Below are positions 1 through 64,000 of a stretch of 64,000 nucleotides of DNA, in pieces. The notes beneath the pieces are model-generated. The model had not been told where the DNA came from and searched no databases. It was given only the letters and a program-made list of their open reading frames with translations. How positions within the stretch are numbered: the first letter of the stretch is position 1; each line of letters opens with the position of its first letter. Position numbers and translations under genes: made by a program. Location of the stretch: the sequence record PP952733.1; one strand, written 5' to 3'. The DNA comes from Escherichia phage vB_EcoM_H12.

Positions 1-198
1 ACGACCTTGTTAAAAGCTCTGTTTCAGGACTACCCTATGCAGGTGGTATTAATCAGTGCGACATTGATATGCGTCGTCAAAATCCTTGCTCTGTCAAGAA
101 ATACACAGAATATGGTGATGCTGCCAGATACGAAGGCAGAGATTACTGCAACCGTGTTAATGGCGTATTTATTATCGAGCGAGATGAATAATGGTTAA
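1..198 (+). CDS. 3' end of a gene continuing upstream of the window (partial, hydrophobic C-terminus)
   Basis: Frame 1 is open from position 1; the track start at 7 is a TTG codon, not ATG. Confidence 0.2.
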   Translation, partial: TTLLKALFQDYPMQVVLISATLICVVKILALSRNTQNMVMLPDTKAEITATVLMAYLLSSEMNNG

Positions 199-673
199 AA
201 GGGTTATTCACCCCGCTAGAGCAAAATTAGTCGGGGCTATGAAGAACTTGCAAACGGCTAATGCTCAAGTTGGGTATTTTCAAGAACAAGGTCAACATAG
301 CTCTGGTTTTTCTTATCCTGCTTTAATGTATTTACAAGAAGTTATTGGGGTTCCCTCAGCTTCTGGTAAAGTATATCGTAGGTTGTTTGAAATCACTATG
401 ATGCTAAACAGACAGACCTTGTTAGAGCAGACTAAGAAGAATCTATATAAGCAGCTTAGCAGTCTCAACACAGACCCTTCAAATACCTTAGAAGCATTTG
501 CAAAGAATGCTCAGAAGGCAATTAAAAGAGGTTTTGGTAATTCTGCTATACTCCCTCCTAACGCACCTTCCACAGTCAAGAAAAAAGGCTTTAACGCACC
601 TCTTGTTGAGACAGGTGACTTAAGGGACAACCTTGCTTATAAAATTTCTACTAAGAAGGGTATTAAAAAATGA
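191..673 (+). CDS. hypothetical virion morphogenesis / head-tail joining protein
   Basis: ATG at 191; tightly packed upstream of the tail module; no recognisable catalytic motif. Confidence 0.35.
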   Translation: MVKRVIHPARAKLVGAMKNLQTANAQVGYFQEQGQHSSGFSYPALMYLQEVIGVPSASGKVYRRLFEITMMLNRQTLLEQTKKNLYKQLSSLNTDPSNTLEAFAKNAQKAIKRGFGNSAILPPNAPSTVKKKGFNAPLVETGDLRDNLAYKISTKKGIKK

Positions 674-1071
674 GACTCTTAAACAGACACAGCTTTGTAG
701 TAAAGCGTAAAGTCTCTGAAGACGGTTATTATAATGATGATGGTGATTGGGTAGCTTCACAAGATATTGTAGAGGTTAACTGTAAAGGTAATATCCAGCC
801 ATACATCAAAGGTTCTGTAAAGAACGGTACACAGATTGCTTTACCAGAAGGTATTAGACTCACTGATACGAGAATCTTGTATACCACATATAAACTTAGA
901 ACTTCAGATGATGTAGAGTGGAATGAGTCTGACATTGTTATGATTGATGGTCATGAGTATGAAGTATTTATGACTATGGATTGGTCACAACAATTAGCCC
1001 ATACGTCCCATTATGAATATATCATTATTAGAAGGGATAAAATGAATGCAGTTAGAAACAGCAGAACTTGA
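670..1071 (+). CDS. hypothetical head-tail connector-like protein
   Basis: Start overlaps the upstream stop; position in structural operon. Confidence 0.35.
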   Translation: MRLLNRHSFVVKRKVSEDGYYNDDGDWVASQDIVEVNCKGNIQPYIKGSVKNGTQIALPEGIRLTDTRILYTTYKLRTSDDVEWNESDIVMIDGHEYEVFMTMDWSQQLAHTSHYEYIIIRRDKMNAVRNSRT

Positions 1072-1645
1072 AAAAGGTCTAGTTAGAACCTTAGTGGATG
1101 TTATTGGTCACAGACTAGCTCGTGATAAAAATAATAGACCAAATGTAATTAGAGCTTACCCTTCTGATAACTCAAATGACAAAGGTTTAAAACCTGACCA
1201 GCCATTTATTACCGTATATTGTCAAGATGCTGCAACACCTTATGGTTGGGTTCTTGATAAGTTTGTTGAGGATGATGTAGTTTGCTATAGAATTGCTTTT
1301 CAAATTCCAGTATTAATTACGGTAAATGGTAAAGGTGCTCACAGTATTATGCTTGAGCTTAAACAACGATTAGAGATGAGTTCAGTCAGAGATTTAATTC
1401 TTGAAGAGACAGGAGCTACAGTTTTAGACACTGGAGCTATCCCAAATGACTACACTTATCTTAATACAGATTTCGAAAATTCTGCACCTCTTGTTGTAAC
1501 TCTTGTAAAAAATTCAGTCCTGAAAGATGAACGTGGAGGTATCATTGAACGTGTCATTGTTGATGGTGAATTAGTTTACGAAGAAGGACAAGAGCCACCA
1601 GAATATACTATCCATCTAGATGTAGACTCCAAAGGGGTAAAATAA
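1046..1645 (+). CDS. hypothetical tail completion-like protein
   Basis: Operon position immediately upstream of the putative sheath gene. Confidence 0.35.
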   Translation: MQLETAELEKGLVRTLVDVIGHRLARDKNNRPNVIRAYPSDNSNDKGLKPDQPFITVYCQDAATPYGWVLDKFVEDDVVCYRIAFQIPVLITVNGKGAHSIMLELKQRLEMSSVRDLILEETGATVLDTGAIPNDYTYLNTDFENSAPLVVTLVKNSVLKDERGGIIERVIVDGELVYEEGQEPPEYTIHLDVDSKGVK

Positions 1646-2998
1646 ATGTGGAATCCAATTGTTAATGTAGATATTACATTGAACACCGCAGGAACTACAA
1701 GAGAAGGTTTTGGGCTGCCACTATTTTTAGCTTCAACAGATAACTTTGAAGAAAGAGTCCGTGGTTACACTTCCTTAACTGAAGTTGCTGAAGATTTCGA
1801 TGAAAATTCTGCTGCATATAAGGCTGCTAAACAACTTTGGAGTCAGACTCCTAAAGTAACTCAGCTTTATATTGGTAGACGTGCTATGCAGTACACTGTA
1901 TCAATTCCTGATGAGGTTACTGAGAGCACCGACTATTCTTTAACTGTAGCTGTGAGCGGTGGAGTTTCTCAGCCATTCCAGTACACTTCACAGTCAGAAG
2001 ATACTGCTGAGAAGGTGCTACAGCAGCTTAAAACTCAGATTGAAGCAGAACCTTCTGTAAAAGACCTTGTTACTGTCAATGTAACTGGTGCTGGCGGTTC
2101 AGCAACAATGGTAATCACCAAAGCTGGTGTCAACGACTTCGTGAAGGTTACTACTACAGCACAAACAGTGTCAATTGCAAGCACAACTGCTGACACAGCA
2201 TCGACTGCTCTGGCAGCTATTGAAGCGTATTCAACTGACTGGTATTTCATTGCAGCAGAAGACAGAACTCAACAGTTTGTCTTAGCAATGGCTTCTGAGA
2301 TTCAAGCTCGTAAGAAGATTTTCTTTACAGCTAACTCCGATGTAGCAGCACTGCAAGGTACAGAATTAGCGAGTGCAAATGATGTTCCAGCACAGCTTGC
2401 TAAGAATCAGTACACTCGTACAGTTTGCTTGTGGCATCACACAGCAGCAGAAGACTATCCAGAAATGGCTTATATTGCTTATGGTGCTCCGTATGATGCA
2501 GGTTCAATTGCTTGGGGTAACGCACAGTTAACTGGTGTAGCTGCTTCTCTACAGCCATCTAATCAGAGACCTCTGACAAGTATTCAGAAGTCAGCTTTAG
2601 ATGCACGTCACTGTAACTTTATTGACCTTGATGGTGGTGTTCCAGTGGTTCGTAGAGGGATTACTTCTGGTGGGGAATGGATTGATATCATCCGTGGTGT
2701 TGACTGGTTAGAATCAGACCTGAAAACTTCTCTGAGAGACTTGCTAATTAACCAGAAGGGTGGTAAGATTACTTATGATGATACTGGTATTACCCGTATT
2801 CGTCAAGTCATTGAAACCTCTCTGCAAAGAGCAGTCAACAGAAACTTCCTGTCATCTTACACAGTTAATGTTCCTAAAGCCTCTCAAGTTGCTTTGGCAG
2901 ACAAGAAAGCTCGTATCCTGAAAGATGTTACCTTCGCAGGTATCTTGGCAGGGGCTATCTTGGATGTTGACTTGAAAGGTACAGTGGCTTACGAATAA
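1646..2998 (+). CDS. putative tail sheath protein
   Basis: 450 aa ORF followed by a 148 aa tube-sized ORF, a chaperone pair and the tape measure; synteny only. Confidence 0.5.
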   Translation: MWNPIVNVDITLNTAGTTREGFGLPLFLASTDNFEERVRGYTSLTEVAEDFDENSAAYKAAKQLWSQTPKVTQLYIGRRAMQYTVSIPDEVTESTDYSLTVAVSGGVSQPFQYTSQSEDTAEKVLQQLKTQIEAEPSVKDLVTVNVTGAGGSATMVITKAGVNDFVKVTTTAQTVSIASTTADTASTALAAIEAYSTDWYFIAAEDRTQQFVLAMASEIQARKKIFFTANSDVAALQGTELASANDVPAQLAKNQYTRTVCLWHHTAAEDYPEMAYIAYGAPYDAGSIAWGNAQLTGVAASLQPSNQRPLTSIQKSALDARHCNFIDLDGGVPVVRRGITSGGEWIDIIRGVDWLESDLKTSLRDLLINQKGGKITYDDTGITRIRQVIETSLQRAVNRNFLSSYTVNVPKASQVALADKKARILKDVTFAGILAGAILDVDLKGTVAYE

Positions 2999-3013
2999 TA
3001 GAGGTAAATTGGA

Positions 3014-3460
3014 ATGGCTATGTATCAGCAATATTCCCCTAAAGACGTTGTGTGTAGCTGGAATGGTATTGCCATTGAAGGCTTTGCCCCAGACTCATTC
3101 TTACGTCTACAGAGAACATCACCACTTGTGACACCAGTTGTAGGTGCAGGTGGTCAGGTTGCTCTGACAAGAAATGCAGACAAGACAGGTACTATTGAGA
3201 TTGAGCTAATGCAGACTTCTCTCTCTAATCAGATGCTTTCTGCAATTCAAGCTAAACAAGACAATATGGAACTTGAAGAAGATATCTCTTCTAACTTCGT
3301 AATCTACGACCCATCAGGCTCTGTTCTGGCAACTGGTATTAATGCTTGGTTGCAGGAATTACCACAGATTGAACTTGGTCGTGACCAGAACTCTAAAACT
3401 TGGATTTTTGGTTGTGAGAAGCTAGACTACACTTCTACAATTCCAGCGTCAAGTGTTTAA
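3014..3460 (+). CDS. putative tail tube protein
   Basis: 148 aa; between sheath-sized ORF and chaperones; followed by an intrinsic terminator. Confidence 0.5.
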   Translation: MAMYQQYSPKDVVCSWNGIAIEGFAPDSFLRLQRTSPLVTPVVGAGGQVALTRNADKTGTIEIELMQTSLSNQMLSAIQAKQDNMELEEDISSNFVIYDPSGSVLATGINAWLQELPQIELGRDQNSKTWIFGCEKLDYTSTIPASSV

Positions 3461-3472
3461 TAAATCCTATAA

Positions 3473-3504
3473 GGGGGAGACTTTAAAAGGTCTTCCCCTT
3501 TTTT
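3473..3504 (+). terminator. rho-independent terminator after tube gene
   Basis: GGGGGAGAC / GTCTTCCCC stem (one G-U pair), loop TTTAAAAG, then TTTTTT. Confidence 0.55.
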
Positions 3505-3533
3505 GTTTCTTTTAAAAGTATTAAGGAATCACA

Positions 3534-3932
3534 ATGAAAACAGAATCTAGAGTAATTAATGGTAAGAAAGTAAATATCGTTCTGCTTGGGGCAAGAGATG
3601 GTATTAAGATGTCTATGAAGTTGGGTAAAATTGTTGTTCCAACATTTGCACAGATGCTGTCAAGCCTGACTGATAAAGATAAGAAAGAAGCTCCAATGGT
3701 TCCATTTAAAGAACTTGTTGAAGCTTGTTTTGACAGAATTGAAGAAATTAACCTTGAAGAAATGGCTACCCTGTTATTTCAAGGGGCAACTGTTGATGAC
3801 TTCCCACTTAATATTGATACATACTTCCAAGCAAACTATGGTGAATTTATTGATTACTTAGTATTTGCGCTGGAGGCAAACTTCGGAAGTTTTTTCGAAG
3901 CAAGCATTTTCAAAAGCCTAACTTCTCAGTAA
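3534..3932 (+). CDS. tail assembly chaperone (short form)
   Basis: 132 aa acidic protein directly upstream of the tape measure; slippery TTTTTTC near its 3' end. Confidence 0.55.
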   Translation: MKTESRVINGKKVNIVLLGARDGIKMSMKLGKIVVPTFAQMLSSLTDKDKKEAPMVPFKELVEACFDRIEEINLEEMATLLFQGATVDDFPLNIDTYFQANYGEFIDYLVFALEANFGSFFEASIFKSLTSQ

Positions 3933-4173
3933 ACATGGGTAACACTCTACAGACACCACTGACTGATGCTGCTGTAGAGGCAACCTATGAAGAAGCAGAC
4001 GAGATGAAATTTGTGCTTGCTATTTATGGTATGGAAGGGTGTAAAGAAACACTTGACCAACTCTTTGCTATGACATTCTCTGATTTATTATCATTGAGAC
4101 AATTTCTTGAGATTCAGAGGTCGTATAAAGAGGAAATTGCTTACAACGAACTTAGAAGAGCAGGAAAAATGTA

Positions 4174-4174
<1 letters not shown>
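3854..4174 (+). CDS. -1 frame extension of the tail assembly chaperone (candidate frameshift product 3534-4174)
   Basis: Frame 2 is open from 3854 and overlaps the 3' end of 3534-3932; T_TTT_TTC at 3890-3896 is in the correct register; ends at the tape measure start. Confidence 0.4.
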
Positions 4175-9558
<5,384 letters not shown>

Positions 9559-9559
<1 letters not shown>

Positions 9560-11028
9560 TGGCAGGATTAACTACAACAGGATTACAAACTCTAAGATAT
9601 CAGGAGATTTTTGATAATATCAAATCAAGACTTCTTAGAGATATTTCACCCAATCTTGACGTTTCTGAAGATAGTCAATTAGGACTCTTCCTAGCTTCAA
9701 TTGCAAGGTCTTTAGCAGATACTCATGAGATTCTATCAGAAATCTACGATGGTGGGACAATTGATAAAGCTGAAGGTTTTAACCTTGACGACATTACAGC
9801 TTTGAACGCGGTGTATAGGTATGTTGCTCAGGCAACAAGAGGTCAGGTTGAGTTTACTGGAACAACTGGTGCTACCATTCCTTCAACAACAAGATTAAGA
9901 AGTACTGCCGGAAACATCTTTTATCCAGTTAATAACATTACCCTTACTCCATCATATTGTGTTGAAGCTATCCTTGAAGTTAACTCTTTACGAACTGATG
10001 CAGATTATGTTATTATTATTGATAACGTCATTTTCTCATATAAACCAACCTCATTAGACACAATCACCACGCTGCTAACAAAATTAGCAGAAGCTATTAA
10101 TGGTGGTATTGTAGCAAAAGCAGAAGTCATTAATGATGGAGCCGCACTAAGAGTCTATAAAGACGAGGGTGATATCATTGCAAGAACAAACCCTATGGTT
10201 GTCACTGCAACAACGTTTCTGACCTTTACAAAAATTACAACTATTTCAGATGTAGTAGCTGAAGAGGTTGGTGCTACCCCTGCTTTGGCTGGTACGCTTA
10301 TTGAGATTGAGACAACTGTTGATGGTCTTGACAGTATTTATAACAGGTATGATTTAACAACTGGTAGAAACGAAGAAACTGACACAGAACTTAGACAGAG
10401 ATATTTAGAATCTTTAGCAGTTACTGGTGTAGGGACTTTGGATGCAATTGTAGCTGCTGTTAAAAGAGTTCAAGGTGTCTCAGATGCTTCAGGTGTTGAA
10501 AATGATACTGAAGAGACAAGCTCAGAAGGTCTTCCACCAAAATCTTTTAAGATTGTTGTGGTTGGTGGTCAAAATGATAATGTTGCTCAAGCAATCTGGG
10601 ATACAAAACCTGCTGGTATTAGGGCTTATGGCTCAATTTTTGGTACAGCCCATGATTTAGGTGGTTTGGCACATAATATTTATTTTAGCAGACCAACACC
10701 AAAATACGCATTTGTTAAAGTCTCTTACTCTTTATATGATGAAGAAAGCTTGACAATCCCTGAAGAGGATATCAGAGACAGCATTGTACAAGGTATTAAT
10801 GCTTATGGAAGAACTCTTAAGGTTGGTAATGATGTTATCCCTAACAGAATCTATGGATATATCTATGACGTGATTAAAGGTATTGAGATTAATGAGGTTA
10901 AAGTAGCCTTATCAAACAGCCAATCAGTCCCACCTAGTGACGGGCAGTATACTACAGCAAGAATTACTGTTGACGGTGACCAATATACTGTTTGGGAAAG
11001 CAGCCAGTATACCATCACTAAGGAGTAA
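9559..11028 (+). CDS. baseplate J-like protein
   Basis: 489 aa; position and length typical of gpJ/gp6-family wedge subunits. Confidence 0.6.
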
Positions 11029-11030
11029 TA

Positions 11031-11885
11031 ATGTTTGAAAAGATTGATAGTGTTTATTACAAAACACTTGATGAAAGGACTGTAACACAGTTTAAAGATA
11101 AATTTATCTATACAAGTATCTTGAAAGCAATCACTGATGAATTACAAACTCTAGAGGATGTTTGCTGGCAGATGCACACAGAGAGAAATATCAGGACGTC
11201 AGTAGGCCAACAACTTGATAACATTGGCTCACTGATTAAAGTTCCTAGACCTTTAGGTGCAGATGATGAAACATATAGGGCTATGCTTTATATTCAAATC
11301 TTCCTAAGACGCTCTGACACCACCCCAACATTCTTGCAAAAAGCAATTATGACGCTATACGGTGCAACTTTCTCTCAGATTTTTGAGCATATTACTCCTA
11401 AGATTGGTGGTATCGTTATCCGTATCAACACTAGAAAAAGCGTTCTAGATGCTGCATATACACTATCAAAGATTTCTGCAACAACTACTGGCTCCGCTGT
11501 TATCTTAAGAGATGTTACTTTAAATGGGACTGCTTGGACACCTGTAGAGGTTGCTGATTCATCACTTGCTATTGTTGATGATAAAGAGAACTGGTTTGTA
11601 ACTGATGCTAACAGGGGTCTTGTCACAAATAACACTGGTGGCTCTCTGGAGTCCAACTTAGTAGGTAGTCTTGCAGATGCTGGTGTTATTGATGGTTACT
11701 TTAGGGTTGACAGAACAGCAAACTCACAGAGTGATGATTATATGACTGTAGATAGGTCCAATAATAGTGGCTATTTCATCGTTGGTAAAGAAGCTATTGC
11801 AGGTGGTGCATATGGAATCATGGCTGAGGTTGCACAAATTGTCAAAGGCAGAAAAGATAAATCACAACAAGAAGGAAATTCTTAA
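11031..11885 (+). CDS. putative baseplate / tail-fibre attachment protein
   Basis: Follows J-like gene as in P2 gpI / XkdU-type modules. Confidence 0.4.
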
Positions 11886-12187
11886 TGGCAGTTTTAAATT
11901 GGTCTACAAATGAAGTAGATACTGATGGTAACCAGTTAAAAGTTTTACCACCACCGGAAGTTCAAGAGACAGGTCTTTTAAAGGGTGAACCTATGGGTAG
12001 ACAGTGGTTCAACTATATTATCAACTACCTGCTTAATAAAGTAAACGGCACTGTTGGTGAAGTTCGCTCATATGCAACTCAGCAACCAGATTTAGTAGCC
12101 AATGGCTGGAAACTAATTAAGTCTGAGACAGGGACTGCAACAACAAGTACAAAGAACCTTTACACATATGAATATGTAGGAGCTTAA
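11885..12187 (+). CDS. hypothetical tail-fibre associated protein
   Basis: 100 aa, coupled to the downstream fibre gene. Confidence 0.35.
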
Positions 12188-12189
12188 TA

Positions 12190-13365
12190 ATGGCAGTCGG
12201 TGAAATTCAAATTAGTGCCTTGCCACAAGCGGCATTACCTGTTGATTTAAGTGATATCTTCCATCTTAAGCAAGGTGTTGAGGATAAAAGATGTACGCTT
12301 GAACAGTTGTTAGCACCTCACGCATCTTTGAGGAATAATCCTCATGGTGTAACCAAATCGCAAGTGGGTCTTGATAATGTTATTAACTCTCTTCAATTAG
12401 TTGCAGCTAATAACTTGTCAGACATTGTGAATGTTGCTGAGGCAAGAGCAAATCTACAAATTATGTCGTCAGAGGAAGTGAATAACTTAATTCAGCAACA
12501 TATTGACGACAAAAGTAACCCACACAATACAACGAAAGCACAGGTCGGTTTAAGTAATGTTCAGAACTGGACAACATCTAATCTGTACAACGAAGATGCT
12601 GATAAGTACGCCACCGCGAGAGCAGTGAATAATTTATACAAAGCTATTCAAGCATCATATCCAGTAGGGACTATTCATCTATCTGTTAACTCTGCCAACC
12701 CATCCACTTACTTGCTTTGTGGAGGTACTTGGGAGTTAGTTTCTAAAGGTAGAGCACTAGTTGGTTACGATACAGATTCTAGACCTGTTGGTTCAATGTT
12801 TGGTTCTCAGACTGTAGCATTAACGAATAATAATTTACCAGCACACACACACTCTATCTATCTAACAGGTGGTGGTCATACACACTCTGCAAGTGTATCT
12901 ATCTCTAGTTTTGATTATGGTTCAAAGAGTACATCAACTTTTGACTACGGTACAAAAACGACTAATAGTGCTGGTGCTCATACTCACACGTTTAGTGGTA
13001 CAACAAGTAATGCTGGTAACCACAACCACAGAGTACCTATGAGGGGTAATGATAGGGGTGGTACAAATGCTATTACTGCATCTGCTGATGCTGGTGTTGG
13101 TAATGCTATGTATACTGATTTAGCTGGTGCTCACACCCATAGCTTCTCAGGCACAACTGCATCATCTGGTGCTCATAGCCATACTCTTGCAATTGGTGCT
13201 CACAGCCACACTGTTAATATTGGTTCACACAGTCATACGGGCACTGTTACTGTTTCTAGCTCTGAGCATACACACTCAGGGACATCTGGTTCTGTTGGTG
13301 GTGGTCAAGCTTTCAGTGTTGAGCAACCATCTTTTGTAGTATATGTGTGGCAGAGAACAGCTTAA
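12190..13365 (+). CDS. tail fibre protein (short paralogue)
   Basis: Repeated NPH..T..QVGL motifs; C-terminal Ser/Thr/Gly-rich HTHS/GAHSHT repeats; C-terminus shared with the 849 aa fibre. Confidence 0.75.
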   Translation: MAVGEIQISALPQAALPVDLSDIFHLKQGVEDKRCTLEQLLAPHASLRNNPHGVTKSQVGLDNVINSLQLVAANNLSDIVNVAEARANLQIMSSEEVNNLIQQHIDDKSNPHNTTKAQVGLSNVQNWTTSNLYNEDADKYATARAVNNLYKAIQASYPVGTIHLSVNSANPSTYLLCGGTWELVSKGRALVGYDTDSRPVGSMFGSQTVALTNNNLPAHTHSIYLTGGGHTHSASVSISSFDYGSKSTSTFDYGTKTTNSAGAHTHTFSGTTSNAGNHNHRVPMRGNDRGGTNAITASADAGVGNAMYTDLAGAHTHSFSGTTASSGAHSHTLAIGAHSHTVNIGSHSHTGTVTVSSSEHTHSGTSGSVGGGQAFSVEQPSFVVYVWQRTA

Positions 13366-13376
13366 TTTCTTTACAG

Positions 13377-13398
13377 GGGCTTTGTAGCCCCTTTTAAG
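13377..13398 (+). terminator. hairpin GGGGCT-TTGT-AGCCCC with short T-run (terminator or attenuator)
   Basis: Perfect 6 bp GC-rich stem; follows fibre gene; T-tract only 4 nt. Confidence 0.35.
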
Positions 13399-13411
13399 AG
13401 GAAAATTTATA

Positions 13412-15961
13412 ATGGCAGATTACAAATTGAGTCAATTAAACTCAATCGACACAATTCGTTCAGAAGACCTATTGCACATCAGAGTTAAGAAAAGACCTGA
13501 AATGTTGGGTGACGAAGACCGTAGAATGACCTATCAAGACTTCTTAGCTTCCTTCAAACTAGAAAGGTTTGTTCAGATTGCTGGGAGTACTATGGTTGGG
13601 GATTTAGGTATTGTCAAGTTACTTTACGGTGGTAAGGCAGTATTTGACCCAACAGGCTCTTCTGAGATTACTATTGGGGATATTTTAAAGTCTTTTAAAA
13701 TTAACTCAAATGGGCTTAAACTCACTATTGCAGATGCCACAAGGTCGGCAACTGTTTATCATACTTTGAATAAACCAAGCCCTAATGAACTTGGTATGAG
13801 AACTAATGAAGAGAATGATGCAAGATATGCAAGGCTTGCTGTTACAAACACATTCTCTGGGACTCAGAACATTCAAGGTGATGCTAACTTACTTCGCCTT
13901 AGAAACCGAAATGCAAACAATGCACAATACATTGAAGGTGTAAACCCAGATGGTTCAGCTAGATGGTGGGTTGGTATTGGTAGCAATGGTTCTGACGAAG
14001 TAAAACTGTACAATAACAAATACAACTCAGTCTTGACTGTTGCAAGTAATATCTCTGTTAATAAGTCTTTAGCAATCACTGGACAAGTCCAACCTTCAGA
14101 TTTCTCTAACTTAGATGCTAGATACTTTACTCAGACAGTTGCTAATCAGAGATTTGCACAGTTAGCTGGTAATAACACTTTTACAGGTGCTAACACATTT
14201 AGGACTATGAGTGTTATTTCAAATGCTGCTGCTATCACACTGCAATGTGCATCAGCAAACGAATCCCTGTATCTACTTGCAAAAGATTATGAAGGTGGAA
14301 ACTTATGGTATCTCGGTAAAGGTAGTTCAGGTGCTGGTGTAACTATCTACAACTATACCACTAACACCTCTTTGGTCTTAGATGCTGCTGGAGTATCAGC
14401 AAATAAAAATGTCAGAATCACTGGACAAGTTCAACCTTCAGATTGGGCTAACATTGACTCTAGATATATTCCGGCAGCAACATTAAGTACAATTGCAAGA
14501 ACTAATGCAAGGAATACTTTTAATGGTGTACAGACAGTTGTTACGGATAATGAAGGTCTGATTGTTAAAAACTCTACTCAGAATAGACCATTATATATTC
14601 GTGGTGTGGACACTACTAATGTATCAAGATGGTGGATTGGTGTTGGTGGTGCTGATACGAATGATGTTACCCTAAATAACAGTTATTCTGGAACCCAATT
14701 GGTTCTCGGAAATACAACATCATACATTAACAAAACATTGACTATTGCTGGACAAGTTCAACCTTCAGATTTTTCTAACTTAGATGCTAGATACTTTACG
14801 CAAAGTGCTAGTGATAGCAGATACCTAAGAATCAGAAGCACTAGCTTCAATGTGGGAAACACTGATAAGTGGGCTAAAATTGCCACTGTTGTGATGCCAC
14901 AATCAGCATCAACTGCTGTTATTGAGGTATTTGGTGGGTCAGGTTTTAATATTAATACACCACAACAAGCAGGTAAATGTGAAATTGTTCTGCGAACTTC
15001 AAATAACAATCCAAAGGGCTTAAATGTTGTTGCTTGGAGAACATCAGACAACACCATTGTCAGGGATATTGGTTATGTGAATACTTCTGGAGACACCTAT
15101 GATATTTACTATCTTGCTGGTACGTATCAAAACAGCACAACGACAAGGGTTCAGTCTTCTAGTAATGCAAGTGTACAGTTGTTTGAAGTCCCACAGACAT
15201 TTGATGATGCTCCACAAGGTATTGTGAAGGGTACAATTGCAAAATACTACACAAGTTTGCAAAAACCAACCCCTTCAGAAATTGGTGCATACACTAAAGC
15301 AGAGACTGACCAGAAGATTGCAGAAGCAATTAGTGACTCTACAGACCTGAATAAAATCTATCCAGTAGGTATTGTGACGTGGTTTAATAGTAATGTTAAC
15401 CCTAATACAGCACTTCCTGGTCTAACTTGGACGTACCTGAATAATGGTGTTGGCAGAACTATTAGAATTGCAGCAGCAAATGGTTCAGATGTTGCTACAA
15501 CTGGTGGTTCAGACTCTGTAACGTTATCTGTTGGTAACTTGCCTTCACACACGCATAGTTTCTCTGCTACTACTTCATCATTTGATTATGGTACTAAGAC
15601 TTCTAGTACAACTGGTAACCATAACCATAACAGAGGGACTATGGAGATTACTGGTACAGTAGGTTACTTTAGAAGTGACTCTAGCAGCTTCTACACAGCA
15701 AGTGGTGCATTTACACTTGGTAGCTCAACTGCTTCTAAAGGCTTTACTGGTTCTCACTTCACTTATGGTATCCCTGCTAACTTCAATGCGTCAAGAACTT
15801 GGTCTGGTGTAACTAACACAACTGGTAACCACAGCCACACTGTTGGTATTGGTGCTCACAGCCACACAGTTAGTGGTAACACAGGTGGTACTGGTTCTGG
15901 TTCAGCATTTAGTGTTACTAACCAGTTCTACAAGTTAATGGCTTGGGTGAGAACTGCTTAA
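13412..15961 (+). CDS. tail fibre protein (long paralogue)
   Basis: 849 aa; three internal ITGQVQPSD(F/W)(S/A)N(L/I)D(A/S)RY repeats; C-terminal HxH repeats and ...AFSV...W.RTA end like the 12190 gene. Confidence 0.8.
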   Translation: MADYKLSQLNSIDTIRSEDLLHIRVKKRPEMLGDEDRRMTYQDFLASFKLERFVQIAGSTMVGDLGIVKLLYGGKAVFDPTGSSEITIGDILKSFKINSNGLKLTIADATRSATVYHTLNKPSPNELGMRTNEENDARYARLAVTNTFSGTQNIQGDANLLRLRNRNANNAQYIEGVNPDGSARWWVGIGSNGSDEVKLYNNKYNSVLTVASNISVNKSLAITGQVQPSDFSNLDARYFTQTVANQRFAQLAGNNTFTGANTFRTMSVISNAAAITLQCASANESLYLLAKDYEGGNLWYLGKGSSGAGVTIYNYTTNTSLVLDAAGVSANKNVRITGQVQPSDWANIDSRYIPAATLSTIARTNARNTFNGVQTVVTDNEGLIVKNSTQNRPLYIRGVDTTNVSRWWIGVGGADTNDVTLNNSYSGTQLVLGNTTSYINKTLTIAGQVQPSDFSNLDARYFTQSASDSRYLRIRSTSFNVGNTDKWAKIATVVMPQSASTAVIEVFGGSGFNINTPQQAGKCEIVLRTSNNNPKGLNVVAWRTSDNTIVRDIGYVNTSGDTYDIYYLAGTYQNSTTTRVQSSSNASVQLFEVPQTFDDAPQGIVKGTIAKYYTSLQKPTPSEIGAYTKAETDQKIAEAISDSTDLNKIYPVGIVTWFNSNVNPNTALPGLTWTYLNNGVGRTIRIAAANGSDVATTGGSDSVTLSVGNLPSHTHSFSATTSSFDYGTKTSSTTGNHNHNRGTMEITGTVGYFRSDSSSFYTASGAFTLGSSTASKGFTGSHFTYGIPANFNASRTWSGVTNTTGNHSHTVGIGAHSHTVSGNTGGTGSGSAFSVTNQFYKLMAWVRTA

Positions 15962-16040
15962 TCACTTGTTGACTGATTGTTAAGATGGTGTTAATATTCT
16001 TTATGGGTATTCTCACCATCTTGGCTGATGAGGTGATTAA

Positions 16041-16238
16041 ATGCCTACAATCCTAGCAATTCTTCTAAAAAATCTAGGTAGCTTCTTCTGGAAACTCATT
16101 TTATCCCTTCTAAGTGAATACATGATTGAGAAAGTGTTCTTTAAGCTTGCAAGATATCTTGCGAGTAAGACAGATACACCTATTGATGATGAGTTCGTAG
16201 ATAACTTAGAAAAAGCTTTTAAGGGGGAGAATAAATGA
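16041..16238 (+). CDS. small membrane protein, possible holin-like
   Basis: 65 aa; N-terminal hydrophobic helix and charged C-terminus; after the fibre genes. Confidence 0.3.
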   Translation: MPTILAILLKNLGSFFWKLILSLLSEYMIEKVFFKLARYLASKTDTPIDDEFVDNLEKAFKGENK

Positions 16239-16606
16239 AGTGGCTAGAGGAAGCTTTTAAAAATAATATTGGTGCAATTGTAGTTGGTATTTTTAGTGTT
16301 ATTGGGATGTATACCACCATGCAAGTTTCGGATGGTAAGCAAGAAGTGTCTGTCACAACAAAGTTACAGCAGCTAGATAATTATAGCAAATCTAATTACT
16401 CAGCTATTCGTGATTTACAGTCTGACATGAGACTGATTCAGCTAGGGATGGAGAACCAGAAAGTTCAGTTAGAGAATGTTAAGGGTGAGAACGCAAAACT
16501 TACTAAAACTCTGGACAAATTCTCTGACAGTGTGAACAATCTGGCTCAATCAGTATCAGCCTTGCAAGCTATTACTGAAAAGAACACAAAGAATACTGAA
16601 AAATAA
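16235..16606 (+). CDS. membrane-anchored coiled-coil protein (XhlA-like)
   Basis: N-terminal TM segment (IGAIVVGIFSVIGMY) then heptad-like Q/L/N-rich region. Confidence 0.3.
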   Translation: MKWLEEAFKNNIGAIVVGIFSVIGMYTTMQVSDGKQEVSVTTKLQQLDNYSKSNYSAIRDLQSDMRLIQLGMENQKVQLENVKGENAKLTKTLDKFSDSVNNLAQSVSALQAITEKNTKNTEK

Positions 16607-16612
16607 AATTTA

Positions 16613-16641
16613 AGGCTCCTTTTTACGGGAGCCTTTTTGTT
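16613..16641. terminator. bidirectional intrinsic terminator between convergent gene blocks
   Basis: GGCTCC-TTTTTACG-GGAGCC flanked by A/T runs on both sides; sits between + block end (16606) and - block end (16642). Confidence 0.6.
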
Positions 16642-17541
16642 TTACTTGCCTACTGACAGAGGTGCTTCAATCTTACCTGCATGTTGGTAGTTATTAATCC
16701 CACCAATAAAATCACTTGCTGTAAGATGTTTTAAGTCACTTAAAGTGTTAAGTGGAATACCAATCTCAAAAGTTGGTGCATGGAACTCTTCATTGTTCAT
16801 CAGTTCATAAACCTGCTTCATATGGTTCTGATAAATCTGAGTATCTCCAAAGACACCTATCAAGTACCGTGGAGTGTATCCAGTCATCTTACAAAGAACT
16901 TCCAGAATAAAACCGTAAGATGCAATATTAAACGGAAGTCCTAAAAAGGTGTCTACTGAACGCTGATACCATTGTAAGTCAACTTCACCCTCGTTAGTGA
17001 TATAAATCTGAAACAGAACATGACAAGGTGCTAAAGCCATCGAGTTTGCTGCAATATCTGCTGCATTCCAAGCATTAACAAGCATGTAACGGTCTGTGAT
17101 ATCACCCTTCATCTTCGTTACTAAGGTCTCTAGTTGGTCTACAACACAACCATTATGACCTTCAAAGTTTCTCCACTGAACCCCATAGATTCTTCCACCT
17201 GCATCCTCTAACCAATCTTGTTCAGAAGAATAATTAGAGCTTAACCAGCGTTTAAAATCATCTGACCAGATAGTCCAGCGTTCCCCATCATTTTCACCCC
17301 AAGTGCGGTAACGGAGTTCACCCAGCTTATTCTCACCGTTCAGGAACCATAAAGCTTCACCGATAACTTGTCGTGTAAACACCTGTTTAGATGTTAAGAG
17401 TGGGAAACCAGTTCGCATATCAAAACGAAACTGAGGTGGAGCAAATGCAGAGATAACATCACCAGTTCGTGTAGTACGCAGTTCACCAACGGATAAAACA
17501 TGGTTCAGGATATTTTTGTAACTTGTATCTGCTTGTGACAT
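16642..17541 (-). CDS. thyA: thymidylate synthase
   Basis: 299 aa; classic ThyA motifs (RTGxxT, ALxPCH catalytic Cys region, GLPFNIASY). Confidence 0.95.
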   Translation of the reverse strand: MSQADTSYKNILNHVLSVGELRTTRTGDVISAFAPPQFRFDMRTGFPLLTSKQVFTRQVIGEALWFLNGENKLGELRYRTWGENDGERWTIWSDDFKRWLSSNYSSEQDWLEDAGGRIYGVQWRNFEGHNGCVVDQLETLVTKMKGDITDRYMLVNAWNAADIAANSMALAPCHVLFQIYITNEGEVDLQWYQRSVDTFLGLPFNIASYGFILEVLCKMTGYTPRYLIGVFGDTQIYQNHMKQVYELMNNEEFHAPTFEIGIPLNTLSDLKHLTASDFIGGINNYQHAGKIEAPLSVGK

Positions 17542-17542
17542 A

Positions 17543-18088
17543 TCAAAAGTGTCCTTTTACTTGTGGTGTATAGATATCAAAAGTTGCTTTTCCATCTGCT
17601 GATGGTCTTGACTGAATCTTAGCGAAAATTTTACGGTCATGCAACTTGTCAAAGAAGTTCTCAAAAGGTAGATATACAGTTGCCTCTTCATTAACTTCAT
17701 GGAAAACTGTATGGAACACTACATCAGCATACGGTAAAGCACTGACAAGGATACCTGAACCACCAATTACGAAAACATCTTCTTCAATATTACTGTCAAG
17801 ATACTTTAAAAATGCTCCAAAAGAGTCTTGATGAGCTTTAGCAAACATAACATCATCTTTACTAAAATCTATACCGTAATAAGGCACAGAGTTTGTCAAG
17901 ATAAGGTTTTCACGTTCAGGTAAAGGGTTACTTCCCAGAGTCTTGAAAGTCTCATTACCCATTACTACTAAGTTGTCTTTAGTGAGTCTCTTAAACTCTT
18001 GCATATCCTCTTTATGTCGAGGCCACGGCATACCAGTTGGAGTACCAAACTCACCATTTTCACCACTTGCAAAGATTAATTTAATCAT
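17543..18088 (-). CDS. folA: dihydrofolate reductase
   Basis: 181 aa; GMPW motif, VVMGNETFKTLG and VIGGSG NADPH-binding motifs; adjacent to thyA. Confidence 0.85.
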   Translation of the reverse strand: MIKLIFASGENGEFGTPTGMPWPRHKEDMQEFKRLTKDNLVVMGNETFKTLGSNPLPERENLILTNSVPYYGIDFSKDDVMFAKAHQDSFGAFLKYLDSNIEEDVFVIGGSGILVSALPYADVVFHTVFHEVNEEATVYLPFENFFDKLHDRKIFAKIQSRPSADGKATFDIYTPQVKGHF

Positions 18089-18345
18089 TTTGTAAATCCT
18101 TTCTTAATGAACCAGTTGATAACATTCTTCACAGCTTTATTGCTATGGTAGATTAAGTGTGGCGTAGGCTGGTATGAACCATAAGCCCAGAAAGCAATAA
18201 TTTCACTACACCCTGTACACCTTGTACTCTCTTCAGCAATATGACCGTTGACTATTTCACTTACCTCACCTTGTAAGTCTGTGCATCCACAATGTGGACA
18301 ACGGATAGGTGCTCCGTCAGACTCATAGCAGTGTTCAATTTTCAT
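18085..18345 (-). CDS. small zinc-ribbon protein
   Basis: CPHCGC ... CTGC paired Cys motifs. Confidence 0.4.
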   Translation of the reverse strand: MKIEHCYESDGAPIRCPHCGCTDLQGEVSEIVNGHIAEESTRCTGCSEIIAFWAYGSYQPTPHLIYHSNKAVKNVINWFIKKGFTK

Positions 18346-18861
18346 TTATTTAACCTCAAAAACTGGTTCAAGAACCAATATAAAATCTACACAGTCATCT
18401 TCTTCATCCAGAATACCATCAAAGTTCTTAGGAACGAAGTCGAAGAGGCTCATAACAAAGCAGTCAGAAGTAACCCTAATAGTGCCTCCCATATTCTCTA
18501 CAGTCAACACTGTACGGCTTTCTTTTACCTCTCTCAGAAGATTACTCACAAAGTCATCTAAGAAGTACTTCATCAGTGACTTAAAGCCTTTAGGGTAATC
18601 TGTACCAGAGTATGTTTCAATCTGAGGTACAAGCTTAACATTTATACTGGTCTTTGTTAAGAATGTGCTAGAGAACATGCTATCAGGTAACTTACAAACA
18701 GTCTTTTCAGTACCTTCATGTTCAATCTCAACAAAACCAGCTTCATCGCCACATGTGACTATTTTAAAAGATGCTTCATTATCACCCTGTGAAGCCATAA
18801 ACTTTTTAAGCATCACTTTAAGGAAATCTGCATGAGCATCTTGTAAGTATATATCAATCAT
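18346..18861 (-). CDS. hypothetical protein
   Basis: 171 aa ORF in co-directional operon. Confidence 0.4.
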   Translation of the reverse strand: MIDIYLQDAHADFLKVMLKKFMASQGDNEASFKIVTCGDEAGFVEIEHEGTEKTVCKLPDSMFSSTFLTKTSINVKLVPQIETYSGTDYPKGFKSLMKYFLDDFVSNLLREVKESRTVLTVENMGGTIRVTSDCFVMSLFDFVPKNFDGILDEEDDCVDFILVLEPVFEVK

Positions 18862-18874
18862 AATTCATCACCTA

Positions 18875-19234
18875 TTATGGGAACAGACATTTGATGTCAT
18901 CGTTTTTGAAAACGAAGCTTGTGTAGTTGTGACCGTCAACATCCAGCCAAACAGCCTGAACATCTACACCATCAAGATTGTGGTAAAGCTCTTTGATGAA
19001 GTGGTCTTTCACAATCTGGCTGCTAGTTGTCTCCAGCTTAATGTTTGAGATTGCTGAACCTACAGCCATATAACCCATGACACGTTTCTTCTCAGTATGC
19101 TTAATCTTACCATCTTTGTAAGCCATAATGAGATTGGAAAGAATCTTCACACCATAATACTTTTCAAGGTGAGTAGGTACACCATAAAAGCCTAATGCGA
19201 AATTTTCAGAGTGGATAATGTTTTCACGTTTCAT
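18875..19234 (-). CDS. hypothetical protein
   Basis: 119 aa ORF in operon. Confidence 0.4.
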   Translation of the reverse strand: MKRENIIHSENFALGFYGVPTHLEKYYGVKILSNLIMAYKDGKIKHTEKKRVMGYMAVGSAISNIKLETTSSQIVKDHFIKELYHNLDGVDVQAVWLDVDGHNYTSFVFKNDDIKCLFP

Positions 19235-19235
19235 A

Positions 19236-19565
19236 TTAATCTGCCAGCCTTAAATTAAAATTAACACCAAATTTTTCGCATACTTCCAACATAAACTCAA
19301 GAGAGACATTACCAGTGAGATTGATTATGTTGGATACGCGAGCCTGAGAGATACCACAAATTTTAGCAACTTGCTCTTGAGAAAGACCTCTGGATTTAAT
19401 CTCTCTCTTAAAACGATGTGCAACGAAGTCTCTCATTTCGTCTACATCCATTGGACAAATATAATTCTCCATTTCAGCCTCTCTGTCAGCCTCCCAATCA
19501 TCTTGTGGAGCATAAGGGTCAAAAACCTCATTCATCTTTCTTCTTCCGTTTTCGTGAAGTGTCAA
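19236..19565 (-). CDS. XRE-family helix-turn-helix protein
   Basis: C-terminal LSQEQVAKICGISQARVSNIINL HTH signature; true start may be the internal Met at ~19535. Confidence 0.45.
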   Translation of the reverse strand: MTLHENGRRKMNEVFDPYAPQDDWEADREAEMENYICPMDVDEMRDFVAHRFKREIKSRGLSQEQVAKICGISQARVSNIINLTGNVSLEFMLEVCEKFGVNFNLRLAD

Positions 19566-19740
19566 TCAATGAATCTATGTTTGTAGACCTAACCTTTTCA
19601 CGTTCATCGTTAAGATAATCGTCAAGAATCTTTTCAATCTGTGAATCATCTTGACAGATAACTGTAAAGACTGTAAAGCCGTCTGTATCATCAATTATCT
19701 TACCATAACCGCTTCTGGGATGTAACTTTTTAAGAGCCAT
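19528..19740 (-). CDS. hypothetical small protein upstream of the HTH gene
   Basis: 70 aa, overlaps the HTH ORF start. Confidence 0.3.
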   Translation of the reverse strand: MALKKLHPRSGYGKIIDDTDGFTVFTVICQDDSQIEKILDDYLNDEREKVRSTNIDSLIDTSRKRKKKDE

Positions 19741-19741
19741 A

Positions 19742-20125
19742 TCAAATACCTGTGCAGCTTCTGTTTTCTAAGAAATACTCAACACCATACATAGCTTTTT
19801 GCATCAAATCTTCTTTAAACTGCATGCGATGATTGAGCATAGCCTGTACATCAATATCATCAGGGTGCTTCTCTTTAATGTTTGCAGATTGCAGGAAATA
19901 CTCTGCAAGAACACGATACTGATAGTCAGTTACCTTATCAGTCATCTCTGTTAAAGACTCTTCAGAGATTGGTTTAAGTAGCTCACCATTAGATAGAGCA
20001 ACACCTTTAACAATCTGACAAGTGTCTTCTGGAACACCTGATAAGTCCACATTTGGAAGTTCTGTTGCATTGACTGGTAAATTCATTGCCATAACCATTG
20101 CAGCAGCTAATAAAATCTTTTTCAT
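19742..20125 (-). CDS. secreted / periplasmic protein
   Basis: N-terminal signal peptide MKKILLAAAMVMAMNLPVNA. Confidence 0.45.
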   Translation of the reverse strand: MKKILLAAAMVMAMNLPVNATELPNVDLSGVPEDTCQIVKGVALSNGELLKPISEESLTEMTDKVTDYQYRVLAEYFLQSANIKEKHPDDIDVQAMLNHRMQFKEDLMQKAMYGVEYFLENRSCTGI

Positions 20126-20169
20126 AATGACCTCAAAGTTATATTAAATTTTGTATTACATTGAGTATA

Positions 20170-20198
20170 AAAATAAGCTATAACACCTGACTTGTCAA
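20170..20198 (-). promoter_or_regulatory. sigma70-like promoter for 19742-20125
   Basis: TTGACA on minus strand (plus 20193-20198) with AT-rich -10 candidates 17-25 nt downstream. Confidence 0.4.
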
Positions 20199-20221
20199 CA
20201 GATTTTATAGCTTATTTGGCA

Positions 20222-20360
20222 GATTTTTTATAAGGCTACTGCCATCCTTCCATACCTTACCACACCAAACCACACCATACCGAGCCACACCCTACCAGAC
20301 CCTACCAAACCCGACCGAGCATCACTTAAAAATCCTCTTAGAAGACTCTTAAGTGATGTA
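20222..20360 (-). repeat. structured intergenic element copy A
   Basis: CATCACTTAA ... TTAAGTGATG 10 bp inverted repeat (20320-20358), ~75 nt (GGTNN)n-like tract on minus strand, GGATGGCAGTAGCC box. Confidence 0.6.
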
Positions 20361-20384
20361 ATCGAATTTTAATGTAGCTCCGAT

Positions 20385-20470
20385 TAACTACCCGCACTTT
20401 ACCAAACCTCACCCTACCCTACCAGACCTTACCTAACCGCGCCGTACCTCATTAAAAGACCCTCTTAAAG
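20385..20470 (-). repeat. structured intergenic element, partial copy B
   Basis: Same CA-rich (plus) / GT-rich (minus) periodicity as copies A and C; lacks the perfect 10 bp hairpin. Confidence 0.45.
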
Positions 20471-20477
20471 ACCTTTT

Positions 20478-20506
20478 AAAAAGGAGCCTCCGAAGAGGCT
20501 ACCTAG
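20478..20506 (-). terminator. intrinsic terminator after 20512-20952
   Basis: Minus strand GCCTC-TTCG-GAGGC then TCCTTTTT. Confidence 0.55.
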
Positions 20507-20511
20507 TCAAC

Positions 20512-20952
20512 TTAGAAAGGTTTTCTACGTTGCTTATTAATGTTAGCTTTCATAGCAGCTAAATGGTTTTGCTGTTCAATCAGTCGTGAGCGTTCTTGAT
20601 GGCTAAGTGCCATAGTGTTCACATTCTCAATCGCTTGAGTGGCTTGCTTTAAAGCTCGACCAATCTTGCCAGACATTTTACGTTTTGCAATAGTTGCTTG
20701 ATGCTTAGGTTCAACCACACGATAACCAACACCCATTGAAGCAACCAGATAAATCTTCTCTTCTTTAAGAAGCTTCTCAATAAACTTCTCAAGTCGGTTT
20801 AGACGTGTAAGCGCATAAGCCTTCATTTCATCTTCGTACTTAACAATGTCACCTTGATAAGTTGGCTTCACAATACCTAAGAATGTGTCCATCTCAGAAT
20901 GTGATACAGTGTCACCGTAACTAAACTTTGCTGCTAATGCTTTTGTATTCAT
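20512..20952 (-). CDS. hypothetical protein
   Basis: 146 aa; coupled to 20955-21557; terminator downstream. Confidence 0.45.
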   Translation of the reverse strand: MNTKALAAKFSYGDTVSHSEMDTFLGIVKPTYQGDIVKYEDEMKAYALTRLNRLEKFIEKLLKEEKIYLVASMGVGYRVVEPKHQATIAKRKMSGKIGRALKQATQAIENVNTMALSHQERSRLIEQQNHLAAMKANINKQRRKPF

Positions 20953-20954
20953 AA

Positions 20955-21560
<606 letters not shown>

Positions 21561-21620
21561 TTAGTTGATTGTTAAGTTGTTTGTAAAGAACCCTCAACAG
21601 AAGACTCTTTAGAAACTTGG

Positions 21621-21749
21621 TAGATTTTTAACGTGGCTACTACCATCCACCCAGACTTTACCATACCTCACCAGACCATACCTCACCTGGCCGCGCCTTG
21701 CCTTGCCAAACATCACTTAAAAACCCTTTTAAAAGACTCTTAAGTGATG
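21621..21749 (-). repeat. structured intergenic element copy C
   Basis: Identical CATCACTTAA ... TTAAGTGATG hairpin (21711-21749), GT-rich tract, GGATGGTAGTAGCC box, same orientation as copy A. Confidence 0.6.
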
Positions 21750-21777
21750 CTGGTGAGTACCCGTTGGTTTATGCTGC

Positions 21778-21808
21778 TCAGTATACTCACCAAATTTTCT
21801 ATGTCAAC
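21778..21808 (-). promoter_or_regulatory. sigma70-like promoter upstream of copy C
   Basis: Minus strand TTGACA-N16/17-TATACT; -35 overlaps stop of 21804-21992. Confidence 0.45.
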
Positions 21809-21992
21809 AACTTTCTAATAAAGTTTTATGAAGATTTTGCTTAACAACCCGCCTCACATGTCTGTGCTCTTTCTTAATAAAGAGTGACCTCTTCTTGATA
21901 GAGCGCCTATTCTTGTAAGTGTTGCTAGGGTATTTATCATGAACCGGACAACAACTACCCGGTTTTGCAAACTTGATAATCTCTCTTTTCAC
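21804..21992 (-). CDS. small basic hypothetical protein
   Basis: 62 aa, Lys/Arg-rich; coupled to ligase gene. Confidence 0.3.
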   Translation of the reverse strand: MKREIIKFAKPGSCCPVHDKYPSNTYKNRRSIKKRSLFIKKEHRHVRRVVKQNLHKTLLESC

Positions 21993-23131
21993 TATTCATA
22001 ATCTCGTATAACCAGCCCAACAGGGAACTGTAAAGACCCCTTACGAGTCATCTTCTGGAACTGAACCGTTAAAGGCTTCCCGATAAACTCTTCAGGATGC
22101 TCAGCAAGATACTGTTTCTTCTCATGAGTAGTCTTCCATGAGACATCTACAAAGACGTTAGGAAGAGTCTCTACAACGAACTTGCCATGACCACGTTTAT
22201 CGGTCTTTACACCAGTCACTTTAAACTCTTCAGTGTGCATCTTCTTGTGTTTAATCAAGAAGTATGAACGGTGACAACACTCGTAGAAGGAGTCTTCAGA
22301 GATTGAACGGTACATTGCACCTTCAAACTTAGCTTCAACCCACTTATCATGAGCTTCATCGAACTCTTCCCAAGAATTTACACGACGAGACTTAACAGGG
22401 ACAACTTTACAGCCATCTCTAAAGTCATTCAATGGTGAAGTCTCAATAATATCTCTACGCTCAGGCCACGTCTTAGTACTGTCACAGATATCGTACCAGT
22501 AAAACTTGAGCAAGTGTCTGTCAGGATTGTCTTCATTTTTAATCATAGAGACAATATCTTCTAAGTCCCACCCATGAGCATAAATCTCTCCATCAAATTC
22601 ATCAACATCTTTGTGGAGCCTTAACATTGCCATAATGTCAGGTATTAGTTCAGTAGGGATTTTGTAAACAGTATTTTCACGAGAATATGCTGTGAATACA
22701 CTGCCAATACTTAAGTGCCTTGAAATCCTACAACGGACACCATCAAGTTTCGGTTGAGCATCAGCAGGGAACTTCAGATACTTTGCATGACTAACCTTTG
22801 CAGCATCATGAGCAAGCTGTACACCTACCTTCTCAGTATTCTGTGCAGACTCTTTTGTGTAAGCATAACCTTTGCGGTCAACTTGTTTTTTATACTTAGC
22901 AGCAACTTCAAAGAGAGCTTGCTGTTCAGCGTTACGCTCGTTCTTTTTACCGATGTTTTTAGGTTCTGCTGTATACTCTTCAAACATCATCTTGCCATTT
23001 TCTTTACCGTAGGTTGTAATAACTTTGTCACCTACAGCGACACATGACCAGACGTTAAAAGAGCCATCTTTATTTTGTTTGTATAGAGTTGTCATTTTAT
23101 TCCTCTGAGTGATACCAAGTATTGCAAGCAT
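21992..23131 (-). CDS. ATP-dependent DNA ligase
   Basis: 379 aa; KLDGVRC adenylation motif (KxDG) in N-terminal half. Confidence 0.75.
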   Translation of the reverse strand: MLAILGITQRNKMTTLYKQNKDGSFNVWSCVAVGDKVITTYGKENGKMMFEEYTAEPKNIGKKNERNAEQQALFEVAAKYKKQVDRKGYAYTKESAQNTEKVGVQLAHDAAKVSHAKYLKFPADAQPKLDGVRCRISRHLSIGSVFTAYSRENTVYKIPTELIPDIMAMLRLHKDVDEFDGEIYAHGWDLEDIVSMIKNEDNPDRHLLKFYWYDICDSTKTWPERRDIIETSPLNDFRDGCKVVPVKSRRVNSWEEFDEAHDKWVEAKFEGAMYRSISEDSFYECCHRSYFLIKHKKMHTEEFKVTGVKTDKRGHGKFVVETLPNVFVDVSWKTTHEKKQYLAEHPEEFIGKPLTVQFQKMTRKGSLQFPVGLVIRDYE

Positions 23132-23288
23132 TACATGCGTAAAGCTCTAAGTCATTTTTATCTGGTTTATGAAAACAGTTTGCTCCGCAGTGGCAACGAA
23201 ATGGCTTTCCATCAACTGTAAGGATGAAGGATTGAACCTTTCCATCAGGAGTTCGTACAGCATTTTTATGCTTATCTTCTTTGTTCAT
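23097..23288 (-). CDS. small zinc-finger protein
   Basis: CHCG ... CNACN Cys/His cluster. Confidence 0.35.
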   Translation of the reverse strand: MNKEDKHKNAVRTPDGKVQSFILTVDGKPFRCHCGANCFHKPDKNDLELYACNACNTWYHSEE

Positions 23289-23444
23289 TTTATCTCTTGC
23301 CTTTGTCAGATTTCATATATGACATGTTACTACGCCTTTTAATGAAATGCACAACGCATTTTGGTGTATTTTTTGCATCTTTGATGTGCAACCTTTCGAA
23401 ACTGCGCACTGTGAAGGTTGCATCTGTCATTGTTTGCTTAGGTT

Positions 23445-23750
23445 TCATTTTCTCTTACCACCAATCTCTACGTCGATAACTTGAACATCACCAGCAACAT
23501 CAAACTTATGGATGATGCTTTCCACAGTGTAAGTCCAACCCTCGATGCGAACCAACTCACCTTCTCGTGGGATGATTGGGTTACGTTGAGCTACGGTTGT
23601 AGTGGAGTGAACAACATCATAACAATAGATATAGTTTACTAGGACTTCCATCGTGAAAACCTCACTCAATAACCGTAGTGTGTGATTGACCATTTTTCCC
23701 ATAACTATAAGATGTTGTTGTTTGAGAGTTTGGACATCTGACAACAACAA
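23445..23750 (-). CDS. hypothetical protein (start uncertain)
   Basis: Overlaps 23662-23919 by ~90 nt; an internal Met is more likely the start. Confidence 0.25.
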   Translation of the reverse strand: MLLSDVQTLKQQHLIVMGKMVNHTLRLLSEVFTMEVLVNYIYCYDVVHSTTTVAQRNPIIPREGELVRIEGWTYTVESIIHKFDVAGDVQVIDVEIGGKRK

Positions 23751-23919
23751 TATCTCTGCTTATGGCATCACCATGTAACTTATAGACTTTGCAATCTTGC
23801 ATCTCTGGTGGGAGGCTATAAGAAGCGTTTTTGTCCTCGTAAGAGGGGTTGCAGCCAGATAGAAAAATTACTCCAAGTGCAACCATTGCTTTCACACAAC
23901 TCTTAACCTTATTGTTCAC
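23662..23919 (-). CDS. putative lipoprotein
   Basis: Signal peptide with lipobox LSGC (MVALGVIFLSGC). Confidence 0.45.
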   Translation of the reverse strand: MNNKVKSCVKAMVALGVIFLSGCNPSYEDKNASYSLPPEMQDCKVYKLHGDAISRDIVVVRCPNSQTTTSYSYGKNGQSHTTVIE

Positions 23920-24051
23920 GATAGTCTACCTCTCTGTATGTTTTTAAATAGTGAGTAATGAGTTCTGGTAATTCACTACGTTTAACGTTTGAACGAAGAA
24001 GTGTCCAGTCAAAACCTTTACCAACCCTTCCCCAGAGACTGTACATTTTCT

Positions 24052-24285
24052 TCATAGCAACTCCAGAATATCAATACGTTCACCTTTAAGTACTCCAGTA
24101 CGGTCTTTTGCAATCTTACCGTCAACGATAAGGATGTGTGTAGACCTTAAAGCGTCGTTGTTAAAGGTTTTTACGAACTTACTAGGCATGACTACAATGG
24201 ACATCTCCTGAATTAACTCTGGAGTGTAGCAGTTATCATGAAGTTGCTGAATAACGTCTGCAAGTGTCATTTTTGATGTCTCCAA
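24052..24285 (-). CDS. hypothetical protein
   Basis: 77 aa ORF in operon with polymerase. Confidence 0.35.
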   Translation of the reverse strand: METSKMTLADVIQQLHDNCYTPELIQEMSIVVMPSKFVKTFNNDALRSTHILIVDGKIAKDRTGVLKGERIDILELL

Positions 24286-24476
24286 TATTCAATATCTACA
24301 AGTTCTTGTGCAATGCTTTTCAGATTACCTTTCAAGAAAACCTTCTCAGAACCTGAAAGAGATGAATTGTCAATCAACCTGTTTATTCTCTCAAACAACT
24401 TCTGCTTACGATTCTTGATAGTTTCCTTTGAAGCACCTTTCATCATTGCTGCATGGGTTCTTCCACGGTGGCTCAT
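24267..24476 (-). CDS. hypothetical protein
   Basis: 69 aa basic ORF. Confidence 0.35.
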   Translation of the reverse strand: MSHRGRTHAAMMKGASKETIKNRKQKLFERINRLIDNSSLSGSEKVFLKGNLKSIAQELVDIEYWRHQK

Positions 24477-24537
24477 AATCGCTCCTATATAAGATATTGT
24501 ATAAGGTACTCTTCCATGAGCACCTTGTCAATACTAA

Positions 24538-27267
24538 TTAGTGAACCTCAAGCCAGCTTTTACCAACCTTACCAGTACCTGTAACAAGTGTTTCTTTCTT
24601 AAGACCTAAGTTCTTAGAAGCTTGTCCATAATACCAGTCAGTAACTGCTTTCACTTCTGCCGTCATACTTTCTGGACATTCCCAGCTTGTTTCATCGTGA
24701 TATGCGCAGAGCAAACGAGCACCAATAGCTGGTTGACGACCATTCAACTTCATCAAACCTTCGTCAATCATACGACGACAAGCAAGGTTAATTGCCTCGT
24801 TTTGAATCTGAGCCTCCGAACCCATAAGCAAATAATTCAATAGCTTATGTGGAGATTTACACCATAACCAAGCTCCAGCAACCTTTACAAAACCCCCTTT
24901 AGAGATTGCAGCAGTCTTACCAAACACCTCTTCAAGTGCCTTTTTAGTCGCTTTGTAGTCAGCTTCCAAGTCATCTAGCAGCTTCTTAATTTTAGGCAAA
25001 CGAATAAAGTAAGTCTGTTTAGTCAGTGCACCTTCCTGAGTAGTTGCAGCCTTAATTGTCTTAGCAAACTTCTCATCACCTGCACCGAACAGTAGTGCAT
25101 AGATACCATTCTTAGCTTTCTTACGACCCTTACTAATCTCATGAAGAAGATTCTCATCCTGAGTAGCTCGACAAGTCAAGATATCCTGCTCATCATTCAA
25201 GCTAAAGTAAATACTGTTCAGTGTGTGTGCATCAGTCCCTGAATAGACAACGTAAAGGTCGTTCTCAGAGTCATAGTGAAGGTACTTATCAACCTCTGGG
25301 TTGAGGTACTCATCAAAGTGTTTGCAGTAATAGCGTCCATCTTCTTGACGAATAAACTCAATCTCTTCTTTACCTTGCGTTACCGCTTTGGTGAAGTCTT
25401 TGTCACCCATAAAGTTACAAAGAAGAACTAGCTGGGCTGAGTTCATGTCTACAGAGACAACGTTAGTACCTTCTTCACAAATCCACACTGCCCTCATTGG
25501 TTCCCCATAGACAGCAGCACCAGACGGTACGTTTACAATACCATACTGTGTCATACGTCCAGTTGAAGTACCAAACACCATTGCACCAGCACTAAGGCGA
25601 CCATCTGGACGAATCTGGTTCAACCAACCTTTTTCATCATCCTTTGAGTTCTCAATAGTTCTGCGTCTGTGCATCAAAGTATAGTACTTAGCAATCTTCT
25701 GTCCAAGCTCACCTTCAATCGTATCATAAGATGATTCAGTAAGTTTTGGTGAAGTACGGATTAAGCAAGGCTCAAGCAAATCTGTGTACTTCTTCACAGA
25801 CCAGTTATGTTCAATGTACTGGACACCTTCATGTTCAACATAACTCAAACCACACCGTTCCACCATCTCATCCCACTTAGGATGTTTTGTAATCATCTTT
25901 TTGTTGTCTTTGAAACGACAAACCTTAACAGGACGACCATCTGAGTCTTTCTTGTAGTTCCAGTCATCTGGAATCCAACCAACTGATTTCAAGTAGTCTT
26001 TAACAACTGCTACCTGAGTCATACGAGAAACTTCGAACTCAATTGGTGTATATGGTGCATCAATCAAACCTGTGTAGCGACTTGACTCAAGTTCAAAGTG
26101 GTTAACAACATGACTGTTATAGTACTTCACAGTTTTAACTGTTTTTACTGGCTTCCAGTCTTTACACTTCTTACCAATCTTTGCATTCAACTCATTGCAA
26201 ATTGCACGAGCATCCTTCATTGCTACAAAGCCTTCCTTGTACTCTTCGCCAGTTACAGAGTTGGTTGGTGTATAGCAATTCCGCTTTTCAATGTTAAAAA
26301 TCTTTGTAGTTGGCTTACCAAATGGCTTGATTTCATATGTCTGCATCTCACCGTTACGTACCTGCTGACGATACTTTGTCTTAGGGTACTTGGTAATTCT
26401 CTTCAGTCCATCTGCATGACCGAATGCTTCAACATACTCATTCCAAGCTTTTGCAAATTCTTCTCCAGTGACTTTACCTTTGGTCTTAATAGTTGGAGGA
26501 AGATGTGGTTCAACTTCTGAAGCAAGCTCATTAGTCAACTTGTCAAGTTCCTTTACATGGAACTCCATAAGTTCTTTATCAGCTTTCCAACCATTGATAG
26601 CTTGTTGACTCATCCAGAAAGATGTTTCTTTAGCTCGCATGTAGGTTTCATAAGTATCTACGCCACACTTCTTCAGCTTGAGATATTCATTATCCAGTGC
26701 GCGTTTAGTTTTGGCGTTAATACGAATATCTTCTACAACACGAGTGAAGATTTCTGCATTCCACACACCCCAATGTTCAATCTCTGGTTTACGTACACCA
26801 ACACGAGCACCCCATGCTGCCAAGCCATGAGCGCCTTTATAGCCTTTTGGAGTTGGTCTATCCATCCACTGAACACGAGACTGGATAAGAGAATCCTGAA
26901 AGAAATTACTCCACGGCTTACACTTTGGATTATCAAAGTTCCACAAATCAGGTGCAATGTGATTGAAAACCCACCAGTCATATCCCAGACCATTATGGAT
27001 GCAAAGTCGTTTTGCCTTTAACGCAAACTCAACACCTTCACGCAAGCCACCCTTAATGTACTTGGTATACTTGTGACCGAGGATAGGTTCATCTGTAAAG
27101 ACCCATACAGGCGGCTCTTCATCGTCAGATTTATAGTCTGCGAAAGCCATTACGTGCACTTTAGTGAACTCAAGGAGTAAACCATCAGTTTCTGTATCAC
27201 CAACTAAATGTAAGTTTTTAAAATCTACGTTTTCCATTTTTACTCCCTCTAAAATCATTAACCTCAT
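24538..27267 (-). CDS. family A DNA polymerase with 3'-5' exonuclease domain
   Basis: 909 aa; N-terminal Exo I motif VGDTETDGL; C-terminal polymerase motif C (YHDE). Confidence 0.9.
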   Translation of the reverse strand: MRLMILEGVKMENVDFKNLHLVGDTETDGLLLEFTKVHVMAFADYKSDDEEPPVWVFTDEPILGHKYTKYIKGGLREGVEFALKAKRLCIHNGLGYDWWVFNHIAPDLWNFDNPKCKPWSNFFQDSLIQSRVQWMDRPTPKGYKGAHGLAAWGARVGVRKPEIEHWGVWNAEIFTRVVEDIRINAKTKRALDNEYLKLKKCGVDTYETYMRAKETSFWMSQQAINGWKADKELMEFHVKELDKLTNELASEVEPHLPPTIKTKGKVTGEEFAKAWNEYVEAFGHADGLKRITKYPKTKYRQQVRNGEMQTYEIKPFGKPTTKIFNIEKRNCYTPTNSVTGEEYKEGFVAMKDARAICNELNAKIGKKCKDWKPVKTVKTVKYYNSHVVNHFELESSRYTGLIDAPYTPIEFEVSRMTQVAVVKDYLKSVGWIPDDWNYKKDSDGRPVKVCRFKDNKKMITKHPKWDEMVERCGLSYVEHEGVQYIEHNWSVKKYTDLLEPCLIRTSPKLTESSYDTIEGELGQKIAKYYTLMHRRRTIENSKDDEKGWLNQIRPDGRLSAGAMVFGTSTGRMTQYGIVNVPSGAAVYGEPMRAVWICEEGTNVVSVDMNSAQLVLLCNFMGDKDFTKAVTQGKEEIEFIRQEDGRYYCKHFDEYLNPEVDKYLHYDSENDLYVVYSGTDAHTLNSIYFSLNDEQDILTCRATQDENLLHEISKGRKKAKNGIYALLFGAGDEKFAKTIKAATTQEGALTKQTYFIRLPKIKKLLDDLEADYKATKKALEEVFGKTAAISKGGFVKVAGAWLWCKSPHKLLNYLLMGSEAQIQNEAINLACRRMIDEGLMKLNGRQPAIGARLLCAYHDETSWECPESMTAEVKAVTDWYYGQASKNLGLKKETLVTGTGKVGKSWLEVH

Positions 27268-27494
27268 ACATTACTGCAAAAAATTATAAAAAGCAAGTTG
27301 ACAATGTACTTGACAAGGTGTTAATCTTTGCGAAGTGGGTTTTTACTTAAAAGGTTACTTAACAGTTTAACTATACAGATACTTTAAAACTCTTAAAAGA
27401 TTATTTAATAGCTTTTAAAAAGCTTTAAAGTATAACGTATAGAATACGTTAAGATAAAAGATTAAAACTTAATAGTTACTTAAAAGAGGCTTAC
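27268..27494. promoter_or_regulatory. divergent AT-rich control region
   Basis: Two overlapping TTGACA hexamers (27296-27313); palindromes AGCTTTTTAAAAAGCT and AACGTAT-AGA-ATACGTT. Confidence 0.4.
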
Positions 27495-27917
27495 ATGCAG
27501 AAAATGTTTGTTCACCCAGACATAGCTGACTTTGTTAGGGCTTTGCAGAAGTTGGAAGAACTTGACATTGCTGCTCAACGGGAATATGCTCACCATCACA
27601 GGAGAATGGTTGATATACAACATGAAATAGAGTTGTCTGAAAACTATGAAGATGACTTAAAATGCTCTGTATTTGAGCATATGAAAGATGTTGCTACAGC
27701 GAGACGTAAAGCTAAAGATACAGTTGCTTTACTAGATTCTCTTAAAAAGAGGTTGCAAAGTGGTACAGACCTGTGTAATCTAGCGTCACTGATTAACGAT
27801 GTTGAAACTTCTTGGGATAGACATTACTATCCACGTTCTGAAAAGGCACTTGACTTTTCTTCATCAGAAAACTTAAAATATTCTAGAAAGAAACTTAACC
27901 AACTGAGAGAGAAATAA
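27495..27917 (+). CDS. hypothetical protein
   Basis: 140 aa; first gene after divergent region. Confidence 0.4.
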   Translation: MQKMFVHPDIADFVRALQKLEELDIAAQREYAHHHRRMVDIQHEIELSENYEDDLKCSVFEHMKDVATARRKAKDTVALLDSLKKRLQSGTDLCNLASLINDVETSWDRHYYPRSEKALDFSSSENLKYSRKKLNQLREK

Positions 27918-27918
27918 T

Positions 27919-28731
27919 ATGAATACTACTGTAGACCAGATGCTTGAAGAAAAAGGTATTGACGAAGCATTCTTAATCAATGCCGTAGAAAGCATGGCTA
28001 TTATTCTTCGTGGAAACAACTACACAGAACAGTTTATGCCTGCAAGCTATAACTTGCCTAAAGACAAGTCTGATAACGGTGCTTTTGCAGAACAGGTTAA
28101 TATGATGCTGTGTGACAAAACGCTTGCTTTAGCATCTATCGTTGTAGGTGTTGATGCTCTTGCAGAGTTCATTTTTTATGAGATGCAGAAAAATGACTAT
28201 ATTGCCATGACCTCTGAAGAAAAAGACTCGCTACTGCTCTTAGATAATAATGAGCTAGTTGACCTGTTAATTTCGTCAACTAGTGCTGTTATGGCTGCTC
28301 TTGAGAAGCGCATGGAAGAGAAGTTGTCACGATATGAAAAACTTGATTGGGGTGTAGAAGAGTTAAACCCACGAATCAAAGAGATTATCCAGCAAACTAA
28401 AGACTCTTTAGCAGAAGCTGTGAAAGATGATTCTGTAGCTGATGTAGAACCACTACAGGTGAAGGTCGCTCTGATGATTCCAGCTATTTCTACAATGATG
28501 AATATCGTTGCACTAATCCAACTTTCTCAGATGTTGGGTGTCACCATTGAGTTCGTTGAGGAGATGACTGGTGGTGTAAGTATGCAAGCAATCAATGATG
28601 TTTTGGTAAACATTGGTGCTTCAATCATTGAAGAGAAACTGCGTATTAACTTCGGTGATGATTTTGTGAAGCAAATCTCAGCTATGGCTGAAAAAGAACA
28701 CTCACAGATTAATACTGACCGACTGCACTAA
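27919..28731 (+). CDS. hypothetical acidic protein
   Basis: 270 aa; coupled to upstream gene. Confidence 0.4.
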   Translation: MNTTVDQMLEEKGIDEAFLINAVESMAIILRGNNYTEQFMPASYNLPKDKSDNGAFAEQVNMMLCDKTLALASIVVGVDALAEFIFYEMQKNDYIAMTSEEKDSLLLLDNNELVDLLISSTSAVMAALEKRMEEKLSRYEKLDWGVEELNPRIKEIIQQTKDSLAEAVKDDSVADVEPLQVKVALMIPAISTMMNIVALIQLSQMLGVTIEFVEEMTGGVSMQAINDVLVNIGASIIEEKLRINFGDDFVKQISAMAEKEHSQINTDRLH

Positions 28732-28752
28732 GTCTTTATAAACCTTACAAGC

Positions 28753-28780
28753 CTCCTTAGTTGGGGGCTTTTTAGTAATT
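28753..28780 (+). terminator. probable intrinsic terminator
   Basis: GCCTCC ... GGGGGC imperfect hairpin then TTTTT. Confidence 0.35.
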
Positions 28781-28792
28781 AAGGGAGACAAA

Positions 28793-29536
28793 ATGAGTAA
28801 TATTATTGCATTTACTGGAAAGGCACGTTCTGGAAAAGACACCTCATGTTCTATTGTTAAGAATATCTTAGAAGATGAGTATGGCTACAATGTTGCAGTA
28901 ATGGCATATGCAGACAACCTTAAGCTATCTGCATCAAAGATATTTGACCTGACTTGGAATGACCTATACGGTGAAACTAAAGAGACTCCACAGGTTTTTG
29001 ATTTATCATACTCTGAACTAATGTTCAAAGTTACAGAAGCTATGGAGTTCACCTTCAGAGATGAACGTTACCATATGGACTTTAAGCTTATGTCGGAGTT
29101 AACCGGACGATTAATCATGGAACTTAAGAAGGTCGCTAAACCGACTCTATTGACACGTCTGGGGTTTAGTAAAAAGTATAAATTCTCATCAAGGCAAATT
29201 CAACAGATTTGGGGCACTGAAGTTATCCGTAAAGTTATGGGTGACAAATTCTGGGCTAAAGACCTCGAAACACGGATGGTTCGCTTCTTTGAATCTTGTT
29301 CACTAAGGAATCAAGAGGGTGTTGTTTTAATCAGTGACTTAAGGTTTGACTCTGAAGCTGAGTGGCTGAGTAGATTTGCACACCAAACTATTGAAGTAAA
29401 AAGAGACAATGTGGATAAGGTTTCATCACATGTTTCAGAAAATGGGATTTCTACCAAATATGCGCGTGACATTATCCATAATAATGGTACTCTTGAAGAC
29501 CTTGAAAGCAAGCTAAGAGCTATCCTGAAAATTTAA
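28793..29536 (+). CDS. putative deoxynucleoside monophosphate kinase
   Basis: N-terminal P-loop FTGKARSGKDT; size and context match phage dNMP kinases. Confidence 0.55.
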   Translation: MSNIIAFTGKARSGKDTSCSIVKNILEDEYGYNVAVMAYADNLKLSASKIFDLTWNDLYGETKETPQVFDLSYSELMFKVTEAMEFTFRDERYHMDFKLMSELTGRLIMELKKVAKPTLLTRLGFSKKYKFSSRQIQQIWGTEVIRKVMGDKFWAKDLETRMVRFFESCSLRNQEGVVLISDLRFDSEAEWLSRFAHQTIEVKRDNVDKVSSHVSENGISTKYARDIIHNNGTLEDLESKLRAILKI

Positions 29537-29544
29537 AATGGAGA

Positions 29545-29745
29545 ATGAAGATGAGAGTAAAAGATAATTTTAAGGTTATTGACCATCGTTTAGTGGAACT
29601 CTCATCTCTTTCCAATGAGGTAATGATTGAACGTCTTAAGAGAGTTGAATCACGAAGGAAAGAGATTGCAGATGAGATTCATGAACTGGACAAGATTGAA
29701 AATGGATTGAAGGCAGAACTACAACGAAGAGGTGCTAATGTCTAA
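29545..29745 (+). CDS. small coiled-coil protein
   Basis: 66 aa; overlaps primase start. Confidence 0.3.
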   Translation: MKMRVKDNFKVIDHRLVELSSLSNEVMIERLKRVESRRKEIADEIHELDKIENGLKAELQRRGANV

Positions 29746-31723
29746 AGGTCGTAAATTGAAAGAGGCTGGTCAGTTTATTGGTCATTGTGCATGTCCACGT
29801 TGTGGTTCATCAGATGCTGGTTCAATCTACCATCATGACGATGATTCTTATTCGATGACTTGCTTTAGTTGTAACAAAGGTTTCCCAGAGTGGGATTTTG
29901 ATAAAGGACAAATCGTGAGCACTTATTCTACCGGTTCAGATAATAAAAACCGTACTTTCCGTGGAATGGATTTAGATGATGTAAAAGAAAACCTAGAAGC
30001 AATGGACTTGAAAGACAGGAAGATTCCTGCAAAAGTCCTTGAACGTTTGGGTATCAAGGTTGACATTGACAGTGATGGTGAAATTGACGCACATTTCTAC
30101 CCAACTTACAAACGTAATGAAGATGGCAAGCTAGAACATGTTGGCTACCGTGTTCGTCACCGTTACCCAGAAGACCACCCAAAAGAACACCTACGTGGTA
30201 AGCTAAAAGACTTTTCAGGTGGTGTTGGAGATATTAAAGGCGAACTGGCAATGTTCGGTTCATGGATTGCTCCAGAAGGTGGGAACCGACTGTTCATCTG
30301 GGAAGGTGAGATGGAATGTGCGACAGCTATCTACATGACTTCTTTGGCGATTAAAGATAAGTCTCGTCGTAAGAATTACTGTCACGTATCTGTTCCATCA
30401 GGTGCAAACATTAAGTCTATTAAGGACAACTATCAGTACATCACATCATTTGATGAGATTTACTTGTGCTTTGATAACGATGAAGCAGGTGCTAAAGCTA
30501 CCAAAGAGGCTGCTGGTATCCTACCTATTGAGAAGGTTCGTTTGTTCCAGTATCCAGAAGGTGTAAAAGACCTTAACGAATGGTGGACAAAGTTCTATAA
30601 AGAGAAAGACACAGTTCTGGAAGGATTTAAACAGCGTATCTACAACGCACCTCGTTACTGCCCTGCTGGTATCAAGAACTTCGCAGATGGTTTTGAGGCA
30701 ATGAAGAATCGTGGTCAGATTCCATTGATTCCTTTCCCAGAATCTTTCGGGGATTTGAATAGGTTGACTTATGGTGGTTACGGTTTAGGTGAGATTACAA
30801 CTCTGGCAGCACCATCTTCAGTAGGTAAATCAGCATACACCCGTGAAATGATTTACACTGCTTGGAAGGAAACCGATTACAATATTGGTGTAATTCCAGT
30901 TGAAGATACCTATGAAGAGTTGATGGAGATGCTATGTGCAATCCACCTGAGCAAGCAGATTTCTGAGATTCCTTATGACGAACGTGATTGGGATGAATTA
31001 AAGGAAGCACACGCAGAACTATCTAAAGGTCGTCGTATCCACATCGTAGACCATCAAGGGGCAATTGACCAAGATAACCTGCTGGAATTTGTTGACTATC
31101 TTGTTAACAGTTTAGACTGTAAGATTATTATTCTTGACCCTATTACGTTGGCTCTGTCACGTTCAGATACGGATGAAGAGGAAGTTTTGTCTGAACTATT
31201 GCGTCGTTGCAAACGCTATCAGTATGCACAGGTTAACGTCTGTCACGTTCGTAAGAGTGCAGGTGGTCAGAAAGCCAACTCTGAAGGTGGAGATATCTCT
31301 GAAGAGGATATTAAGGGTTCTGGTGCATACTTCCAGATTTCCATGAACAACATTCTGTTAATGCGTAACAAGGTTGACCCAGACCCTGTTAAGAAAAACT
31401 TGACAAAAATCAAGTTAACTAAGTGTCGTCGTCATGGTAAGTCAACAGGTATTGCTGGTCATACTTGGTACAATCCAGACACAGGACGTCTTATCAAAGC
31501 TTCTGGGTGTGGTGTTGACATTGATGGTGCAGCAGAAAATATTCGTCAACAGTTTGGTATTGGTGAAGCTGAAGACCATTATGATGACTCTTTACCTCAT
31601 TATGAGGATGAAGTGTTTGACCGTGAGACTGGTGAAGTTTATACTGAAGAACAGCGTCAAAGCTCAACGATTCCACCTGTATTAAGTGAGGATGCAGATG
31701 ACTGCCCGTTTGAAACTGAGTGA
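29732..31723 (+). CDS. bifunctional DNA primase-helicase (T7 gp4-like)
   Basis: N-terminal Cys4 zinc ribbon (CACPRCG ... CFSCNKGF); DnaB-type Walker A (APSSVGKSAY) and helicase motifs in C-terminal half. Confidence 0.85.
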   Translation: MLMSKGRKLKEAGQFIGHCACPRCGSSDAGSIYHHDDDSYSMTCFSCNKGFPEWDFDKGQIVSTYSTGSDNKNRTFRGMDLDDVKENLEAMDLKDRKIPAKVLERLGIKVDIDSDGEIDAHFYPTYKRNEDGKLEHVGYRVRHRYPEDHPKEHLRGKLKDFSGGVGDIKGELAMFGSWIAPEGGNRLFIWEGEMECATAIYMTSLAIKDKSRRKNYCHVSVPSGANIKSIKDNYQYITSFDEIYLCFDNDEAGAKATKEAAGILPIEKVRLFQYPEGVKDLNEWWTKFYKEKDTVLEGFKQRIYNAPRYCPAGIKNFADGFEAMKNRGQIPLIPFPESFGDLNRLTYGGYGLGEITTLAAPSSVGKSAYTREMIYTAWKETDYNIGVIPVEDTYEELMEMLCAIHLSKQISEIPYDERDWDELKEAHAELSKGRRIHIVDHQGAIDQDNLLEFVDYLVNSLDCKIIILDPITLALSRSDTDEEEVLSELLRRCKRYQYAQVNVCHVRKSAGGQKANSEGGDISEEDIKGSGAYFQISMNNILLMRNKVDPDPVKKNLTKIKLTKCRRHGKSTGIAGHTWYNPDTGRLIKASGCGVDIDGAAENIRQQFGIGEAEDHYDDSLPHYEDEVFDRETGEVYTEEQRQSSTIPPVLSEDADDCPFETE

Positions 31724-31793
31724 TAGTTATAAAAGAGAGGGGTTCATACCCTTCTTTGAAGAAAAAAGTTTAAATAAATTTCAGGAAGAGTGT

Positions 31794-31822
31794 TTGACAA
31801 AGATTGATAGGTTCTATAGAAT
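31794..31822 (+). promoter_or_regulatory. sigma70-like promoter
   Basis: TTGACA-N17-TAGAAT. Confidence 0.5.
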
Positions 31823-31975
31823 GCTCTACATGAAATGTGATGGAGGCGTTGAGGTAGAAGAAAAGTTCCATCACAGTATGATAACAGTCACTATTACTAT
31901 ACCTCGACATAATATTGGTTGGTTGTTTATAATTAAAGAAAATGTGTTTGAATATCAAGTATATCGGAGAATATC

Positions 31976-32125
31976 ATGAAACACTCTAAAGCATTTGAAA
32001 AAGTTTTTGGGGATTCCTTAAAAGCCACTGCTGGCAAACCAGCAAAATACTATGAAGAGAAGCGTGTAAGAACTGGAAAAACTGCACGTAAAGCAGCTTC
32101 TAAAGATAAGCACAACTTCCAGTAA
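31976..32125 (+). CDS. small basic protein (49 aa; below ORF-track size cutoff)
   Basis: ATG at 31976 preceded by GGAGA; Lys/Arg-rich product. Confidence 0.3.
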   Translation: MKHSKAFEKVFGDSLKATAGKPAKYYEEKRVRTGKTARKAASKDKHNFQ

Positions 32126-32132
32126 TTAATGT

Positions 32133-32161
32133 TTGACAATAGAGTATCAACAAATTAGAAT
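32133..32161 (+). promoter_or_regulatory. sigma70-like promoter for SSB gene
   Basis: TTGACA-N17-TAGAAT, ~35 nt upstream of the ATG. Confidence 0.55.
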
Positions 32162-32197
32162 TGGTACTCTTCATAAATTGAGATAGAGGTTTAAATA

Positions 32198-33055
32198 ATG
32201 TCTAAAGTTGTTAAAATGAAAGCTCCGGTAGAGAAGTACAACGGTACTGAACGTCAAACTCTGCGTTACCTGCTGAAAGATGTCTGGTTTTATTACCTGA
32301 ACACTTCACCACGTCCGGGAAAAGGTAAATCAATTGATAAGAAATTCCCAGGAAAAGACTGCAACTACAGTGTTTCAATTCTGGCAGAAGATGGTAACAA
32401 GCTGTTTAAAGAGTTCACTAAGTCTAAGAGAAACCCAGAAGGTTGGGATAAAGTTACTACTGAAGCAGTTGATGCAGATGACTTCGAAGAGAAGTTTGGT
32501 TGCAAACCACCATTTGAAGCAGACACTTACTACATCTTGAAAGTAAGTCGTGCAGCAGCTTATAAGGATGGTGCTGTGTGGACAGCTAAACAGTCATTCC
32601 CTGTAATGCTGATTGAAGAAGTAAACGGTAAGCGTGTAGCTGTTAAGCAGCCGATGAAGAAAATCAAAGCTCAAGCATCTGATAAGCATGAAGATGACAA
32701 GAACTATGATGTAATTCATCCAGATATTGCAGTTGGTAACGGTTCTTTTGGTAGTGTGATTCTTTCTACTCACTTCTACACCTTTGAGAACAATGTTCTG
32801 ACAAAACCTATTCAGGAACAGTTTATCATTGATACTCTTGTGCCTTACACTGGTGGTAACGGTGCTAATGGCGAACCTGAACTGGATGAAGACGAACTGG
32901 CTATGCTTGGTCTTGATGGTGTTGAAGATAACGGTGAAATCACTGAAGAAGATGCAAAAGACCACAAACCTTCGAATGATTCTGATGATGGTGACGATGA
33001 AGACTTGCCAGACCCAGATGACGAAGGAGATGAAGACTTCGATACAGAAGACTAA
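32198..33055 (+). CDS. single-stranded DNA-binding protein
   Basis: 285 aa; strongly acidic C-terminal tail (DDGDDEDLPDPDDEGDEDFDTED) as in T7 gp2.5-type SSBs; own strong promoter. Confidence 0.6.
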   Translation: MSKVVKMKAPVEKYNGTERQTLRYLLKDVWFYYLNTSPRPGKGKSIDKKFPGKDCNYSVSILAEDGNKLFKEFTKSKRNPEGWDKVTTEAVDADDFEEKFGCKPPFEADTYYILKVSRAAAYKDGAVWTAKQSFPVMLIEEVNGKRVAVKQPMKKIKAQASDKHEDDKNYDVIHPDIAVGNGSFGSVILSTHFYTFENNVLTKPIQEQFIIDTLVPYTGGNGANGEPELDEDELAMLGLDGVEDNGEITEEDAKDHKPSNDSDDGDDEDLPDPDDEGDEDFDTED

Positions 33056-33076
33056 TCTCTAAAAGTTACTTTAAAG

Positions 33077-33105
33077 CCCTGTACTTAGTATGGGGCTTTT
33101 TCATA
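33077..33105 (+). terminator. intrinsic terminator after SSB gene
   Basis: AGCCC ... GGGGCT hairpin followed by TTTTT. Confidence 0.45.
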
Positions 33106-33117
33106 TGGAGAGTCACA

Positions 33118-34158
33118 ATGGAGAAGTATACGCTAACAAAACTTCCCGATTCAGTTACACATGTCTTTATTGATTCTGACAGTATTGCCTATAAAGGTGC
33201 TTGTGTAGTTGAGAAAGCAAAATATAAATACATCAATAAACTCACAGCAGAAGAATCTGAATCATTTGATAATGCAAAAGATGCTGCAAGATGGTTAGCA
33301 GACCAGAGAATCTTTGTAGAAGAGCTTGGCCTAACATTTGATGAAGATGAATGGGAAAGACAGACTTGGAAAGAAGCTAAGAGTGAAAAAGAAGCTATAA
33401 TGGCGACTCAGCAGGTTCTTCAGGAATGGCTTAAGGTTGTTGGTAAAGAAAGAACTTGGGTAGGTTACTTAACAGAGAAGGGTGTACATAAACATAAAGA
33501 CATTAAAGGTCTTGAGCACCAATATCAAGGTAACCGTAAAGAGGCTGTCACACCAACACACTTAGTTGCTTGTCGTGAATATCTTCTGTCAAGACCAGAG
33601 TTCAAGCTTTTAAAAGGTGGCTTTGAAGCTGACTCAATCGTAATTGCTAAAGCTGAAAAGATGGGTAAGAAGGCTGCTCTTATGAGTATTGACAAAGACC
33701 TTCGACAAGCTGAAGGGACTTATTGTATTGACATGACTTATGAGAAGTCACCACTAATTTTTATTGCTGACAATAATGTTGGTAATATCTGGGATTGTCC
33801 TATCAAATCAAAACCAAAAGCTGCAAAAACAGTTGGTGTAGGTTTTAAATTCTTGTGTTATCAGGCTGTTGCTGGGGATAATGCAGACAACTACTTCGGC
33901 CTTAAAGGTGCTGGTAAAGTAGCTGTGATGAATGCTTTAGATGGTAAAGAGACCTATAAAGAGTGCCTTGATGCTATCTATGAACTCTATGCTAAAAAAG
34001 AGTCATACACCTATGTATCATGGGATGGACAGACTATCACAAAGACACCATTAGAGTTAATGGAACAGCATTTCTGGATAGCATATCAAGAGAGAAATCC
34101 AAAAGATAATTTCTCTTTTAAGAAATATAATTGGGAGCCGTGTATGAATGAAGATTAA
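33118..34158 (+). CDS. 5'-3' exonuclease (T7 gp6-like)
   Basis: Motifs matching T7 gene 6 exonuclease as recalled (SIDKDL ~ SCDKDF; GDNADNYFGLKGAG ~ GDITDGYSGIAGWG). Confidence 0.6.
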   Translation: MEKYTLTKLPDSVTHVFIDSDSIAYKGACVVEKAKYKYINKLTAEESESFDNAKDAARWLADQRIFVEELGLTFDEDEWERQTWKEAKSEKEAIMATQQVLQEWLKVVGKERTWVGYLTEKGVHKHKDIKGLEHQYQGNRKEAVTPTHLVACREYLLSRPEFKLLKGGFEADSIVIAKAEKMGKKAALMSIDKDLRQAEGTYCIDMTYEKSPLIFIADNNVGNIWDCPIKSKPKAAKTVGVGFKFLCYQAVAGDNADNYFGLKGAGKVAVMNALDGKETYKECLDAIYELYAKKESYTYVSWDGQTITKTPLELMEQHFWIAYQERNPKDNFSFKKYNWEPCMNED

Positions 34159-34645
34159 AGGATTTGGCAATTGTCCTACCTATGGTCATTGGGTATCTTT
34201 ATGTGGGGAAGTTGACCCCACTAAACATTTTGGCTTTGTCTATTTAGTACACTGTAAGAAAACCGGACAATACTATATCGGAAAGAAACAGCTTAATAGT
34301 GTGACCAAAAGAAAGGTTGCTGGGAAGACTCGGAAGAAGGTAGTCACTAAGGAAAGTGATTGGATGACTTACGAGACTTCTTCTGAGTATATTAAAAAAG
34401 ATATTGAGAGCTTTGGAAAAGAATTTTTTGACTTTTACATTATTCAGACCTACTACACTAAAGGCGGTCTAGTTTATGGCGAAGCAAACCTTCAACATAA
34501 ATTCGATGTAATGACAAAAAGGATTGACTCTAAGCTCAGACTCTTCTACAATGCCAATATTGCAGCAATTAAGTTTATTACTAAAGAAACTTATGAAGAT
34601 GCTGAAAAAAGAATCCATAAGGTAATGAAAGCAAATTGTGCTTGA
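34148..34645 (+). CDS. GIY-YIG domain protein, putative homing endonuclease
   Basis: N-terminal GFVYLVHCKKTGQYYIGKK matches the GIY-(x10)-YIG signature. Confidence 0.5.
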   Translation: MKIKGFGNCPTYGHWVSLCGEVDPTKHFGFVYLVHCKKTGQYYIGKKQLNSVTKRKVAGKTRKKVVTKESDWMTYETSSEYIKKDIESFGKEFFDFYIIQTYYTKGGLVYGEANLQHKFDVMTKRIDSKLRLFYNANIAAIKFITKETYEDAEKRIHKVMKANCA

Positions 34646-34651
34646 TAACTA

Positions 34652-34915
34652 TTGAGAGAGAATAAAATGTTTAACAAAAGCAAAGCTGTGAGTCATGTAG
34701 CAAAAGTTGACAGCAAGATTGAAGAACTTGAGCGCATCCTTGCAAATGCTAGAGAGTCAATAATCAAAGAAGTTGAAGCTGTTGAATCTCAAATGCAGCA
34801 CCTAATGCTTAAACGTCAAGAGCTACGTGAGCATCTAGAATATATTGAAACACGAGAGCTAAAAGTTAACAGATATTTTAAGGAGTCCGAATGTTTAACT
34901 CAAGAGAATCAGTAA
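34652..34915 (+). CDS. small coiled-coil protein
   Basis: 87 aa, heptad-like E/L/K-rich. Confidence 0.3.
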   Translation: MRENKMFNKSKAVSHVAKVDSKIEELERILANARESIIKEVEAVESQMQHLMLKRQELREHLEYIETRELKVNRYFKESECLTQENQ

Positions 34916-35646
34916 AAAACTGGAACCTTCGTTGTGGAAACACTCAAAAGCAACCTTACAGTAATGAGTATTGGGAATCTTTAAAATCTCAATCTCTGTG
35001 TATGCTTGAAGAAGCAAAAGAGCTTGTAAAAGCAATTGAAGAGAAAGACCCCATTGAGACACTGGATGCTCAGGCAGATTTACAATATGTTCTTGACGGT
35101 TTGATTTACCTGTCACAACATGACCATAACGGTGCTATGGAAGCTGTTTGCCATAATAATGACCTGAAGTACACAGACAACTATGAAGAAGCTTTAAAAC
35201 GTCTTGCAGACATTGAAAAGCGTACTGGTCAAGAATGTATCATCAGAATGTCAGTAGTTGATGGTAAAGAGTGGTATGCAATTGTTCGTGCAGCAGATGG
35301 GAAGATTATGAAGCAATCTAATCTCCCTAAAGTGCAGCTTGGTGAATACATTGTAGAACTTGAAAGCCAAGAACTTTTTGTGGTAGTATCTGAGACATGC
35401 GTTATCTGCAAAGGTATTGTATGTAGCTTAAAGGATTTGGGTGTAGATGGTTTTGTAGAAGTTAATCCAATTACCTCTAAAGCAGATAAAGATTTCTGTA
35501 AAGAGAATGGACTATGGATTGCAGATATTGTCTACTATGATGGTGAGCAGTTCCATGTAACCTCATACCCGAAACTGAATTATGATGCTAATAACCTGAA
35601 GTGCTGGTTAAAAGGGGTTGGTTATAATGGATTCACAGAACATTAA
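34891..35646 (+). CDS. hypothetical protein, possibly MazG-like nucleotide pyrophosphohydrolase
   Basis: EE..E..DxL-like helical segment (LEEAKELVKAIEE ... DLQYVLDGL); weak. Confidence 0.35.
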   Translation: MFNSRESVKNWNLRCGNTQKQPYSNEYWESLKSQSLCMLEEAKELVKAIEEKDPIETLDAQADLQYVLDGLIYLSQHDHNGAMEAVCHNNDLKYTDNYEEALKRLADIEKRTGQECIIRMSVVDGKEWYAIVRAADGKIMKQSNLPKVQLGEYIVELESQELFVVVSETCVICKGIVCSLKDLGVDGFVEVNPITSKADKDFCKENGLWIADIVYYDGEQFHVTSYPKLNYDANNLKCWLKGVGYNGFTEH

Positions 35647-35950
35647 TAAAGAAGGTGTGGCTCAGAAGAGCCACTTCTCAAACTACAATATTTCTATGAC
35701 GGTGTTTATGAATGACCCGTTACTTGAGAAGTATGGTGAGACTCCAGATACACTTCTGGATAATGAACAAGTTTTAAAAGCAGTCCTGTACAAATACGGG
35801 ATTGATATTGAGAAAGAGTATTCTTTTGAAATCTGTCAACACAGGAATACTTTTGGTAAAGTTGTAATGGCTCCACTCTTCATGGGTGTAGAAAGAACTG
35901 ACTATGGTTGGTTATATCTAAAAAGAAACTTGGAGAAATACCGTGTCTAA
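35618..35950 (+). CDS. hypothetical protein
   Basis: 110 aa ORF. Confidence 0.3.
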   Translation: MVIMDSQNINKEGVAQKSHFSNYNISMTVFMNDPLLEKYGETPDTLLDNEQVLKAVLYKYGIDIEKEYSFEICQHRNTFGKVVMAPLFMGVERTDYGWLYLKRNLEKYRV

Positions 35951-36275
35951 AGCAAAAAAGTTATCTTATGATGACATTATCTCAGGTGCTAAATTAGGTG
36001 TTGATAGTATCGGACAAGATGTTAAGCACGGAGACACAGTTATGTACTGTGACGACCGAAGAGGCAGAAGTGCAATCTTGTTTGGAAGAGTTGTTTGCAA
36101 GATGCGAGGTAATTACGTTGTTGAAGACATGAATGTGGATGTCACAAAACAGCTTGAAATAATTATGAATAGTAATATATCATGGTTCGTCAATTGTATG
36201 CACACTTCGTCAGTCACAAAGGTAAGTGATAAGTTTTACGATATGTGGCAGAATGAGCAAATTTTCAAGATTTAA
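35943..36275 (+). CDS. hypothetical protein
   Basis: 110 aa ORF, GTG start in track. Confidence 0.3.
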   Translation: MSKAKKLSYDDIISGAKLGVDSIGQDVKHGDTVMYCDDRRGRSAILFGRVVCKMRGNYVVEDMNVDVTKQLEIIMNSNISWFVNCMHTSSVTKVSDKFYDMWQNEQIFKI

Positions 36276-36281
36276 ACTAGG

Positions 36282-36305
36282 GAGCCTCTTCGGAGGCTCT
36301 TCTCA
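36282..36305 (+). terminator. hairpin GAGCCTC-TTCG-GAGGCTC with weak U-tract
   Basis: Perfect 7 bp stem, TTCG tetraloop. Confidence 0.4.
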
Positions 36306-36321
36306 TCTGTAGGATTCAAAA

Positions 36322-38556
36322 ATGATTAAGACAATTAAAAAATCAAACGGTACAGTAGTAAGCTTTGACCCAGAAAGACTGAATAAGTGGGCATCATGGG
36401 CAGATAAGCGTGGAATTATCTGGTCAGAAGTCACTATGGAAGCCATGAAGCGTGTCTATGAGGGTTGCACTACAAAAGAGATGCACCAAGCCATGATTGA
36501 TGTTTGTGTTGATAAACAAACTCAAGAGTACTCAGATATGGCTGGACGGCTACTTCTGGGGATTATCTACAAAGAAGCCTTTGGAGGCTTTACTAAGGTT
36601 CCTACGCTGGTTACCTTCGTTAAAAATATGGAGAGAGCAGGACTTTGGGAGAAGATGGACTATTCTCAGGAAGAGCTTGAATATCTGCAAGGATACATTG
36701 TGCACTCAAAAGATATCTCTTACGGCTATGCAGTGTTGAAACAGTTCAGAGATAAATATGGTATCCGTGATATTAAAACGGGAAGACTTTTTGAGTCACC
36801 ACAATTTATGTTTATGGGTATGGCTATGAAAGCCTTTGAGAAGCAACCAAAGCACCGTAGACTGCAAGATGTTATTAAGCTGTACACTTACCTATCTGAC
36901 CTGAAGATTAATGCTCCTACACCTTATCTGAATGGTTTACGTGCTACTAAGTCAGGTTATGCGTCATGCTGTTTGATTAAGGCAAATGATACTGCTGAGT
37001 CTCTTGGTATTGCTGCAAAGGTTGCTTATAATATGACCACAAAGCAAGCTGGTATTGGTATGCTGATGGAGACACGTACTATTGGTGATGGTATCCGTCA
37101 AAATACGATTGAGCACATGGGTAAACTACCTTATTACAAGCTTGTACGTTCATCTGTAGAGGCAAACAAACAGAAGAGTCGTGGCGGTTCAGCTAATAAC
37201 TTCTACACTGCTCTAGACCCGCAGATTGAAGATTTACTGCGTTTGAAGCACCCTACAACGGTTCCTTCTAAACGTATTAATGAGATGGACTATTCATTCG
37301 GCACAAACGATTATTTCTGGCAGTGTGTTCAGTATGATACAGATTGGTTGCTATTCTCTTACAAAGATGCACCAAAACTCTATGACATGTTCTACACAGC
37401 ATCTGCTGATGAGTTTGCTATGGCAGTTGGTCATGCAGTACATTCAGGTGTTAAGCACAGACGAGTCAAGGCTCGTGAAATTGCTAAGCTGTTTATTCAA
37501 CAGCGTTATGCTACAGGTCGTGTGTATCCATTCTTCACTAACAATGCAAACACACATACACCATTTAAAGAACCATTGAAGATGTCAAATCTTTGTATGG
37601 AAATTGTATTGCCAGTGTATGGTTTTGAGAAAGAGACAGACCTTTACAGAGACGATGCTGTGAAAGAGGATGGTGAGGTGGCTCTTTGCTTCCTAGCTAG
37701 TTTGGTTGCAGGGAGAATTTCAGAAGATGAATACGCTGACGTTGCTTATTATGCTCTTGCAATGGTTGACTCCGTTATTGACCTTATGGATTATCCGTAT
37801 CCGTCGATGCGTAACCATGTTCAGAAGCGTCGTTCTGTTGGGATTGGCCTTACAAATGTGGCTCATTACCTTGCGAAGAACTACGTGAACTATTCTTCAA
37901 GAGCAGGTAAGACGAAGCTTCATGAGCTTGCTGAAATGCACTCTTACTACTTACACGAAGCTTCTTTGAGACTTGCTAAAGAGCGTGGTGTTCCAGAGTA
38001 CATGAAGTTCACTAAGTATCCTGAAGGATGGGTTCCTCCAAAAACAGCTAACAAGAAGATTGATGAAAAGCATGACGCAAAACTACGATATGATTGGGAT
38101 GACTTAGCACAGCGTATCAAAGAAAATGGTGGAATCCGAAACTCTGTATTAGAAGCTTACATGCCTAATGAGAGTTCTTCACTAGCAACTAATACGACAA
38201 ATGGCTTGTACCCAATTCGTGACTTTATTTTAACTAAAAAGTCTGCAACTGGTAACGTGCTGTTTATTGTTCCAGATTATGAAGAGTTGAAGTATGTCTA
38301 TGAAATTGCTTGGGGTATTGACACCTTTGACCTGATTGATTGTTATGCAATTGTTCAAAAGTTCACTGGTCAAGCTATCTCTTCAGATTTCTATGTTGAC
38401 TACGCAAAAGCTAAGAAGGTATCATTGGCTCAAGCTTTGAAATACATGATTTATGCTAACTCAGTAGGTATGAAAACCATGTACTACCTTAACAGTCGCA
38501 TTGGTGTAGGTAAATCTGCACTACAAGATGCTTATTGCGAGGGTTGTGGTGTTTAG
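36322..38556 (+). CDS. nrdA: ribonucleoside-diphosphate reductase alpha subunit (class I)
   Basis: 744 aa; NLCMEIVLP active-site motif; paired with NrdB. Confidence 0.9.
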   Translation: MIKTIKKSNGTVVSFDPERLNKWASWADKRGIIWSEVTMEAMKRVYEGCTTKEMHQAMIDVCVDKQTQEYSDMAGRLLLGIIYKEAFGGFTKVPTLVTFVKNMERAGLWEKMDYSQEELEYLQGYIVHSKDISYGYAVLKQFRDKYGIRDIKTGRLFESPQFMFMGMAMKAFEKQPKHRRLQDVIKLYTYLSDLKINAPTPYLNGLRATKSGYASCCLIKANDTAESLGIAAKVAYNMTTKQAGIGMLMETRTIGDGIRQNTIEHMGKLPYYKLVRSSVEANKQKSRGGSANNFYTALDPQIEDLLRLKHPTTVPSKRINEMDYSFGTNDYFWQCVQYDTDWLLFSYKDAPKLYDMFYTASADEFAMAVGHAVHSGVKHRRVKAREIAKLFIQQRYATGRVYPFFTNNANTHTPFKEPLKMSNLCMEIVLPVYGFEKETDLYRDDAVKEDGEVALCFLASLVAGRISEDEYADVAYYALAMVDSVIDLMDYPYPSMRNHVQKRRSVGIGLTNVAHYLAKNYVNYSSRAGKTKLHELAEMHSYYLHEASLRLAKERGVPEYMKFTKYPEGWVPPKTANKKIDEKHDAKLRYDWDDLAQRIKENGGIRNSVLEAYMPNESSSLATNTTNGLYPIRDFILTKKSATGNVLFIVPDYEELKYVYEIAWGIDTFDLIDCYAIVQKFTGQAISSDFYVDYAKAKKVSLAQALKYMIYANSVGMKTMYYLNSRIGVGKSALQDAYCEGCGV

Positions 38557-38887
38557 TTTTAACAACTATGAGGGTCGTAAAAGACCCTCTAAAAATAACT
38601 TTGGAGAGACCATGTTAGAACTTATTAAAGCTGCAAGATTGAGAAGTAAAGATAGCTCATTGTATTTGTATTATGCGCCAAGAAAATCACTGTACTATAT
38701 TGCAGATTTAGATTTAAAAGTTAAAATGCCAGATGGCTCTTGGAAAGAGCATATACGTTACACTGACTGTTTCAATCCTAAACAGACATATGCAAGGCCA
38801 CTTGACATGTTTAAAACCGAACGCTGGGTTGTAATGACAACACCTGAAGCCAGAGAATTTCTTAATACAGGAAGATTACCAGAATGA
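38528..38887 (+). CDS. hypothetical small protein between nrdA and nrdB
   Basis: Overlaps nrdA end; likely starts at the internal ATG near 38609. Confidence 0.25.
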   Translation: MLIARVVVFSFNNYEGRKRPSKNNFGETMLELIKAARLRSKDSSLYLYYAPRKSLYYIADLDLKVKMPDGSWKEHIRYTDCFNPKQTYARPLDMFKTERWVVMTTPEAREFLNTGRLPE

Positions 38888-39957
38888 TTAACCAACACCC
38901 AATCTTTTTAGGTGGTGAGAGAAAAACTTTTGACTCACTTAACAAGCACTACCCAAAAATCTTTGAACTTTATAAACAACAAAAAGCACAAGACTGGTCA
39001 GAAGATGAGTTCCCTTTTGAACAATCCCGTCTTGATTTTGAGAGTGTCCCAGCATCAATGTCAGGTGTAATGCTTGAGATTCTTAAGTGGCAGTGGGAAG
39101 CAGACACTCAAGTTGCTAAGAGCTTGGCATTTGCCTTTGCACCCTTTATCTCTGATGACATCTATGCAACTGCAATTATGAAGCAGTCTGAGATTGAAAA
39201 CCTACATGCTCTTACTTACTCAGAGATTGTAAGACAATGTATTAAAAACCCTGAAACAATCTTAGATGAGATTAACCAGAATGTTGCTGTGCAAGACCGA
39301 TTAAAAACTGTGAATCGTGTTCTTGAAGAATTATTGGATGAAGGGATAAACTACCGACTGAGTTATGTCCGTGATTCACTTCTGGACAAAGACCCTTTAC
39401 ACTTCCATAAAGTGATTCTAAAAGGTCTATTTGCAGTGACTGCACTTGAAGGTATATCTTTTATGGCATCCTTTGCATGTACTTTTGCACTTGATGCTCA
39501 AGATAAATTTCAGGGTATTGCTCAAGCTGTCCAGAAAATTATGCTTGATGAAATCCTTCACACTAAAATTGATATTGAAGTTTTAAAAGAAACTTTAAGA
39601 GATGATGAGTGGCAAAAAGCTTTCCAACAAATTCTTCCAGAGATTAAAGTAATCTTAGATGAAGTAGTTGAAAGTGAAGAAAAATGGTCGTATTATATCT
39701 TCTCCGAAGGACGTGCTGTAGTTGGTTTAAATACAAAGCTTCTTCATGAGTGGGTTTACTATAATGCTGCCCCACTGTATGATATGTTTGGCATTCCCAG
39801 AGATTTTGTAGCTCCTAAAGAACCACCTTTGAAGTATATGATTAAGAAGATGGAAATTGATAAAGAGCAGAATGCTAATCAGGAGCAACAGAACGGTGCG
39901 TACCTGTTGAATACTGTTGTAGATGATTTGAATAGTGGATTTTTAGAGGTTCCTTAA
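38884..39957 (+). CDS. nrdB: ribonucleoside-diphosphate reductase beta subunit (class I)
   Basis: 357 aa helical protein immediately after nrdA. Confidence 0.85.
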   Translation: MINQHPIFLGGERKTFDSLNKHYPKIFELYKQQKAQDWSEDEFPFEQSRLDFESVPASMSGVMLEILKWQWEADTQVAKSLAFAFAPFISDDIYATAIMKQSEIENLHALTYSEIVRQCIKNPETILDEINQNVAVQDRLKTVNRVLEELLDEGINYRLSYVRDSLLDKDPLHFHKVILKGLFAVTALEGISFMASFACTFALDAQDKFQGIAQAVQKIMLDEILHTKIDIEVLKETLRDDEWQKAFQQILPEIKVILDEVVESEEKWSYYIFSEGRAVVGLNTKLLHEWVYYNAAPLYDMFGIPRDFVAPKEPPLKYMIKKMEIDKEQNANQEQQNGAYLLNTVVDDLNSGFLEVP

Positions 39958-40199
39958 TGACTTATGTGATTTACTCCAAAACTGGATGCCCTCAGTGTGA
40001 GACTGCAAAGAATTTTGCAAAAGCTCGTGGTATTGACCATGTTGTGAGAATGTTAGGGCAGGATTATGAACTGTCAGACCTGATGGATATTGCACAGATG
40101 CCAGTTCGTCAGATGCCATTCATCATGAAAACTGATGGACAAAGCCTAAAGCCTGTTGGGACGCTACAGAATTTTATGGCAGAGGTGAATAATGCTTAA
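39957..40199 (+). CDS. glutaredoxin-like redoxin
   Basis: 80 aa; CPQC active site 10 residues from N-terminus; adjacent to nrdB. Confidence 0.6.
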   Translation: MTYVIYSKTGCPQCETAKNFAKARGIDHVVRMLGQDYELSDLMDIAQMPVRQMPFIMKTDGQSLKPVGTLQNFMAEVNNA

Positions 40200-40398
40200 A
40201 CGCATTTGGGAAGGTTTGGTTGTTGATGCACCAGCTATTGTGATTGGTATGCTGATTGTTAACCTATTTACTGATTTTGAACAAGGTTCATTGTTTGGGG
40301 CCATGTTACTATGGGTTATCTTTGAAATATTAGAGATACAGCTAGGCATCACTGAAAAACTGAGAAAACTCGTTTCTAAGTTTTCTAAAAAGATTTAA
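40192..40398 (+). CDS. small membrane protein
   Basis: 68 aa with two hydrophobic helices. Confidence 0.3.
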   Translation: MLKRIWEGLVVDAPAIVIGMLIVNLFTDFEQGSLFGAMLLWVIFEILEIQLGITEKLRKLVSKFSKKI

Positions 40399-40406
40399 AA
40401 TGAAAG

Positions 40407-40427
40407 GGTCTCTTCGGAGACCTTTTT
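40407..40427 (+). terminator. intrinsic terminator
   Basis: GGTCTC-TTCG-GAGACC then TTTTT. Confidence 0.6.
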
Positions 40428-40446
40428 AGCATGTAAAGGGGCAATA

Positions 40447-42591
40447 ATGAACAAAGTACAGATTATTAAAAAGAATGGCTCACTTGAAGAACCTGATATC
40501 AAAAAAGTTTTAGCGGCAGTAACAAAGTCAGCTAACAGGGTTGGGTATAAAGAACTGCCACCAGATGTTACCCAAGCTCTTGAGTCAGCATTTATGAGGA
40601 TTCTGGTAAAGTCCACTAAGCAGAATAATTTGCTCATTTCAGTAAATGATATTCACAGTATTGTTGAGGGTGCTTTGGCAGAAGTTAATCACGAGATTTA
40701 CGAGTCTTACTCAACATACAGAAATTACCGTAAAGAGGTTGCTCAAAATTGGGATGAACTCTACCAGAAGACTAAAGATACCCTCTTCTTAGGTGACCGT
40801 GAAAATGCTAACTTTGACAGCAGTTTAATTTCTACGAAAGGTTCAATTATCCGTGGTTACCTGACTAAAGAAATCTTTAAACAGTATCATCTAACACCAG
40901 AGGAACTTGAAGCCATTGAGAAAGGCTTTATCTATATCCACGATTTGAGAGACCTGATTTTTGGTGGTATTAACTGTTGCCTGTTTGACATTGGTAAAGT
41001 ACTAAAAGGTGGCTTTGAAATGTCCGGCATTGAGTACTGTGAACCTAAATCTGTACTGTCAGCGTTGCAGGTTATTGGTGACGTAGTACTTTCAGCAACT
41101 GCACAGCAATTTGGTGGTTTTACTTTAGCAGAGATTGATAAGGTACTTGTACCGTATGCTAAGAAGTCTCTACGCTATCATGCTGAGAAAGCATCATCTT
41201 ATGGTATTCCTAAAGAGCATTACCACAATTATGTAATGGAGCAGTTACAAATTGAACTGACTCAAGGTTTTCAGTCACTTGAGATGAAACTAAATACCGT
41301 ACCTTGTAGCCGTGGTGATTTTGCATTCACAACTTTAACATTTGGTTTACTTGACTCAGATATGTCTAATGAGGATAATCGACTACAATACATGATTGCA
41401 AGTACTCTCCTAGATGTTCGTATGAATGGACAAGGCAAGAGCAAAAAACCTGTTGTATTCCCTAAACTGGTTTATATTTATGACCAGAAGAGACATGATG
41501 AAAATATCTGTCAAGGTCACCTGTACAGTAAAGCCATCGAGTGTTGCTCTAAAACAATGTACCCAGATTTCTTAAGTGTGTCTGGTCATGGTGCTGTAGC
41601 AGAGGCTTTTGAGCGTTCTGGTAAGGTAATTTCACCGATGGGTTGCAGAGCCTTTTTATCTCCATATCTTAATGAGGGTGGAGAAGAGTTCTACGTTGGT
41701 CGTGCTAACATTGGTGCTGTATCTTTGAACTTACCAATGATTTACCAGTATTCTAAAGAGAATGGTTTAGATTTCTGGAAAGAGCTTGATAAGTACCTAG
41801 AGATGATTCGTAGTTTCCATAAGAAACGCTACGAAATGATTGCTAACATGCCAGCAAGTTCTAACCCTCTGGCATTCACACAAGGTGGTCTGTACAAAGG
41901 GACTAAGAAACCTACTGACAAGGTTGGTTGGGATATCGTGAAGTCCTTCACAGCTTCTTTTGGGGTTACTGCGCTTGATGAACTATCTGTTCTTGCTGAA
42001 GGTAAACGGCTTCATGAAGTTGGAAGTTCTAGTTTTGCATACGATGTTCTGGCATACATTAACATGAAAACTGAAGAGTTTAAGAATGAAGATGGCTTCC
42101 TGTATGCAGTATATGGCACTCCAGCAGAGTCATTGTGTGGAACTCAGCTAAAACAGTTCAGAGATATGTTTGGCGTTATCAAAGGCGTTTCTGATAAGGA
42201 ATATTTTACAAACAGTTTCCATATGAATGTTGCAGCAGATATCTCACCATTTGAGAAGCAGGACTTAGAAGAGCCATACTTCCATATCTGTAGAGGCGGT
42301 AGAATCCAGTATGTAAGAGTAGCTAACCCAGAAAACTTATCAGCACTTAAAAGTTGTATTACCAGAGGTATGTTGAAAGGTTTCTATCAGGGGCTTAACT
42401 TTGACTTAGCAATCTGTGAACATTGTGGTAACAGACCAAAGGCTGATGTTGAAGAATGTGAGGTTTGCCATTCACATGATATCTCTGTGATTAACAGGGT
42501 GTGTGGGTATCTTGGATGGACTAAGATTAAAGGTGAATCCCGAATGAACGATGCAAAAATCGCTGAGATTCGTGATAGAGTCTCTATGTAA
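40447..42591 (+). CDS. nrdD: anaerobic ribonucleoside-triphosphate reductase (class III)
   Basis: 714 aa; C-terminal Cys4 zinc ribbon and glycine-radical motif RVCGYLG. Confidence 0.9.
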   Translation: MNKVQIIKKNGSLEEPDIKKVLAAVTKSANRVGYKELPPDVTQALESAFMRILVKSTKQNNLLISVNDIHSIVEGALAEVNHEIYESYSTYRNYRKEVAQNWDELYQKTKDTLFLGDRENANFDSSLISTKGSIIRGYLTKEIFKQYHLTPEELEAIEKGFIYIHDLRDLIFGGINCCLFDIGKVLKGGFEMSGIEYCEPKSVLSALQVIGDVVLSATAQQFGGFTLAEIDKVLVPYAKKSLRYHAEKASSYGIPKEHYHNYVMEQLQIELTQGFQSLEMKLNTVPCSRGDFAFTTLTFGLLDSDMSNEDNRLQYMIASTLLDVRMNGQGKSKKPVVFPKLVYIYDQKRHDENICQGHLYSKAIECCSKTMYPDFLSVSGHGAVAEAFERSGKVISPMGCRAFLSPYLNEGGEEFYVGRANIGAVSLNLPMIYQYSKENGLDFWKELDKYLEMIRSFHKKRYEMIANMPASSNPLAFTQGGLYKGTKKPTDKVGWDIVKSFTASFGVTALDELSVLAEGKRLHEVGSSSFAYDVLAYINMKTEEFKNEDGFLYAVYGTPAESLCGTQLKQFRDMFGVIKGVSDKEYFTNSFHMNVAADISPFEKQDLEEPYFHICRGGRIQYVRVANPENLSALKSCITRGMLKGFYQGLNFDLAICEHCGNRPKADVEECEVCHSHDISVINRVCGYLGWTKIKGESRMNDAKIAEIRDRVSM

Positions 42592-42601
42592 AACTTGACA
42601 A

Positions 42602-42639
42602 GGTGATGTGGGTCTTGATAGGCTTACATCACCTTTTTT
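42602..42639 (+). terminator. probable intrinsic terminator after nrdD
   Basis: GGTGATGT ... ACATCACC stem then TTTTTT. Confidence 0.45.
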
Positions 42640-42745
42640 ATTGGATGTTAGATATGACAGATAGTATTATTGGGTTGTTCATAGGTTCTGTCTTACTAGG
42701 GTTCTTTTTAGGACTCTCTTATTGTGAATTGAGAGATAAGTTAAA

Positions 42746-42946
42746 ATGTTTAAGATATCAAAAGCGTTGATATACATACTCCACATTCTAATCTTCTTCT
42801 TTGGTGTTAGCGTTATGGTATGGGGTTTTTCAGACCCACAATGGAGTTTCTCATATCATGGTCAGATGGATTTATGGCCATGCTTCAAACCATTTTTAGG
42901 ATTAGCTATAGCATTCAGTACATTACCAACTAAGGTGAAATTATGA
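42746..42946 (+). CDS. small membrane protein
   Basis: 66 aa; two hydrophobic segments. Confidence 0.3.
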   Translation: MFKISKALIYILHILIFFFGVSVMVWGFSDPQWSFSYHGQMDLWPCFKPFLGLAIAFSTLPTKVKL

Positions 42947-43338
42947 TTAAGTTAAGCCAAAAACAGTTAGAGTGGATTAAAGATTATGCCTCAGAGTGTG
43001 GCTCTTGTGAAAAGAATCACGTAAGATACTCAACATTCCACACGGTCTTCACATTGTATATTGGCGACAATGTTCTAAGTGATTCTGTAGAAGATGGTGT
43101 AGCATTGCCTAATGAATTGCTTGACAAATTAGCTGTAGTCACTGGAACTTGGTCTGAAGAAGACGGTCATGAACTATCTAACGATGTTGTCTTCTACAGT
43201 CTTGAAAACATTATGAATCCAGAGTACATTATGCTAATGACTTGCGCACAAGATTGTGTACCATTACAAAACTTCATTAAAGAGCACTGTGAGGAATTTA
43301 TTACTAAACAGGTTCCTTGTCAGGTGGTGTTTGAATGA
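42943..43338 (+). CDS. hypothetical Cys-rich protein
   Basis: 131 aa ORF. Confidence 0.35.
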   Translation: MIKLSQKQLEWIKDYASECGSCEKNHVRYSTFHTVFTLYIGDNVLSDSVEDGVALPNELLDKLAVVTGTWSEEDGHELSNDVVFYSLENIMNPEYIMLMTCAQDCVPLQNFIKEHCEEFITKQVPCQVVFE

Positions 43339-43397
43339 GTAAAACAATTCGAAGAAAAGGTTTAAAGAGCGTTTATATTTATTGGTGAGGTAACTAG

Positions 43398-43883
43398 ATG
43401 AATTACATGAAGATTAGACCATTTGACACAGCTAATGGTGAAGGGGTTCGTGTAAGCCTCTTCGTAGCTGGTTGTAAGCATCACTGTGAAGGATGCTTTA
43501 ATAAGGAATCTTGGAAGTTTAATGCTGGTAAAGAGTTCACTTATGCAAACCTTTATGGCATCATTAAGTTAATGGATGATAATGCCATCAGTGGGCTGTC
43601 AATACTTGGTGGAGAACCTCTGGATGATAGAAACATTCAAGAGGTTACCAACATATGCAAACGTATTAAAACCATTTACCCAGAAAAATCTATCTGGCTC
43701 TGGACAGGTTTTCAGTTACATGAAAAAATTCACCTTGATGTGATGAAATATGTTGACGTGGTGATTGATGGTAAGTATGATTCATCTAAACCAACAGTTA
43801 AACCATATCGTGGTTCTGATAACCAAAACCTCTGGAGAAAAGAGTACGGATGGCAAGGTGATTGTCAGTGGAGAGCAGAGTGA
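43398..43883 (+). CDS. nrdG: anaerobic RNR activating enzyme (radical SAM)
   Basis: 161 aa; N-terminal CKHHCEGC (Cx3Cx2C) cluster; follows nrdD. Confidence 0.85.
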   Translation: MNYMKIRPFDTANGEGVRVSLFVAGCKHHCEGCFNKESWKFNAGKEFTYANLYGIIKLMDDNAISGLSILGGEPLDDRNIQEVTNICKRIKTIYPEKSIWLWTGFQLHEKIHLDVMKYVDVVIDGKYDSSKPTVKPYRGSDNQNLWRKEYGWQGDCQWRAE

Positions 43884-43979
43884 TTATTCTGGCAAATGGA
43901 CTAAGGTATAACTCCAATTGGTATCACTGAAGAAGAACTTCATAAATTATGTATTAAACTTTAATGAGAGAGACTAAAA

Positions 43980-44246
43980 ATGGGAATTTTAGGTAATATG
44001 AAAGCTGGATTCTTGAAGGCACTGGCAAAAGCAGCAGCAATTGTTTCTATGACTGGAAAGCAGGTCGGTGTAGATGCTTCAGCGGTTGCACAGGTTCTTA
44101 CAAGCCAAATTGAACAGCAGCCTTACATCTACGTAGGACGTGGTAAAGGTGGTAAGAAACAAGCCCACCGCCAATCTGGTGCAGCAGCTATTAAACGAGC
44201 AGCTAAGAAAGCTCGTAACCGTAAACGCAATAAGAAGGCTAAATAA
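43980..44246 (+). CDS. small protein with highly basic C-terminal tail
   Basis: KRAAKKARNRKRNKKAK terminus. Confidence 0.35.
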   Translation: MGILGNMKAGFLKALAKAAAIVSMTGKQVGVDASAVAQVLTSQIEQQPYIYVGRGKGGKKQAHRQSGAAAIKRAAKKARNRKRNKKAK

Positions 44247-44248
44247 TC

Positions 44249-44569
44249 ATGAGCAAAGTTTATAACACTCGTAAATTACAAATTTTCTTACTGTGCCAGT
44301 TTATGGCTAGAGAGCATAACTCCTACTATTGTGGTACAGGATTCATTAGTGATAATGATGGCTCATATCTCCCATTCAAAGAGGCTGTAAAACTCTTCAA
44401 TGAAGAGAAAAGCTCTGAGAAAGATATTGAAAAGGTTAAATTAACCTATAGTAAGAAAGATAAGAAGATTATCTGCCTAGATAACTTTGTGAAAGTTACC
44501 AAAGAAACTAGAGAGTTAATGGAAGAAAGTGAAATTCCATTCACAAGAATCTTGAAAGTAGCTCAGTAA
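44249..44569 (+). CDS. hypothetical protein
   Basis: 106 aa ORF. Confidence 0.3.
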   Translation: MSKVYNTRKLQIFLLCQFMAREHNSYYCGTGFISDNDGSYLPFKEAVKLFNEEKSSEKDIEKVKLTYSKKDKKIICLDNFVKVTKETRELMEESEIPFTRILKVAQ

Positions 44570-44582
44570 GCAGATACTATAA

Positions 44583-44607
44583 GGGAACTGTAAAGGTTCC
44601 CTTTTTA
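44583..44607 (+). terminator. intrinsic terminator
   Basis: GGGAAC-TGTAAAG-GTTCCC then TTTTT. Confidence 0.6.
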
Positions 44608-44620
44608 TTTTGGAGATAAT

Positions 44621-45136
44621 ATGTATCTGTCAAATCTGAAACGTTCTGCTGCAATGTCAGTGTTAAGACTCAGTTTTGAGGAACGTCAAGAGTTCATTGA
44701 CTCCCACCAATACGACCCTTCCAACTCCAATCACATGATTCTCTGGAATCGTGAGAGTACTCGTGAAAGAGCATTATTTCAATATTATCCACACTACACC
44801 ATAGACAACCTGTATGAATGTTTTGTTGTGAAGAACACCATTACAGTACTCAATAAACTTTGCAGATACACAGGCAGTCAATCCTTCACATTAGGCCACC
44901 ACAAACCTGTTACAAAAGGTGGTGAACATCACTGTGCAAACTGGTTTATTCAGACTAAAGCTGATAACCAGAAGCAAGGAGATAGCCTTTTAAGTACCAC
45001 TAAGATGACCTATGAAGAGCAAGAGAGATATATCAAAAATAATATGCCAGATGTGCTTGACAACAACTATACAGATTTGGCAATATCTCTCCTGTTGAAG
45101 TTCGAGATAGTTTATAGGGCAACTTACAATGGCTAA
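44621..45136 (+). CDS. HNH endonuclease, putative homing endonuclease
   Basis: GHHKPVTKGGEHHCANWFIQTKADNQKQG matches the HNH (His-Asn-His) nuclease signature. Confidence 0.55.
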   Translation: MYLSNLKRSAAMSVLRLSFEERQEFIDSHQYDPSNSNHMILWNRESTRERALFQYYPHYTIDNLYECFVVKNTITVLNKLCRYTGSQSFTLGHHKPVTKGGEHHCANWFIQTKADNQKQGDSLLSTTKMTYEEQERYIKNNMPDVLDNNYTDLAISLLLKFEIVYRATYNG

Positions 45137-45407
45137 AGAAAAGTGGGAGATTTTACCATTAGTGAGTGAAGGTGGTAATGGTTGTGAGATGTACATGATA
45201 CGTGGTCATGTTCCAGAACCAATTGCACTTGAGATGGTAAACAATTTTACAGATGGTTCTTACAAAGACTTGGGAGAGCCAACTGTCAAGCATCAATGGG
45301 TCAAACCTGTACCAGACAGCACAGGTAACTGTAGTGTACTTTATCACGTTGTAGACCCTGTAAAATGCAAATCTGCAATGGCAGTAACAAACGTAACTTT
45401 TGATTGA
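45129..45407 (+). CDS. hypothetical protein
   Basis: 92 aa ORF coupled to flanking genes. Confidence 0.3.
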   Translation: MAKEKWEILPLVSEGGNGCEMYMIRGHVPEPIALEMVNNFTDGSYKDLGEPTVKHQWVKPVPDSTGNCSVLYHVVDPVKCKSAMAVTNVTFD

Positions 45408-46302
45408 GAGAGAGAAAACTATGAAAACAACTATCCGAGTTCTGCTTAATGCTAATACTAAAGGTAGCATTCAAGAAGTCTTTAACATTATCCAATTCCC
45501 GTCTGGTGAGATTGGTGGCAACTTCTCCGAAGACTTTGTTGGATTTGCTGAAAAATTTGCTGGACAGATTGATAATGCTTTCTTCGCAGTGCAAGGCTAT
45601 GACAAAGATACGCTATTTGCATTAGCTCTGGCTAAAGAGGCAGTTGATAAATTGGTTCCTCAAGGTTCAGCTACGAAGACAGTTGTTTTTGGATTCTTAC
45701 CAAACGCACGTTATGACCGTCACATGTTTAAAGGTGATGCAGCAGCCCTTAAGGTATTTGCTAATTTGGTAAATGCAATGGAGTTTGATGCAGTATGTGC
45801 TTTGGACACTCACAGTAACGTTGCAGAAAACCTTTTCAAGTGCTTCCACAACTTACCTCAGAAAGAGTTTGCAGCACACTTTGCAAGTGACCCTCGCATT
45901 GATTACTTGGTAGCTCCAGATGCAGGTGCAGCTAAGAAGACTGAAGAGACTGCTAAAGAGGTTGACAAGCCTTACATTACAATGGCAAAAGTTCGCAACC
46001 TGAAAACTGGTGAAATCACTGGTATGCGACTTCTCGATGATGTAGACTTAACTGGTAAAACCGTCATGATTCTTGATGATATTTGTGATGGTGGTCGAAC
46101 ATTCGTAGAGGCTGCAAAGTGTCTTCGTGAAGCTGGAGCAGAACGTGTGGAACTGTATGTGACACATGGTATTTTCTCTAAAGGTGTCCAGAACCTTCTT
46201 TACAATGGTATTGACCATGTTTATACTACAAACTCTTTAGGAAATGCTGAAGACCGTGGGTTATCACATTTCAACAAAGTAACTGTAGCAAACCTTGATT
46301 AA
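45400..46302 (+). CDS. prs: ribose-phosphate pyrophosphokinase family protein (Prs-like; candidate ADP-ribose pyrophosphokinase)
   Basis: Matches Prs along its length as recalled (LVAPDAGA ~ VVSPDIGG; MILDDICDGGRTF...YVTHGIFS ~ VLVDDMIDTGGTL...YATHPIFS). Confidence 0.85.
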   Translation: MIEREKTMKTTIRVLLNANTKGSIQEVFNIIQFPSGEIGGNFSEDFVGFAEKFAGQIDNAFFAVQGYDKDTLFALALAKEAVDKLVPQGSATKTVVFGFLPNARYDRHMFKGDAAALKVFANLVNAMEFDAVCALDTHSNVAENLFKCFHNLPQKEFAAHFASDPRIDYLVAPDAGAAKKTEETAKEVDKPYITMAKVRNLKTGEITGMRLLDDVDLTGKTVMILDDICDGGRTFVEAAKCLREAGAERVELYVTHGIFSKGVQNLLYNGIDHVYTTNSLGNAEDRGLSHFNKVTVANLD

Positions 46303-46312
46303 AACTTTATAG

Positions 46313-46334
46313 GGGCTTTTAAGCCCCATTTTGA
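46313..46334 (+). terminator. hairpin between Prs-like and Nampt-like genes (attenuator candidate)
   Basis: GGGGCTT-TTA-AGCCCC then ATTTTG; weak U-tract. Confidence 0.3.
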
Positions 46335-46347
46335 GAGAGATTAAAAG

Positions 46348-48129
46348 ATGACTAAATCACTTTATGCAGTACCAGCAGGTTTAAACGCAGATGCTTACAA
46401 ATCTGGTCACATTTACCAGTATCCTAGTGCAACAGAATACTTGATGTTCAACCTAACACCACGTAGTGACAAATGGTTTAACAGCCCTTTAGCAATTGAC
46501 GGTGTAGTGGCTTTTGGTATTCAACGTTTTGTTAAAGATTACCTGATAGACCACTGGAACGCCACCTTCTTTGAACGTGACAAAAAAGAAGCAATTGATG
46601 AAATCTTAGAAGTCATGAACGGTGTTCTGGGTAAAGATGCTATTGGTCGAGAGCATTGGGAAGCACTCCATGACTTAGGTTATCTACCAGTTGAAGTATA
46701 CGCTGTAGAAGAAGGCACAGTTGTCCCTATGCGTGTACCAATTATTGTCTTCCAGAACACTGTTTCAGGTTTCCATTGGGTAGCGGGGTATCTTGAAGAT
46801 GCTTTCTCTGCTGAGATTTGGAAGGCTTGTACCATTGCAACTATTGCATTGCACTACAAACGTATCTGTAAGAAGTGGGCTGACCTTACTTGTGACAACG
46901 ACTTGCATTTACCTTATCAGTGCCATGACTTTGCTATGCGTGGTATGTCTGGCTTTACTGATGACGCATTTAACGCTGTAGGTCACTTAACCAGCTTTAA
47001 AGGAACTGACAGCTTCCCTGCTGTGTATACAGCTAAACGCATCTATGGACAGTCCTACCCAATCTCTGATATTGGTAGTTCTGTACCAGCCACTGAACAC
47101 TCTGTAATGTGTGCAAACATTGCTTGGGAAGGTGGTAATGAGTTGATTGAAGAAGAAAGACGCTTTAAAGGTGAGTTACAAACCTTCCGTCGTTTCTTAA
47201 CAGAAACTTACCCAACTGGCATTGCAAGTGTTGTTTCAGATACTTATAACTTCTGGAGAACTGTATCAGTTATATTACCAGAACTTCGTAAAGAGATTAT
47301 GGAACGTGATGGCAAACTGGTAATTCGTCCTGACTCTGGAGACCCTGTACATATTGTCACAGGCTATAAAGCAATCCACTTAGAGTGTGCTAAAAAGGCT
47401 TATTACGAACACCTAAGCAAGCTGGAAGCCAGCGACACAATGTTGAATGCTGTTCTGAACATGAAGCTTGAAAACATCAATTATGGTATTGCTGGATGGC
47501 TATTGTCAGAAGGCTACGAAATGGTTGTTGACAGAGAAGACTTTGAAGTTGCTGATACAGTGCTGTTGAAAAATGCTTATATGGTTGGTTCTGCAAACGT
47601 TGTAACACGTCCTGTAGCGGAGATTGATGGAGCTATCAAGACACTGTATAACATCTTTGGAGGAACTATCAACTCTAAAGGTTTTAAAGTACTGGATGAG
47701 CATATCGGACTTATTTATGGTGACTCTATCACGTTGGAACGTGCAAACGAAATACTGAAGCGTTTGTATGAAATGGGTTTTGCAAGCTCTAACGTAGTGT
47801 TTGGTGTAGGTTCTTATACTTACCAGTACATGACTCGTGATACCTTTGCATTTGCTGTCAAAGCAACTCTTGCAAGCATTGGTGGTAAAGAGATTATGCT
47901 TGCAAAAGACCCTAAAACAGATAGCGGTGTTAAGAAGTCTGCTTTTGGTGGTGTAGCACCTATGTGGGATGGTGATAATCTGAAAGCTGTAGATGGCTAT
48001 GGATTCCAGAGCTTTGCAGATGTGCTAGAGCATCCAGCTTGTGCTTTACGTTTAGTCTTTAGCGACTCTGAGCAGTTCGGTTACACAACTCTTGGTGATA
48101 TTCGAAATAATATTGACAAGCAGCTTTAA
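46348..48129 (+). CDS. nadV: nicotinamide phosphoribosyltransferase family protein (Nampt-like; candidate Namat)
   Basis: Matches Nampt along its length as recalled (DAYKSGH, HDFAMRG, FKGTDS, SVPATEHS, IRPDSGDP). Confidence 0.9.
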   Translation: MTKSLYAVPAGLNADAYKSGHIYQYPSATEYLMFNLTPRSDKWFNSPLAIDGVVAFGIQRFVKDYLIDHWNATFFERDKKEAIDEILEVMNGVLGKDAIGREHWEALHDLGYLPVEVYAVEEGTVVPMRVPIIVFQNTVSGFHWVAGYLEDAFSAEIWKACTIATIALHYKRICKKWADLTCDNDLHLPYQCHDFAMRGMSGFTDDAFNAVGHLTSFKGTDSFPAVYTAKRIYGQSYPISDIGSSVPATEHSVMCANIAWEGGNELIEEERRFKGELQTFRRFLTETYPTGIASVVSDTYNFWRTVSVILPELRKEIMERDGKLVIRPDSGDPVHIVTGYKAIHLECAKKAYYEHLSKLEASDTMLNAVLNMKLENINYGIAGWLLSEGYEMVVDREDFEVADTVLLKNAYMVGSANVVTRPVAEIDGAIKTLYNIFGGTINSKGFKVLDEHIGLIYGDSITLERANEILKRLYEMGFASSNVVFGVGSYTYQYMTRDTFAFAVKATLASIGGKEIMLAKDPKTDSGVKKSAFGGVAPMWDGDNLKAVDGYGFQSFADVLEHPACALRLVFSDSEQFGYTTLGDIRNNIDKQL

Positions 48130-48144
48130 AAGTATATGATAAGA

Positions 48145-48166
48145 GGCTCCTACGGGAGCCTTTTTA
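48145..48166 (+). terminator. intrinsic terminator
   Basis: GGCTCC-TACG-GGAGCC then TTTTT. Confidence 0.65.
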
Positions 48167-48182
48167 ATTTCTGGAGAATGCT

Positions 48183-48527
48183 ATGGACAACCTTTCCATA
48201 TGGTTTAACAAGAAACCTGTACAACCGAAATACTTACAAGTTGCCTATACAGACATCCTTGAAGTTCTCGGTAAAGAAAAGTTTGAAAAGTTTTGTGAAG
48301 GTATCTACAATCACCACTGCCAATTTGCTACAAAAGAAGGTATGTTTGTCATAGAACAGTTCTTTGGCAGAGACCCAGATGATTATGAAGAGATTAGTTT
48401 TGTAATGAAATACATGATAGAGTATATTGAAAATCGTGGATTCGAAGTTAATCCTGAATTTTATGAGCATGAGGGTGTACCTTTAGCAAAAGGTTTTGAT
48501 GGTATACTCGTTAACTGGACTTGGTGA
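48183..48527 (+). CDS. hypothetical protein
   Basis: 114 aa ORF. Confidence 0.35.
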   Translation: MDNLSIWFNKKPVQPKYLQVAYTDILEVLGKEKFEKFCEGIYNHHCQFATKEGMFVIEQFFGRDPDDYEEISFVMKYMIEYIENRGFEVNPEFYEHEGVPLAKGFDGILVNWTW

Positions 48528-48868
48528 AAATTATGAAAATCAAAGAAATGAACATCAACATTGTCTTAGAAGAACGCTGGGAGAACATCAAGAAGCCTGA
48601 AAATGGTCATAAGTTCCTCAACAAAATCTTAGTAGCAGCTAAAGAAGAACTGACTGGCAAGGTTGCAGCAGCAATCACAATAAAGGTGTGTGTAAAAGGT
48701 CTTCCAGACAATCACCAATTTGCACTTGACGAGTTTAAAGAGAGCTTCTACAATCCAAACAAACAGATGCTTGAAAGTAACTTTGCAGTGTCTACAAGTA
48801 TCGTCCATGACAGAAGCTTTATCCTTTACAAGAATATGAGAGGTGAGTCATGCAAGCATATTGGATAG
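48521..48868 (+). CDS. hypothetical protein
   Basis: 115 aa ORF. Confidence 0.35.
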   Translation: MVKIMKIKEMNINIVLEERWENIKKPENGHKFLNKILVAAKEELTGKVAAAITIKVCVKGLPDNHQFALDEFKESFYNPNKQMLESNFAVSTSIVHDRSFILYKNMRGESCKHIG

Positions 48869-49026
48869 AAATTTTACTGTCACTTGGTAGTGTAGCAGTA
48901 TTTGTTTACCTTCTTTGCAAGTACTATGCAGAGCACAAAAAATGTGACTTCTGTGACGGAGAAGGCTATACAAGAGCAGGTTGTTGCCCTATGTGTGGTG
49001 GTTCTGGTAAAATGTTTAATAAGTAA
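48850..49026 (+). CDS. small membrane-anchored zinc-ribbon protein (58 aa; below track cutoff)
   Basis: ATG at 48850; N-terminal TM helix then CDFCDG ... CCPMCGG. Confidence 0.3.
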   Translation: MQAYWIEILLSLGSVAVFVYLLCKYYAEHKKCDFCDGEGYTRAGCCPMCGGSGKMFNK

Positions 49027-49054
49027 TTTAACAGTAAACTAAGAGGAAAGTATT

Positions 49055-51421
49055 ATGCGCATGGTAAATGACCACGCAGAAGTGATTAAGAGTTCAACTT
49101 CTTTGGAGACGTCTCAAGCACAGATTACAATGACACCTGAAATGTTCAGCCTTTTGAGTTCTGGTGTATATACCTTTAAAGAAAGGGCAGTTATCCGTGA
49201 ACTGTCATGTAACGCAGTAGATGCTCAGAAAGAAGCTGGAAAAGAGAACATCCCGTTCCATGTGCATTTACCTACTCGTTTTGAGCCTTACTTTGAAGTT
49301 CGTGATTTTGGAACTGGATTGACTCATGATAAAGTTATGAGTTTGTATCTAAATTACGGGGCTTCTACGAAGAATGACTCTAATGATTACATTGGTGCAA
49401 TGGGTATCGGTTCAAAATCTCCATTTGCAATCGCTCAGTCATTCACAGTATCTAGCTATGTTGATGGTGTTGTTAATAAGTACTCTGTTTACCTTGAGAA
49501 TGGTATCCCTCAAGTAACTAAGCTGACCACCAACCCAACAAAAGAGCCTAATGGTTTAGCTGTACGTGTAGCAGTTGCTGACCATCGTATTTCAAAGTTC
49601 TTTGAAGAAGCTGGTCATGTATACTCATACTTTGCTGTAAAACCAGAAAGTAACATCGAGTATGACGATGTATTAGCAGATATGAATGTCATTGCCCGTG
49701 AAGAAGGTGTTTATGATGCCATGATTCACAAACAAAGCTGGCGTTCTAGTGGTAACAGGACAGAGTTTAATGTAGTGATGGGTAACATTGCCTACCCTGT
49801 TAATATGGAAGCATTACTTGGTGATGATTTCTTCAAAGTATTGCCAGAATTTTTCCGTAGGAGCGTAGACCTTGTAAACATCTACATGCCTATTGGTTCA
49901 GTTGCTATTGCAGCTTCTCGTGAAGCATTGCAGATGAATGACACGACAAAAAATGTTATCATCGAAGCTACTAAAAAGATAACTGAAGCAATTACAAAGG
50001 ATGTTATCAAGAAAGTTAATAGCCAACCTACACTCATGGATGCTGCACAGGCTTATGCTGAGTTGCGTTTGAACTCACGAGAGATGTTTAATGCTGTGTG
50101 TCCAAAGCTAGAGTGGGGAGGCGTTAAGCTTGATTCTCTGGAAGAAGAATTACTAAACATTCGTCGTGGAATTATCTACGCAGAAGATGGCTCAGTCATC
50201 TATGAACGTGATGGTAAAGGTAATATTAAAGTTGATAGGAATGGAAACAACATCCCTAAAGTAGATTATCTTTATAATCCTGTTGCTTATGTTAAGTTCA
50301 ACTCTTTAGAGAGTAAGATTCGTGCAACATCGCTTTCCTACACTCAAGAGGCAAGTATGTTCAATATCTTTGGCGCAATGCGTAAAAGCCAAATTGAACA
50401 GTTTTTGTTTGTTATCAATGACCGTCGCAATAAAAACGGTACTGAGAAAACTGTAGGACGCAACCAGATTCTGCGTGGTGCATGTCGAGACTATGCCAGC
50501 GAGTCAAGTCTGTTTCACAGATACAATGGTATTGTCTTTGTATTCTCTACTGAGAAAGAGCTAGATGATTTAATCAATCTGCACAAACTTGATAAAAGCT
50601 TGTTAAAGATTGTGAAGATGTCTGATAAGGAACATCATTATCAGCGTAAAGAAGCTGTGAGAGGTGTTGTAAAACTCTGGAAAGCTGTTCCAGCAGAAGG
50701 TGTAGCTTCATACAAAGAGGTGTCAGAAGACTTTGATACAATTGAAGAGCCTCAGCTTTACATCAAGGCAGTCGGTGACACAGTTGATGGTGAATGTTTT
50801 TGCTCATCTCCAGAAGATGTAGCTAAGTCAGTTGCTAATGTTACAGGTAAGACAATCTATGTTTTCCGAAAAGCAAATTGGAAAAAGATACCAGAAGACT
50901 GGATTGAAGTAGATGAGAAGCTCTTGAACGACAGCTTAACTGATGTTCACTGGATTAATCACAACAGGTATATGACACGTATCTATATGAATGGTGTCCT
51001 TGACCTTACAAGCAGTTGGATTATTGCCAGAAACTTTACGTTCAATAACAGGAAGATTTCTCGTGGTTATTGCTATTCACGAGACACAAATAAAACTATC
51101 TTCTTAGAAGGCAATGAAGATGCTGTTGAGGCAATGTTTGGTAAAATCCAATACGTTGCTGCACCGTTTGCATACACTTACACCGTTAGTCGGTTGCAAA
51201 CTTTGAAAGAATGCCTTGACAACGATACAAAGCTGTACAAGAAAATTAAGAAAGCTGGTGACCGTATGGTTATTAAGGTGACAAACTATCTTTTAAAAAG
51301 AAAACAAGAAAACTTCTTGCTTTCTCATTTAGATTGGAATAAAGTGTCACCCATCGAAGTGAGTAAGTTCTTAGGCTTTGATGTGAAGTGTGTTCCAGAA
51401 GGGACTACAATTTACGATTAA
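49055..51421 (+). CDS. rIIA: rIIA-like protein (GHKL-type ATPase domain)
   Basis: 788 aa; N-terminal RELSCNAVDAQ ... VRDFGTGL ... GIGSKSPF matches the T4 rIIA N-terminus as recalled; followed by rIIB-sized gene. Confidence 0.75.
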   Translation: MRMVNDHAEVIKSSTSLETSQAQITMTPEMFSLLSSGVYTFKERAVIRELSCNAVDAQKEAGKENIPFHVHLPTRFEPYFEVRDFGTGLTHDKVMSLYLNYGASTKNDSNDYIGAMGIGSKSPFAIAQSFTVSSYVDGVVNKYSVYLENGIPQVTKLTTNPTKEPNGLAVRVAVADHRISKFFEEAGHVYSYFAVKPESNIEYDDVLADMNVIAREEGVYDAMIHKQSWRSSGNRTEFNVVMGNIAYPVNMEALLGDDFFKVLPEFFRRSVDLVNIYMPIGSVAIAASREALQMNDTTKNVIIEATKKITEAITKDVIKKVNSQPTLMDAAQAYAELRLNSREMFNAVCPKLEWGGVKLDSLEEELLNIRRGIIYAEDGSVIYERDGKGNIKVDRNGNNIPKVDYLYNPVAYVKFNSLESKIRATSLSYTQEASMFNIFGAMRKSQIEQFLFVINDRRNKNGTEKTVGRNQILRGACRDYASESSLFHRYNGIVFVFSTEKELDDLINLHKLDKSLLKIVKMSDKEHHYQRKEAVRGVVKLWKAVPAEGVASYKEVSEDFDTIEEPQLYIKAVGDTVDGECFCSSPEDVAKSVANVTGKTIYVFRKANWKKIPEDWIEVDEKLLNDSLTDVHWINHNRYMTRIYMNGVLDLTSSWIIARNFTFNNRKISRGYCYSRDTNKTIFLEGNEDAVEAMFGKIQYVAAPFAYTYTVSRLQTLKECLDNDTKLYKKIKKAGDRMVIKVTNYLLKRKQENFLLSHLDWNKVSPIEVSKFLGFDVKCVPEGTTIYD

Positions 51422-51426
51422 AGTGT

Positions 51427-51456
51427 TTGACAAGGGGCTTTGAAGCCCCTTAGAAT
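51427..51456 (+). promoter_or_regulatory. sigma70-like promoter with hairpin in the spacer
   Basis: TTGACA, 17-18 nt spacer that is itself GGGGCTTTGAAGCCCC, then TAGAAT. Confidence 0.5.
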
Positions 51457-51501
51457 AACCTCACAAAAATGATTTATTAACTAACAAGAGAGAGTAATAA
51501 G

Positions 51502-52611
51502 ATGACTACTAAAACTAAAGCACAGATTGACGCAGAAATCTACAAACTGGTTAAAGAAGGTAAGCTGACTAAAACAGCTATTGCACAGAAGTTCAATACT
51601 TCAACCCGTTCAGTCGGTCGTGCTGTAGAGCGTCATGAAGCAACCTTAAAAGGTAAGAAAAAGGTAGCTTCTAAACCAGTTAAGAAGACTCTAAAGCAAG
51701 TTGCTAAGTCAGTTAAAAAGAAAGCTGGCAAACCAGTTGAAAAGGTTGTTAAAGAGGCTGTACAGAAAGCTCCAGTAAATAAACTGCATGAAGCTATGCA
51801 GAAAGATGACAAGATTGAGTATATGATTACTGGTGACTCTGTAATTATGACTTACGGTTCAGAGTCTGAAATTGTTGAGTCTACTCATCCGAACTATCAA
51901 GAAATTGTAGTTCATGTTGTGAAAGGTGAGTTCAAGAAAGCATTTGAACTGATGAACATTCGTAAGTCTATCGAAAACTTCACTCAGGGTGCTATCACAA
52001 TCAAAGGTGACAAGTTATTCTACGGTGCTGTTGAGATGCGTTCTACTCTGGTTGACCGTATTCTTCACATGATGAAGACTGGTGATAAAGGCTTTGAACG
52101 ACTTGTAATGTTCTTCGAAAAACTGATGGAAAACCCATCTAAAGACTCTGTAGAACAGCTTTGGGGATTTGTATCTCACCTTGATGTTGAAATTGATGAA
52201 GAAGGCTACATCATTGGTTGGAAGAAAGTCTCTACTCGTGAAGGCAAGTTGGTTGACTCCCACACCTACAAAGTACCTAATGATTTGGGTAACATTGTAG
52301 AAATGCCACGTTGGATGGTTGATAACAACCGTAACGTAACTTGCTCTCAGGGTCTTCATGTTGGTGCTTGGGATTATGTTCGTTGCTTCTCAGGTGATAC
52401 AATCCTGAAGGTTCGTGTCCATCCACGAGATGTTGTATCTGTTCCGACTGATTACAACGATATGAAGATGCGTTCATCCCGTTATGAAGTTGCAGCAATC
52501 GTTGATAATCAACGTAAAGTGTTGAAAGCATGGGACGGTAAGACTGAAGCTTTGCATGTCATCGTTGGCACTGCTGGTGAACTAATCTCCCAACGTAAAC
52601 GTGAAATCTAA
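51502..52611 (+). CDS. rIIB: rIIB-like protein
   Basis: 369 aa; Lys-rich N-terminal region; directly downstream of rIIA-like gene. Confidence 0.5.
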   Translation: MTTKTKAQIDAEIYKLVKEGKLTKTAIAQKFNTSTRSVGRAVERHEATLKGKKKVASKPVKKTLKQVAKSVKKKAGKPVEKVVKEAVQKAPVNKLHEAMQKDDKIEYMITGDSVIMTYGSESEIVESTHPNYQEIVVHVVKGEFKKAFELMNIRKSIENFTQGAITIKGDKLFYGAVEMRSTLVDRILHMMKTGDKGFERLVMFFEKLMENPSKDSVEQLWGFVSHLDVEIDEEGYIIGWKKVSTREGKLVDSHTYKVPNDLGNIVEMPRWMVDNNRNVTCSQGLHVGAWDYVRCFSGDTILKVRVHPRDVVSVPTDYNDMKMRSSRYEVAAIVDNQRKVLKAWDGKTEALHVIVGTAGELISQRKREI

Positions 52612-52627
52612 TAAGTAATTTCTTAAA

Positions 52628-52650
52628 AGGCTGCTTCGGCGGCCTTTTTT
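52628..52650 (+). terminator. intrinsic terminator after rIIB
   Basis: GGCTGC-TTCG-GCGGCC then TTTTTT. Confidence 0.6.
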
Positions 52651-52711
52651 ATTTGTATTTTGTGCAGAGTGCTGTATAATTGTGGTCACGATAAACTAAA
52701 CAGGAGAACCA

Positions 52712-53260
52712 ATGAAGAAGTTGATTCTAGGTTTGTGCTTAATGTTTACAGCACACTTATCTTATGCAGTTGACTGCCCAGAGCTATCAATTAGCCAAAA
52801 AGTAAACATGTTAAAAGCTTACCAGTATGGTGAGAATAATATGGGTAAAGGTTGGGGTATCACTCTAGCTGCTATAGCCTTACAAGAGTCAGAGTTAGGT
52901 CTGAATGTAGAGAATAAAAAGACACATGACTATGGTATTTTCCAGAATCACTTGAAGACTGTTGTAAAGCGTAACAAAATTAGTCCTAATGTGGCTAAAA
53001 AGAAACTCTTAAAAGATTTTGACTATGCCGCAAAAGAAACACACAAAGAGCTTGAGTTTTGGACGAAGGTACATGGTCAACCAAAGTCAAAGAAGACTTT
53101 ACAAAAAGTTTTAGCGTCATATAATGCTGGGTATTCGTACAAAATCCCTAAAGCTAAGAAATACTCTCAAGATGTCTACAACAATATGAAAGTTATTGCT
53201 CAATGTGAATTTGCAACAAACATTTCTAAGGTAAACCATGAAAAAATTAAGAAAGTCTGA
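52712..53260 (+). CDS. secreted lytic transglycosylase (candidate endolysin)
   Basis: Sec-type signal peptide (cleavage near SYA/VD); AIALQESELG resembles the catalytic Glu-Ser motif of SLT-type transglycosylases. Confidence 0.6.
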   Translation: MKKLILGLCLMFTAHLSYAVDCPELSISQKVNMLKAYQYGENNMGKGWGITLAAIALQESELGLNVENKKTHDYGIFQNHLKTVVKRNKISPNVAKKKLLKDFDYAAKETHKELEFWTKVHGQPKSKKTLQKVLASYNAGYSYKIPKAKKYSQDVYNNMKVIAQCEFATNISKVNHEKIKKV

Positions 53261-53933
53261 TGAAGTACTGTGTCATGCTTATGACTTACATCCTCATGAG
53301 TTAGGTCTTGATTCCTGTGTATGGACCCCAGAACAGTGCAGAGATTTTGAAGATACTGCAAGAGAAGTTGTATGTTCACTTGAAGAGTTCCACACATCAG
53401 AACCAATTGTGAACGTTGTGGACAAAGGGACTGGACAATCTATAGGTGTAAGACGTGACAGTTTAGTCATAGTCAATAAAGACCTTGTAGAAAAAGGCAA
53501 CCTTATCTTAGCAGACATTGATGGTGTTCTTACAAATTTTAATCACGAAGATTGCTCAACAGAATTGATTGATGGGTCATTTTCACAGTACACTAATTTG
53601 CTTGACTCTGTAAGAGCAAAACCAACGTATGTTTTCAATATTATTGATGCAATTGCTAACCATGCTGCCATTGGACTCTTGACAGCGAGGGGTGAATCTC
53701 AGAGAATACCTACTGAGATGTTTTTAAGGCATTACATAGAGCATGATTACATGCTTTTCATGCGTGGTTTTGGAACTAACTCTATAAGTGCAGAAAGTTT
53801 AAAAGTTAGGATGATTCAGTCTTGCATTCTTCCTTACTTTAATATAGTATGCTTTATAGAAGATACAGAGAAGAATGTTCAGAAGGTAAACAGAATCCTT
53901 CCACACATTAAAACCATGTTAGTTAAACATTGA
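53238..53933 (+). CDS. HAD-superfamily hydrolase-like protein
   Basis: LILADIDGVLTN matches HAD motif I (DxDGx). Confidence 0.4.
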   Translation: MKKLRKSDEVLCHAYDLHPHELGLDSCVWTPEQCRDFEDTAREVVCSLEEFHTSEPIVNVVDKGTGQSIGVRRDSLVIVNKDLVEKGNLILADIDGVLTNFNHEDCSTELIDGSFSQYTNLLDSVRAKPTYVFNIIDAIANHAAIGLLTARGESQRIPTEMFLRHYIEHDYMLFMRGFGTNSISAESLKVRMIQSCILPYFNIVCFIEDTEKNVQKVNRILPHIKTMLVKH

Positions 53934-54409
53934 GAGAAAAACTTATGAACAATATCATTACGGTAGCACTGGACGATACGGCAAACAAATCTGAAGTAGT
54001 TCGTAAAATGATTCAAGGTAACTTTGAAGGTAAAATTTTCCGTGCTGTTAATGTAAAAGCTGATGGCAGCATTCGTGAATATCGTGCATTGTTGAATGTT
54101 AAAAAGCACGTAAAAGGTGCTGGTTCAACGACTGCACACAAAGAAAACCTGATGACTATCTACGATATGGGTAAGGCTTCAGAGTTAGGTGCTGAAGGTA
54201 TCGTTAAAGAAGGTGCTCCGTATCGCTCTTTCAATCTGGAAACTACTCTTATGCTTTCCTTTACAAGTGGTTCTAAAACAATCACTTATCTCTTTACTGA
54301 TGCTGCAACGGTATCTGCTATTAAGGATAGCACTGTCAAAGCTGGCGTAGTTGCTGCTGCAAAAGCTTCTTCGATGGCTGCAAATATCCTTGCTAAAGTC
54401 CTCGGTTAA
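53930..54409 (+). CDS. hypothetical protein
   Basis: 159 aa; followed by strong terminator. Confidence 0.35.
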   Translation: MREKLMNNIITVALDDTANKSEVVRKMIQGNFEGKIFRAVNVKADGSIREYRALLNVKKHVKGAGSTTAHKENLMTIYDMGKASELGAEGIVKEGAPYRSFNLETTLMLSFTSGSKTITYLFTDAATVSAIKDSTVKAGVVAAAKASSMAANILAKVLG

Positions 54410-54421
54410 GGTTAAGATACA

Positions 54422-54443
54422 GGCTCCTTCGGGAGCCTTTTTC
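54422..54443 (+). terminator. intrinsic terminator
   Basis: GGCTCC-TTCG-GGAGCC then TTTTT. Confidence 0.65.
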
Positions 54444-54461
54444 ATTTCAGGAGATTGTTAA

Positions 54462-54809
54462 ATGACATTTAAAGAGTTCTGCCAAGCTACTTTCATAATT
54501 GTTTTCTTAGTTGGAGCAGGTGTCTGGGGAGGATACTCTTACAGAGACTACCAAGTTGCTGAAGCTGAGCTAAATAATGAGAGACTAATAAGTGTTGCCA
54601 AAGATGCTTATCAGGAAGGTTTAGCCACACTCAGCGCCAATTACAAAAATGATTTGAAAGATGTGCTTGCTAAGAATAAGCACACAAAAGAGGTACTAAC
54701 GTATGAAAAGACTAAGCCAGAGTTTTATAATGTTTGTGTTACTGATAATTATGTCAGGGTGTTCAACGAACAAAGTGAACAGTACATTCAAAAACTCCCA
54801 AGTAAGTGA
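54462..54809 (+). CDS. inner-membrane spanin (Rz-like)
   Basis: N-terminal TM helix (FIIVFLVGAGVWGGYSY), coiled-coil periplasmic domain; Rz1-like ORF embedded. Confidence 0.5.
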   Translation: MTFKEFCQATFIIVFLVGAGVWGGYSYRDYQVAEAELNNERLISVAKDAYQEGLATLSANYKNDLKDVLAKNKHTKEVLTYEKTKPEFYNVCVTDNYVRVFNEQSEQYIQKLPSK

Positions 54810-54972
54810 GAGTGACAAGTACACTCAAGAAGAGTCAAGATTCACTATCAAAGGTAATACTGGTAGTGATGTGGCAGCAGCCCTTGAGTTTTATCGTGAT
54901 GGTTTTTACCAGTGCACAATCAAAGCTAATAACCTTATTGATATGATTTTATTAGGAAACAAACAGCAATGA
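54703..54972 (+). CDS. outer-membrane lipoprotein spanin (Rz1-like)
   Basis: Lipoprotein signal with lipobox IMSGC; starts inside the Rz-like gene in another frame. Confidence 0.5.
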   Translation: MKRLSQSFIMFVLLIIMSGCSTNKVNSTFKNSQVSESDKYTQEESRFTIKGNTGSDVAAALEFYRDGFYQCTIKANNLIDMILLGNKQQ

Positions 54973-55238
54973 CAGAGAATGAAGACACTTTCTATGTAGA
55001 AGGTTACTTACTGCTACCACGACCAAAAGAAACTTATATGCGGGTTGATTTCTCACCAACCATTATGGATAACGTGATGTGTCATATCTTTATGCAAGGT
55101 GTCACAGCACAGCTTAAGCATGTTGGTAAAGAGTGCAAAATAAAGGTTGACACTCATCCAGAAATCAAAGAGAATCACTACACATGGTTCTTACCAGACT
55201 ATAAAGAAATCTTAGCAGTTCTTAAAACGAGGAAATGA
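54969..55238 (+). CDS. hypothetical protein
   Basis: 89 aa, coupled. Confidence 0.3.
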   Translation: MTENEDTFYVEGYLLLPRPKETYMRVDFSPTIMDNVMCHIFMQGVTAQLKHVGKECKIKVDTHPEIKENHYTWFLPDYKEILAVLKTRK

Positions 55239-55549
55239 TTATGCAATTCCAGCCAACAAATCGTGGATTTTCTTATGCAGAATTTAAAGATGCTAAAGGG
55301 GAAATTTGTACTTTACAAGAGAGTTCATCATATGAACCATGTATCTGGTTAGGTGCTAAAGAGGTCTCTGTTCAGTACCTAGATGGTGGCTGGAAAACAC
55401 TTGATATCCCAGCATTAGTAGGCAAAGATTTTGTAGGTAACCAAAGAATGAAACTCAACCAAGAACAGGTGAAAGAGTTATTACCATACCTTCAGTACTT
55501 TGCTGAAAATGGTGAATTACCAACAGAGGAACTTACAAATGCAGATTAA
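55235..55549 (+). CDS. hypothetical protein
   Basis: 104 aa, coupled. Confidence 0.3.
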   Translation: MIMQFQPTNRGFSYAEFKDAKGEICTLQESSSYEPCIWLGAKEVSVQYLDGGWKTLDIPALVGKDFVGNQRMKLNQEQVKELLPYLQYFAENGELPTEELTNAD

Positions 55550-55865
55550 TGGAAGAGACTTTGTAGCCGTTTACTACGAGAACGATAAAGAAGTTGGCGT
55601 AGCACAAGTATCTTATGGTAATGGTAAGTGGTTGTATGGGACAGTCGCAGTAGTCGGAACAAGAAGTGATACAAAAACTTTTAAAGATTGTGTTGACCTT
55701 CTTGAAGAATCCATACACAATCATTGGTGTCTGATATGGATGACTGACAACGAAGTGATAGAACGCTTCAAAAAGATTGGTATCAACATAGACAGCATTG
55801 AGCATGTTGACTTGTATGAACTGACTGAGAAGGTAAATTATGAGAGTAATTCTAGCCAGAGATAA
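55539..55865 (+). CDS. hypothetical protein
   Basis: Track ORF begins at TTG 55500; ATG at 55539 with GAGG 10 nt upstream is the likelier start. Confidence 0.3.
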   Translation: MQINGRDFVAVYYENDKEVGVAQVSYGNGKWLYGTVAVVGTRSDTKTFKDCVDLLEESIHNHWCLIWMTDNEVIERFKKIGINIDSIEHVDLYELTEKVNYESNSSQR

Positions 55866-56067
55866 AAAGACACGGAAAATTATCCGGTCAGCAGTATTCA
55901 TTGGAAGAAATAAAGTGATTCCATTTACAGCAAACGATGTGATAGCCTACAGGGAAAAATTAGCATTTAGTTATTGCTTGCGTGGCTTCATCTCACAACC
56001 ATTGGAAGACTTCAAAAGTCGTTGTGGTAAAGGCATCATCATTCAAGAGGCAATTATCAATGGCTGA
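55840..56067 (+). CDS. hypothetical protein
   Basis: 75 aa; stop overlaps next start (ATGGCTGA). Confidence 0.3.
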   Translation: MRVILARDKKTRKIIRSAVFIGRNKVIPFTANDVIAYREKLAFSYCLRGFISQPLEDFKSRCGKGIIIQEAIING

Positions 56068-56260
56068 CTTCTGCAAAGATTGTTCTATAGAAATGTTTGG
56101 ACGTGATACAGGTGACTTAAAAGGTCTTATCACTGAAGATGACTTTAAAGCTGGCTATGCAATGCCAGTAATCTGTGAAGGTTGTGGATGTATCTGGGTA
56201 GACCACGAAGGACAACGTGTAAAACCTTCAGAAGATAAAGAATCTTGGGAGAGATGTTAA
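56060..56260 (+). CDS. small zinc-ribbon protein
   Basis: CKDC ... CEGCGC; track ORF 55982 trimmed to in-frame ATG at 56060. Confidence 0.3.
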   Translation: MADFCKDCSIEMFGRDTGDLKGLITEDDFKAGYAMPVICEGCGCIWVDHEGQRVKPSEDKESWERC

Positions 56261-57046
56261 ATGGGTATTGTAAAAATCATCAATGGGGATATCTTCTCAG
56301 CATTTGATAAAGGTAAGTTTGATGTTATTGGTCACGGTTGCAACTGTATGAATTTAATGGGTGCAGGTATCGCTGACAAGATTTCTAAACTTTATCCAAA
56401 AGCATATGAGACCGATACAGAAGTTTATCTGTATGCAGGTGGAATAGGCCACAAACCTTGTGAAAATTTACTAGGGAATTTCTCTGTAGCACGTTTAGAA
56501 CAAGGCCGTATAGCTAACCTTTACACTCAGCTTAAGACTGGTAAAGATGCCCGATACAGTGCTTTAGAGTCATCTTTGAAACAACTTAACAGATACTGTG
56601 AAGTCAATCAGTTGAAGAAAGTTGGGTTACCTATGATTGGTGCAGGTATCGGTGGACTAGACCCTCAAGCCGTCGCAGTTATCATTAATCAGGTGATGAA
56701 GAGTGTAGATGTGTATCTGTATGTCTACGAAGGCGAGATGTACCACAAGTTACGCTCAGGTTGGAAGAACTACTGTGAACCAGAATACTTTGCAGGTGTA
56801 GTAATGTTCACAGATGATACAGTTACCCTCTTCAGACGAAGAAAAGGTAAGATACATCAAAGTAACCCTCCGGTTGAGAAGATGTCTCTAAGTAACGCTC
56901 TAGTTACCCACCTGTCGAAGAGCAATCACAGAATTGCAGTAACATTTGGCAGTGATGCAGACGCTTACATCTATGCAAGAACTGATGAGGATATTGATAC
57001 AGTTTTCTCTTCACCGGAAGTAACCTTCTTAGACGCAAAGAACTAA
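56261..57046 (+). CDS. macro-domain protein (ADP-ribose binding / processing)
   Basis: N-terminal GDI ... DVIGHGCNCMNLMGAGIADKI and later VGLPMIGAGIGGLDPQAV align with macro-domain motifs (compare E. coli YmdB, as recalled). Confidence 0.7.
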   Translation: MGIVKIINGDIFSAFDKGKFDVIGHGCNCMNLMGAGIADKISKLYPKAYETDTEVYLYAGGIGHKPCENLLGNFSVARLEQGRIANLYTQLKTGKDARYSALESSLKQLNRYCEVNQLKKVGLPMIGAGIGGLDPQAVAVIINQVMKSVDVYLYVYEGEMYHKLRSGWKNYCEPEYFAGVVMFTDDTVTLFRRRKGKIHQSNPPVEKMSLSNALVTHLSKSNHRIAVTFGSDADAYIYARTDEDIDTVFSSPEVTFLDAKN

Positions 57047-57109
57047 GAAACTCTGTAGAATATTCACAATAGACTAAGCCTTTCTTATCTGGTAAATTTT
57101 TCAGGTAAG

Positions 57110-57302
57110 GAGGGCTTTTTCATTTTAGGATTGTGCAGGTAGAGTTCTGTATAGAAATCTGTAGAGAAAATTTTGAACTCCAAAGAGAAAATTCATTTTC
57201 AAACTGTGCAGGTAATCTCCAAAGAGCTTTTTCATTTTCAAAACGTGCAGACCCCGCTCAGGTCGGGCAAGAAAAATCATTTTAGAATTGTGCAGGTAGG
57301 TG
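57110..57302. repeat. degenerate direct repeats (4 copies) in ~500 bp non-coding region
   Basis: Four copies of (A/T)TCATTTT(A/C)(A/G)(A/G)A(A/C/T)(T/C)GTGCAG(G/A)(T/C), two preceded by CTCCAAAGAG. Confidence 0.55.
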
Positions 57303-57473
57303 GGTACAGGTGGGGATGTCGCCATTTCTCACAAGGCTACCACATCTGGAAATAAAAGTCAACATAAAAATTTGTAGAGGATTGAAAAATAATTCTTGAT
57401 TGTAGTTCTGTTTTGTGGTAGTCGCGTGCGCCCGTTTCATTACAGTTTTTGCAAAAATATTTTTAAAAATTTT

Positions 57474-57502
57474 CTTGACTCTTTGAACGTGGTTATCTAA
57501 TA
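57474..57502 (+). promoter_or_regulatory. sigma70-like promoter, first unit of small-gene array
   Basis: TTGACT-N17-TAATAT. Confidence 0.55.
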
Positions 57503-57555
57503 TTTGCATCAGACGGGGCGACAAGCTCAACAACCTTAAACTAGGAGATTCAAAA

Positions 57556-57936
57556 ATGGCATATCGTGCACCTAAATTCATCAACAAAGACAACTTTCGC
57601 AACACACTGGAGAAGTCACTTGATGAAAATTTTAAAGGTAACATTATCGTTGTTCACGCATTCAATTTTAAGTATGATGTAAACGGGAATAGAATCAACC
57701 ATTACACGGCAACCATGTTAGATGGTACGCTATCAAGTGAAAAAGCTGTACTGAATGCACTTGCTGGACGCGGTAAAAACCTGATAAAATGTGATAAGAG
57801 ACGTTATCAGGGTGGCGCATATGGTTATGATGATGCTGTTTACCATCTTGAAAATATGGGCTATTCAGTAGAGAAAGCTGGAGCGTCTCAAATAATCGGT
57901 AGTGATGGTTATGTGACAATTTTCAAAATTAACTGA
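57556..57936 (+). CDS. small-gene array: hypothetical protein
   Basis: 126 aa; conserved leader CTAGGAGATTCAAAAATG. Confidence 0.45.
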   Translation: MAYRAPKFINKDNFRNTLEKSLDENFKGNIIVVHAFNFKYDVNGNRINHYTATMLDGTLSSEKAVLNALAGRGKNLIKCDKRRYQGGAYGYDDAVYHLENMGYSVEKAGASQIIGSDGYVTIFKIN

Positions 57937-57940
57937 TAAA

Positions 57941-58024
57941 GTACTTTACAAGGGGCTTATAGTTCGATAAAGTAAGCCCCAGATAAAGAGCTTTATCACT
58001 CAATCCTAAATTGGAGATTCTAAG
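57941..58024 (+). repeat. type-1 intergenic element (hairpin + conserved box + leader)
   Basis: ACTTTACA, hairpin GGGGCTTA/TAAGCCCC (57952-57980), AGATAAAGAGCTTTATCAC box. Confidence 0.55.
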
Positions 58025-58318
58025 ATGGCTATTATCAAAAACGTTGTAATTACTGCAAAAACTCGTGATGATGCTCGCGTTATGGCTAAAAAGTTATGCG
58101 GGAAAGTGATTGACAACGGAAAACAATCTGCTGTAAGATGGGGCGTGAAGACTGATAAACAGTTGAAGCTAAAAAATTCACCAATAAACCTTTTTACATG
58201 TGTAAACACTATCGGGAAGACAAATGTATACACGAAAAAGGCATATATCAGACGCGTAGCCATGACATCACCTATTCGCACAATGAGAAGTCATGCAAAG
58301 CTGAAAATTAATCGTTAA
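58025..58318 (+). CDS. small-gene array: basic hypothetical protein
   Basis: 97 aa; conserved leader. Confidence 0.45.
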   Translation: MAIIKNVVITAKTRDDARVMAKKLCGKVIDNGKQSAVRWGVKTDKQLKLKNSPINLFTCVNTIGKTNVYTKKAYIRRVAMTSPIRTMRSHAKLKINR

Positions 58319-58320
58319 AG

Positions 58321-58404
58321 TACTTTACAGGGGCTTGAAAGCTGATATCTTAAACCCCAGATAAAGAGCTTTACCACTCAATCCTTAAACTAGGAGATTC
58401 AAAA
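58321..58404 (+). repeat. type-1 intergenic element
   Basis: ACTTTACA, imperfect hairpin with AAGCTGATA loop, AGATAAAGAGCTTTACCAC box. Confidence 0.5.
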
Positions 58405-58917
58405 ATGAAAACTGTAGACGCTACCTTTGAAGTTGTAAAAGAAAAATTCACCATTATTTATGAAGCTGTTAATTGCTTTGAAGCAAGCCATAACCTTGAT
58501 AATTGGGAGTTTACAGATGACCATCAAGGCGGCGTGACTATTAAAAACCCCAACTGTCAGCGTAATGATTTTAAATATGCAATCCCTTTACATTACAGCC
58601 TTAAACAGCTTTCAAGTGACTATGCAAAACAAGGCCGGGAAAATCCATCAAAAGAGGCTTACATAAGCTTACAGAAAGAACTAGAAAGAGATTTAGAGGC
58701 TTCAGAATACAACCTTGCCGCGAAAGTTGTCGATGCAAATGGTCAAACAATTTTAGATAGTTTTTATATTGGTTACGCTTTCGATTGGTGCTATAGTGAC
58801 GGCGATGATTTAGAGGATAGACTAAAAGAAGAGGTGAGCAATTCAGACGCAGAATCTGAAGTATTAGAACGCTTGGAAGCATTAAAAGATTCAGTGATGA
58901 ATATCTTTAAGAACTAA
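58405..58917 (+). CDS. small-gene array: acidic hypothetical protein
   Basis: 170 aa; conserved leader. Confidence 0.45.
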   Translation: MKTVDATFEVVKEKFTIIYEAVNCFEASHNLDNWEFTDDHQGGVTIKNPNCQRNDFKYAIPLHYSLKQLSSDYAKQGRENPSKEAYISLQKELERDLEASEYNLAAKVVDANGQTILDSFYIGYAFDWCYSDGDDLEDRLKEEVSNSDAESEVLERLEALKDSVMNIFKN

Positions 58918-58920
58918 ATA

Positions 58921-59004
58921 GATTTCTTTACACGGGGCTATCAAGCTGATAAGATAGCCCCAGATAAAGAGATTTATCAACTATCCTAAACTGGAGATTC
59001 AAAA
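58921..59004 (+). repeat. type-1 intergenic element
   Basis: CTTTACA, hairpin GGGGCTATC/GATAGCCCC with AAGCTGATA loop, AGATAAAGAG box. Confidence 0.55.
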
Positions 59005-59301
59005 ATGAAATTATCAAATAAAGTCCGTGAAAATCTAAGCAAGTTACTCAACAAAATTGATTTTATCGAGACATCAAGGAATAGTCATGATGTTATGGAA
59101 TGGTTACACGGAAAAATCAAAGGCCGTCGTGTAGTGATTTGCTTATGGAATAGTTGCAGGGAATATAAAAAACCTGTATTACAAGTCAATATCTATGATG
59201 ATACTTTTAAAAGCCCTGTAAAGTCTAAAAGTGATTTATTAGAATCCTATGAGATAACTGTAAATGGCAAAGTATCACGTAAAGAGGAAACACCATGTTA
59301 A
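59005..59301 (+). CDS. small-gene array: hypothetical protein
   Basis: 98 aa; conserved leader. Confidence 0.45.
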   Translation: MKLSNKVRENLSKLLNKIDFIETSRNSHDVMEWLHGKIKGRRVVICLWNSCREYKKPVLQVNIYDDTFKSPVKSKSDLLESYEITVNGKVSRKEETPC

Positions 59302-59627
59302 TGACTGGTATCACTGCAATCATTGCCATTTTCGCGCTATATAAGGCATATAAAGCCTATAATCTAGCAAATAAGGCAATCACACAGCAGGTTAGCAATA
59401 GCCTTGTAGAAAGCTTTCTAGGGCGTCTCAGTGATGAGCAAATAAAGCGGTTAGAAATGAGCTTCAGATTCAAAGCGAAAACCTATCAGATAAGTGACAT
59501 CTTCAAGGATGATTTTCAGCTTGTCGATGATTATAACTCTCTGATAAATGCTTTAAATATCAGTGATTTAAAAGATTATCATGCTGTAATAGTTCAAGAA
59601 TTGAGCAAACGAAAAAATTCCTCTTGA
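59295..59627 (+). CDS. small-gene array: membrane-anchored hypothetical protein
   Basis: 110 aa; N-terminal TM helix; coupled to upstream gene. Confidence 0.4.
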   Translation: MLMTGITAIIAIFALYKAYKAYNLANKAITQQVSNSLVESFLGRLSDEQIKRLEMSFRFKAKTYQISDIFKDDFQLVDDYNSLINALNISDLKDYHAVIVQELSKRKNSS

Positions 59628-59652
59628 TTTTGGTTTTTAAAACAAGTAAATT
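59624..59652 (+). promoter_or_regulatory. type-2 promoter
   Basis: TTGATT-N17-TAAATT; then 5' hairpin GGGAGG-GATAA-CCTCCC (59663-59679). Confidence 0.55.
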
Positions 59653-59714
59653 ACTAATCAACGGGAGGGATAACCTCCCTACTAAGTAAAGTCCTTAAAC
59701 TAGGAGATTCAAAA

Positions 59715-59987
59715 ATGTACACTACTAACAACGGTCGCACTTTAAACGTAACCCTGCGCCACTATGTGAACGGTGTAATGCACTTCGAGGATTTACAAGC
59801 TGAACAACATATACTAGATTGGCAACTTGCAGGACTCCAAAAAACTGCTACCGGATACGGGAAAAAGATTCCAACTAGCTGGAAAGTATACTACGAAGGA
59901 CGTTTGCGCAGAATTTATCAAGATGTATGCAGCAATAGCGCATCAAGTTACATCATGGTAAAGGGTAAAAAATTACACTTAGCATAA
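59715..59987 (+). CDS. small-gene array: hypothetical protein
   Basis: 90 aa; conserved leader. Confidence 0.45.
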   Translation: MYTTNNGRTLNVTLRHYVNGVMHFEDLQAEQHILDWQLAGLQKTATGYGKKIPTSWKVYYEGRLRRIYQDVCSNSASSYIMVKGKKLHLA

Positions 59988-60072
59988 AGTACTTTACAAG
60001 GGGCTTATAGTTCGATAAAGTAAGCCCCAGATAAAGAGCTTTATCACTCAATCCTAAATTGGAGATTCTAAA
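59988..60072 (+). repeat. type-1 intergenic element (near-identical to 57941-58024)
   Basis: Same ACTTTACA-hairpin-AGATAAAGAG sequence. Confidence 0.55.
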
Positions 60073-60477
60073 ATGGCTATTAATAATCGTGAGTTATCAA
60101 TCTTAAAAGCACGTTTGACCGTTAACCGGATTAATGTTATTACGTCATCAGCACCGGATGAGACATTGCACAACATTATCGGGAAGATTCAAAGTGTTAT
60201 CTTAGACGTTGAAAACGTAAAAAATTCATTAGCTGACGTTGCAGCAGGTATCACGCTAGACGGTGCACAATATGAAATGGCTGACATGTTAGGCAAATCT
60301 AAGGTAATGAATAAAGAGCTTGATTTAAAAATGTTCCGCTTTGCCGTGAAAGTGTGGCTATCTGTCGAGTATGACGCAAATTTTGCAATCGCTGACTTTT
60401 TCGCAACATGGTTGCAACGTAATTTAACAAATCATGATTTCCGTGATATCTGCGACGTAATTTACGCAGAACTTTAA
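60073..60477 (+). CDS. small-gene array: hypothetical protein
   Basis: 134 aa; conserved leader. Confidence 0.45.
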   Translation: MAINNRELSILKARLTVNRINVITSSAPDETLHNIIGKIQSVILDVENVKNSLADVAAGITLDGAQYEMADMLGKSKVMNKELDLKMFRFAVKVWLSVEYDANFAIADFFATWLQRNLTNHDFRDICDVIYAEL

Positions 60478-60487
60478 AAATTTCTCT

Positions 60488-60516
60488 TGATTTTGGTTTT
60501 TAAAACAAGTAAATTA
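60488..60516 (+). promoter_or_regulatory. type-2 promoter
   Basis: TTGATT-N17-TAAATT plus GGGAGG/CCTCCC 5' hairpin; near-identical to 59611-59714. Confidence 0.55.
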
Positions 60517-60577
60517 CTAATCAACGGGAGGGATAACCTCCCTACTAAGTAAAGTCCTTAAACTAGGAGATTCAAAA

Positions 60578-60778
60578 ATGGCTATTATTAACGGCTTAAA
60601 CATTGAAACTACTCACATCAAAGATATCAAAGTTGGTGATATAGTCCTTTTTCACGGCGTAGAAAAAACTGTTACTTCAAAGGATATCAAAGAGGACTCT
60701 TTCATGGGCCGGTCTCTCTTCGGTGATTCTTATTGCTTAGGTTACCGCGCAGTTTTAAAAGTTGTCAAAAATAACTGA
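60578..60778 (+). CDS. small-gene array: hypothetical protein
   Basis: 66 aa; conserved leader. Confidence 0.4.
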   Translation: MAIINGLNIETTHIKDIKVGDIVLFHGVEKTVTSKDIKEDSFMGRSLFGDSYCLGYRAVLKVVKNN

Positions 60779-60780
60779 TA

Positions 60781-60866
60781 AAGTACTTTACAGGGGGCTT
60801 AAAAGCTGATATCTTAAGCCCCAGATAAAGAGCTTTACCACATTAATCCTAAACTGGAGATTCAAA
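60781..60866 (+). repeat. type-1 intergenic element
   Basis: ACTTTACA, hairpin GGGGCTTAA/TTAAGCCCC with AAGCTGATA loop, AGATAAAGAG box. Confidence 0.55.
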
Positions 60867-61409
60867 ATGAAATGCTTTCACGGTACTACTCAAGAAAACT
60901 TCGTCAACCTGATTAATAACGGTGATAAACCATCAGGCGCATGGAATTGTTCTGATATGGATGGGAATTTCTACGTTTATCCAGAAAATAAAATCTATGT
61001 CGACGATGAGGAAGAAATAATCTCTGAAGGCATTCAACAAGCTTTAGGCAATGCCACTATAACGGCAGCTTTTCAGATGAAAACTCAAAACATTGTTATC
61101 TTGGAACTTGATATCCCAGAGGATGAGTTGAATGATGATTATTCTTGTGATAATATGTCGAGCGTGGCAAGTTTTACAGAGTATTTCGATATAAGCTGGA
61201 TTAAAAAGGTTTATATCACTGAATTTAATGCTATGTTTTCACCTTTTTGTCTTCCTTCACTGGATAACCCGAACTTAAACTATCTTGATGAGTCTCTGGA
61301 ACTTCTCGCTAAAAGTGTTCAACAATCAGACAGTATTCAGGTTTTTTGTGACATCATGGATACACTAACAGGAAACATCATAGAAAGTGATTTGAAGAGC
61401 TTTTTATAA
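60867..61409 (+). CDS. small-gene array: acidic hypothetical protein
   Basis: 180 aa; conserved leader variant. Confidence 0.45.
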   Translation: MKCFHGTTQENFVNLINNGDKPSGAWNCSDMDGNFYVYPENKIYVDDEEEIISEGIQQALGNATITAAFQMKTQNIVILELDIPEDELNDDYSCDNMSSVASFTEYFDISWIKKVYITEFNAMFSPFCLPSLDNPNLNYLDESLELLAKSVQQSDSIQVFCDIMDTLTGNIIESDLKSFL

Positions 61410-61441
61410 AAACCTATGCAATCACCCTATAAACACTGATT

Positions 61442-61462
61442 AGCCCCTCACAGGGGCTTTTA
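61442..61462 (+). terminator. probable intrinsic terminator
   Basis: AGCCCC-TCACA-GGGGCT then TTTT. Confidence 0.45.
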
Positions 61463-61475
61463 GGAGGCTTTAATC

Positions 61476-61709
61476 ATGCTTACAACCATTTACCTCATCC
61501 TTTCTATTTGTAATGGTCATTCATGCGATTTTAAAGGGCTTGAGGAGTTTACAGGGAGTAAAGAAAATGCTATTCAAGTTTGCCAGATAGCAAGACAAGA
61601 CTACCCCGCCAGTGATGATATACAATGCTACTTCAAAACAGAAGATAATGACGGCGTTTATTTTGATAGTGTCGATGGTCAATATGAAATTATCATTGAA
61701 AAAGACTAG
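61476..61709 (+). CDS. small-gene array: hypothetical protein (possible signal peptide)
   Basis: 77 aa; hydrophobic N-terminus; AGGAGG RBS. Confidence 0.4.
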   Translation: MLTTIYLILSICNGHSCDFKGLEEFTGSKENAIQVCQIARQDYPASDDIQCYFKTEDNDGVYFDSVDGQYEIIIEKD

Positions 61710-61735
61710 ACAAGCCTGATAAAAGTCTGTAAATT
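61707..61735 (+). promoter_or_regulatory. type-2 promoter
   Basis: TAGACA-N17-TAAATT then GGGGAGGGAATGACCTTCCCC hairpin. Confidence 0.5.
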
Positions 61736-61800
61736 ACTAATCAACGGGGAGGGAATGACCTTCCCCACTAAATAAAGTCCTTAAACTAGGAGATTCAAAA

Positions 61801-62142
61801 ATGGCTTATGTAACCGTAATTACCGACAAGGCTGGCTCATCTTGGTCAACTCAAGTAAGCGATAAGATGACACCTATGCAGTGCCTAAAATACTTTGAGC
61901 AGTGGAATAAAGGCGAGGATGTCAGCCCCTTTCAAGTCATGCAGATTATCCATACAGATAACGAAGGGAATAAAACTGTTTTGAATAGTGAGTACTACGC
62001 AACCCGATTTGAAACGAGATGTAAAGCAATGAAGCTCTTGCGTGAGTCTGGCTATTCTCATATTGCCTCACTAATCTGGGATGACCTTCTAAAAAATCAG
62101 CGTATCAGCTATGTAAAACCTGAAAAAATATTCATCAGTTAA
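61801..62142 (+). CDS. small-gene array: hypothetical protein
   Basis: 113 aa; conserved leader. Confidence 0.45.
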   Translation: MAYVTVITDKAGSSWSTQVSDKMTPMQCLKYFEQWNKGEDVSPFQVMQIIHTDNEGNKTVLNSEYYATRFETRCKAMKLLRESGYSHIASLIWDDLLKNQRISYVKPEKIFIS

Positions 62143-62270
62143 TCAATAACTTACAAAAAACTTTTAAAAAAGTGTTGACAATACCCCTTGACATTGGTAA
62201 CTTTGTTCGAGGGGGTTTATCTAAAAGGATTCACTTAAAAGATTCTTTATAGATAAACTTAAAAAATTGC

Positions 62271-62299
62271 TTGCAAAGACAAATCAAATCAAGTAAATT
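62271..62299 (+). promoter_or_regulatory. type-2 promoter
   Basis: TTGCAA-N17-TAAATT then GGGGGA-TGACC-TCCCCC hairpin. Confidence 0.55.
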
Positions 62300-62360
62300 A
62301 CTAATCAACGGGGGATGACCTCCCCCACTAAATAAAGTCCTTAAACTAGGAGATTCTAAA

Positions 62361-62891
62361 ATGAACAAGTTTAAAGCTATCAATTACATCCGCTCAAATA
62401 GTGTTATGTCAAAACCTGTTAAAGATACCTACGAATTTCGTTGCAATGGTGTACACTTTGCAACAATCACCAAATCAGAAAACGGAGCTTATTACATTCA
62501 TCGCCGTAATGTTGCAACCGTTGTTGTCTCTCACTTTATGCAAGCTGTCGCGGAACTTCTCCCGATGTTTTTAGGGCTTTACTTGGATGAGTGTAAAAAC
62601 GTTCACAATCACGTTAAAAACCTTTTAAATAGCTATAAAATGGCTTATGAACGTTCTATCAAGTCATTGAACAAGTTTTACAACGCACCTGAAAATACTG
62701 TATCAATAGCTTATGACGTAAGCGGTGAAATGGTAAACTTATCCAATGTGGAAGAAATCAAGCTGCATGATTTACGCCCTAGCGGTGACTCTAAGACTCT
62801 CGGTGAAGGTTTAACGTTCAATATCAAGAACTTAGAGAAAACTTTAAAAGATATTGAAAAAGATATTGACGAGACAACCAAAAATCTGTAA
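62361..62891 (+). CDS. small-gene array: hypothetical protein
   Basis: 176 aa; conserved leader. Confidence 0.45.
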   Translation: MNKFKAINYIRSNSVMSKPVKDTYEFRCNGVHFATITKSENGAYYIHRRNVATVVVSHFMQAVAELLPMFLGLYLDECKNVHNHVKNLLNSYKMAYERSIKSLNKFYNAPENTVSIAYDVSGEMVNLSNVEEIKLHDLRPSGDSKTLGEGLTFNIKNLEKTLKDIEKDIDETTKNL

Positions 62892-62894
62892 ATT
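62866..62894 (+). promoter_or_regulatory. type-2 promoter (inside the 3' end of the upstream gene)
   Basis: TTGACG-N17-TAAATT then GGGGAGGGAATGACCTTCCC hairpin. Confidence 0.5.
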
Positions 62895-62956
62895 GTCAAT
62901 CAACGGGGAGGGAATGACCTTCCCACTAAGTAAAGTCCTAAACTGGAGTTATCAAG

Positions 62957-63220
62957 ATGGAAAACGTAGAATTAACCGCACTATTGCAGATTGCAACTGA
63001 TAAAGAGGATGTAGCACTGTTCCACCGCATTGAAAGCGATTTGTTCAATGGTGAAATCATCAAAGAGTCTTACGAAGTTGTCGGATTCAAAGACGGTAAA
63101 ACGTTCGGATTCTTTGACCTTGATAAAGGCAACGCGGTTACAAAATATGATGTTTTATCTTGTGAGATTCTTACAAGATACAACGAAAAAAGGCTTGCAA
63201 CATACGCCAACATGCAGTAA
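62957..63220 (+). CDS. small-gene array: hypothetical protein
   Basis: 87 aa; leader variant. Confidence 0.4.
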   Translation: MENVELTALLQIATDKEDVALFHRIESDLFNGEIIKESYEVVGFKDGKTFGFFDLDKGNAVTKYDVLSCEILTRYNEKRLATYANMQ

Positions 63221-63223
63221 ATT
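63195..63223 (+). promoter_or_regulatory. type-2 promoter (inside the 3' end of the upstream gene)
   Basis: TTGCAA-N17-TAAATT then GGGGGA-TGACC-TCCCCC hairpin. Confidence 0.55.
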
Positions 63224-63284
63224 ACTAATCAACGGGGGATGACCTCCCCCACTAAATAAAGTCCTTAAACTAGGAGATTCAAAA

Positions 63285-63533
63285 ATGGCAACTATCCGCG
63301 CAATTGTAAATTCTTATGGCTGCTACACTCTGGACGTTAAATTTGATATTGGTGGAACTGATGAATGCTTTTCATTAGTGAAGACAGTTATCAAGCAAGT
63401 TATCCCAGACTATAACCCTACTGATGACTTCTGGAAAGATGCCGTAAAAGAGGCGTTGAACGATGAATATCATTACCATTATTGGGGTGACTTGATTGTA
63501 TCCCTGTACTACAGCAAACAAGGTTACAACTAA
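63285..63533 (+). CDS. small-gene array: hypothetical protein
   Basis: 82 aa; conserved leader. Confidence 0.45.
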   Translation: MATIRAIVNSYGCYTLDVKFDIGGTDECFSLVKTVIKQVIPDYNPTDDFWKDAVKEALNDEYHYHYWGDLIVSLYYSKQGYN

Positions 63534-63571
63534 TCGACGCAACGGGGCTAAATAGCCCCAGATACCTTTAC

Positions 63572-63595
63572 AGCCCCTTAAATGGGGCTTTTTTA
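63572..63595 (+). terminator. intrinsic terminator closing the small-gene array
   Basis: AGCCCC-TTAAAT-GGGGCT then TTTTTT; extra hairpin GGGGCTAAATAGCCCC just upstream. Confidence 0.55.
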
Positions 63596-63599
63596 CGTC

Positions 63600-64000
63600 T
63601 ATGTAATAGACCCTACACAATCCTTTCCAGAATCTATCTCGTACCTTAAAAGCAATAACTCTATAGCTTACTCTATAGCCCCTTATCAAATCAACTTAAA
63701 TATAAGCCAATAACCCCAGAAAGGGGATGGCCCATTTAAACGCTCTATAAAGCTCTATAACAGCCTTATCAACCTAACTTAATGGATTGCATTAACTCAC
63801 CCTTAAAAGCTCTTTACAGGGCTTTATAGAGGCTTAAAAGAATCTTATAAGGGTGTAAGCTTTATCATCTCGTTAGTTATCTTGTGAATGGTTAAACAAC
63901 CCCTTGATAGTCACTAAAAAGTATGTTATAGGGGCTATAAAGTCACTTTGAAGTAGCTTAAAAGTTACGTAAAAGGTGTTTAAAAGTTACGTAAATGCTA
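63600..64000. repeat. non-coding region with short direct repeats (continues beyond window)
   Basis: Repeated CTCTATA(A)AGC units; TTAAAAGTTACGTAAA twice at 63958-64000; no ORF over 60 aa. Confidence 0.4.

Follow-up and report, generated by a model that had tools for sequence, protein, structure and literature searches.

The interval 57047-57555 of the 64,000-nucleotide stretch analysed here (the window), which comes from a Felix O1-like phage (Felixounavirus, Ounavirinae), is non-coding and carries four co-oriented copies of a bipartite motif, W5-TCATTTY-N6-GTGCAK, that are under strong purifying selection. Judged from its sequence, the interval is best explained as a conserved cis-acting control region of the phage, in which the four repeats would very probably dock a sequence-specific DNA-binding protein. 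The interval lies between the intrinsic terminator t13 (5') and a predicted σ70-type promoter (3'), with the following features.

56261-57046: macro-domain 'phosphatase' gene, the upstream neighbour, at the end of the upstream operon and followed by t13
57076-57126, plus strand: intrinsic terminator t13; hairpin 57076-57117 with a 17-pair stem, T-run 57118-57126
57103-57141, plus strand: repeat unit 1; prefix GGTAAGGAGGGC, W5 TTTTT, core TCATTTTAGGATTGTGCA at 57120-57137 (an exact core match), then GG
57143-57177, plus strand: segment between units 1 and 2, resembling a decayed fifth unit
57178-57214, plus strand: repeat unit 2; prefix CTCCAAAGAG, W5 AAAAT, core TCATTTTCAAACTGTGCA at 57193-57210, then GGTA
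57217-57252, plus strand: repeat unit 3; prefix CTCCAAAGAGC, W5 TTTTT, core TCATTTTCAAAACGTGCA at 57232-57249
57262-57298, plus strand: repeat unit 4; prefix GTCGGGCAAG, W5 AAAAA, core TCATTTTAGAATTGTGCA at 57277-57294, then GGTA
57299-57353: variable mosaic tract after the last repeat, with the lowest conservation in the region (0.685)
57354-57440: conserved AT-rich block, conservation 0.912 over 31 distinct sequences, unique in the window
57421-57434: GC-rich island GTCGCGTGCGCCCG, 12/14 G+C
57453-57473, plus strand: UP-like A/T tract AAAAATATTTTTAAAAATTTT, preceding the -35
57452-57510, plus strand: predicted σ70-type promoter; -35 TTGACT 57475-57480, -10 TAATAT 57498-57503, 17 bp spacing
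57556-57936, plus strand: first downstream gene, start at 57556, RBS AGGAG at 57543-57547; 126 aa, phrog_4495

The repeat array

The four cores start at 57120, 57193, 57232 and 57277 on the plus strand, all within 175 bp, and a separate repeat search returned the same four copies, with spacings of 73, 39 and 45 bp. The putative recognition sequence is bipartite, asymmetric and 18 bp long and is preceded by a 5 bp A- or T-tract (W5), the full unit being approximately 36-40 bp long, with a purine-rich prefix ahead of W5 and the core. Counted from W5, the units start at about 57115, 57188, 57227 and 57272, which agrees with the four repeats of about 26 bp that the initial annotation had placed at about 57114, 57188, 57227 and 57274; the prefix it had seen on two of the copies is there as well (CTCCAAAGAG, at 57178-57187 and 57217-57226). 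The repeats are unique in the genome. The pattern TCATTTTNNNANNGTGCAG matches exactly at the four core positions on the plus strand and its sole other match in the 64 kb has 2 mismatches, such that there are 4 core matches at 0 mismatches in the window and no others at 0-1 mismatches; shuffled sequence gives a mean of 1.15 matches to the core pattern at ≤2 mismatches. In the remaining 27 kb of the genome, for which the close relative D4 was examined, the core motif is likewise absent.

Copy 1 overlaps the terminator, the T-run of which supplies its W5 and TCATTTT. The segment between units 1 and 2 is occupied by a full repeat unit in Kolesnikvirus. In this window it has a palindromic match to the Fis consensus at 57164-57178 and a copy (AATCTGTAGAG, 57156-57166) of a second small motif, AAWYTGTAGAG; the window has just one other exact copy of this motif, at 57369.

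Sequences on either side of the array

At the end of the upstream gene, the 17-pair terminator stem is followed by TTTCATTTTA / TTTCATTTT, which is the hairpin and T-run arrangement of an intrinsic terminator. The sequence is identical to t13 of Felix O1, at -21.8 kcal/mol the most stable terminator listed for that phage (PMC3185647, Table 2), and the terminator is also annotated in phage Barry. Tandem terminators were considered for the array and rejected, there being a stable hairpin in copy 1 alone.

The mosaic tract 3' of the last repeat is of 'type A' (GGTGGGTACAGGTGGGGATGTCGCC...GGCTACCACATCTGG) in the window, and a C-rich 'type B' is found in many relatives. In many relatives this tract has a canonical G-quadruplex motif on its minus strand; the motif is confined to type-B relatives, and a G-quadruplex was rejected for this window. 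The AT-rich block that follows carries the second copy of the small motif (AATTTGTAGAG, 57369-57379) and two back-to-back -35-like boxes, TTGACT at 57357-57362 (minus) and TTGATT at 57396-57401 (plus), with weak -10-like hexamers 17 bp on (TAGCCT, 57339-57334, minus; TAGTCG, 57419-57424, plus). That these boxes are promoters is suggested by their sequence; a consensus scan listed neither. Within the block ATAATTCTTGA is invariant, and an imperfect 15 nt inverted repeat has its left arm in the mosaic tract, at 57330-57344, and its right arm in the block, at 57414-57428. The GC-rich patch described by the initial annotation as unusual for this genome is indeed so, since just 2 loci in the window reach its G+C value.

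The near-consensus promoter predicted at 57475 has its expected start at about 57510. Its combination of TTGACT-17-TAATAT (57475-57503) with the UP-like tract AAAAATATTTTTAAAAATTTT is the sole one in the window and is kept in all of the genera, Kolesnikvirus included, and the earlier reading of a strong promoter at the 3' end is thus borne out as a prediction. This promoter stands at the head of a right-terminal array of small gene cassettes, a terminal block of many small genes with promoters of their own. The product of 57556-57936 has no functional assignment, and in many relatives there are 1-2 extra gene cassettes between the promoter and this gene. The region of the repeat array is where conserved genes give way to hypervariable promoter-gene-terminator cassettes.

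Conservation among related phages

The comparison with related phages that had been proposed as a check found the repeat block in 288 phage records; the loss from close relatives that the initial annotation had named as refuting its reading is thus not seen. Felixounavirus, Mooglevirus, Suspvirus and Kolesnikvirus all have the array in synteny, as does one distant relative, a contig (L053) with 5 units in which the flanking macro-domain protein is just 37% identical. Spacings are 73/39/45 in Felixounavirus, 75/41/45 in Moogle and Susp, and 37/37/39 in Kolesnikvirus; among the relatives the first spacing is 73, 75 or 77 and the second 39 or 41, differences that are not multiples of 3.

Over 31 distinct sequences, the specified core positions are 95.3% identical, compared with 85.5% for codon positions 1+2 and 77.2% for position 3 of the adjacent gene, 83.7% for N6 and 68.5% for the tract after the array. 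The information content is 1.6-2.0 bits per position in TCATTT and GTGCA. These two half-sites are near-invariant over the four genera and the distant relative, with variation in the spacers, in N6 and in the polarity of the A5/T5 flank, and the cores are intact in lineages where the flanking protein is only 37-64% identical. No other non-coding sequence found in the region is as strongly constrained as the array. The fact that W5 alternates between A5 and T5 fits readout of DNA shape, rather than a constraint on RNA or on coding.

The 3' end of the motif varies with the genus of the phage and not with its host. Felixounaviruses infecting Salmonella and those infecting E. coli have GTGCAGG, and Kolesnikviruses, including those that infect Salmonella, have GTGCATAG. 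No similar array was found in E. coli genomes or plasmids (both by blastn) or in GTDB representative genomes. Together, this would indicate that the binding protein is probably encoded by the phage. When GTDB genomes and metagenomes were scanned with the pattern, the matches apart from those in Ounavirinae were chance ones to exact tandem repeats of no relation. Two copies of the motif are also present upstream of a terminase operon in a 10 kb contig (L045) from an unrelated phage.

Coding sequence, RNA, CRISPR and genome terminus

There are overlapping short ORFs across the array, some of which are annotated in GenBank records: 57125-57325 (minus), 57133-57285 (plus) and 57282-57644 (minus). 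Their reading frames are not conserved. Every candidate ORF contains indels, of 2 and 4 nt, that differ from genus to genus, and these changes of spacing break every annotated frame, so that the earlier dismissal of the short ORFs as genes is upheld. Micro-ORFs within the repeats (ATT/ATG start, TGC-AGG-stop) are present here, are not kept in Moogle or Kolesnikvirus, and were rejected. It might still be proposed that the array is a functionless remnant, either a decaying tandem duplication of the terminator tail, as the overlap of copy 1 with the T-run could suggest, or a set of real short ORFs, given the hypothetical proteins annotated across the region in several records. The intact cores beside such a divergent protein, the conservation of the specified positions above that of codon positions 1+2 in the neighbouring gene, the broken frames, and the annotated ORFs, which differ in strand and extent from record to record, make this highly improbable.

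A function of the repeats at the RNA level, such as that of a sponge for a protein or an sRNA, is also very unlikely; the RNA would come from read-through of the terminator or from a weak leftward promoter at 57362-57334. The minus-strand pair TTGACT-17-TAGCCT does point into the array and the plus-strand fold has a z of -1.95, but the latter is due mainly to the terminator hairpin, the minus-strand fold (z = +0.38) is no better than shuffles, and the -10-like hexamer is not kept in type-B lineages (TAAGAG). There are no Rfam matches at E ≤ 1, nothing was found by a tRNA scan, and compensatory changes are seen in 0/21 predicted pairs of the consensus fold; the alternation of A5 and T5 is a further point against an RNA element. 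On these grounds a structured RNA was rejected.

Short direct repeats split by short non-identical spacers recall CRISPR arrays. Here, unlike in CRISPR, the four units are degenerate outside the half-sites (just 68-82% identical over 28-34 nt), the 'spacers' are of 13-55 nt and are kept between relatives, and there is no leader and no cas-like annotation in the related genome. That each unit might be a promoter was likewise rejected, since the units lack a conserved -10, other genes are not preceded by the motif, and a spacing of 39-45 bp is too tight for RNA polymerase.

That the array is a genome terminus or a packaging signal (pac, or repeats associated with a DTR) might be suspected because phage BoyaciRG1 has identical 1,232 bp ends spanning the region and several metagenome contigs end 300-415 bp past the macro-domain gene. 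The DTRs of D4 (581 bp) and Ro111lw (613 bp), however, are at the ends of their records, approximately 6.7-7.3 kb downstream of the array, and agree with the sizes of 581, 613 and 608 bp from PhageTerm and Bal31 (PMC8303462, PMC6454146, PMC4837284); the end of the window (64000) aligns to the base just before the 581 bp DTR of D4. The contig ends are scattered, and include an adapter and a chimera, and the BoyaciRG1 ends and a rearranged EAP4 record both look like assembly overlap. Location of the DTRs refutes a terminus at the array, leaving just a distant accessory role in packaging, and the chance that the repeats serve in this way is extremely small.

The array as a probable protein-binding site

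A cluster at a single locus, in one orientation, with near-invariant half-sites and variable spacers and N6, behaves as a set of binding sites would. In 57000-57600 there are 0 DnaA boxes at ≤1 mismatch and 0 exact IHF sites, there are zero matches in the region to the CRP, marbox and Chi consensi, and the sole exact match to the Fis consensus is the palindromic site at 57164, between copies 1 and 2 and outside the cores. The cores bear some likeness to the MarA/Rob marbox (GCAC...AAA), to OmpR sites and to P1 RepA iterons, which was ruled out by spacing or by the invariant positions. The neighbouring proteins have zero matches to DNA-binding, Rep, HTH or initiator proteins, and no published description of the array was found in the literature searched on the origin, iterons or transcriptome of Felix O1-like phages.

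The array would act as double-stranded DNA, on which several molecules of one protein, each contacting two successive major grooves (TCATTT and GTGCA are approximately 12.5 bp apart), would build a nucleoprotein complex, with the strong upstream terminator keeping transcribing RNA polymerase off it. The initial annotation preferred protein-binding iterons, of a replication origin or a transcription-factor array, to CRISPR. Site-like behaviour and the rejection of CRISPR support that preference; the origin of replication that it offered as one form is no more than plausible, and a transcription-factor array is about as likely.

A possible replication origin

The role preferred here, put forward tentatively, is that the array provides a phage replication origin with its recognition (iteron) module. 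The conserved AT-rich block beside it, with its back-to-back promoter-like elements, may aid opening or priming, as may the strong early promoter approximately 200 bp downstream. Such an origin would be akin to those of lambda, T7 and T4, which are activated by transcription. Origins used by T7-type replisomes depend on promoters, and the replisome of these phages is T7-like, with a family A polymerase, a gp4-like primase-helicase, an exonuclease and a ligase (related genome D4; PMC3185647). The context is origin-like in that t13 insulates the array and in that the array is followed by the AT-rich block, which is 91% conserved, and by the one promoter in the window with an UP element.

Iteron systems include lambda ori with its four O-protein sites, the Rep iterons of P1, F and R6K, and the iterons of T4 oriE. 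In common with these, where there are 3-5 direct co-oriented copies of one asymmetric sequence of approximately 18-20 bp with two conserved half-sites, the array has four exact cores at one locus, beside AT-rich DNA and promoters, and its copy number varies slightly. Its spacing is different, 37-45 and 73-77 bp across the relatives rather than about 21-22 bp or contiguous. There is also no overlapping or adjoining initiator gene, as the upstream gene encodes the macro-domain 'phosphatase' and the downstream proteins have no assigned function, and no initiator is annotated in D4.

The GC-skew analysis that the initial annotation had recommended goes against an origin. From +0.13 upstream, the skew drops to +0.07, +0.04 and -0.04 downstream, rather than rising, with no switch or origin-type inflection at 57 kb. 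The minimum of cumulative skew is at approximately 27-28 kb, where gene orientation confounds it, and the least stable DNA of the window is found with it at 27.28-27.48 kb, in the divergent intergenic region on the polymerase/primase side. At the array locus the best 30-50 bp stretches (57350, 57453) are in the top 0.2-0.4% for instability and the best 100-200 bp stretches at about 5%. The skew, the least stable DNA at 27.3 kb, and the lack of DnaA boxes and of an adjacent initiator all argue against an origin here. No mapped origin for the Ounavirinae was found in the literature searched.

Other possible roles for the array

An alternative that is about as likely as the origin, and like it no more than possible, is that the four sites bind a phage protein governing the boundary where the rII-to-macro-domain operon ends and the right-terminal early cassettes begin. 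By analogy with the stoperators of mycobacteriophage L5, this protein could act as an orientation-dependent roadblock; or else the array could have an architectural part to play from upstream, switching the promoter at 57475 and the weak back-to-back pair on or off as the temporal programme proceeds. Stoperators are asymmetric repressor sites co-oriented with transcription, approximately 30 of which are spread throughout the genome of that temperate phage; the array sites are similarly asymmetric, intergenic, downstream of an operon and all in the direction of transcription, but they number four, at one locus, in a virulent phage. The position of the array, with the strongest terminator on one side and the window's sole UP-element promoter on the other, at the change from conserved genes to hypervariable cassettes, would suit regulation. 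The phage encodes an XRE-type HTH protein (19236-19565), and the temporal regulation of Felix O1 is unexplained, no polymerase-modifying factors having been recognised (PMC3185647). On the other side, the cores are 233-390 bp upstream of the expected start, which is too far for a classical operator or activator, and inspection of the sequence revealed no evident σ54-type promoter to justify an enhancer. Furthermore, none of the dozen other early-type promoters downstream has the motif, nor does any other part of the genome, and the boundary is already insulated by a strong intrinsic terminator.

A checkpoint for DNA entry, or a polar barrier, analogous to the injection stop signal (iss) of T5, seems improbable. 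Here the untranslated, repeat-rich region would delimit host-takeover genes that act first. The last repeat is 6.7 kb upstream of the right DTR, approximately 8% of the genome from the end (D4, Ro111lw), and it bounds a terminal block of many small early genes, with their own promoters, transcribed towards that end. The T5 iss is likewise a large untranslated region filled with repeats, 7.9% from the left end, but its defining features are eight DnaA boxes and large palindromes, and it is contained in a 10 kb terminal repeat (Davison, bioRxiv 10.1101/866236). At the present locus there are no such boxes, the only palindrome is the one 15 nt imperfect inverted repeat, and the terminal repeat is of approximately 0.6 kb, not 10 kb, and 6.7 kb away. 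The distance to the end is also not constant, being about 4.4 kb in Felix O1 (t13 to t23), or 5-6% of the genome. To our knowledge there is no evidence of two-step DNA transfer in Felix O1-like phages.

Centromere repeats of F sopC and the R sites of lambda cosB have a periodicity of approximately 35-50 bp. The array, at approximately 37-45 bp with one putative protein-binding core per unit, is comparable; however, the sopC cores are inverted repeats and cosB adjoins a cleavage site, whereas this phage is lytic, with its terminus 6.7 kb off. The array, the mosaic G/C-skewed tract and the block of back-to-back promoter-like elements might together represent an undescribed type of control module, with neither an adjacent initiator gene nor host-factor boxes. 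In one form, widely spaced (37-45 bp) bipartite iterons would place a phage protein beside a transcript-primed opening site; in the other, the module would be a polar checkpoint splitting the terminal 8% or so, a 'host-takeover' block, from the rest in a T5-like two-step programme, in a myovirus subfamily that is not related to T5. Even with the two forms taken jointly this is unlikely.

Implications for Felix O1-like phages

Among the classic typing phages of Salmonella are Felix O1 and its relatives, which now see wide use as candidates for biocontrol and therapy. Being highly constrained, unique in the genome, and common to four genera and a distant relative, the array provides a concrete and cheap experimental handle on the phage protein that probably binds it and on a complex that may serve replication. 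Spurious ORFs are annotated over the array in many GenBank records. As the boundary is a natural site of cassette gain and loss, it is a likely safe, or unsafe, insertion site for the engineering of these phages.

The repeat array and its setting

The four repeats that the initial annotation placed in the non-coding region at 57047-57555 are real, with exact copies of TCATTTTNNNANNGTGCAG at 57120, 57193, 57232, and 57277 on the plus strand. There is no other match at 0–1 mismatches in the 64 kb window, and none in the 27 kb of genome that lie beyond it, as examined in the close relative D4. Two copies carry the CTCCAAAGAG prefix, as had been stated. The true repeat unit is about 36–40 bp, made up of a purine-rich prefix, a 5 bp A- or T-tract (W5), and the 18 bp core TCATTTY-N6-GTGCAK. 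What looks like a decayed unit lies inside the 73 bp gap between copies 1 and 2, where Kolesnikvirus has a full copy. The GC-rich island (12/14 G+C, a value seen at no more than two loci of the window) and the promoter (TTGACT-17-TAATAT, 57475-57503, with an A/T tract ahead of it and unique in the window) are also as originally described.

Features of the region
56261-57046, plus strand: macro-domain 'phosphatase' gene (261 aa, phrog_335), upstream of the interval
T-run overlapped by repeat copy 1: intrinsic terminator with a 17-pair hairpin
57299-57353: mosaic tract after copy 4, the least conserved part (68.5% over 31 distinct sequences)
57354-57440: conserved block (91%), containing the GC-rich island
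57357-57362, minus strand: -35-like box TTGACT, back-to-back with the next
57396-57401, plus strand: -35-like box TTGATT
57452-57510, plus strand: strong predicted promoter, heading a 6.5 kb run of small genes
57556-57936, plus strand: downstream gene, function unassigned (126 aa)

The terminator overlapping copy 1 is t13 of Felix O1, the most stable in the published list for that phage (PMC3185647). The Felix O1 genome paper, which lists t13 and, among repeats, only exact ones of at least 24 bp, contains no description of the array (PMC3185647), nor do the accessible later genome papers. The array would be a newly recognised, well-delimited case of a known class, that of repeated protein-binding cis-elements.

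Conservation in related phages

The interval and its flanks match 287–288 phage records, nearly all Ounavirinae (Felixounavirus, Mooglevirus, Suspvirus, and Kolesnikvirus), with a top identity of ~95–97%. Gene order around the interval is identical in all four genera and is also kept in L053, a distant 88 kb metagenomic phage. There the repeats come after genes for polynucleotide kinase, methyltransferase, and the macro-domain protein, the last with an identity of only 37%. The block is retained across the 54 loci compared, which represent 40 distinct arrays of 3–5 copies, with copy number, orientation, and spacing maintained.

Core spacing by group
Felixounavirus: 73 / 39 / 45 bp
Moogle / Susp: 75 / 41 / 45 bp
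ESh22: 77 / 39 / 45 bp
finno / Si3 type: 75 / 45 bp
Kolesnikvirus: 37 / 37 / 39 bp

Identity to the window over 31 distinct sequences is 95.3% at the specified core positions, 93.5% in W5, and 83.7% in N6; in the macro-domain gene it is 85.5% at codon positions 1+2 and 77.2% at codon position 3.

In L053 (600-760, locus minus strand) another four-repeat family, GTTAATGAGTTGTTAAAA on the locus plus strand, comes after the array; it sits in very AT-rich DNA and has no counterpart in Felixounavirus.

Nature of the array

The array is, with good confidence, a protein-binding DNA element. In a position matrix built from 114 distinct units the half-sites TCATTT and GTGCA, with centres ~12.5 bp apart, are near-invariant (1.6–2.0 bits per position), N6 between them is variable, and the upstream tract is constrained to A/T only, flipping between A5 and T5; the cores of L053 are still intact although the surrounding DNA can no longer be aligned. 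Because of these features, the pattern indicates double-stranded DNA that would be recognised sequence-specifically by a protein touching two successive major grooves.

Coding constraint is ruled out, since the spacing shifts by +2 and +4 nt between genera and so disrupts every candidate frame. RNA structure is likewise ruled out: Rfam gives no match, none of the predicted pairs shows a compensatory change, and folding of the minus strand is no better than that of shuffled sequences.

The binder is more likely to be encoded by the phage than by the host, since the 3' extension of the motif tracks phage genus and not host, being GTGCAGG in Felixounavirus, Mooglevirus, and Suspvirus and GTGCATAG in Kolesnikvirus, including isolates from Salmonella, Hafnia, and Cronobacter; since no related array was found in E. 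coli genomes, plasmids, or GTDB representative genomes; and since the region has no match to the DnaA, IHF, CRP, marbox, or Chi consensus. There is one palindromic Fis-consensus match at 57164, between copies 1 and 2. The flanking proteins scanned have no recognisable DNA-binding domain. An XRE-type (Cro/C1-type HTH_3) protein of ~100 aa, encoded on the minus strand at 19236-19565 within the replication-gene block, is the only clear sequence-specific DNA binder among the few proteins scanned.

Possible functions

The initial annotation had preferred iterons, at an origin or in a transcription-factor array. The array does resemble the iterons of replication origins in that its sites are asymmetric, share one orientation, are strongly conserved, and cluster at one locus; its spacing, however, is unlike that of classical iterons. 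Origins of T7-like replisomes depend on promoters. A strong terminator shields the array, which adjoins AT-rich DNA and promoters, and the replisome of Felix O1-like phages is T7-like (PMC3185647). No mapped origin for the Ounavirinae was found in the literature searched. The GC-skew analysis that had been proposed as a check gave no origin-type inflection at 57 kb; the cumulative minimum and the least stable DNA of the window are both at 27.3 kb. The array region has no host-factor boxes and no adjoining initiator gene. An origin at the array thus gains no support from these independent indicators; set against its iteron-like appearance, they leave that function, though the preferred one, less likely than not. 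An alternative candidate origin, on sequence features, is 27240-27495, the least stable and most AT-rich DNA of the window. This intergenic region separates the minus-strand DNA polymerase gene (24538-27267) from divergently oriented plus-strand genes and contains a 27 nt near-palindrome (27379-27433) and CTTAAAAG repeats.

The position of the array, where the conserved operon gives way to the early gene cassettes, would suit a transcriptional insulator or regulator, a close rival that is nearly as likely as an origin; against it, the cores lie 233–390 bp from the expected transcription start and the motif is missing from all other promoters. A DNA-entry checkpoint like that of phage T5 would be an interesting role but is improbable. 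In several phages the array lies at ~8% of the genome from the end, a position shared with the T5 injection stop signal (iss); DnaA boxes define the iss region, however, and the array has none.

Other elements of the control region

Within the genus, the tract that follows copy 4 is a mosaic, as seen in the window and at loci L005 (1700-1760), L028, L067, and others. That of the window is 'type A', G-rich on the plus strand. In many relatives, including other Felixounaviruses, its place is taken by a C-rich 'type B', of which 18 distinct variants carry a canonical G-quadruplex motif on the minus strand; the whole window has no such motif. In the conserved block that follows, the two back-to-back -35-like boxes are each paired with a weak -10-like hexamer at a distance of 17 bp, and they may be weak promoters or further binding sites. 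They are flanked by an inverted repeat, CACAAGGCTACCACA / TGTGGTAGTCGCGTG (arms 57330-57344 and 57414-57428), which may be a further binding site and not a -10 element, because both arms read TGTGGTAGTCG in contig L108. The window's only two exact copies of AAWYTGTAGAG, at 57156-57166 and 57369-57379, are conserved in relatives, with degenerate copies at 57049-57059 and 57143-57152.

GATC does not occur on either strand of the 64 kb window, which thus avoids the Dam/MboI/DpnII site completely.

Right-terminal cassettes and the genome end

The region 57500-64000 consists of small genes in a row, each behind a repeated element of ~75–110 bp consisting of a promoter-like TTTACA-17-TAAAGT that overlaps a GGGGCTT...AAGCCCC hairpin, followed by TAAACTAGGAGATTCAAAAATG (promoter/hairpin/RBS). 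Whole cassettes are gained or lost between close relatives. One example is a Felix01p030-like gene that Shy, Barry, and Z31 carry as an insertion downstream of the 57475 promoter.

The records of the related phages D4 and Ro111lw have identical sequences of 581 bp and 613 bp, respectively, at both ends, in agreement with terminal repeats of 581, 613, and 608 bp determined by PhageTerm or Bal31 (PMC8303462, PMC6454146, PMC4837284). When the window is aligned with D4, base 64000 falls on the last base before the right 581 bp direct terminal repeat (DTR) of D4, so that the window appears to end at the boundary between unique sequence and DTR. The array therefore lies ~6.7 kb inside the right end and is ruled out as a genome end itself.

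Erwinia phage BoyaciRG1 (OR125561.1) has identical 1,232 bp ends running from the middle of the macro-domain gene across the array, and the EAP4 record (OR185440.1) is rearranged there; both are probably assembly overlaps and not true terminal repeats. Several metagenome contigs break within 300–415 bp past the macro-domain gene. Of two IMG/VR contigs from metagenome 3300045988 (L021, L022), one ends in the Nextera adapter CTGTCTCTTATACACATCT inside the C-rich tract and the other turns chimeric directly after repeat copy 3. The record of Erwinia phage Fifi318 (PQ051114.1) is stated to open at a PhageTerm terminus, yet starts inside the tRNA/terminase region; the counterpart of the Felixounavirus DTR region is not the record start but a 1.4 kb convergent non-coding gap (75,766-77,174), and the stated start may differ from the physical end.

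What the first reader, a model, noticed from the sequence alone, without database searches (positions are those of the whole stretch)
57474..63533. Array of about 14 small genes with stereotyped promoter, covarying 5' hairpin and shared ribosome-binding leader
Seen in sequence: at least seven units have a promoter with exact 17 nt spacing, TTG(A/C)NN-N17-TAAATT (TAATAT in the first unit), at 57474, 59624, 60488, 61707, 62271, 62866 and 63195. About 10 nt after the -10 sits a short GC hairpin whose stem changes by compensatory substitutions (GGGAGG/CCTCCC, GGGGGA/TCCCCC, GGGGAGGG/CCTTCCCC). Twelve genes share the leader (A)AGTCCTTAAACTAGGAGATTCAAAAATG. Inference: this looks like coordinately regulated immediate-early genes with 5' stem-loops that stabilise transcripts or bind a common regulator. 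None of the small proteins has a recognisable function, so this is where host-takeover or anti-defence factors are most likely to sit.
Basis: partly seen in the sequence, partly recalled or inferred. Interest (0 to 1): 0.65.

Follow-up and report, generated by a model that had tools for sequence, protein, structure and literature searches.

The report
Promoter-hairpin gene cassettes, FelixO1-like phage
A 6-kb stretch of a Felix O1-type phage genome holds 14 small genes of unknown function, twelve of which carry their own copy of a standard 'promoter + RNA hairpin + ribosome-binding leader' module; related phages gain and lose genes by recombining between these modules, a design already described in T4-like phages but, as far as I could find, never interpreted in this phage group.

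Summary
The window is a Felixounavirus, and 57.4-63.6 kb holds 14 small ORFs, 12 of them with one shared leader. It missed a second class (type B, 5 copies): CTTTACA-N16/17-TAnnnT with a GGGGCTTA/TAAGCCCC hairpin lying across the spacer and -10, followed by an invariant AGATAAAGA box.

Comparison across four Ounavirinae genera shows:
- T1, A2 and T6 of the -10 are invariant.
- Seven unrelated spacer families all place a -35 exactly 17 nt upstream.
- Both hairpins stay paired through compensatory and wobble changes that fit only the + strand RNA.
- The units occur nowhere else in the genome.
- Gene gain and loss between relatives has its junctions inside the units.

This is the PeSL (promoter-early stem-loop) design known from T4-like phages, here in another lineage with unrelated sequences. 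It is a new member of a known kind, not a new mechanism. Transcription start sites, early timing and hairpin function remain inferred. One "unknown" protein (180 aa) has a predicted ADP-ribosyltransferase-like fold.

The parts
57475..57558 (+). First unit (P0). TTGACT (57475-80), N17, TAATAT (57498-503); weak hairpin; leader 57534-58.
   Evidence: In AYO145A, wV8, ASO1B and I14.1 the same promoter is followed by a full type A hairpin.
57556..57936 (+). Gene 1, 126 aa, unknown function.
   Evidence: phrog_4495, unknown function; no Pfam hit.
57937..58027 (+). Type B unit 1. TTTACA 57945-50, TAAAGT 57968-73, hairpin 57952-80, AGATAAAGAG box 57981-97, leader 58005-27.
58025..58318 (+). Gene 2, 97 aa, pI 11.
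58316..58407 (+). Type B unit 2. TTTACA-N16-TATCTT with TGn before the -10. Hairpin 58330-58 carries one C.A mismatch. Box 58359-75; leader 58383-407.
58405..58917 (+). Gene 3, 170 aa, acidic (pI 4.5). Confident structure model with no known fold relative.
58918..59007 (+). Type B unit 3. TTTACA-N17-TAAGAT; hairpin 58934-61 (GGGGCTAT/ATAGCCCC); box 58962-78; leader 58985-9007.
   Evidence: (z-score -4.0).
59005..59627 (+). Genes 4 (98 aa, 59005-59301) and 5 (110 aa, 59295-59627). They overlap by 7 nt and have no unit between them.
   Evidence: The pair is always found together in relatives.
59624..59717 (+). Type A unit 1. TTGATT-N17-TAAATT (59647-52); hairpin 59663-79 (GGGAGG/CCTCCC); leader 59693-717. 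The stop codon TGA of gene 5 lies inside the -35.
59715..59987 (+). Gene 6, 90 aa.
59985..60075 (+). Type B unit 4, 99% identical to unit B1 over 99 nt.
   Evidence: family D2.
60073..60477 (+). Gene 7, 134 aa.
60487..60580 (+). Type A unit 2, a copy of unit A1 (95% identity over 117 nt; the 72-nt core is identical). The orthologous unit in AYO145A has a different promoter, which points to conversion between units within the genome.
   Evidence: families D7, D1.
60578..60778 (+). Gene 8, 66 aa.
60779..60869 (+). Type B unit 5. TTTACA-N17-TATCTT with TGn; hairpin 60793-822; box 60823-39; leader 60848-69.
60867..61409 (+). Gene 9, 180 aa. Predicted ADP-ribosyltransferase-like fold. H5-G6-T7, Y36/Y38 and E80 are invariant or nearly invariant.
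61441..61709 (+). Terminator-like hairpin AGCCCCTCACAGGGGCTTTT (about 61441-61461), followed by a separate SD and gene 10 (77 aa, 61476-61709). No cassette unit.
   Evidence: Annotated as a terminator in wV8.
61707..61803 (+). Type A unit 3. TAGACA-N17-TAAATT, where TAG is the stop codon of gene 10. Hairpin 61746-66 (GGGGAGGG/CCTTCCCC, with a G.U pair); leader 61779-803.
61801..62142 (+). Gene 11, 113 aa.
62143..62270 (+). Long spacer with two TTGACA motifs and a terminator-like hairpin CCCCTTGACA...CGAGGGGGTTTAT (about 62184-62215).
   Evidence: Annotated as promoter and terminator in AYO145A and ASO1B.
62271..62363 (+). Type A unit 4. TTGCAA-N17-TAAATT; hairpin 62310-26 (GGGGGA/TCCCCC); leader 62339-63.
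62361..62891 (+). Gene 12, 176 aa.
62866..62959 (+). Type A unit 5. TTGACG-N17-TAAATT. The -35 and spacer lie inside gene 12, and its stop codon TAA is the first three bases of the -10. Hairpin 62905-24; leader variant 62937-59.
62957..63220 (+). Gene 13, 87 aa. Absent from Alf5, NBEco004 and Felix O1.
63195..63287 (+). Type A unit 6. TTGCAA-N17-TAAATT, where the stop codon TAA of gene 13 is the start of the -10. Hairpin 63234-50; leader 63263-87.
63285..63533 (+). Gene 14, 82 aa.
63538..63600 (+). End of the array. A vestigial B-like piece (GGGGCTAAATAGCCCC-AGATA-CCTTTACA) is followed by an intrinsic terminator at 63572-63596.
   Evidence: This is terminator t23 of Felix O1.

Best explanation
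The array is a hyperplastic early-type region of a Felixounavirus. It is built from autonomous expression cassettes that are functionally equivalent to the PeSL (promoter-early stem-loop) cassettes of T4-like phages. Each cassette starts at or over the stop codon of the preceding gene and ends at the ATG of the next.

Each cassette holds:
- an A-rich upstream tract;
- a promoter read by the host sigma70 RNA polymerase (Felix O1-type phages encode no polymerase of their own);
- a GC-rich RNA hairpin;
- one standard translation-initiation leader (UCCU(U)AAAYU(A)GGAG, then 6-9 nt, then AUG).

There are two designs.
- Type A puts the hairpin 10 nt after the -10, about 3 nt after the inferred start site. 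The hairpin would then be the 5'-terminal stem-loop of the cassette's own mRNA. Its likely role is protection against 5'-end-dependent decay. It would also act as a 3' structural barrier for transcripts arriving from upstream.
- Type B lays the hairpin across the spacer, the last base of the -10 and the discriminator. The hairpin can therefore exist only in RNA that reads through from an upstream cassette. Its likely role is as a 3'-end barrier, attenuator or insulator.

Because 60-110 nt of near-identical sequence flank unrelated genes, homologous recombination between units deletes, inserts and swaps whole genes without breaking expression.

Shown here: the anatomy, the selective constraints, the strand of the structure, the exclusivity to the array, and the recombination junctions. 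Inferred: promoter activity, start sites, early timing, and what the hairpins do.
For: Identity. The region is 93.9% identical to a Felixounavirus record and matches 258 phage records by megablast and 299 by the more sensitive blastn search.

Promoters, type A.
- In 71 unique units extracted by anchoring only on ATCAAC, positions T1, A2 and T6 of the -10 are invariant. The middle positions vary (TAAATT, TAAAGT, TATAGT, TAGTAT, TAATAT).
- Seven spacer families with unrelated sequence all carry TTGACA, TTGCAA, TTGATT, TTGACG, TTGACT or TAGACA exactly 17 nt upstream, preceded by an A-tract.

Promoters, type B.
- CTTTACA is invariant.
- TAnnnT sits at a fixed offset in 122 of 125 unique units without being required by the search. 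T1 and A2 lie in the hairpin loop, where pairing imposes no constraint.
- Three of the five window copies have TGn before the -10.

Hairpins.
- Type B: 99.4% of cells are paired. There are G-C to U-A and C-G to U-A double changes, and U.G at one pair in 33 of 70 sequences. Pairing falls to 64-67% when partners are slid by one column.
- Type A: 100 unique segments give 31 distinct helices, and 89% have dG of -8 kcal/mol or lower. The + strand is more stable than the - strand in 86 of 100. Swapping arms between sequences weakens the fold from -9.9 to -7.9 kcal/mol, and 0 of 300 shuffles reach the native value. Other genera use different stems at the same place: GGGGAGG-GAAA-CTTCCCC, GGGGC/GCCCC and GGGC/GCCC.

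Exclusivity. The leader (12 copies), the A core (6) and the B core (5) occur only in the array. There are none in the rest of the window or in the 24.7 kb of AYO145A that the window does not cover. In IMG/VR, multi-copy matches occur only in 81-94 kb Ounavirinae-size contigs.

Plasticity.
- Gene order is collinear in 16 arrays, with cassettes present or absent. The same gene is preceded by an A or a B unit depending on its neighbours.
- 46 of 62 alignment breakpoints fall in the units, which make up about 19% of the region. Adjacent alignment pieces overlap by 20-112 nt inside a unit.

PeSL definition: PMC2839356.
Against: - No transcript 5' ends, promoter assays or half-life data exist for any Ounavirinae in the searched literature.
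- The -10 hexamers match TATAAT at only 4 of 6 positions, and four type A promoters fall below the 9-of-12 cut-off of the consensus scan.
- Neither hairpin is followed by a U-run, so a terminator role as claimed for PeSL stem-loops is not supported by sequence.
- The covariation rests on few independent events, because units are homogenised by recombination. Only 2 of the 7 type B pairs show double changes.
- RNAalifold on a plain MAFFT alignment did not recover the type A hairpin, because of indels.
- Felix O1 RT-PCR timing is mixed: some ORFs peak at 5 min and others at 25 min.
- The invariant AGATAAAGA box of type B is not explained by promoter, hairpin or leader.
Confidence: 0.7

Rival explanations
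1. The stem-loops are mainly transcription terminators or attenuators that insulate each cassette. This is the function proposed for PeSL stem-loops and the one annotated by WebGeSTer in phage ASO1B. The 5'-stabiliser role would then be secondary or absent.
For: - One PeSL stem-loop reduced lacZ read-through as strongly as rrnB T1 (PMC2839356).
- Type A hairpins are annotated as rho-independent terminators in MZ726792.
- Type B hairpins exist only in read-through RNA, so they must act on upstream transcripts.
Against: - No U-tract follows any A or B hairpin. The terminator scan finds only the three or four canonical terminators at 57076, about 61441 and 63572, and none at the units.
- Genes 4 and 5 and gene 10 lack promoters of their own, so read-through is needed.
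- A canonical terminator is used where termination is evidently wanted, at the end of the array.
Confidence: 0.3
2. The shared sequences are handles for a dedicated phage regulator. This could be a DNA- or RNA-binding repressor, or an endonuclease in the manner of T4 RegA or RegB. It would recognise the invariant AGATAAAGA box, the type A stem-loop or the SD-containing leader hairpin, and switch the whole array off or on together.
For: - The box G-A-T-A-A-A-G-A is invariant in 70 unique type B units from four genera, including Erwinia phages. No promoter or pairing constraint accounts for this.
- TAAAGnnCTTTA occurs 8 times in the window, all in type B units, against about 0.3 expected.
- The leader folds into a UCCU/AGGA mini-hairpin with a constant UAAAYU loop. 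The T and A insertions in CCTTAAACTAGGAG, compared with CCTAAACTGGAG, add one U-A pair.
Against: - No candidate regulator was identified.
- The upstream half of the palindrome is not conserved: about 15% of units have TAGATTTC.
- Sequence identity among units can be kept up by recombination alone.
- The leader covariation is one event between two haplotypes.
- The mini-hairpin is only 3-4 bp.
Confidence: 0.2
3. The units are not promoters. They are RNA processing or stability sites within one long transcript started at the first promoter (57475).
For: - One strong-looking promoter (TTGACT-N17-TAATAT with an A/T-rich upstream tract) precedes the array, and one terminator ends it.
- The hairpins are RNA-level structures.
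Against: - T1, A2 and T6 are invariant while the middle of the hexamer is free.
- A -35 stands at exactly 17 nt in seven unrelated sequence contexts, some inside coding sequence.
- T1 and A2 in the unpaired loop of type B are hard to explain except by sigma70 recognition.
- The stems are too short (6-9 bp) for RNase III.
Confidence: 0.07

Closest known systems
PeSL (promoter-early stem-loop) cassettes of T4-like phages RB49, phi1, PST and nt-1 (Arbiol et al. 2010, PMC2839356; Comeau et al. 2014, PMC4122927)
   Same: - Repeated intergenic motifs of about 100 bp: an AT-rich tract, a sigma70 promoter, a stem-loop that is often polyG/polyC, then SD and ATG.
- The stem-loop lies between -35 and -10, over the -10, or downstream of the -10.
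- The motifs flank small orphan genes in hyperplastic regions.
- Indels between close relatives have their junctions in the motifs, often between the -10 and the ATG.
   Different: - A different phage lineage (Ounavirinae, not T4-like), and unrelated unit sequences.
- Only two stereotyped classes, with fixed geometry.
- No U-run and no terminator evidence.
- The type A hairpin is inside the transcript.
- An extra invariant AGATAAAGA box.
- All cassettes sit in one 5-7 kb array.
- Promoter activity, terminator activity and mini-circles, all shown for PeSLs, are untested here.
5'-terminal stem-loop mRNA stabilisers (ompA 5' UTR type; Emory, Bouvet and Belasco 1992; recalled from memory, not checked here)
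   Same: A stable hairpin lies within about 3 unpaired nt of the inferred 5' end of the type A transcripts. Both its position and its pairing are conserved.
   Different: The start site is inferred, not mapped. There are no decay data. The type B units lack a stable 5' hairpin (dG about -3 to -6 kcal/mol, z-score about 0).
SPO1 host-takeover module and the T4 early and internal-protein (IP) loci (recalled from memory; the IP elements are mentioned in PMC2839356)
   Same: Clusters of many small early genes of unknown function, each with a strong host-type promoter and a strong SD. The T4 early -35 consensus GTTTAC resembles the type B CTTTACA (from memory).
   Different: No sequence homology. 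Early expression and host-takeover activity are not shown for this array.
Direct repeats noted in Felix O1 (57-bp and 39-bp repeats, PMC3185647) and DR_1 to DR_9 in the wV8 RefSeq record
   Same: They are the same sequences: the 57-bp repeat is a type B unit and the 39-bp repeat is a type A promoter.
   Different: They were recorded only as repeats. No promoter, hairpin or recombination role was assigned.

Membership tests
PeSL-type regulatory cassette | Repeated intergenic motif with a sigma70-type -35 and -10 and an AT-rich upstream tract. | tested here: met
   T1, A2 and T6 are invariant, the spacing is 17 nt in seven spacer families, and an A-tract lies upstream.
PeSL-type regulatory cassette | Stable stem-loop (often polyG/polyC) at a defined place relative to the promoter. 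| tested here: met
   In type A it is downstream of the -10; in type B it lies across the spacer and the -10.
PeSL-type regulatory cassette | SD and start codon at the 3' end; the motifs flank small orphan genes in a hyperplastic region. | tested here: met
   (12 leaders). (no known function). (relatives cover 40-100% of the region; cassettes are present or absent).
PeSL-type regulatory cassette | Indel and replacement junctions between relatives lie within the motifs. | tested here: met
   46 of 62 breakpoints are in the units, and adjacent alignment pieces overlap by 20-112 nt inside a unit.
PeSL-type regulatory cassette | Demonstrated promoter and terminator activity; mini-circles formed by recombination. 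| not testable with these tools
   Needs reporter assays and inverse PCR.
PeSL-type regulatory cassette | Belongs to T4-type phages, with sequence homology to described PeSLs. | tested here: not met
   The host genome is a Felixounavirus. Multi-copy matches occur only in Ounavirinae-size contigs. This is an analogue, not a homologue.
Intrinsic (rho-independent) terminator | GC-rich hairpin immediately followed by a U-rich tract. | tested here: not met
   The scan finds none at the units. The sequences after the stems are ACTAAATAAAG (type A) and AGATAAAGAG (type B).
5'-terminal stabilising stem-loop | Hairpin within about 0-4 unpaired nt of the primary 5' end; lengthens mRNA half-life. | tested here: inconclusive
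   The geometry fits if the start site is the A 8 nt after the -10. Neither the start site nor the half-life is measured.
N4-type hairpin promoter (virion RNA polymerase) | Promoter hairpin read by a phage-encoded virion RNA polymerase. | not tested
   The Felix O1 paper states that the phage encodes no RNA polymerase (PMC3185647). I did not search the window's proteins for one.
T4 MotA-dependent middle promoter | MotA box (a/t)(a/t)TGCTT(t/c)A about 12 bp upstream of TAnnnT, plus MotA and AsiA. | tested here: inconclusive
   GAGCTTTA-N11-TAAACT is present in type B units, but a start there would remove the SD. The TAAAYT is not kept in Erwinia phage M7. The Felix O1 paper reports no MotA- or AsiA-like proteins. 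Rejected as unlikely.
Any Rfam RNA family | Match to a curated covariance model. | tested here: not met
   0 matches with E-value up to 1 in 56900-64000.
ADP-ribosyltransferase fold (gene 9 product, 180 aa) | Split beta-sheet NAD-binding fold with an H-Y-E or R-S-E catalytic triad. | tested here: inconclusive
   [not shown]

The most novel reading that the evidence does not exclude
Beyond promoter, hairpin and leader, the cassettes may carry recognition elements for a dedicated regulator that no one has yet identified. The candidates are:
- the AGATAAAGA box, which lies at the inferred +1 to +9 of every type B transcript and is invariant from E. coli to Erwinia phages;
- the SD-containing leader hairpin with its constant UAAAYU loop.

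On this reading the array is a mobile-cassette regulon. Any gene that recombines into it would acquire transcription and translation signals and also coordinated shut-off. Such a platform would suit the rapid turnover of host-takeover and anti-defence genes, for example the ADP-ribosyltransferase-like protein.
Probability: 0.2. Interest if true: 0.6.

Novelty: new member of a known kind. Interest (0 to 1): 0.4.

Why it matters
Felix O1-type phages are widely used for Salmonella and E. coli typing, biocontrol and therapy, yet their transcription programme is essentially unstudied. The Felix O1 paper states that it is not known how transcription is temporally regulated.

- **Annotation.** Reading these "direct repeats" as expression cassettes supplies 12 testable promoters and defines the accessory-gene hot spot of the genus. 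It also explains why gene content differs there between otherwise near-identical phages.
- **Generality of the design.** The PeSL design is shown not to be peculiar to T4-like phages. This supports the idea that standardised regulatory cassettes are a general way for virulent phages to shuffle small accessory genes.
- **Practical use.** The units are ready-made insertion sites and expression signals for engineering these phages.
- **A lead on function.** The array is the place to screen for host-takeover or anti-defence proteins. One of them already shows an ADP-ribosyltransferase-like fold, and a conserved macro-domain gene lies next to the array.

Tried and rejected
- **RNAalifold on a plain MAFFT alignment of 71 type A units.** It returned a meaningless 4-bp structure, because indels in the stem put the arms out of register. 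I replaced it with per-sequence folding, helix strings counted from the base of the stem, and an arm-swap control.
- **Type B own-transcript 5' hairpin (GAUAAAgagcUUUAUC).** It is weak (-3 to -6 kcal/mol, z-score about 0), and most copies have CUUUACC. Rejected as a conserved structure.
- **TAAAGnnCTTTA palindrome pair as an operator.** It is statistically enriched, but its upstream half is not conserved across units. I kept it only as a minor rival.
- **T4 MotA-type middle promoter (GCTTTA-N11-TAAACT).** Rejected. A start there would delete the SD, and the element is not conserved in Erwinia phage M7.
- **Resemblance of the loop and 3' arm (GAUAACCUCCCUA) to the 16S rRNA 3' end.** Judged to be a composition effect, because the 5' arm out-competes any pairing with the SD.
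- **Six-codon mini-ORF inside some type A hairpins (ATGACCTTCCCCACTAAATAA).** Not conserved, because the GATAA-loop variants lack the ATG.
- **Rfam.** No match.
- **Pfam and PHROGs for all 14 proteins.** No function assigned.
- **Literature.** I found no transcriptome or 5'-end study of any Felixounavirus, and no paper linking Felix O1 to this ADP-ribosyltransferase-like protein.
- **Single-copy IMG/VR hits to the B box.** These are unrelated coding sequences, so they are chance matches.
- **The afdb50 fold library.** Not available.
- **Fold search for the 170-aa protein.** Nothing significant.

Full report
**What the window is.** The region 57400-63600 is 93.9% identical to Escherichia phage vB_EcoM_I14.1. 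It matches 258 phage records by megablast and 299 by the more sensitive blastn search. Almost all are Felix O1-like myoviruses of Escherichia, Salmonella, Shigella and Citrobacter, with weaker matches in Erwinia phages. It corresponds to Felix O1 genes 14-23, between terminators t13 and t23 of that genome. All genes of the region are annotated "hypothetical" in the records examined.

**Check of the observation.** Fourteen + strand ORFs of 66-180 aa lie between 57556 and 63533.
- The exact pattern TTG[AC]NN-N17-TAAATT occurs five times in the 64-kb window, all inside 59.6-63.2 kb on the + strand. About 1 is expected and 0 of 100 shuffles reach 5.
- The unit at 61707 has TAGACA as its -35.
- The first unit starts at 57475 and has TAATAT as its -10.
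- The leader occurs 12 times and nowhere else in the window.

The observation therefore stands, with small corrections to coordinates and to one hexamer.

Five of the twelve leaders belong to a second kind of unit, type B, starting at 57937, 58316, 58918, 59985 and 60779. Its order is: stop codon, (T)AAAGTACTTTACA, 16-17 nt, TAnnnT, AAGCCCC, AGATAAAGAGCTTTAYC, leader.
- A hairpin GGGGCTTA...TAAGCCCC spans the spacer, the last base of the -10 and the discriminator.
- The consensus scan picks up all five as TTTACA-N16/17-TAnnnT, three of them with TGn before the -10.
- Felix O1's published "57-bp direct repeat" is a type B unit, and its "39-bp repeat" is a type A promoter. The wV8 RefSeq record lists the units as DR_1 to DR_9. 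Neither source interprets them.
- AYO145A and ASO1B annotate a few of them as a promoter or a "terminator".

**Evidence that the hexamers are promoters.** I fetched the homologous arrays of 15 phages from four genera: Felixounavirus, Suspvirus, Mooglevirus and Kolesnikvirus. I added IMG/VR fragments.
- *Type A.* Units were extracted by anchoring only on ATCAAC and the leader. In 71 unique units, T1, A2 and T6 of the -10 are invariant while the middle bases vary (TAAATT, TAAAGT, TATAGT, TAGTAT, TAATAT).
- *Type A, -35.* Upstream there are seven families of unrelated spacer sequence, several of them lying inside the preceding gene. Each places TTGACA, TTGCAA, TTGATT, TTGACG, TTGACT or TAGACA exactly 17 nt from the -10, behind an A-tract.
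- *Type B.* CTTTACA is invariant. TAnnnT is found at a fixed offset in 122 of 125 unique units without being imposed by the search. T1 and A2 sit in the unpaired loop of the hairpin, so only promoter recognition explains their constancy.

This is the conservation pattern expected of sigma70 -10 and -35 elements (established knowledge). It is strong indirect evidence. It is not a demonstration of promoter activity.

**Evidence that the hairpins are real and act in the + strand.**
- *Type B* (70 unique units, alignment A2). 99.4% of cells are paired. G-C changes to U-A at one pair and C-G to U-A at another. U.G occurs in 33 of 70 sequences at pair 21-42. Pairing falls to 64-67% when partners are slid by one column.
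- *Type A* (100 unique segments).
  - There are 31 different helices, and 89% have dG of -8 kcal/mol or lower.
  - The stems contain 54 G.U pairs.
  - The + strand is more stable than the complement in 86 of 100.
  - Exchanging 3' arms between sequences weakens folding from -9.9 to -7.9 kcal/mol, and 0 of 300 shuffles reach the native value.
- *Other genera* keep a hairpin at the same place with other stems: GGGGAGG-GAAA-CTTCCCC, GGGGC/GCCCC, GGGC/GCCC and GGGGAAG/CTTCCCC. Erwinia phage M7 has GGTG/CACC in type B.
- *The window's own copies* fold with z-scores of about -2.2 to -2.7 (type A) and +0.2 to -4.0 (type B).

The caveat is that units are homogenised by recombination, so the number of independent compensatory events is small.

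**Geometry.** If transcription starts at the usual about 7 nt after the -10 (established knowledge), two things follow.
- Type A transcripts begin AAC, followed directly by the hairpin.
- Type B transcripts begin at AGATAAAG. The type B hairpin therefore lies upstream of its own start site and can form only in RNA coming from an upstream cassette.

Neither hairpin is followed by a U-run, and the terminator scan finds none at the units. Canonical terminators stand before the array (57076), after gene 9 (about 61441) and at the end (63572). Stop codons of upstream genes are built into promoter hexamers: the TAA of TAAATT at 62889 and 63218, the TAG of TAGACA at 61707, and the TGA in TTGATT at 59625. 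The cassettes thus fill the intergenic space completely.

**Leader.** The shared leader folds into a 3-4 bp hairpin pairing UCC(U) with (A)GGA of the SD, with a constant UAAAYU loop. The two leader haplotypes differ by a joint T and A insertion that adds one U-A pair. This is suggestive, but it is a single event.

**Distribution.** The exact A core, the exact B core and the leader are confined to the array. None occurs in the other 57 kb of the window or in the 24.7 kb of AYO145A that the window does not cover. In IMG/VR, multi-copy matches are limited to contigs of 81-94 kb, and the single matches are unrelated coding sequence. Rfam has no match.

**Plasticity.**
- Relatives cover between about 40% and 100% of the region.
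- A cassette map of 16 arrays shows conserved gene order with cassettes present or absent. At least 23 gene families are seen in the three enterobacterial genera.
- The same gene is preceded by a different unit type depending on its neighbours. Gene 11 has an A unit here but a B unit in wV8 and TP1, where an extra 82-aa gene is inserted.
- Felix O1 lacks genes 8-10, and a chimeric A unit sits at the junction.
- Of 62 alignment breakpoints, 46 lie in the units, which occupy about 19% of the region. Most of the rest lie within a few bases of an ATG or a stop codon. Adjacent alignment pieces overlap by 20-112 nt inside a unit.
- Within the window, units A1 and A2 are 95% identical over 117 nt, although their orthologues in AYO145A have different promoters. 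Units B1 and B4 are 99% identical over 99 nt. This indicates exchange between units within one genome.

**Interpretation.** The anatomy, the selective constraints and the recombination pattern match the PeSL cassettes described for T4-like phages. Those comprise a sigma70 early promoter, a stem-loop that is often polyG/polyC and sits between, over or after the hexamers, and an SD and ATG. They flank orphan genes in hyperplastic regions, and crossovers fall between the -10 and the ATG (PMC2839356; PMC4122927).

The present units are analogues, not homologues. The lineage and the sequences are different, there are two fixed classes, no U-run follows the stems, the type A hairpin is transcribed, and there is an unexplained invariant box. 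I therefore file the array as a new member of a known kind.

The most likely mechanism is that each cassette is an autonomous host-polymerase expression module. The type A hairpin would act as a 5' protective stem-loop and as a 3' barrier. The type B hairpin would act on read-through RNA. The repeated units would serve as recombination joints. Promoter use, start sites, early timing and hairpin function are inferences. Felix O1 RT-PCR gives mixed timing for these ORFs.

**Proteins.** None of the 14 has a Pfam hit, and all fall in PHROGs of unknown function.
  - DarT, PARPs, Arr and AcrF11 at lower scores.

  Foldseek finds the same families weakly. H5-G6-T7, Y36/Y38 and E80 are conserved. This is a fold-level lead, not a proven activity.
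- *Gene 3 product (170 aa).* It models confidently (pLDDT 90) but has no structural relative.
- *Upstream neighbour.* A conserved macro-domain gene sits immediately upstream of the array.

**Verdict.** The finding is real and richer than described, but it is not a new kind of system. Its value lies in supplying a transcription and plasticity map for a widely used phage genus and in pointing to an accessory-gene hot spot.

Noticed in passing
[not shown]
   Followed up: yes
window 56261-57046: A conserved 261-aa macro-domain protein (Pfam Macro, E 5.8e-8) is encoded immediately upstream of the array. Relatives annotate it as 'phosphatase'. It is a possible functional partner or antagonist of ADP-ribosylation.
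   Followed up: partly
[not shown]
   Followed up: yes
window 57120-57295: Four copies of TCATTTTnnAAnTGTGCAG(GTA), spaced 39-73 nt apart, lie in the 430-bp non-coding stretch between terminator t13 and the first promoter of the array. Nothing similar occurs elsewhere on this strand. Function unknown.
   Followed up: partly
window 63534-64000: After gene 14 comes a vestigial B-like piece (GGGGCTAAATAGCCCC-AGATA-CCTTTACA), then the terminator, then non-coding DNA with a further B-like remnant at 63803-63839. In relatives this non-coding stretch is about 1.6 kb, and many GenBank records start or end about 1 kb beyond the array. The physical genome end may therefore lie there.
   Followed up: no
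window 61707, 62889, 63218, 59625: Stop codons of upstream genes are embedded in promoter hexamers: TAG in TAGACA, TAA in TAAATT (twice), and TGA in TTGATT. This explains the odd TAGACA -35.
   Followed up: yes
window 57534-63287 (12 leaders): The leader forms a 3-4 bp hairpin pairing UCC(U) with (A)GGA of the SD, around a constant UAAAYU loop. The two leader haplotypes differ by a joint T and A insertion that adds a U-A pair.
   Followed up: partly
window 59663-59679 and the other type A hairpins: The loop plus 3' arm (GAUAACCUCCCUA) resembles the 3' end of 16S rRNA (GAUCACCUCCUUA). This is probably a composition effect.
   Followed up: no
L056 (PP892526.1): The closest GenBank record, vB_EcoM_I14.1, carries a Tequintavirus (Demerecviridae) taxonomy line, although this region is 93% identical to Felixounavirus genomes. 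This is a probable mislabel in the record.
   Followed up: no
window 62143-62270: An unusually long spacer (220 nt between genes 11 and 12) holds two TTGACA motifs and a terminator-like hairpin followed by TTTAT, ahead of type A unit 4. It is conserved in relatives and is annotated there as a promoter and a terminator.
   Followed up: partly

Follow-up and report, generated by a model that had tools for sequence, protein, structure and literature searches.

Intergenic cassettes with a predicted host-type promoter inside a conserved RNA hairpin in a Felix O1-like phage

Described promoter/stem-loop elements and the Felix O1-like cassettes

Promoter-early stem-loops (PeSLs) have been described in the T4-like phages RB49/phi1, and also in PST, nt-1 and KVP40 (Arbiol et al. 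2010, PMC2839356; Comeau et al. 2014, PMC4122927). Their layout combines a sigma-70 promoter with a G/C stem-loop that is located between the -35 and -10 or over the -10; the stop codon lies within AT-rich sequence, and a Shine-Dalgarno sequence is found at the 3' end (PMC2839356). A related arrangement is found in promoter-coupled terminators, in which an active overlapping promoter can raise the efficiency of a weak terminator (Fletcher et al. 2026, bioRxiv 10.64898/2026.08.19.745784). The element analysed here is itself on record as the 57-bp 'direct repeat' of Felix O1, CTTTACATGGGGCTTAAAAGTCTGTAAAGTAAGCCCCAGATAAAGAGCTTTACCACT, located between genes 15/16 and 19/20 (Whichard et al. 2010, PMC3185647). 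It is listed in that genome paper as a repeat only, with no promoter, hairpin or recombination role given, and is omitted from the promoter list; temporal control of Felix O1 transcription is stated there to be unknown (PMC3185647).

The window, that is the whole 64-kb stretch of DNA analysed, derives from a Felix O1-like myovirus, and the region of interest shares 90–95% identity with many Felixounavirus genomes. A covariance model built from copies of the element in relatives identified exactly five cassettes in the 64 kb, all on the + strand and within the small-ORF cluster at 57.9–60.9 kb (Table 1). These scored 62–94 bits and no other site in the 64 kb exceeded 20 bits, barring weaker reverse-strand echoes of the same palindromes that scored ~30–50 bits lower. 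The five copies listed in a preliminary description of this DNA are all present at the positions given there, clustered within 3 kb among small ORFs. With up to two mismatches, CTTTACANGGGGCT matched 15 times against 0.87 expected, CCCCAGATAAAGAG was found exactly in all five copies, and neither count was reached by any shuffle. We put the probability at about 0.6 that the five repeats are composite regulatory cassettes of the PeSL type, with a host-type promoter inside a conserved hairpin, between co-directional small early genes.

Table 1. Positions of the five cassettes, their parts and the shared leader within the window
Feature	Position	Strand	Model score (bits)	-35	-10	Inner hairpin	Box	Downstream ATG	Remarks
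Copy 1	57930..58005	+	94.2	TTTACA 57945-57950	TAAAGT 57968-57973	57952-57980	AGATAAAGAG 57981-57990	58025	Predicted start A 57981
Copy 2 (degraded)	58309..58383	+	71.3	58324-58329	TGn + TATCTT 58346-58351	58330-58358	58359-58368	58405	16-nt spacer
Copy 3	58912..58986	+	62	58927-58932	TGn + TAAGAT 58950-58955	GGGGCTATC/GATAGCCCC 58934-58961	58962-58971	59005	
Copy 4	59978..60053	+	82.7	59993-59998	TAAAGT 60016-60021	60000-60028	60029-60038	60073	Repeat family D2
Copy 5	60772..60847	+	88.8	60787-60792	TGn + TATCTT 60810-60815	GGGGCTTAA/TTAAGCCCC 60794-60822	60823-60832	60867	
Shared leader/RBS CCTTAAACTAGGAGATTCAAAAATG, one copy	57534..57558	+							Repeat family D3
Further CCTTAAACTAGGAGATTCAAAAATG copies	Start at 58383, 59693, 60556, 61779, 62339, 63263								
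Leader variant CCTAAAYTGGAGATTC	58006, 58986, 60054, 60849								

A blastn search with the element (word size 11) against 50,697 phage records returned 275 records, all of them genomes of ~85–98 kb aligning to the Felix O1-like element; only Ounavirinae were matched, with Felixounavirus, Mooglevirus, Suspvirus and Kolesnikvirus as the named genera. The comparative set comprised 135 distinct copies from four Ounavirinae genera, and concerted evolution of the copies means that they are less independent than the numbers of distinct sequences suggest. No Rfam family was matched between 57300 and 64000 up to E = 1, and no Pfam family was matched by the ORFs flanked by the cassettes. Stems of the GGGGCT/AGCCCC type that had been grouped with the five copies do exist at 13376, 46312, 51434, 61442 and 63544, but are not members of the family, being 6-bp stems with loops of 4–5 nt that the model did not find. 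The distinct nature of these stems is absent from the preliminary description, as are the outward extension of the palindrome and the recombination junctions presented below.

The stop codon of the upstream co-directional ORF lies 11–19 nt (mostly 12 or 15) before the inner hairpin in 146 of 148 distinct contexts, in agreement with the distance of about 15 nt reported earlier, and sits in an AT-rich stretch ahead of the -35, as in the PeSL description. In 133 of the 148 contexts, a GGAG-linked start codon was found 33–50 nt beyond the point where the GATAAAG box begins. The leader/RBS CCTTAAACTAGGAGATTCAAAAATG forms the end of every cassette, both in the present family (the GATAAAG-box family, termed family 2) and in the second kind of cassette in the cluster (family 1). 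Copies 1 and 4 are 99% identical over 99 nt.

PeSLs are the closest known analogues of these cassettes, and the resemblance extends to most of the layout. Both are repeated intergenic cassettes of ~100 bp clustered among small ORFans, with a sigma-70-like promoter (here predicted from sequence) at 16–18 bp spacing, a G/C-rich stem-loop between the hexamers or over the -10, an upstream stop codon in an AT-rich stretch and, at the 3' end, a conserved Shine-Dalgarno sequence with a start codon. In both, insertions, deletions and replacements that distinguish close relatives have their junctions at the cassettes. Unlike PeSLs, with which they have no sequence similarity, the cassettes belong to a different phage subfamily, and their palindrome outgrows the stem-loop, which brings the -35 region into pairing with the first bases of the transcript in a hairpin of ~20 bp. 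They are therefore analogues and not homologues. Promoter and terminator activity and minicircles have been shown experimentally for PeSLs. No paper linking PeSLs or promoter/stem-loop cassettes to Felix O1-like phages was found in the literature searched. The likeness would carry the PeSL principle beyond T4-like phages into an unrelated myovirus subfamily, and suggests that portable promoter/stem-loop modules arose by convergent evolution.

The predicted promoter

All five copies passed a sigma-70 scan, with TTTACA followed at 16 or 17 nt by TAAAGT, TATCTT or TAAGAT and a TG present in three; the arrangement called in copy 1 was TTTACA-17-TAAAGT. Matches to the promoter consensus carry little weight by themselves in this DNA, with 35 promoter-like sites against 20 expected in shuffles. 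Among the 135 distinct copies, TTTACA is invariant and is followed 16–18 nt later (17 nt in 126) by TAnnnT as the -10 in 134, with a G at -14 in 123. The -10 occurs as 13 different hexamers in which positions 3–5 vary freely, and where the element is 1 nt shorter the spacer is still 17. TTTACA precedes every family-2 copy, also when copies are retrieved by the hairpin alone, and in Erwinia phage phiEa21-4 either TTTACA or TTGCAA stands in front of the same hairpin.

Copies 2, 3 and 5 share the loop AAGCTGATA, as had been noted, and from this a conserved recognition loop, or alternatively a phage-specific promoter, had been proposed. Conservation in related phages was found for the pairing of the stem but does not extend to the loop, which varies and in Felix O1 reads AAAGTCTGTAAAG (PMC3185647). 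Invariant among the unpaired bases are the ACA of the -35 along with the G at -14, the T at -12 and the A at -11; elsewhere the loop varies freely. The 'conserved loop' AAGCTGATA is best read as the extended -10 of a sigma-70 promoter, since an invariant TA...T 17 nt past TTTACA together with the G at -14 is the signature of host sigma-70 rather than of a loop-specific RNA-binding site or a promoter of phage-specific type. Consistent with a host-type promoter, Felix O1 encodes no RNA polymerase (PMC3185647). Hairpin promoters of the kind used by the N4 virion RNA polymerase, with a stem of 5–7 bp and a 3-nt loop, were likewise rejected, the loop here being 9–13 nt.

At the DNA level, the cassette would thus present a host sigma-70 promoter consisting of the -35 TTTACA, a 17-bp spacer, an extended -10 of the form (TGn)TAnnnT and a G+C-rich discriminator, with the A of AGATAAAGAG as the predicted transcription start. 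Promoter activity is inferred from this arrangement, and the embedded promoter would drive the gene ~45 nt downstream via the conserved leader with its Shine-Dalgarno sequence. Felix O1 ORFs 16 and 20, which belong to the expression class maximal at 5 min (PMC3185647), each lie directly 3' of one of the two 57-bp repeats.

The RNA hairpin and its possible roles

The GGGGCT/AGCCCC stem covers the promoter spacer and discriminator. It forms part of a 9-bp stem, GGGGCUUAN/NUAAGCCCC, that runs from -34 to about +1 and holds the -10 in a loop of 9–13 nt. The palindrome extends outward from this stem, with ACTTTACA and AGATAAAGAG providing the two strands of a further helix. When the whole element is folded, the -35 region pairs with the AGATAAAG box and a three-tier hairpin of ~20 bp (9 + 5 + 5–6) results, its helices separated by a 3x3 loop and a 1x1 mismatch. 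Folds reach energies of -25 to -31 kcal/mol with z-scores of -3.8 to -5.8 (copy 1, -29.9 kcal/mol, z -4.4; copy 3, -30.7 kcal/mol, z -5.8, with a lower stem of 13 bp; copy 5, -25.6 kcal/mol, z -3.8). The degraded copy 2, which has the 16-nt spacer and a C.A mismatch in the stem, reaches a z of only -1.45.

The stems of copies 3 and 5 differ in the manner reported earlier, and the covariation then proposed is borne out for the stem across the comparative set. The covariation score was 0.179, compared with 0.070 in shuffles (0 of 500 reached 0.179) and 0.02–0.05 in slid controls. Compensated changes occur at pairs 26:52 (G-C/U-A), 30:48 (U-A/A-U) and 31:47 (A-U/U-A), pair 32:46 occurs as five pair types, and the outer pair 13:66 is G-C in 96 copies and U-A in 14. 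This pair is U-A in copy 3, whose outer helix is the compensated variant ATAGATTTC ... GAGATTTAT. The upper pairs of the inner stem were counted on a model-fitted alignment, which leans towards structure, because MAFFT placed a gap within the 3' arm; for the lower pairs the two alignments agree. Alignment cells with G.U far outnumber those with A.C (203 against 10), which indicates that pairing is kept on the sense strand only and that the structure is formed in sense-strand RNA. A conserved hairpin in the RNA is shown by this covariation, with support that differs between its tiers. Both the -35 hexamer and the TAAAG box are invariant, which leaves the middle helix without covariation support; their constancy could stem from promoter function, pairing or protein binding. 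Support for the outer helix comes mainly from one compensated pair, which gene conversion may have spread from as few as one or two independent events, and the three outermost pairs predicted for copy 1 showed no conservation in relatives.

At the RNA level, transcripts reading through from the upstream gene would fold the same sequence into this hairpin. The inner tier would be the 9-bp G/C-clamped stem from the promoter spacer and discriminator, the middle tier would pair the -35 region with +4 to +8 (CUUUA/UAAAG), and the outer tier, AUAAAGU/GCUUUAU, would extend the stem. The hairpin would most likely insulate neighbouring transcription units, such that read-through is attenuated or ended and a protective 3' stem-loop is left on the upstream mRNA; a role as attenuator, 3'-end stabiliser or RNase III site is inferred. 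The view that the elements are not standard intrinsic terminators holds, with none of the five copies called in a terminator scan and no U-tract in the 3' flank AGAUAAAGAG. Lacking a U-tract and having a large loop, the hairpin would be a poor intrinsic terminator on its own. As in promoter-coupled terminators, one stretch of DNA between tandem genes would hold both the RNA stem-loop of the upstream unit and the promoter of the downstream unit. In those terminators, however, the stem-loop and the -35 occupy the same DNA, the -10 is directly preceded by a T-tract, and transcription ends ~10 bp short of the start site. In the present elements the spacer and discriminator contribute to the stem, the loop contains the -10, and a T-tract is absent. 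The coupling effect would still offer a way for a hairpin that lacks a U-tract to limit read-through. A 5'-terminal GAUAAAG/CUUUAUC hairpin in the promoter-initiated mRNA was also considered, but is weak and was predicted in copy 3 only.

Alternatively, the three-tier hairpin may be mainly a host RNase III processing site, similar to the early R sites of T7, a reading that we consider rather unlikely. Cleavage in or beside the 3x3 loop would protect the 3' end of the upstream mRNA with the inner hairpin as a cap, and the downstream mRNA would begin near AGAUAAAG with the same leader as that of the promoter transcript. Substrates of E. coli RNase III are typically two helical turns in length, coaxially stacked short helices can serve, and internal loops limit cleavage to one strand and leave exonuclease-protective 3' hairpins (PMC1540722). 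These rules would fit the predicted hairpin of ~20 bp in which the helices stack across the 3x3 loop and 1x1 mismatch, and signals of the T7 R1.1 type (Pertzev and Nicholson 2006, PMC1540722) are likewise inter-cistronic hairpins that contain an internal loop and measure about two helical turns, where a 3' stem-loop would be left on the upstream message. Sense-strand specificity and a position right after the stop codon suit an inter-cistronic processing signal, which would also explain selection on the outer helices, unneeded by a simple attenuator. The T7 sites, however, are not promoters, cleavage here is hypothetical, and only the inner helix and one outer pair covary, leaving thin support for the lower helices. 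Furthermore, the family-1 cassettes of the same cluster have a hairpin of only 6–8 bp, too short for RNase III, which rules out processing as a general rule for the cluster.

We also entertain, with considerable doubt, that promoter and hairpin form one integrated device. RNase III or another double-strand-specific nuclease would cut at the internal loop, both kinds of transcript would gain a 5' leader beginning AGAUAAAG, and the upstream message would keep the 3' hairpin. Each early gene would in this way be delivered as a uniform monocistronic mRNA, whichever promoter made it. We found no description, in the literature searched, of selection on a promoter for RNA pairing between its -35 and the first bases transcribed. 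A RegB-type nuclease acting on the conserved GGAG leader, a candidate taken from a note in the Citrobacter phage Mordin record, was set aside; the homologue in the window (52712–53260) showed only a sub-threshold SLT domain in Pfam.

Selection might instead act on duplex DNA, with two TAAAGNNCTTTA palindromes centred near -40 and +8, or a cruciform, switching the early promoters off or on through a dimeric phage or host protein or through supercoiling. Exact TAAAGNNCTTTA occurs eight times in the 64 kb, all within family-2 elements at two per element, and 30 matches with one mismatch were found against 5.3 expected; the boxes lie on either side of the core promoter and do not vary between genera. 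However, box variants that combine G->T upstream with C->A downstream break both palindromes and keep the cross-pairing of box 1 with box 4 (14 of 17 sequences), which weakens the case for duplex operators. The 203:10 ratio of G.U to A.C would be meaningless for duplex DNA and, in a cruciform, would amount to C.A mismatches on the other strand; together with the lower reverse-strand scores it also disfavours a structure in antisense RNA. Cruciform extrusion is disfavoured by a central loop of 9–13 nt and by internal mismatches. We regard operation through duplex DNA as improbable.

Least probable is a pure RNA hairpin without a promoter, its loop read by a sequence-specific factor and the downstream genes expressed via read-through only: selection on the hairpin at the RNA level, the existence of invariant loop bases and the frequency of chance promoter matches in this AT-rich DNA would allow it, but those bases are exactly the sigma-70 promoter bases in a loop that otherwise varies freely, the spacing to TTTACA is held at 17, TTTACA and TTGCAA interchange ahead of the same hairpin, and neither Felix O1 nor copies 1 and 4 contain AAGCTGATA.

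Recombination junctions and gene shuffling

Felix O1-like phages are widely used in Salmonella and E. coli typing, biocontrol and therapy, and the cassettes provide a concrete, testable map of their predicted early transcription units. A compact element of ~75 bp could also serve as a promoter-plus-insulator part. Recombination at the repeated cassettes explains how otherwise near-identical phages come to carry differing accessory-gene clusters, with the ~100-bp repeats of both families providing the homology for insertion, deletion and swapping of ORFans.

Comparison with close relatives shows that the cassettes mark points of gain and loss of small accessory genes. Synteny junctions fall within cassettes in 16 of 17 cases (11 of 12 distinct events), while cassettes cover ~16% of the region, and several of the indel junctions sit in the shared leader. 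Sequence-level examples of junctions in cassettes are provided by L028 and L046; in L028, a single element stands in place of elements 1 and 2 plus the gene at 58025–58318.

Family-2 elements of the early gene cluster

The five family-2 cassettes lie on the + strand within a run of small ORFs (57.5–63.6 kb). Positions 57500–61500 are 90–95% identical to approximately 140 Felix O1-like myoviruses (Felixounavirus, Ounavirinae). A Pfam scan of ten proteins, comprising seven small ORFs of the cluster and three larger neighbours, matched none of the seven to a family. Nearly all genes or gene pairs of the cluster are preceded by a member of one of two repeated intergenic cassette families, which share a 3’ end consisting of the leader CCT(T)AAAYTRGGAGATTC(A/T)AAAATG.

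The family-2 elements are real, conserved across the phage subfamily and clearly functional. All five copies were recovered where the preliminary description had placed them, and its two flanking motifs occur much more often than chance would give: one matches 15 times where 0.87 are expected, the other 6 times where 0.31 are expected, and in 100 shuffles neither count was reached. The loop AAGCTGATA is indeed common to copies 2, 3 and 5, the alternative stems are as described, and no U-tract follows the hairpins. A covariance model built from eight relatives retrieved the five copies from the 64 kb at 62–94 bits on the + strand, with no other match above 20 bits save weaker reverse-strand echoes of the same palindromes. 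Further sites with a GGGGCT/AGCCCC stem had been listed there; the sites exist, but the model does not recognise them, and they are either 6-bp hairpins with loops of 4–5 nt between large ORFs or ordinary terminators. The best supported reading of family 2 is a portable cassette, with a host-type early promoter located inside a hairpin of the sense RNA, that also acts as a recombination junction. Sequence comparison shows directly that the copies are present, how they are conserved, that the inner stem covaries, that pairing differs between the strands and that junctions coincide with cassettes; promoter activity, the start site and the effect of the hairpin on read-through RNA are inferred.

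Positions of cassettes and neighbouring features
Feature	Position	Description
Family-2 copy 1	57930–58005	+ strand
Family-2 copy 2	58309–58383	+ strand
Family-2 copy 3	58912–58986	+ strand
Family-2 copy 4	59978–60053	+ strand
Family-2 copy 5	60772–60847	+ strand
Family-1 cassette	57475–57558	
Family-1 cassette	59613–59717	
Family-1 cassette	60476–60580	
Family-1 cassette	61707–61803	
Family-1 cassette	62270–62363	
Family-1 cassette	62866–62959	
Family-1 cassette	63190–63287	
Short hairpin	13369–13397	preceded directly by CTTTACA
Short hairpin	46305–46333	preceded directly by CTTTATA
Short hairpin	51428–51460	preceded directly by TTGACA
Macro-domain (ADP-ribose-binding) protein gene	56261–57046	directly upstream of cassette cluster; Pfam E = 5.8e-8
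Two adjacent hairpins	63544–63600	close the early cluster
Degenerate element-like sequence	63803–63839	AAAAGCTCTTTACAGGGCTTTATAGAGGCTTAAAA
Third cassette family, phiEa21-4 (L053)	7650–7720	Kolesnikvirus
Third cassette family, phiEa21-4 (L053)	10137–10216	Kolesnikvirus
Third cassette family, phiEa21-4 (L053)	10542–10615	Kolesnikvirus
Non-coding stretch, phiEa21-4 (L053)	12759–13948	~1.2 kb, after the cluster
Tandem family-2 elements, Mordin (L052)	6127–6271	two complete elements, no intervening gene

Candidate promoter and sense-strand hairpin

Each of the five copies contains TTTACA followed after 16–17 nt by TAAAGT, TATCTT or TAAGAT, and in three of the five a TG lies one base 5’ of the -10 hexamer. 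Given the TG and the position of the hexamer, the conserved loop AAGCTGATA can be read as ..TGnTA.., an extended -10. Matches to the promoter consensus come easily in DNA this AT-rich, with 35 detected where 20 are expected, and the argument for a promoter was therefore built on comparison of relatives, gathered from IMG/VR and from GenBank entries for four genera (Mooglevirus Mordin; Suspvirus SUSP1; Kolesnikvirus phiEa21-4, SPARTY, phi63_307 and SeKF_13; and Felixounavirus). Among 135 distinct copies, TAnnnT lies 16–18 nt after TTTACA in 134, and exactly 17 nt after it in 126. Thirteen variants of the -10 hexamer occur; in the alignment T1 and A2 are invariant and T6 is present in 134 of 135, with positions 3–5 among the most variable columns and a G at -14 in 123. 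CTTTACA precedes every family-2 (GATAAAG-box) copy, even in a retrieval based on the hairpin alone, and in phiEa21-4 an identical hairpin is preceded by TTTACA at one place and by TTGCAA at others. Elements shorter by one base have lost it downstream of the -10, with the spacer kept at 17. Counting from the -10, transcription would start at the A of AGATAAAGAG, with the predicted primary 5’ end at the A/G of AGAUAAAG.

For Felix O1 itself, Whichard et al. describe the element as no more than a direct repeat of 57 bp, present between genes 15/16 and 19/20, and their promoter list omits it (PMC3185647). Felix O1 does not possess its own RNA polymerase, and its ORFs 16 and 20 belong to the RT-PCR class with maximal expression at 5 min (PMC3185647).

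The strands of the stem are formed by the upstream half of the spacer on one side and by the 3’ end of the -10 (one or more bases) together with the discriminator on the other. Folding of the sequence as it would occur in read-through RNA coming from the upstream gene predicts pairing that extends past the hairpin first noticed. An inner tier of 9 bp (GGGGCUUAN/NUAAGCCCC) is followed by a 3x3 internal loop (CAN/AGA), a middle tier of 5 bp in which the -35 region pairs with +4 to +8 (CUUUA/UAAAG), a 1x1 mismatch at one position and an outer tier of 5–6 bp (AUAAAGU/GCUUUAU). The ACTTTACA and AGATAAAGAG boxes would thus be the two strands of one helix. Four copies have fold energies of -25 to -31 kcal/mol, with z-scores from -3.8 to -5.8; the remaining one, copy 2, is degraded and has a z-score of -1.45.

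Across 119 distinct model-aligned sequences the covariation score is 0.179, compared with 0.070 ± 0.004 for column shuffles (none of 500 as high as the observed score) and 0.02–0.05 for slid registers. The inner stem covaries at pairs 26:52 (G-C 109, U-A 9, the latter being the Kolesnikvirus GGUG...CACC stem), 30:48 (U-A 96, A-U 23), 31:47 (A-U 93, U-A 20) and 32:46 (five pair types). In the outer tier, pair 13:66 is G-C in 96, U-A in 14 and unpaired in 6, in agreement with a MAFFT alignment; this double change disrupts both local DNA palindromes (TAAAGNNCTTTA) with the long-range pairing kept, but gene conversion may have spread it from as few as one or two events. The middle helix is invariant, so that covariation neither supports nor contradicts its pairing, and among the 119 sequences conservation does not extend to the three outermost pairs of the copy 1 prediction.

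G.U cells outnumber A.C cells by 203 to 10, and still by 100 to 9 once the almost invariant U.G pair is set aside; pairing is thus kept on the sense strand, which points to RNA and not to duplex DNA or a cruciform. In 146 of 148 distinct contexts, the inner stem follows the end of an upstream ORF, at least 40 codons long, by 11–19 nt, so that the hairpin always forms the 3’-terminal part of a message running in its own direction. Of the two lower helices, a transcript started at the element’s own promoter would include the 3’ strands alone. On read-through RNA the hairpin may act by attenuation or 3’ stabilisation, or alternatively as a site of RNase III processing.

Relation to known systems

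The element has no match in Rfam. Its closest likeness is to the promoter-early stem-loops (PeSLs) of the T4-like phages RB49 and phi1, in which the preceding gene has its stop codon within AT-rich sequence, a promoter of sigma-70-like type carries a G/C stem-loop mostly between -35 and -10 or over the -10, and a Shine-Dalgarno sequence and start codon form the 3’ end (PMC2839356, PMC4122927). PeSLs are located among ORFans of hyperplastic regions, are involved in indels, and have demonstrated promoter and terminator activity in reporters (PMC2839356, PMC4122927). The architecture agrees point for point with that predicted for family 2, and the family-2 cassettes appear to belong to the PeSL kind. 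The relation is one of analogy: blastn with the element listed only genomes of ~85–98 kb, from the four genera sampled, that align to the Felix O1-like element, and no PeSL homology. Among the papers searched, none connects PeSLs with Felix O1-like phages.

Promoter-coupled terminators, for which a preprint shows that a weak terminator can work more efficiently when an active promoter overlaps it (Fletcher et al. 2026), share the dual-use principle but differ in geometry, their stem coinciding with the -35 and their T-tract preceding the -10. Substrates of RNase III generally have two helical turns and can be built of coaxially stacked helices, and an internal loop limits cleavage to one cut, after which a protective hairpin remains at the 3’ end (PMC1540722); these features are compatible with the predicted three-tier fold.

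Recombination junctions and neighbouring features

The part of the window at 57.3–64.0 kb was compared with twelve related loci. In the seven close relatives, synteny breaks gather in the intergenic cassettes: 16 of 17 junctions (11 of 12 distinct events) lie within these repeats, although they account for ~16% of the compared region, and the junction overlap is mostly 20–100 nt, as expected for homologous exchange. A single family-2 element replaces elements 1 and 2 and the gene at 58025–58318 in one related locus (L028), and in another (L046) one element connects a different upstream gene to the gene at 59005. A third (L007) is without 60.58–61.73 kb, its junction lying within a family-1 cassette, and a fourth (L024) carries an additional gene flanked by two family-2 elements. 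Copies 1 and 4 share 99% identity along a 99-nt stretch (57936–58034 and 59984–60082) that includes the leader and first four codons of two otherwise different genes, which suggests recent gene conversion or cassette duplication. The tandem of Citrobacter phage Mordin, where the record annotates only a 14-nt ‘repeat_region’ before each RBS, is possibly the footprint of an excised gene cassette.

Family-1 cassettes are likewise found at indel junctions. They consist of a promoter-like TTGNNN-17-TAAATT site, ~10 nt, a G/C hairpin of 6–8 bp in the 5’ UTR (GGGAGG..CCTCCC and variants) and then the leader as in family 2. The third cassette family of Erwinia phage phiEa21-4 has TTGCAA or TTTACA, then GGGGTTATggttatgaGATTATAACCCC, then GTCGAAAC in place of the AGATAAAG box, with a -10 of GATTAT and a TG inside the hairpin.

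The three short hairpins in the table (GGGGCT-NNNN-AGCCCC) stand between large + strand ORFs, and the hexamer in front of each resembles a -35. At 51428 the order is TTGACA-18-TAGAAT with the spacer filled by the hairpin, so that a promoter-around-hairpin layout is also seen outside the early cluster.

The idea that a nuclease of RegB type targets the conserved GGAG leaders finds no support: the Mordin homologue of 52712–53260 is annotated ‘similar to T4 endoribonuclease RegB’, and the only Pfam match of 52712–53260 is a sub-threshold SLT (lytic transglycosylase) domain.

At the end of the cluster, the second of the two adjacent hairpins has TTTTTT after AGCCCCTTAAATGGGGCT; it is a canonical terminator and corresponds to t23 of Felix O1. 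The degenerate sequence past it shares 65% identity with the 5’ part of family 2 and gives only a weak covariance model match, on the reverse strand. The non-coding stretch of phiEa21-4 is dense in short repeats (ttctaa, gttaaca, ttgacaa), and its counterpart lies at or past the 3’ end of the window.

Follow-up and report, generated by a model that had tools for sequence, protein, structure and literature searches.

In phages T7 and T3, the terminase recognises the flanks of the short direct terminal repeat (DTR) during maturation and nicks strand-specifically at both of its boundaries, and the repeat is copied by strand displacement. To our knowledge, the cutting and duplication of a short terminal repeat have been worked out only in these two phages. 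Arrays of small-terminase binding sites are also present beside the cut site in lambda cosB and in the pac sites of SPP1 and P22. Phage T5 possesses a repeat-dense non-coding injection-stop region near its genome end, and its repeat is ~10 kb long and contains pre-early genes. The roles of the T7 short-repeat arrays (SRL/SRR) and of its pac elements were reportedly described by Dunn and Studier in 1983 and by Chung and Hinkle in 1990.

A DTR of ~600 bp is already published for the Felix O1-like phages, which are classed as T7-type DTR phages by PhageTerm (PMC6454146, PMC8928762). The DTR of vB_EcoM-Ro111lw (Ro111lw) was given as 613 bp by PhageTerm (PMC6454146), and vB_EcoM_D4 (D4) was also found by PhageTerm to have direct terminal repeats (PMC11737134). 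Short DTRs have been reported for other Ounavirinae (PMC11737134, PMC8928762, PMC11984208), including one of 439 bp in Kolesnikvirus (PMC8928762; short DTRs also in PMC11984208), and in Felix O1-like Erwinia phages the sDTR type was assigned by TerL homology (PMC11984208). In the Felix O1 genome paper, "short terminal repeats" were guessed from a size difference and the sequence was opened at rIIA (PMC3185647). Because of this opening point, the terminus is buried ~15 kb inside most records. The published Ounavirinae reports (Ro111lw, D4, E9, I14.1 and Kolesnikvirus) give only the packaging class, with the repeat length in two of them. Our search of the open-access literature, including the Felix O1, wV8, VpaE1, Bas63 and PhageMaP papers, found no description of the region studied here, and none of cross-genus exact boundaries, conserved single-copy flanks, 11-bp units, stepped DTR lengths or mirrored CTCTATA boxes.

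The locus analysed here lies at the end of a 64,000-nucleotide stretch of DNA (the window). It is the same element as that of the published Felixounavirus DTRs: the records of Ro111lw, D4, CRP22 and ZX4221 start their DTR right after the point equivalent to the window end, in homologous sequence. It is similar to the T7 end in having a short, non-permuted DTR with fixed boundaries and gene-poor surroundings full of strand-biased short repeats with a TAAAG core, and the window also encodes a replication pair of T7 type (family A DNA polymerase and Toprim-DnaB primase-helicase). T7 has CCTAAAG heptamers every 13 bp within its 160-bp DTR and to either side of it; here CT.TAAAG, CTTAAAAG and CGTAAAAG recur at 11 bp. 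However, the motifs are unrelated in detail, the DTR is 3.5–4 times longer than that of T7, the gene-free module is ~1.5 kb, and the phage is a myovirus. Furthermore, no phage RNA polymerase promoters or other promoters are present near the ends, whereas T7 has A0, phiOL and A1 within 500 bp.

By functional analogy, the locus also resembles lambda cosB and SPP1/P22 pac, with short repeated site-like elements within a few hundred bp of a sequence-specific terminase cut (putative here). But the ends here are a direct repeat, neither cohesive nor headful, and the IHF consensus gives only one chance-level match, on the minus strand. With T5 it shares a repeat-dense non-coding segment near the end of a DTR phage; the DTR here, however, is gene-free, so a two-step transfer would have no obvious purpose.

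Identity of the phage

A total of 227 phage records match positions 63000–64000 of the window, with a best identity of 90.5%, and nearly all of them are Felix O1-like phages of Escherichia, Salmonella or Shigella. More than 250 homologues were found in the phage collection. The gene order at the genome end matches that of AYO145A and ASO1A, and GATC is totally absent, as published for Felixounavirus. The window belongs to Felixounavirus (Ounavirinae), a Felix O1-like myophage at about 90% identity to its relatives. This is consistent with its large ORFs, which include a tail sheath-like DUF3383 protein, a tape measure protein, baseplate J, a tail fibre, NrdA, NrdD and NAMPT.

The terminal repeat and its boundaries

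In AYO145A and ASO1A, the equivalent stretch without genes measures ~1.55 kb and is flanked by convergent annotated terminators, a rightward one on one side and a leftward one on the other. Our analysis showed that the gene-free region of the relatives contains a short DTR. Beyond the point equivalent to the window end, they possess a DTR of 570–660 bp, then a gene-free flank of ~600 bp, and then the convergent terminator.

Exact DTRs were found at both record ends of D4 (581 bp), CRP22 (579 bp) and ZX4221 (591 bp), with identical boundaries. The Ro111lw record begins with GCCCCC and finishes with GGGCTACC, and its boundary motifs are 613 bp apart, the same as its published PhageTerm length. 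These four relatives, which carry both DTR copies (579–613 bp), were sequenced independently in different laboratories. All four share the left boundary ...GTTACGTAAATGCTA/GCCCCCTTAACA... and the right boundary ...GGGCTACC/AAGCAGATA..., where the slash marks the boundary; in D4, CRP22 and ZX4221 the two read ...AAAGTTACGTAAATGCTA/GCCCCCTTAACA... and ...GTTAAGGGCTACC/AAGCAGATATACAT... The records E9, I14.1, ECP2307, pEP20 and GE_vB_7A start or stop at these same points. The GTWACGTAAAWGYTA/GCCCCCTT junction was identified in 33 loci, and more than 25 genomes, from three genera, keep both boundary motifs. The four records and the conservation of the motifs show fixed, non-permuted boundaries, as in T7-type short-DTR ends, and the element is very probably a genome end of this type. 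It is not a cos-type cohesive end, as the relatives have duplicated ends of 579–613 bp.

Apart from GCTA, the left and right boundaries have little in common, so no shared cleavage motif can be discerned. The palindrome TTACGTAA was considered as a dimer-binding site and rejected: it is replaced in Mooglevirus by GTAACGTAAA / TAACGTAA, which makes dimer-site symmetry doubtful.

The window ends with ...AAAGTTACGTAAATGCTA, and its base 64000 directly precedes the left DTR boundary (GCTA/GCCCCC) of the relatives. The chance that a random window would end at this base is ~1/87,000. This indicates that the source record was almost certainly opened at a determined left terminus. The simplest reading is that the DTR is written once in the source record and that the window is the last 64 kb of it. 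In agreement with a record opened at the terminus, the window contains no copy of the DTR, no left-end genes and none of the roughly 22 tRNA genes typical of these phages. TerL was absent from the scanned ORFs of the window and lies, with any TerS, in the roughly 23 kb of the genome outside it.

The termini of this phage rest on homology and on the position of the window end. On these grounds, the 405 bp at 63596–64000 very probably form the unique sequence at the right end of a Felix O1-like genome, abutting the DTR. An earlier note on this DNA, made from the letters of the window, had suggested a candidate packaging, terminal-repeat or origin region. The genome end is indeed tied to a DTR in the four relatives, but the 405 bp are a single-copy flank outside the repeat, and the tandem GTTACGTAAA units adjoin the cut position from outside when the boundaries of the relatives are applied. 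Its statement that the window ends inside the region holds in so far as gene-free DNA continues in the relatives; the stop itself falls exactly at the DTR boundary and is not arbitrary.

The last gene, the terminator and the gene-free flank

We aligned the flank of eight genomes, including those of the Felix O1-type FO1a, the Mushroom-type GEC_vB_BS, the Suspvirus SUSP2 and the Mooglevirus Mordin. The features identified in the window are as follows.

63285–63533, plus strand: last protein gene of the rightward block, hypothetical, 82 aa (ORF list)
63544–63559, plus strand: hairpin 1, GGGGCT-AAAT-AGCCCC (RNA fold)
63572–63595, plus strand: Rho-independent terminator, 6-bp GC stem and T6 (terminator scan and fold)
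63596–64000, plus strand: conserved single-copy non-coding flank, 405 bp, very probably directly left of the DTR (no promoter or Rfam match, cross-genus identity, alignment)
63659–63677, plus strand: pair of CTCTATAG boxes, 12 bp apart (motif search and alignment)
63714–63726, plus strand: small hairpin CCCC-AGAAA-GGGG (sequence and alignment)
63738–64000, plus strand: array of ~24 degenerate 10–12-bp units, roughly G.CT.TA.AA, up to the DTR boundary (self-identity and spectrum)
63743–63759, plus strand: second CTCTATA pair, 10 bp apart, CTCTATAAAGCTCTATAA (motif search and alignment)
63825–63831, minus strand: inverted CTCTATA box (motif search)
63832–63853, plus strand: block CTTAAAAGAATCTTATAAGGGT (alignment of eight genomes)
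63958–63973, plus strand: first TTAAAAGTTACGTAAA unit (sequence)
63980–64000, plus strand: second TTAAAAGTTACGTAAA unit (63980–63995) and TGCTA (sequence)

The 82-aa gene borders the gene-free terminal region on the left, and its homologue is annotated as the final CDS before this region in AYO145A, ASO1A, D4, CRP22 and ZX4221. Hairpin 1 is invariant in seven of the eight aligned genomes, its 5′ part being missing from the FO1a row, and elements of its caacGGGG...CCCC type recur in the upstream intergenic spacers at 62901–62950 and 63231–63280. Hairpin 2 (AGCCCC-TTAAAT-GGGGCT, 63572–63589), followed by T6 at 63590–63595, was detected by the terminator scan as well. As RNA, the two hairpins fold at −26.7 kcal/mol (z = −4.6), and none of 200 shuffles folded as well. 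A terminator is annotated at the equivalent place in the relatives, and the one at 63572–63595 ends the rightward transcription unit. Sequence, fold and terminator scan agree with the double hairpin and terminator that the earlier note had placed at 63544–63595.

No credible gene could be identified in the 405 bp after it by the ORF list or by the alignment of relatives, and the ~400 bp without ORFs described before are thus confirmed. Only two mechanical ORFs touch 63596–64000. One encodes 43 aa on the plus strand (63582–63713), with its ATG inside the terminator loop; the other encodes 104 aa on the minus strand from a TTG start and mostly overlaps the last gene. Both were rejected as genes, because their start codons are not conserved and there are indels of 11 and 12 nt among the relatives.

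Analysis on putative regulatory elements gave no sigma-70-type promoter match on either strand of 63596–64000. In the full homologous region of AYO145A there were only minimal matches (9 of 12), 8 in number against 4.4 ± 1.8 expected, and sigma-70 promoters were therefore rejected. When Rfam covariance models were run on the window end and on the full homologous region, the best scores were 17–25 bits against thresholds of 35–60, with E-values of 0.5–1; known RNA families were rejected, as no match came near any threshold. IHF and DnaA sites were rejected as well: the IHF consensus has no match on the plus strand and one on the minus strand (63897), at chance-level density (10 in the window), and the region contains no DnaA box.

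As a single strand, the region folds better than its shuffles (z = −3.6). This signal is due to an inverted CTCTATAAAGC pair, which is absent from half of the relatives. The small hairpin at 63714–63726 is found in the relatives as CCCC-AGAAA-GGGG or CCC-GAAA-GGG. A wedge-model calculation, approximate in its parameters, gave no support for strong intrinsic curvature from 11-bp-phased A-tracts: the mean bend per 31 bp came to 18.3 degrees, where the genome as a whole averages 18.7 ± 2.4, and 341 of 630 windows bend as much or more.

Repeats and boxes of the flank

CTCTATA occurs at 63659, 63671, 63743 and 63753 on the plus strand and at 63825 on the minus strand. These sites are five of only seven occurrences in the 64 kb, both strands counted, so the repeated CTCTATA-type units noticed earlier are real and clustered. 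The box pair at 63659–63677 sits within the invariant block CAATAACTCTATAG...ACTCTATA and is found at −212 to −461 bp from the DTR boundary in 10 of 10 genomes, and the pair at 63743–63759 within the invariant block AAACGCTCTATAA.GC.CTATA. At the inverted box, GCTTTATAGAG (63820–63830) is the exact reverse complement of CTCTATAAAGC (63743–63753). However, about half of the relatives lack the inverted box, and its hairpin potential is therefore not conserved. A cruciform or hairpin of CTCTATAAAGC and GCTTTATAGAG was rejected: it is exact here, but in about half of the relatives the second arm is changed without compensation. The block CTTAAAAGAATCTTATAAGGGT next to this box is identical in Felixounavirus, Suspvirus and Mooglevirus.

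In 63738–64000, self-identity at a lag of 11 bp is 0.433, against a background of 0.267 ± 0.032 with a maximum of 0.381, and none of 630 windows reaches this value. There is also a Fourier peak at 11–11.25 bp, which is a weaker statistic, matched by 10 of 315 background windows. The k-mers of the motifs are enriched 20–100 times and strand-biased, and indels of 11 and 22 bp within this array separate the relatives. Two exact copies of TTAAAAGTTACGTAAA, 22 bp apart, are set in the 11-bp-periodic array; with them, AAAGTTACGTAAA occurs exactly twice in the window (63961 and 63983), and the tandem unit that had been seen at the window edge is resolved as exact copies at 63958–63973 and 63980–63995. 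The repeats and motifs observed here are more than chance.

The number of GTTACGTAAA-type units beside the cut varies among the phages. ZX4221 has one copy, this phage and most others have two, and GEC_vB_BS has three, whereas FO1a possesses an expanded 33-bp tandem array. With copy numbers from one to an expanded array, not every unit adjacent to the cut can be essential.

Conservation across genera

The identity of the 405 bp to the other genomes of three genera is 0.66–0.74, against 0.42–0.50 at the third codon positions of the two adjacent genes; the first and second codon positions of these genes have identities of 0.56–0.77. As the flank lies well above the third codon positions, the alignment indicates that it evolves like constrained sequence, under purifying selection. 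Invariant or near-invariant blocks were identified in every genus, namely CAATAACTCTATAG..ACTCTATA; CTTATCAAATCAAC; AAACGCTCTATAA.GC.CTATA; CTTAAAAGAATCTTATAAGGGT; and CTTGTGAA. All eight aligned genomes have one 22-bp block without any change, and the other blocks are nearly invariant. The junction itself is conserved as AAAGT.ACGTAAA.G.TA/GCCCCCTT.ACA. In the right flank, past the DTR, 47% of the columns are invariant across six genomes.

The gene-free region of the relatives is dense in short strand-biased repeats (CTTGTTA, 12 against 0.2 expected; TGTTAAG, 11 against 0.4), and over its full length the self-identity again peaks at an 11-bp shift. The classes of motif switch at the DTR boundary. 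The left flank carries on its plus strand CTCTATA, C(T/G).TAAAG-type and GTTACGTAAA units and is essentially without TGTTA-type units. The DTR opens with three CTTAACA units at 11-bp spacing, followed by ~25 TTGTTA(A/G) and CTGTTAA units, and the right flank has further TTGTTA units.

The CTCTATA boxes are mirrored around the DTR. On its left they are on the plus strand, 210–460 bp away (235–345 bp in most), and on its right they are on the minus strand, 228–260 bp and ~450 bp away, both in 10 of 10 genomes from three genera. No box of the opposite orientation was found within 680 bp right of the DTR in these 10 genomes. The background is ~0.01 box per 400 bp per strand, so neither the two clusters nor the way they mirror each other can be put down to chance, although counts taken from related genomes such as these are not independent of one another. 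We rejected the possibility that the flanks are degenerate inverted copies of each other, since BLAST matches between them were only 8–13 bp long and only CTCTATA is mirrored.

The distances between the boundary motifs in 25 distinct sequences were 569–570, 579–582, 591–592, 601–603, 612–614, 623, 633, 638 and 658 bp. The DTR length thus changes in steps of ~11 bp (circular concentration R = 0.83 at period 11), a value reached by none of 10,000 random sets, with the reservation that the genomes are related.

Proposed role in packaging

On balance, we favour the flank as a terminase recognition or positioning site for T7-style cutting and duplication of the DTR. This role is suggested by the position of the flank, its conservation across genera and the analogy to T7. 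The candidate recognition or positioning elements are the conserved blocks in 63640–64000, above all the units abutting GCTA/GCCCCC and the mirrored CTCTATA boxes.

In this model, the flank would be the left half of the packaging signal and would sit, at each concatemer junction, directly upstream of the one DTR copy present there. The terminase would bind the conserved blocks (GTTACGTAAA units and CTCTATA boxes), perhaps together with an accessory DNA-binding protein. One strand would then be nicked at ...ATGCTA^GCCCCC and the other strand at ...GGGCTACC^AAGCAG. Strand-displacement synthesis would duplicate the DTR, as in T7, so that a copy would be placed at both ends of every packaged genome. 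What we observe is where the flank lies with respect to the DTR, that the boundaries are fixed, that genes and known RNAs are lacking, how the repeats are organised and that purifying selection acts; protein binding, the nicks and the duplication are what we infer.

An extension of this model would treat the whole ~1.5-kb module (flank, DTR, flank) as one phased nucleoprotein scaffold, in which the 11-bp units would align bound proteins along a single face of the helix. A bridge between the inverted CTCTATA boxes would loop out the DTR so that both strand-specific nicks could be made in a single complex, and the 11-bp steps of DTR length would reflect a helical-phase constraint between the cut sites and not mere slippage. 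We regard this extension as speculative and rather unlikely. If true, this architecture of a packaging signal would be without a described counterpart among DTR phages.

Alternative explanations

The region might be a replication origin or secondary origin, with the 11-bp units as iterons or as primase or initiator sites, and such a function could coexist with one in packaging. T7 possesses secondary origins, phiOL and phiOR, near both of its ends, and in the T7 record the annotation puts the phiOL promoter at position 405. The iterated strand-biased 10–12-bp units and the presence of the T7-type replication module agree with an origin. The GC content is lower than in the whole genome (35% against 38.7%), but this leaves AT only slightly above the genome mean. 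The lack of a DnaA box in the region, of a promoter for priming transcripts and of an adjacent initiator gene in the annotations of AYO145A and ASO1A argues against it. GC skew follows only the gene orientation, and its sole switch from negative to positive is elsewhere, at ~26–28 kb, near the divergent region at 27.3–27.9 kb. Since no evidence connects the units with replication in preference to the genome ends, we consider an origin improbable.

Another possibility is a DNA-entry or end-protection element, in which a protein of the phage or the host would attach to the arrays and either control ejection, in the manner of the T5 injection-stop region, or block exonucleases. The element does lie at both physical ends, genes and promoters are absent for ~1 kb inward from either end in the relatives, and dense conserved repeats are present inside the DTR and on both sides of it. 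But nothing experimental or comparative points to such a function, and a first-step transfer would find no genes to express in the DTR. The conserved blocks, moreover, are concentrated at the cut sites, as would be expected of maturation signals. The chance of an entry or protection element appears small.

Equally small is the chance of a silent spacer without sequence-specific function, whose degenerate 11-bp repeats arose by slippage or unequal recombination. The differences in unit copy number between isolates and the ~11-bp steps of DTR length are what slippage would give, but slippage does not agree with a cross-genus identity far above that of third codon positions, with the 22-bp block invariant in all eight genomes and the others nearly so, or with box positions and orientations fixed in 10 of 10 genomes.

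A gene for a small RNA or small protein that annotation has missed, to which the 43- and 104-aa ORFs, the folding above shuffles (z = −3.6) and a 54-aa reverse ORF called at the gene end by the automatic annotation of one relative might point, is highly improbable, as 63596–64000 has no sigma-70-type match on either strand and a terminator directly upstream, no Rfam match near threshold, no conserved start codon, frame-breaking indels of 11 and 12 nt, and a fold signal due to the inverted CTCTATAAAGC pair that half of the relatives lack.

Significance

Terminase recognition thus remains the reading that we favour for this flank. Nothing here is conceptually new, and the DTR end is an ordinary one, though undescribed in detail. 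Felix O1-like phages are widely used in the typing, biocontrol and therapy of Salmonella and E. coli, and they are now engineered, as in the case of Bas63. The exact chromosome end and the conserved flank are useful for correct assembly and annotation of their genomes, and also for genome rebooting and for the design of packaging-competent vectors. We know of no packaging signal defined in the subfamily Ounavirinae. Concrete candidates for its terminase recognition signal are the conserved blocks, together with the CTCTATA boxes mirrored around the DTR and the GTTACGTAAA units next to the cut.

Restriction-type sites and the DTR left boundary

Analysis of short palindromes revealed that GATC is absent from both strands of the window (1–64000), while 187 ± 12 copies were expected from shuffled sequences. 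Four hexamers are likewise absent from the same 64,000 nt: CTGCAG (20 expected), CAGCTG (16 expected), ATGCAT (14 expected) and GAATTC (9 expected). That the genus lacks MboI/GATC and other restriction sites has been reported previously (PMC5477317). GCTAGC, the NheI site, was not found in the window either, against 4.2 copies expected. In most Felixounaviruses this hexamer arises across the left boundary of the direct terminal repeat (DTR), as ATGCTA|GCCCCC (e.g. 2854–2865 of L003, a locus of one relative), and, read from the relatives, its position is the junction just past window base 64000. Mooglevirus has GTTA|GCCCCC at this boundary instead. In Salmonella phage FO1a, a Felix O1 derivative, the boundary unit has grown into a tandem 33-bp array, GGGGCTTAAAAGTTACTTCAAAGTAACGTAAAA, in several copies (L013, ~2150–2310).

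Intergenic cassettes and hairpin inserts

An intergenic cassette, composed of a caacGGGG..loop..CCCC hairpin followed by ACTAAATAAAGTCCTTAAACTAGGAG, was found just upstream of start codons.

Cassette copies in the window
~62290–62363, intergenic cassette
62893–62956, intergenic cassette
63226–63284, intergenic cassette

The cassette resembles the 26-bp repeat, like a 'start-associated sequence', that has been described for the Mooglevirus phage Mordin (PMC4611695). The relatives also hold many copies of this hairpin and ACTAAATAAAGTCCTTAAACTAGGAG combination.

Several phages carry a ~30-nt insert (..ATAGATTCGATAGARTCTATCTCATA..) within the loop of a GCCCC/GGGGC terminator hairpin. The terminator that carries it is the rightward one in some phages, and the leftward one, with the insert in reversed orientation, in Mordin.

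ATAGATTCGATAGARTCTATCTCATA inserts in loci of the relatives
L007 453–470
L009 459–476
L011 1758–1775
L012 3294–3311, minus strand
L023, L031 and L037

No copy of this insert was found in the window. A small palindromic element that moves or recombines is one possible identity for the insert.

Internal regions of the window

Spectral power at 10–11.5 bp is highest at ~51200–51800, where it exceeds that of the terminal non-coding region (63534–64000). This peak lies around the place where a 788-aa ORF ends and the following one begins.

The window has 23 copies of CTTAAAAG against 5.3 expected, an excess of about 4-fold. Three of these are clustered in a divergent intergenic region, between a leftward DNA polymerase block and rightward replication genes.

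CTTAAAAG copies within 27268–27918
27346, first copy
27392, second copy
27479, third copy

The GC skew changes sign near this cluster, at ~26–28 kb. The region 27268–27918 may contain early promoters or an origin.

tRNA genes and the remainder of the genome

Felixounaviruses possess about 17–25 tRNA genes each, whereas none was found in the 64 kb of the window (1–64000). The tRNA cluster must be in the ~23 kb that the window does not cover, as must the terminase gene and the genes of the left end. This agrees with a genome that was opened at its terminus and of which the window forms the right-hand portion.
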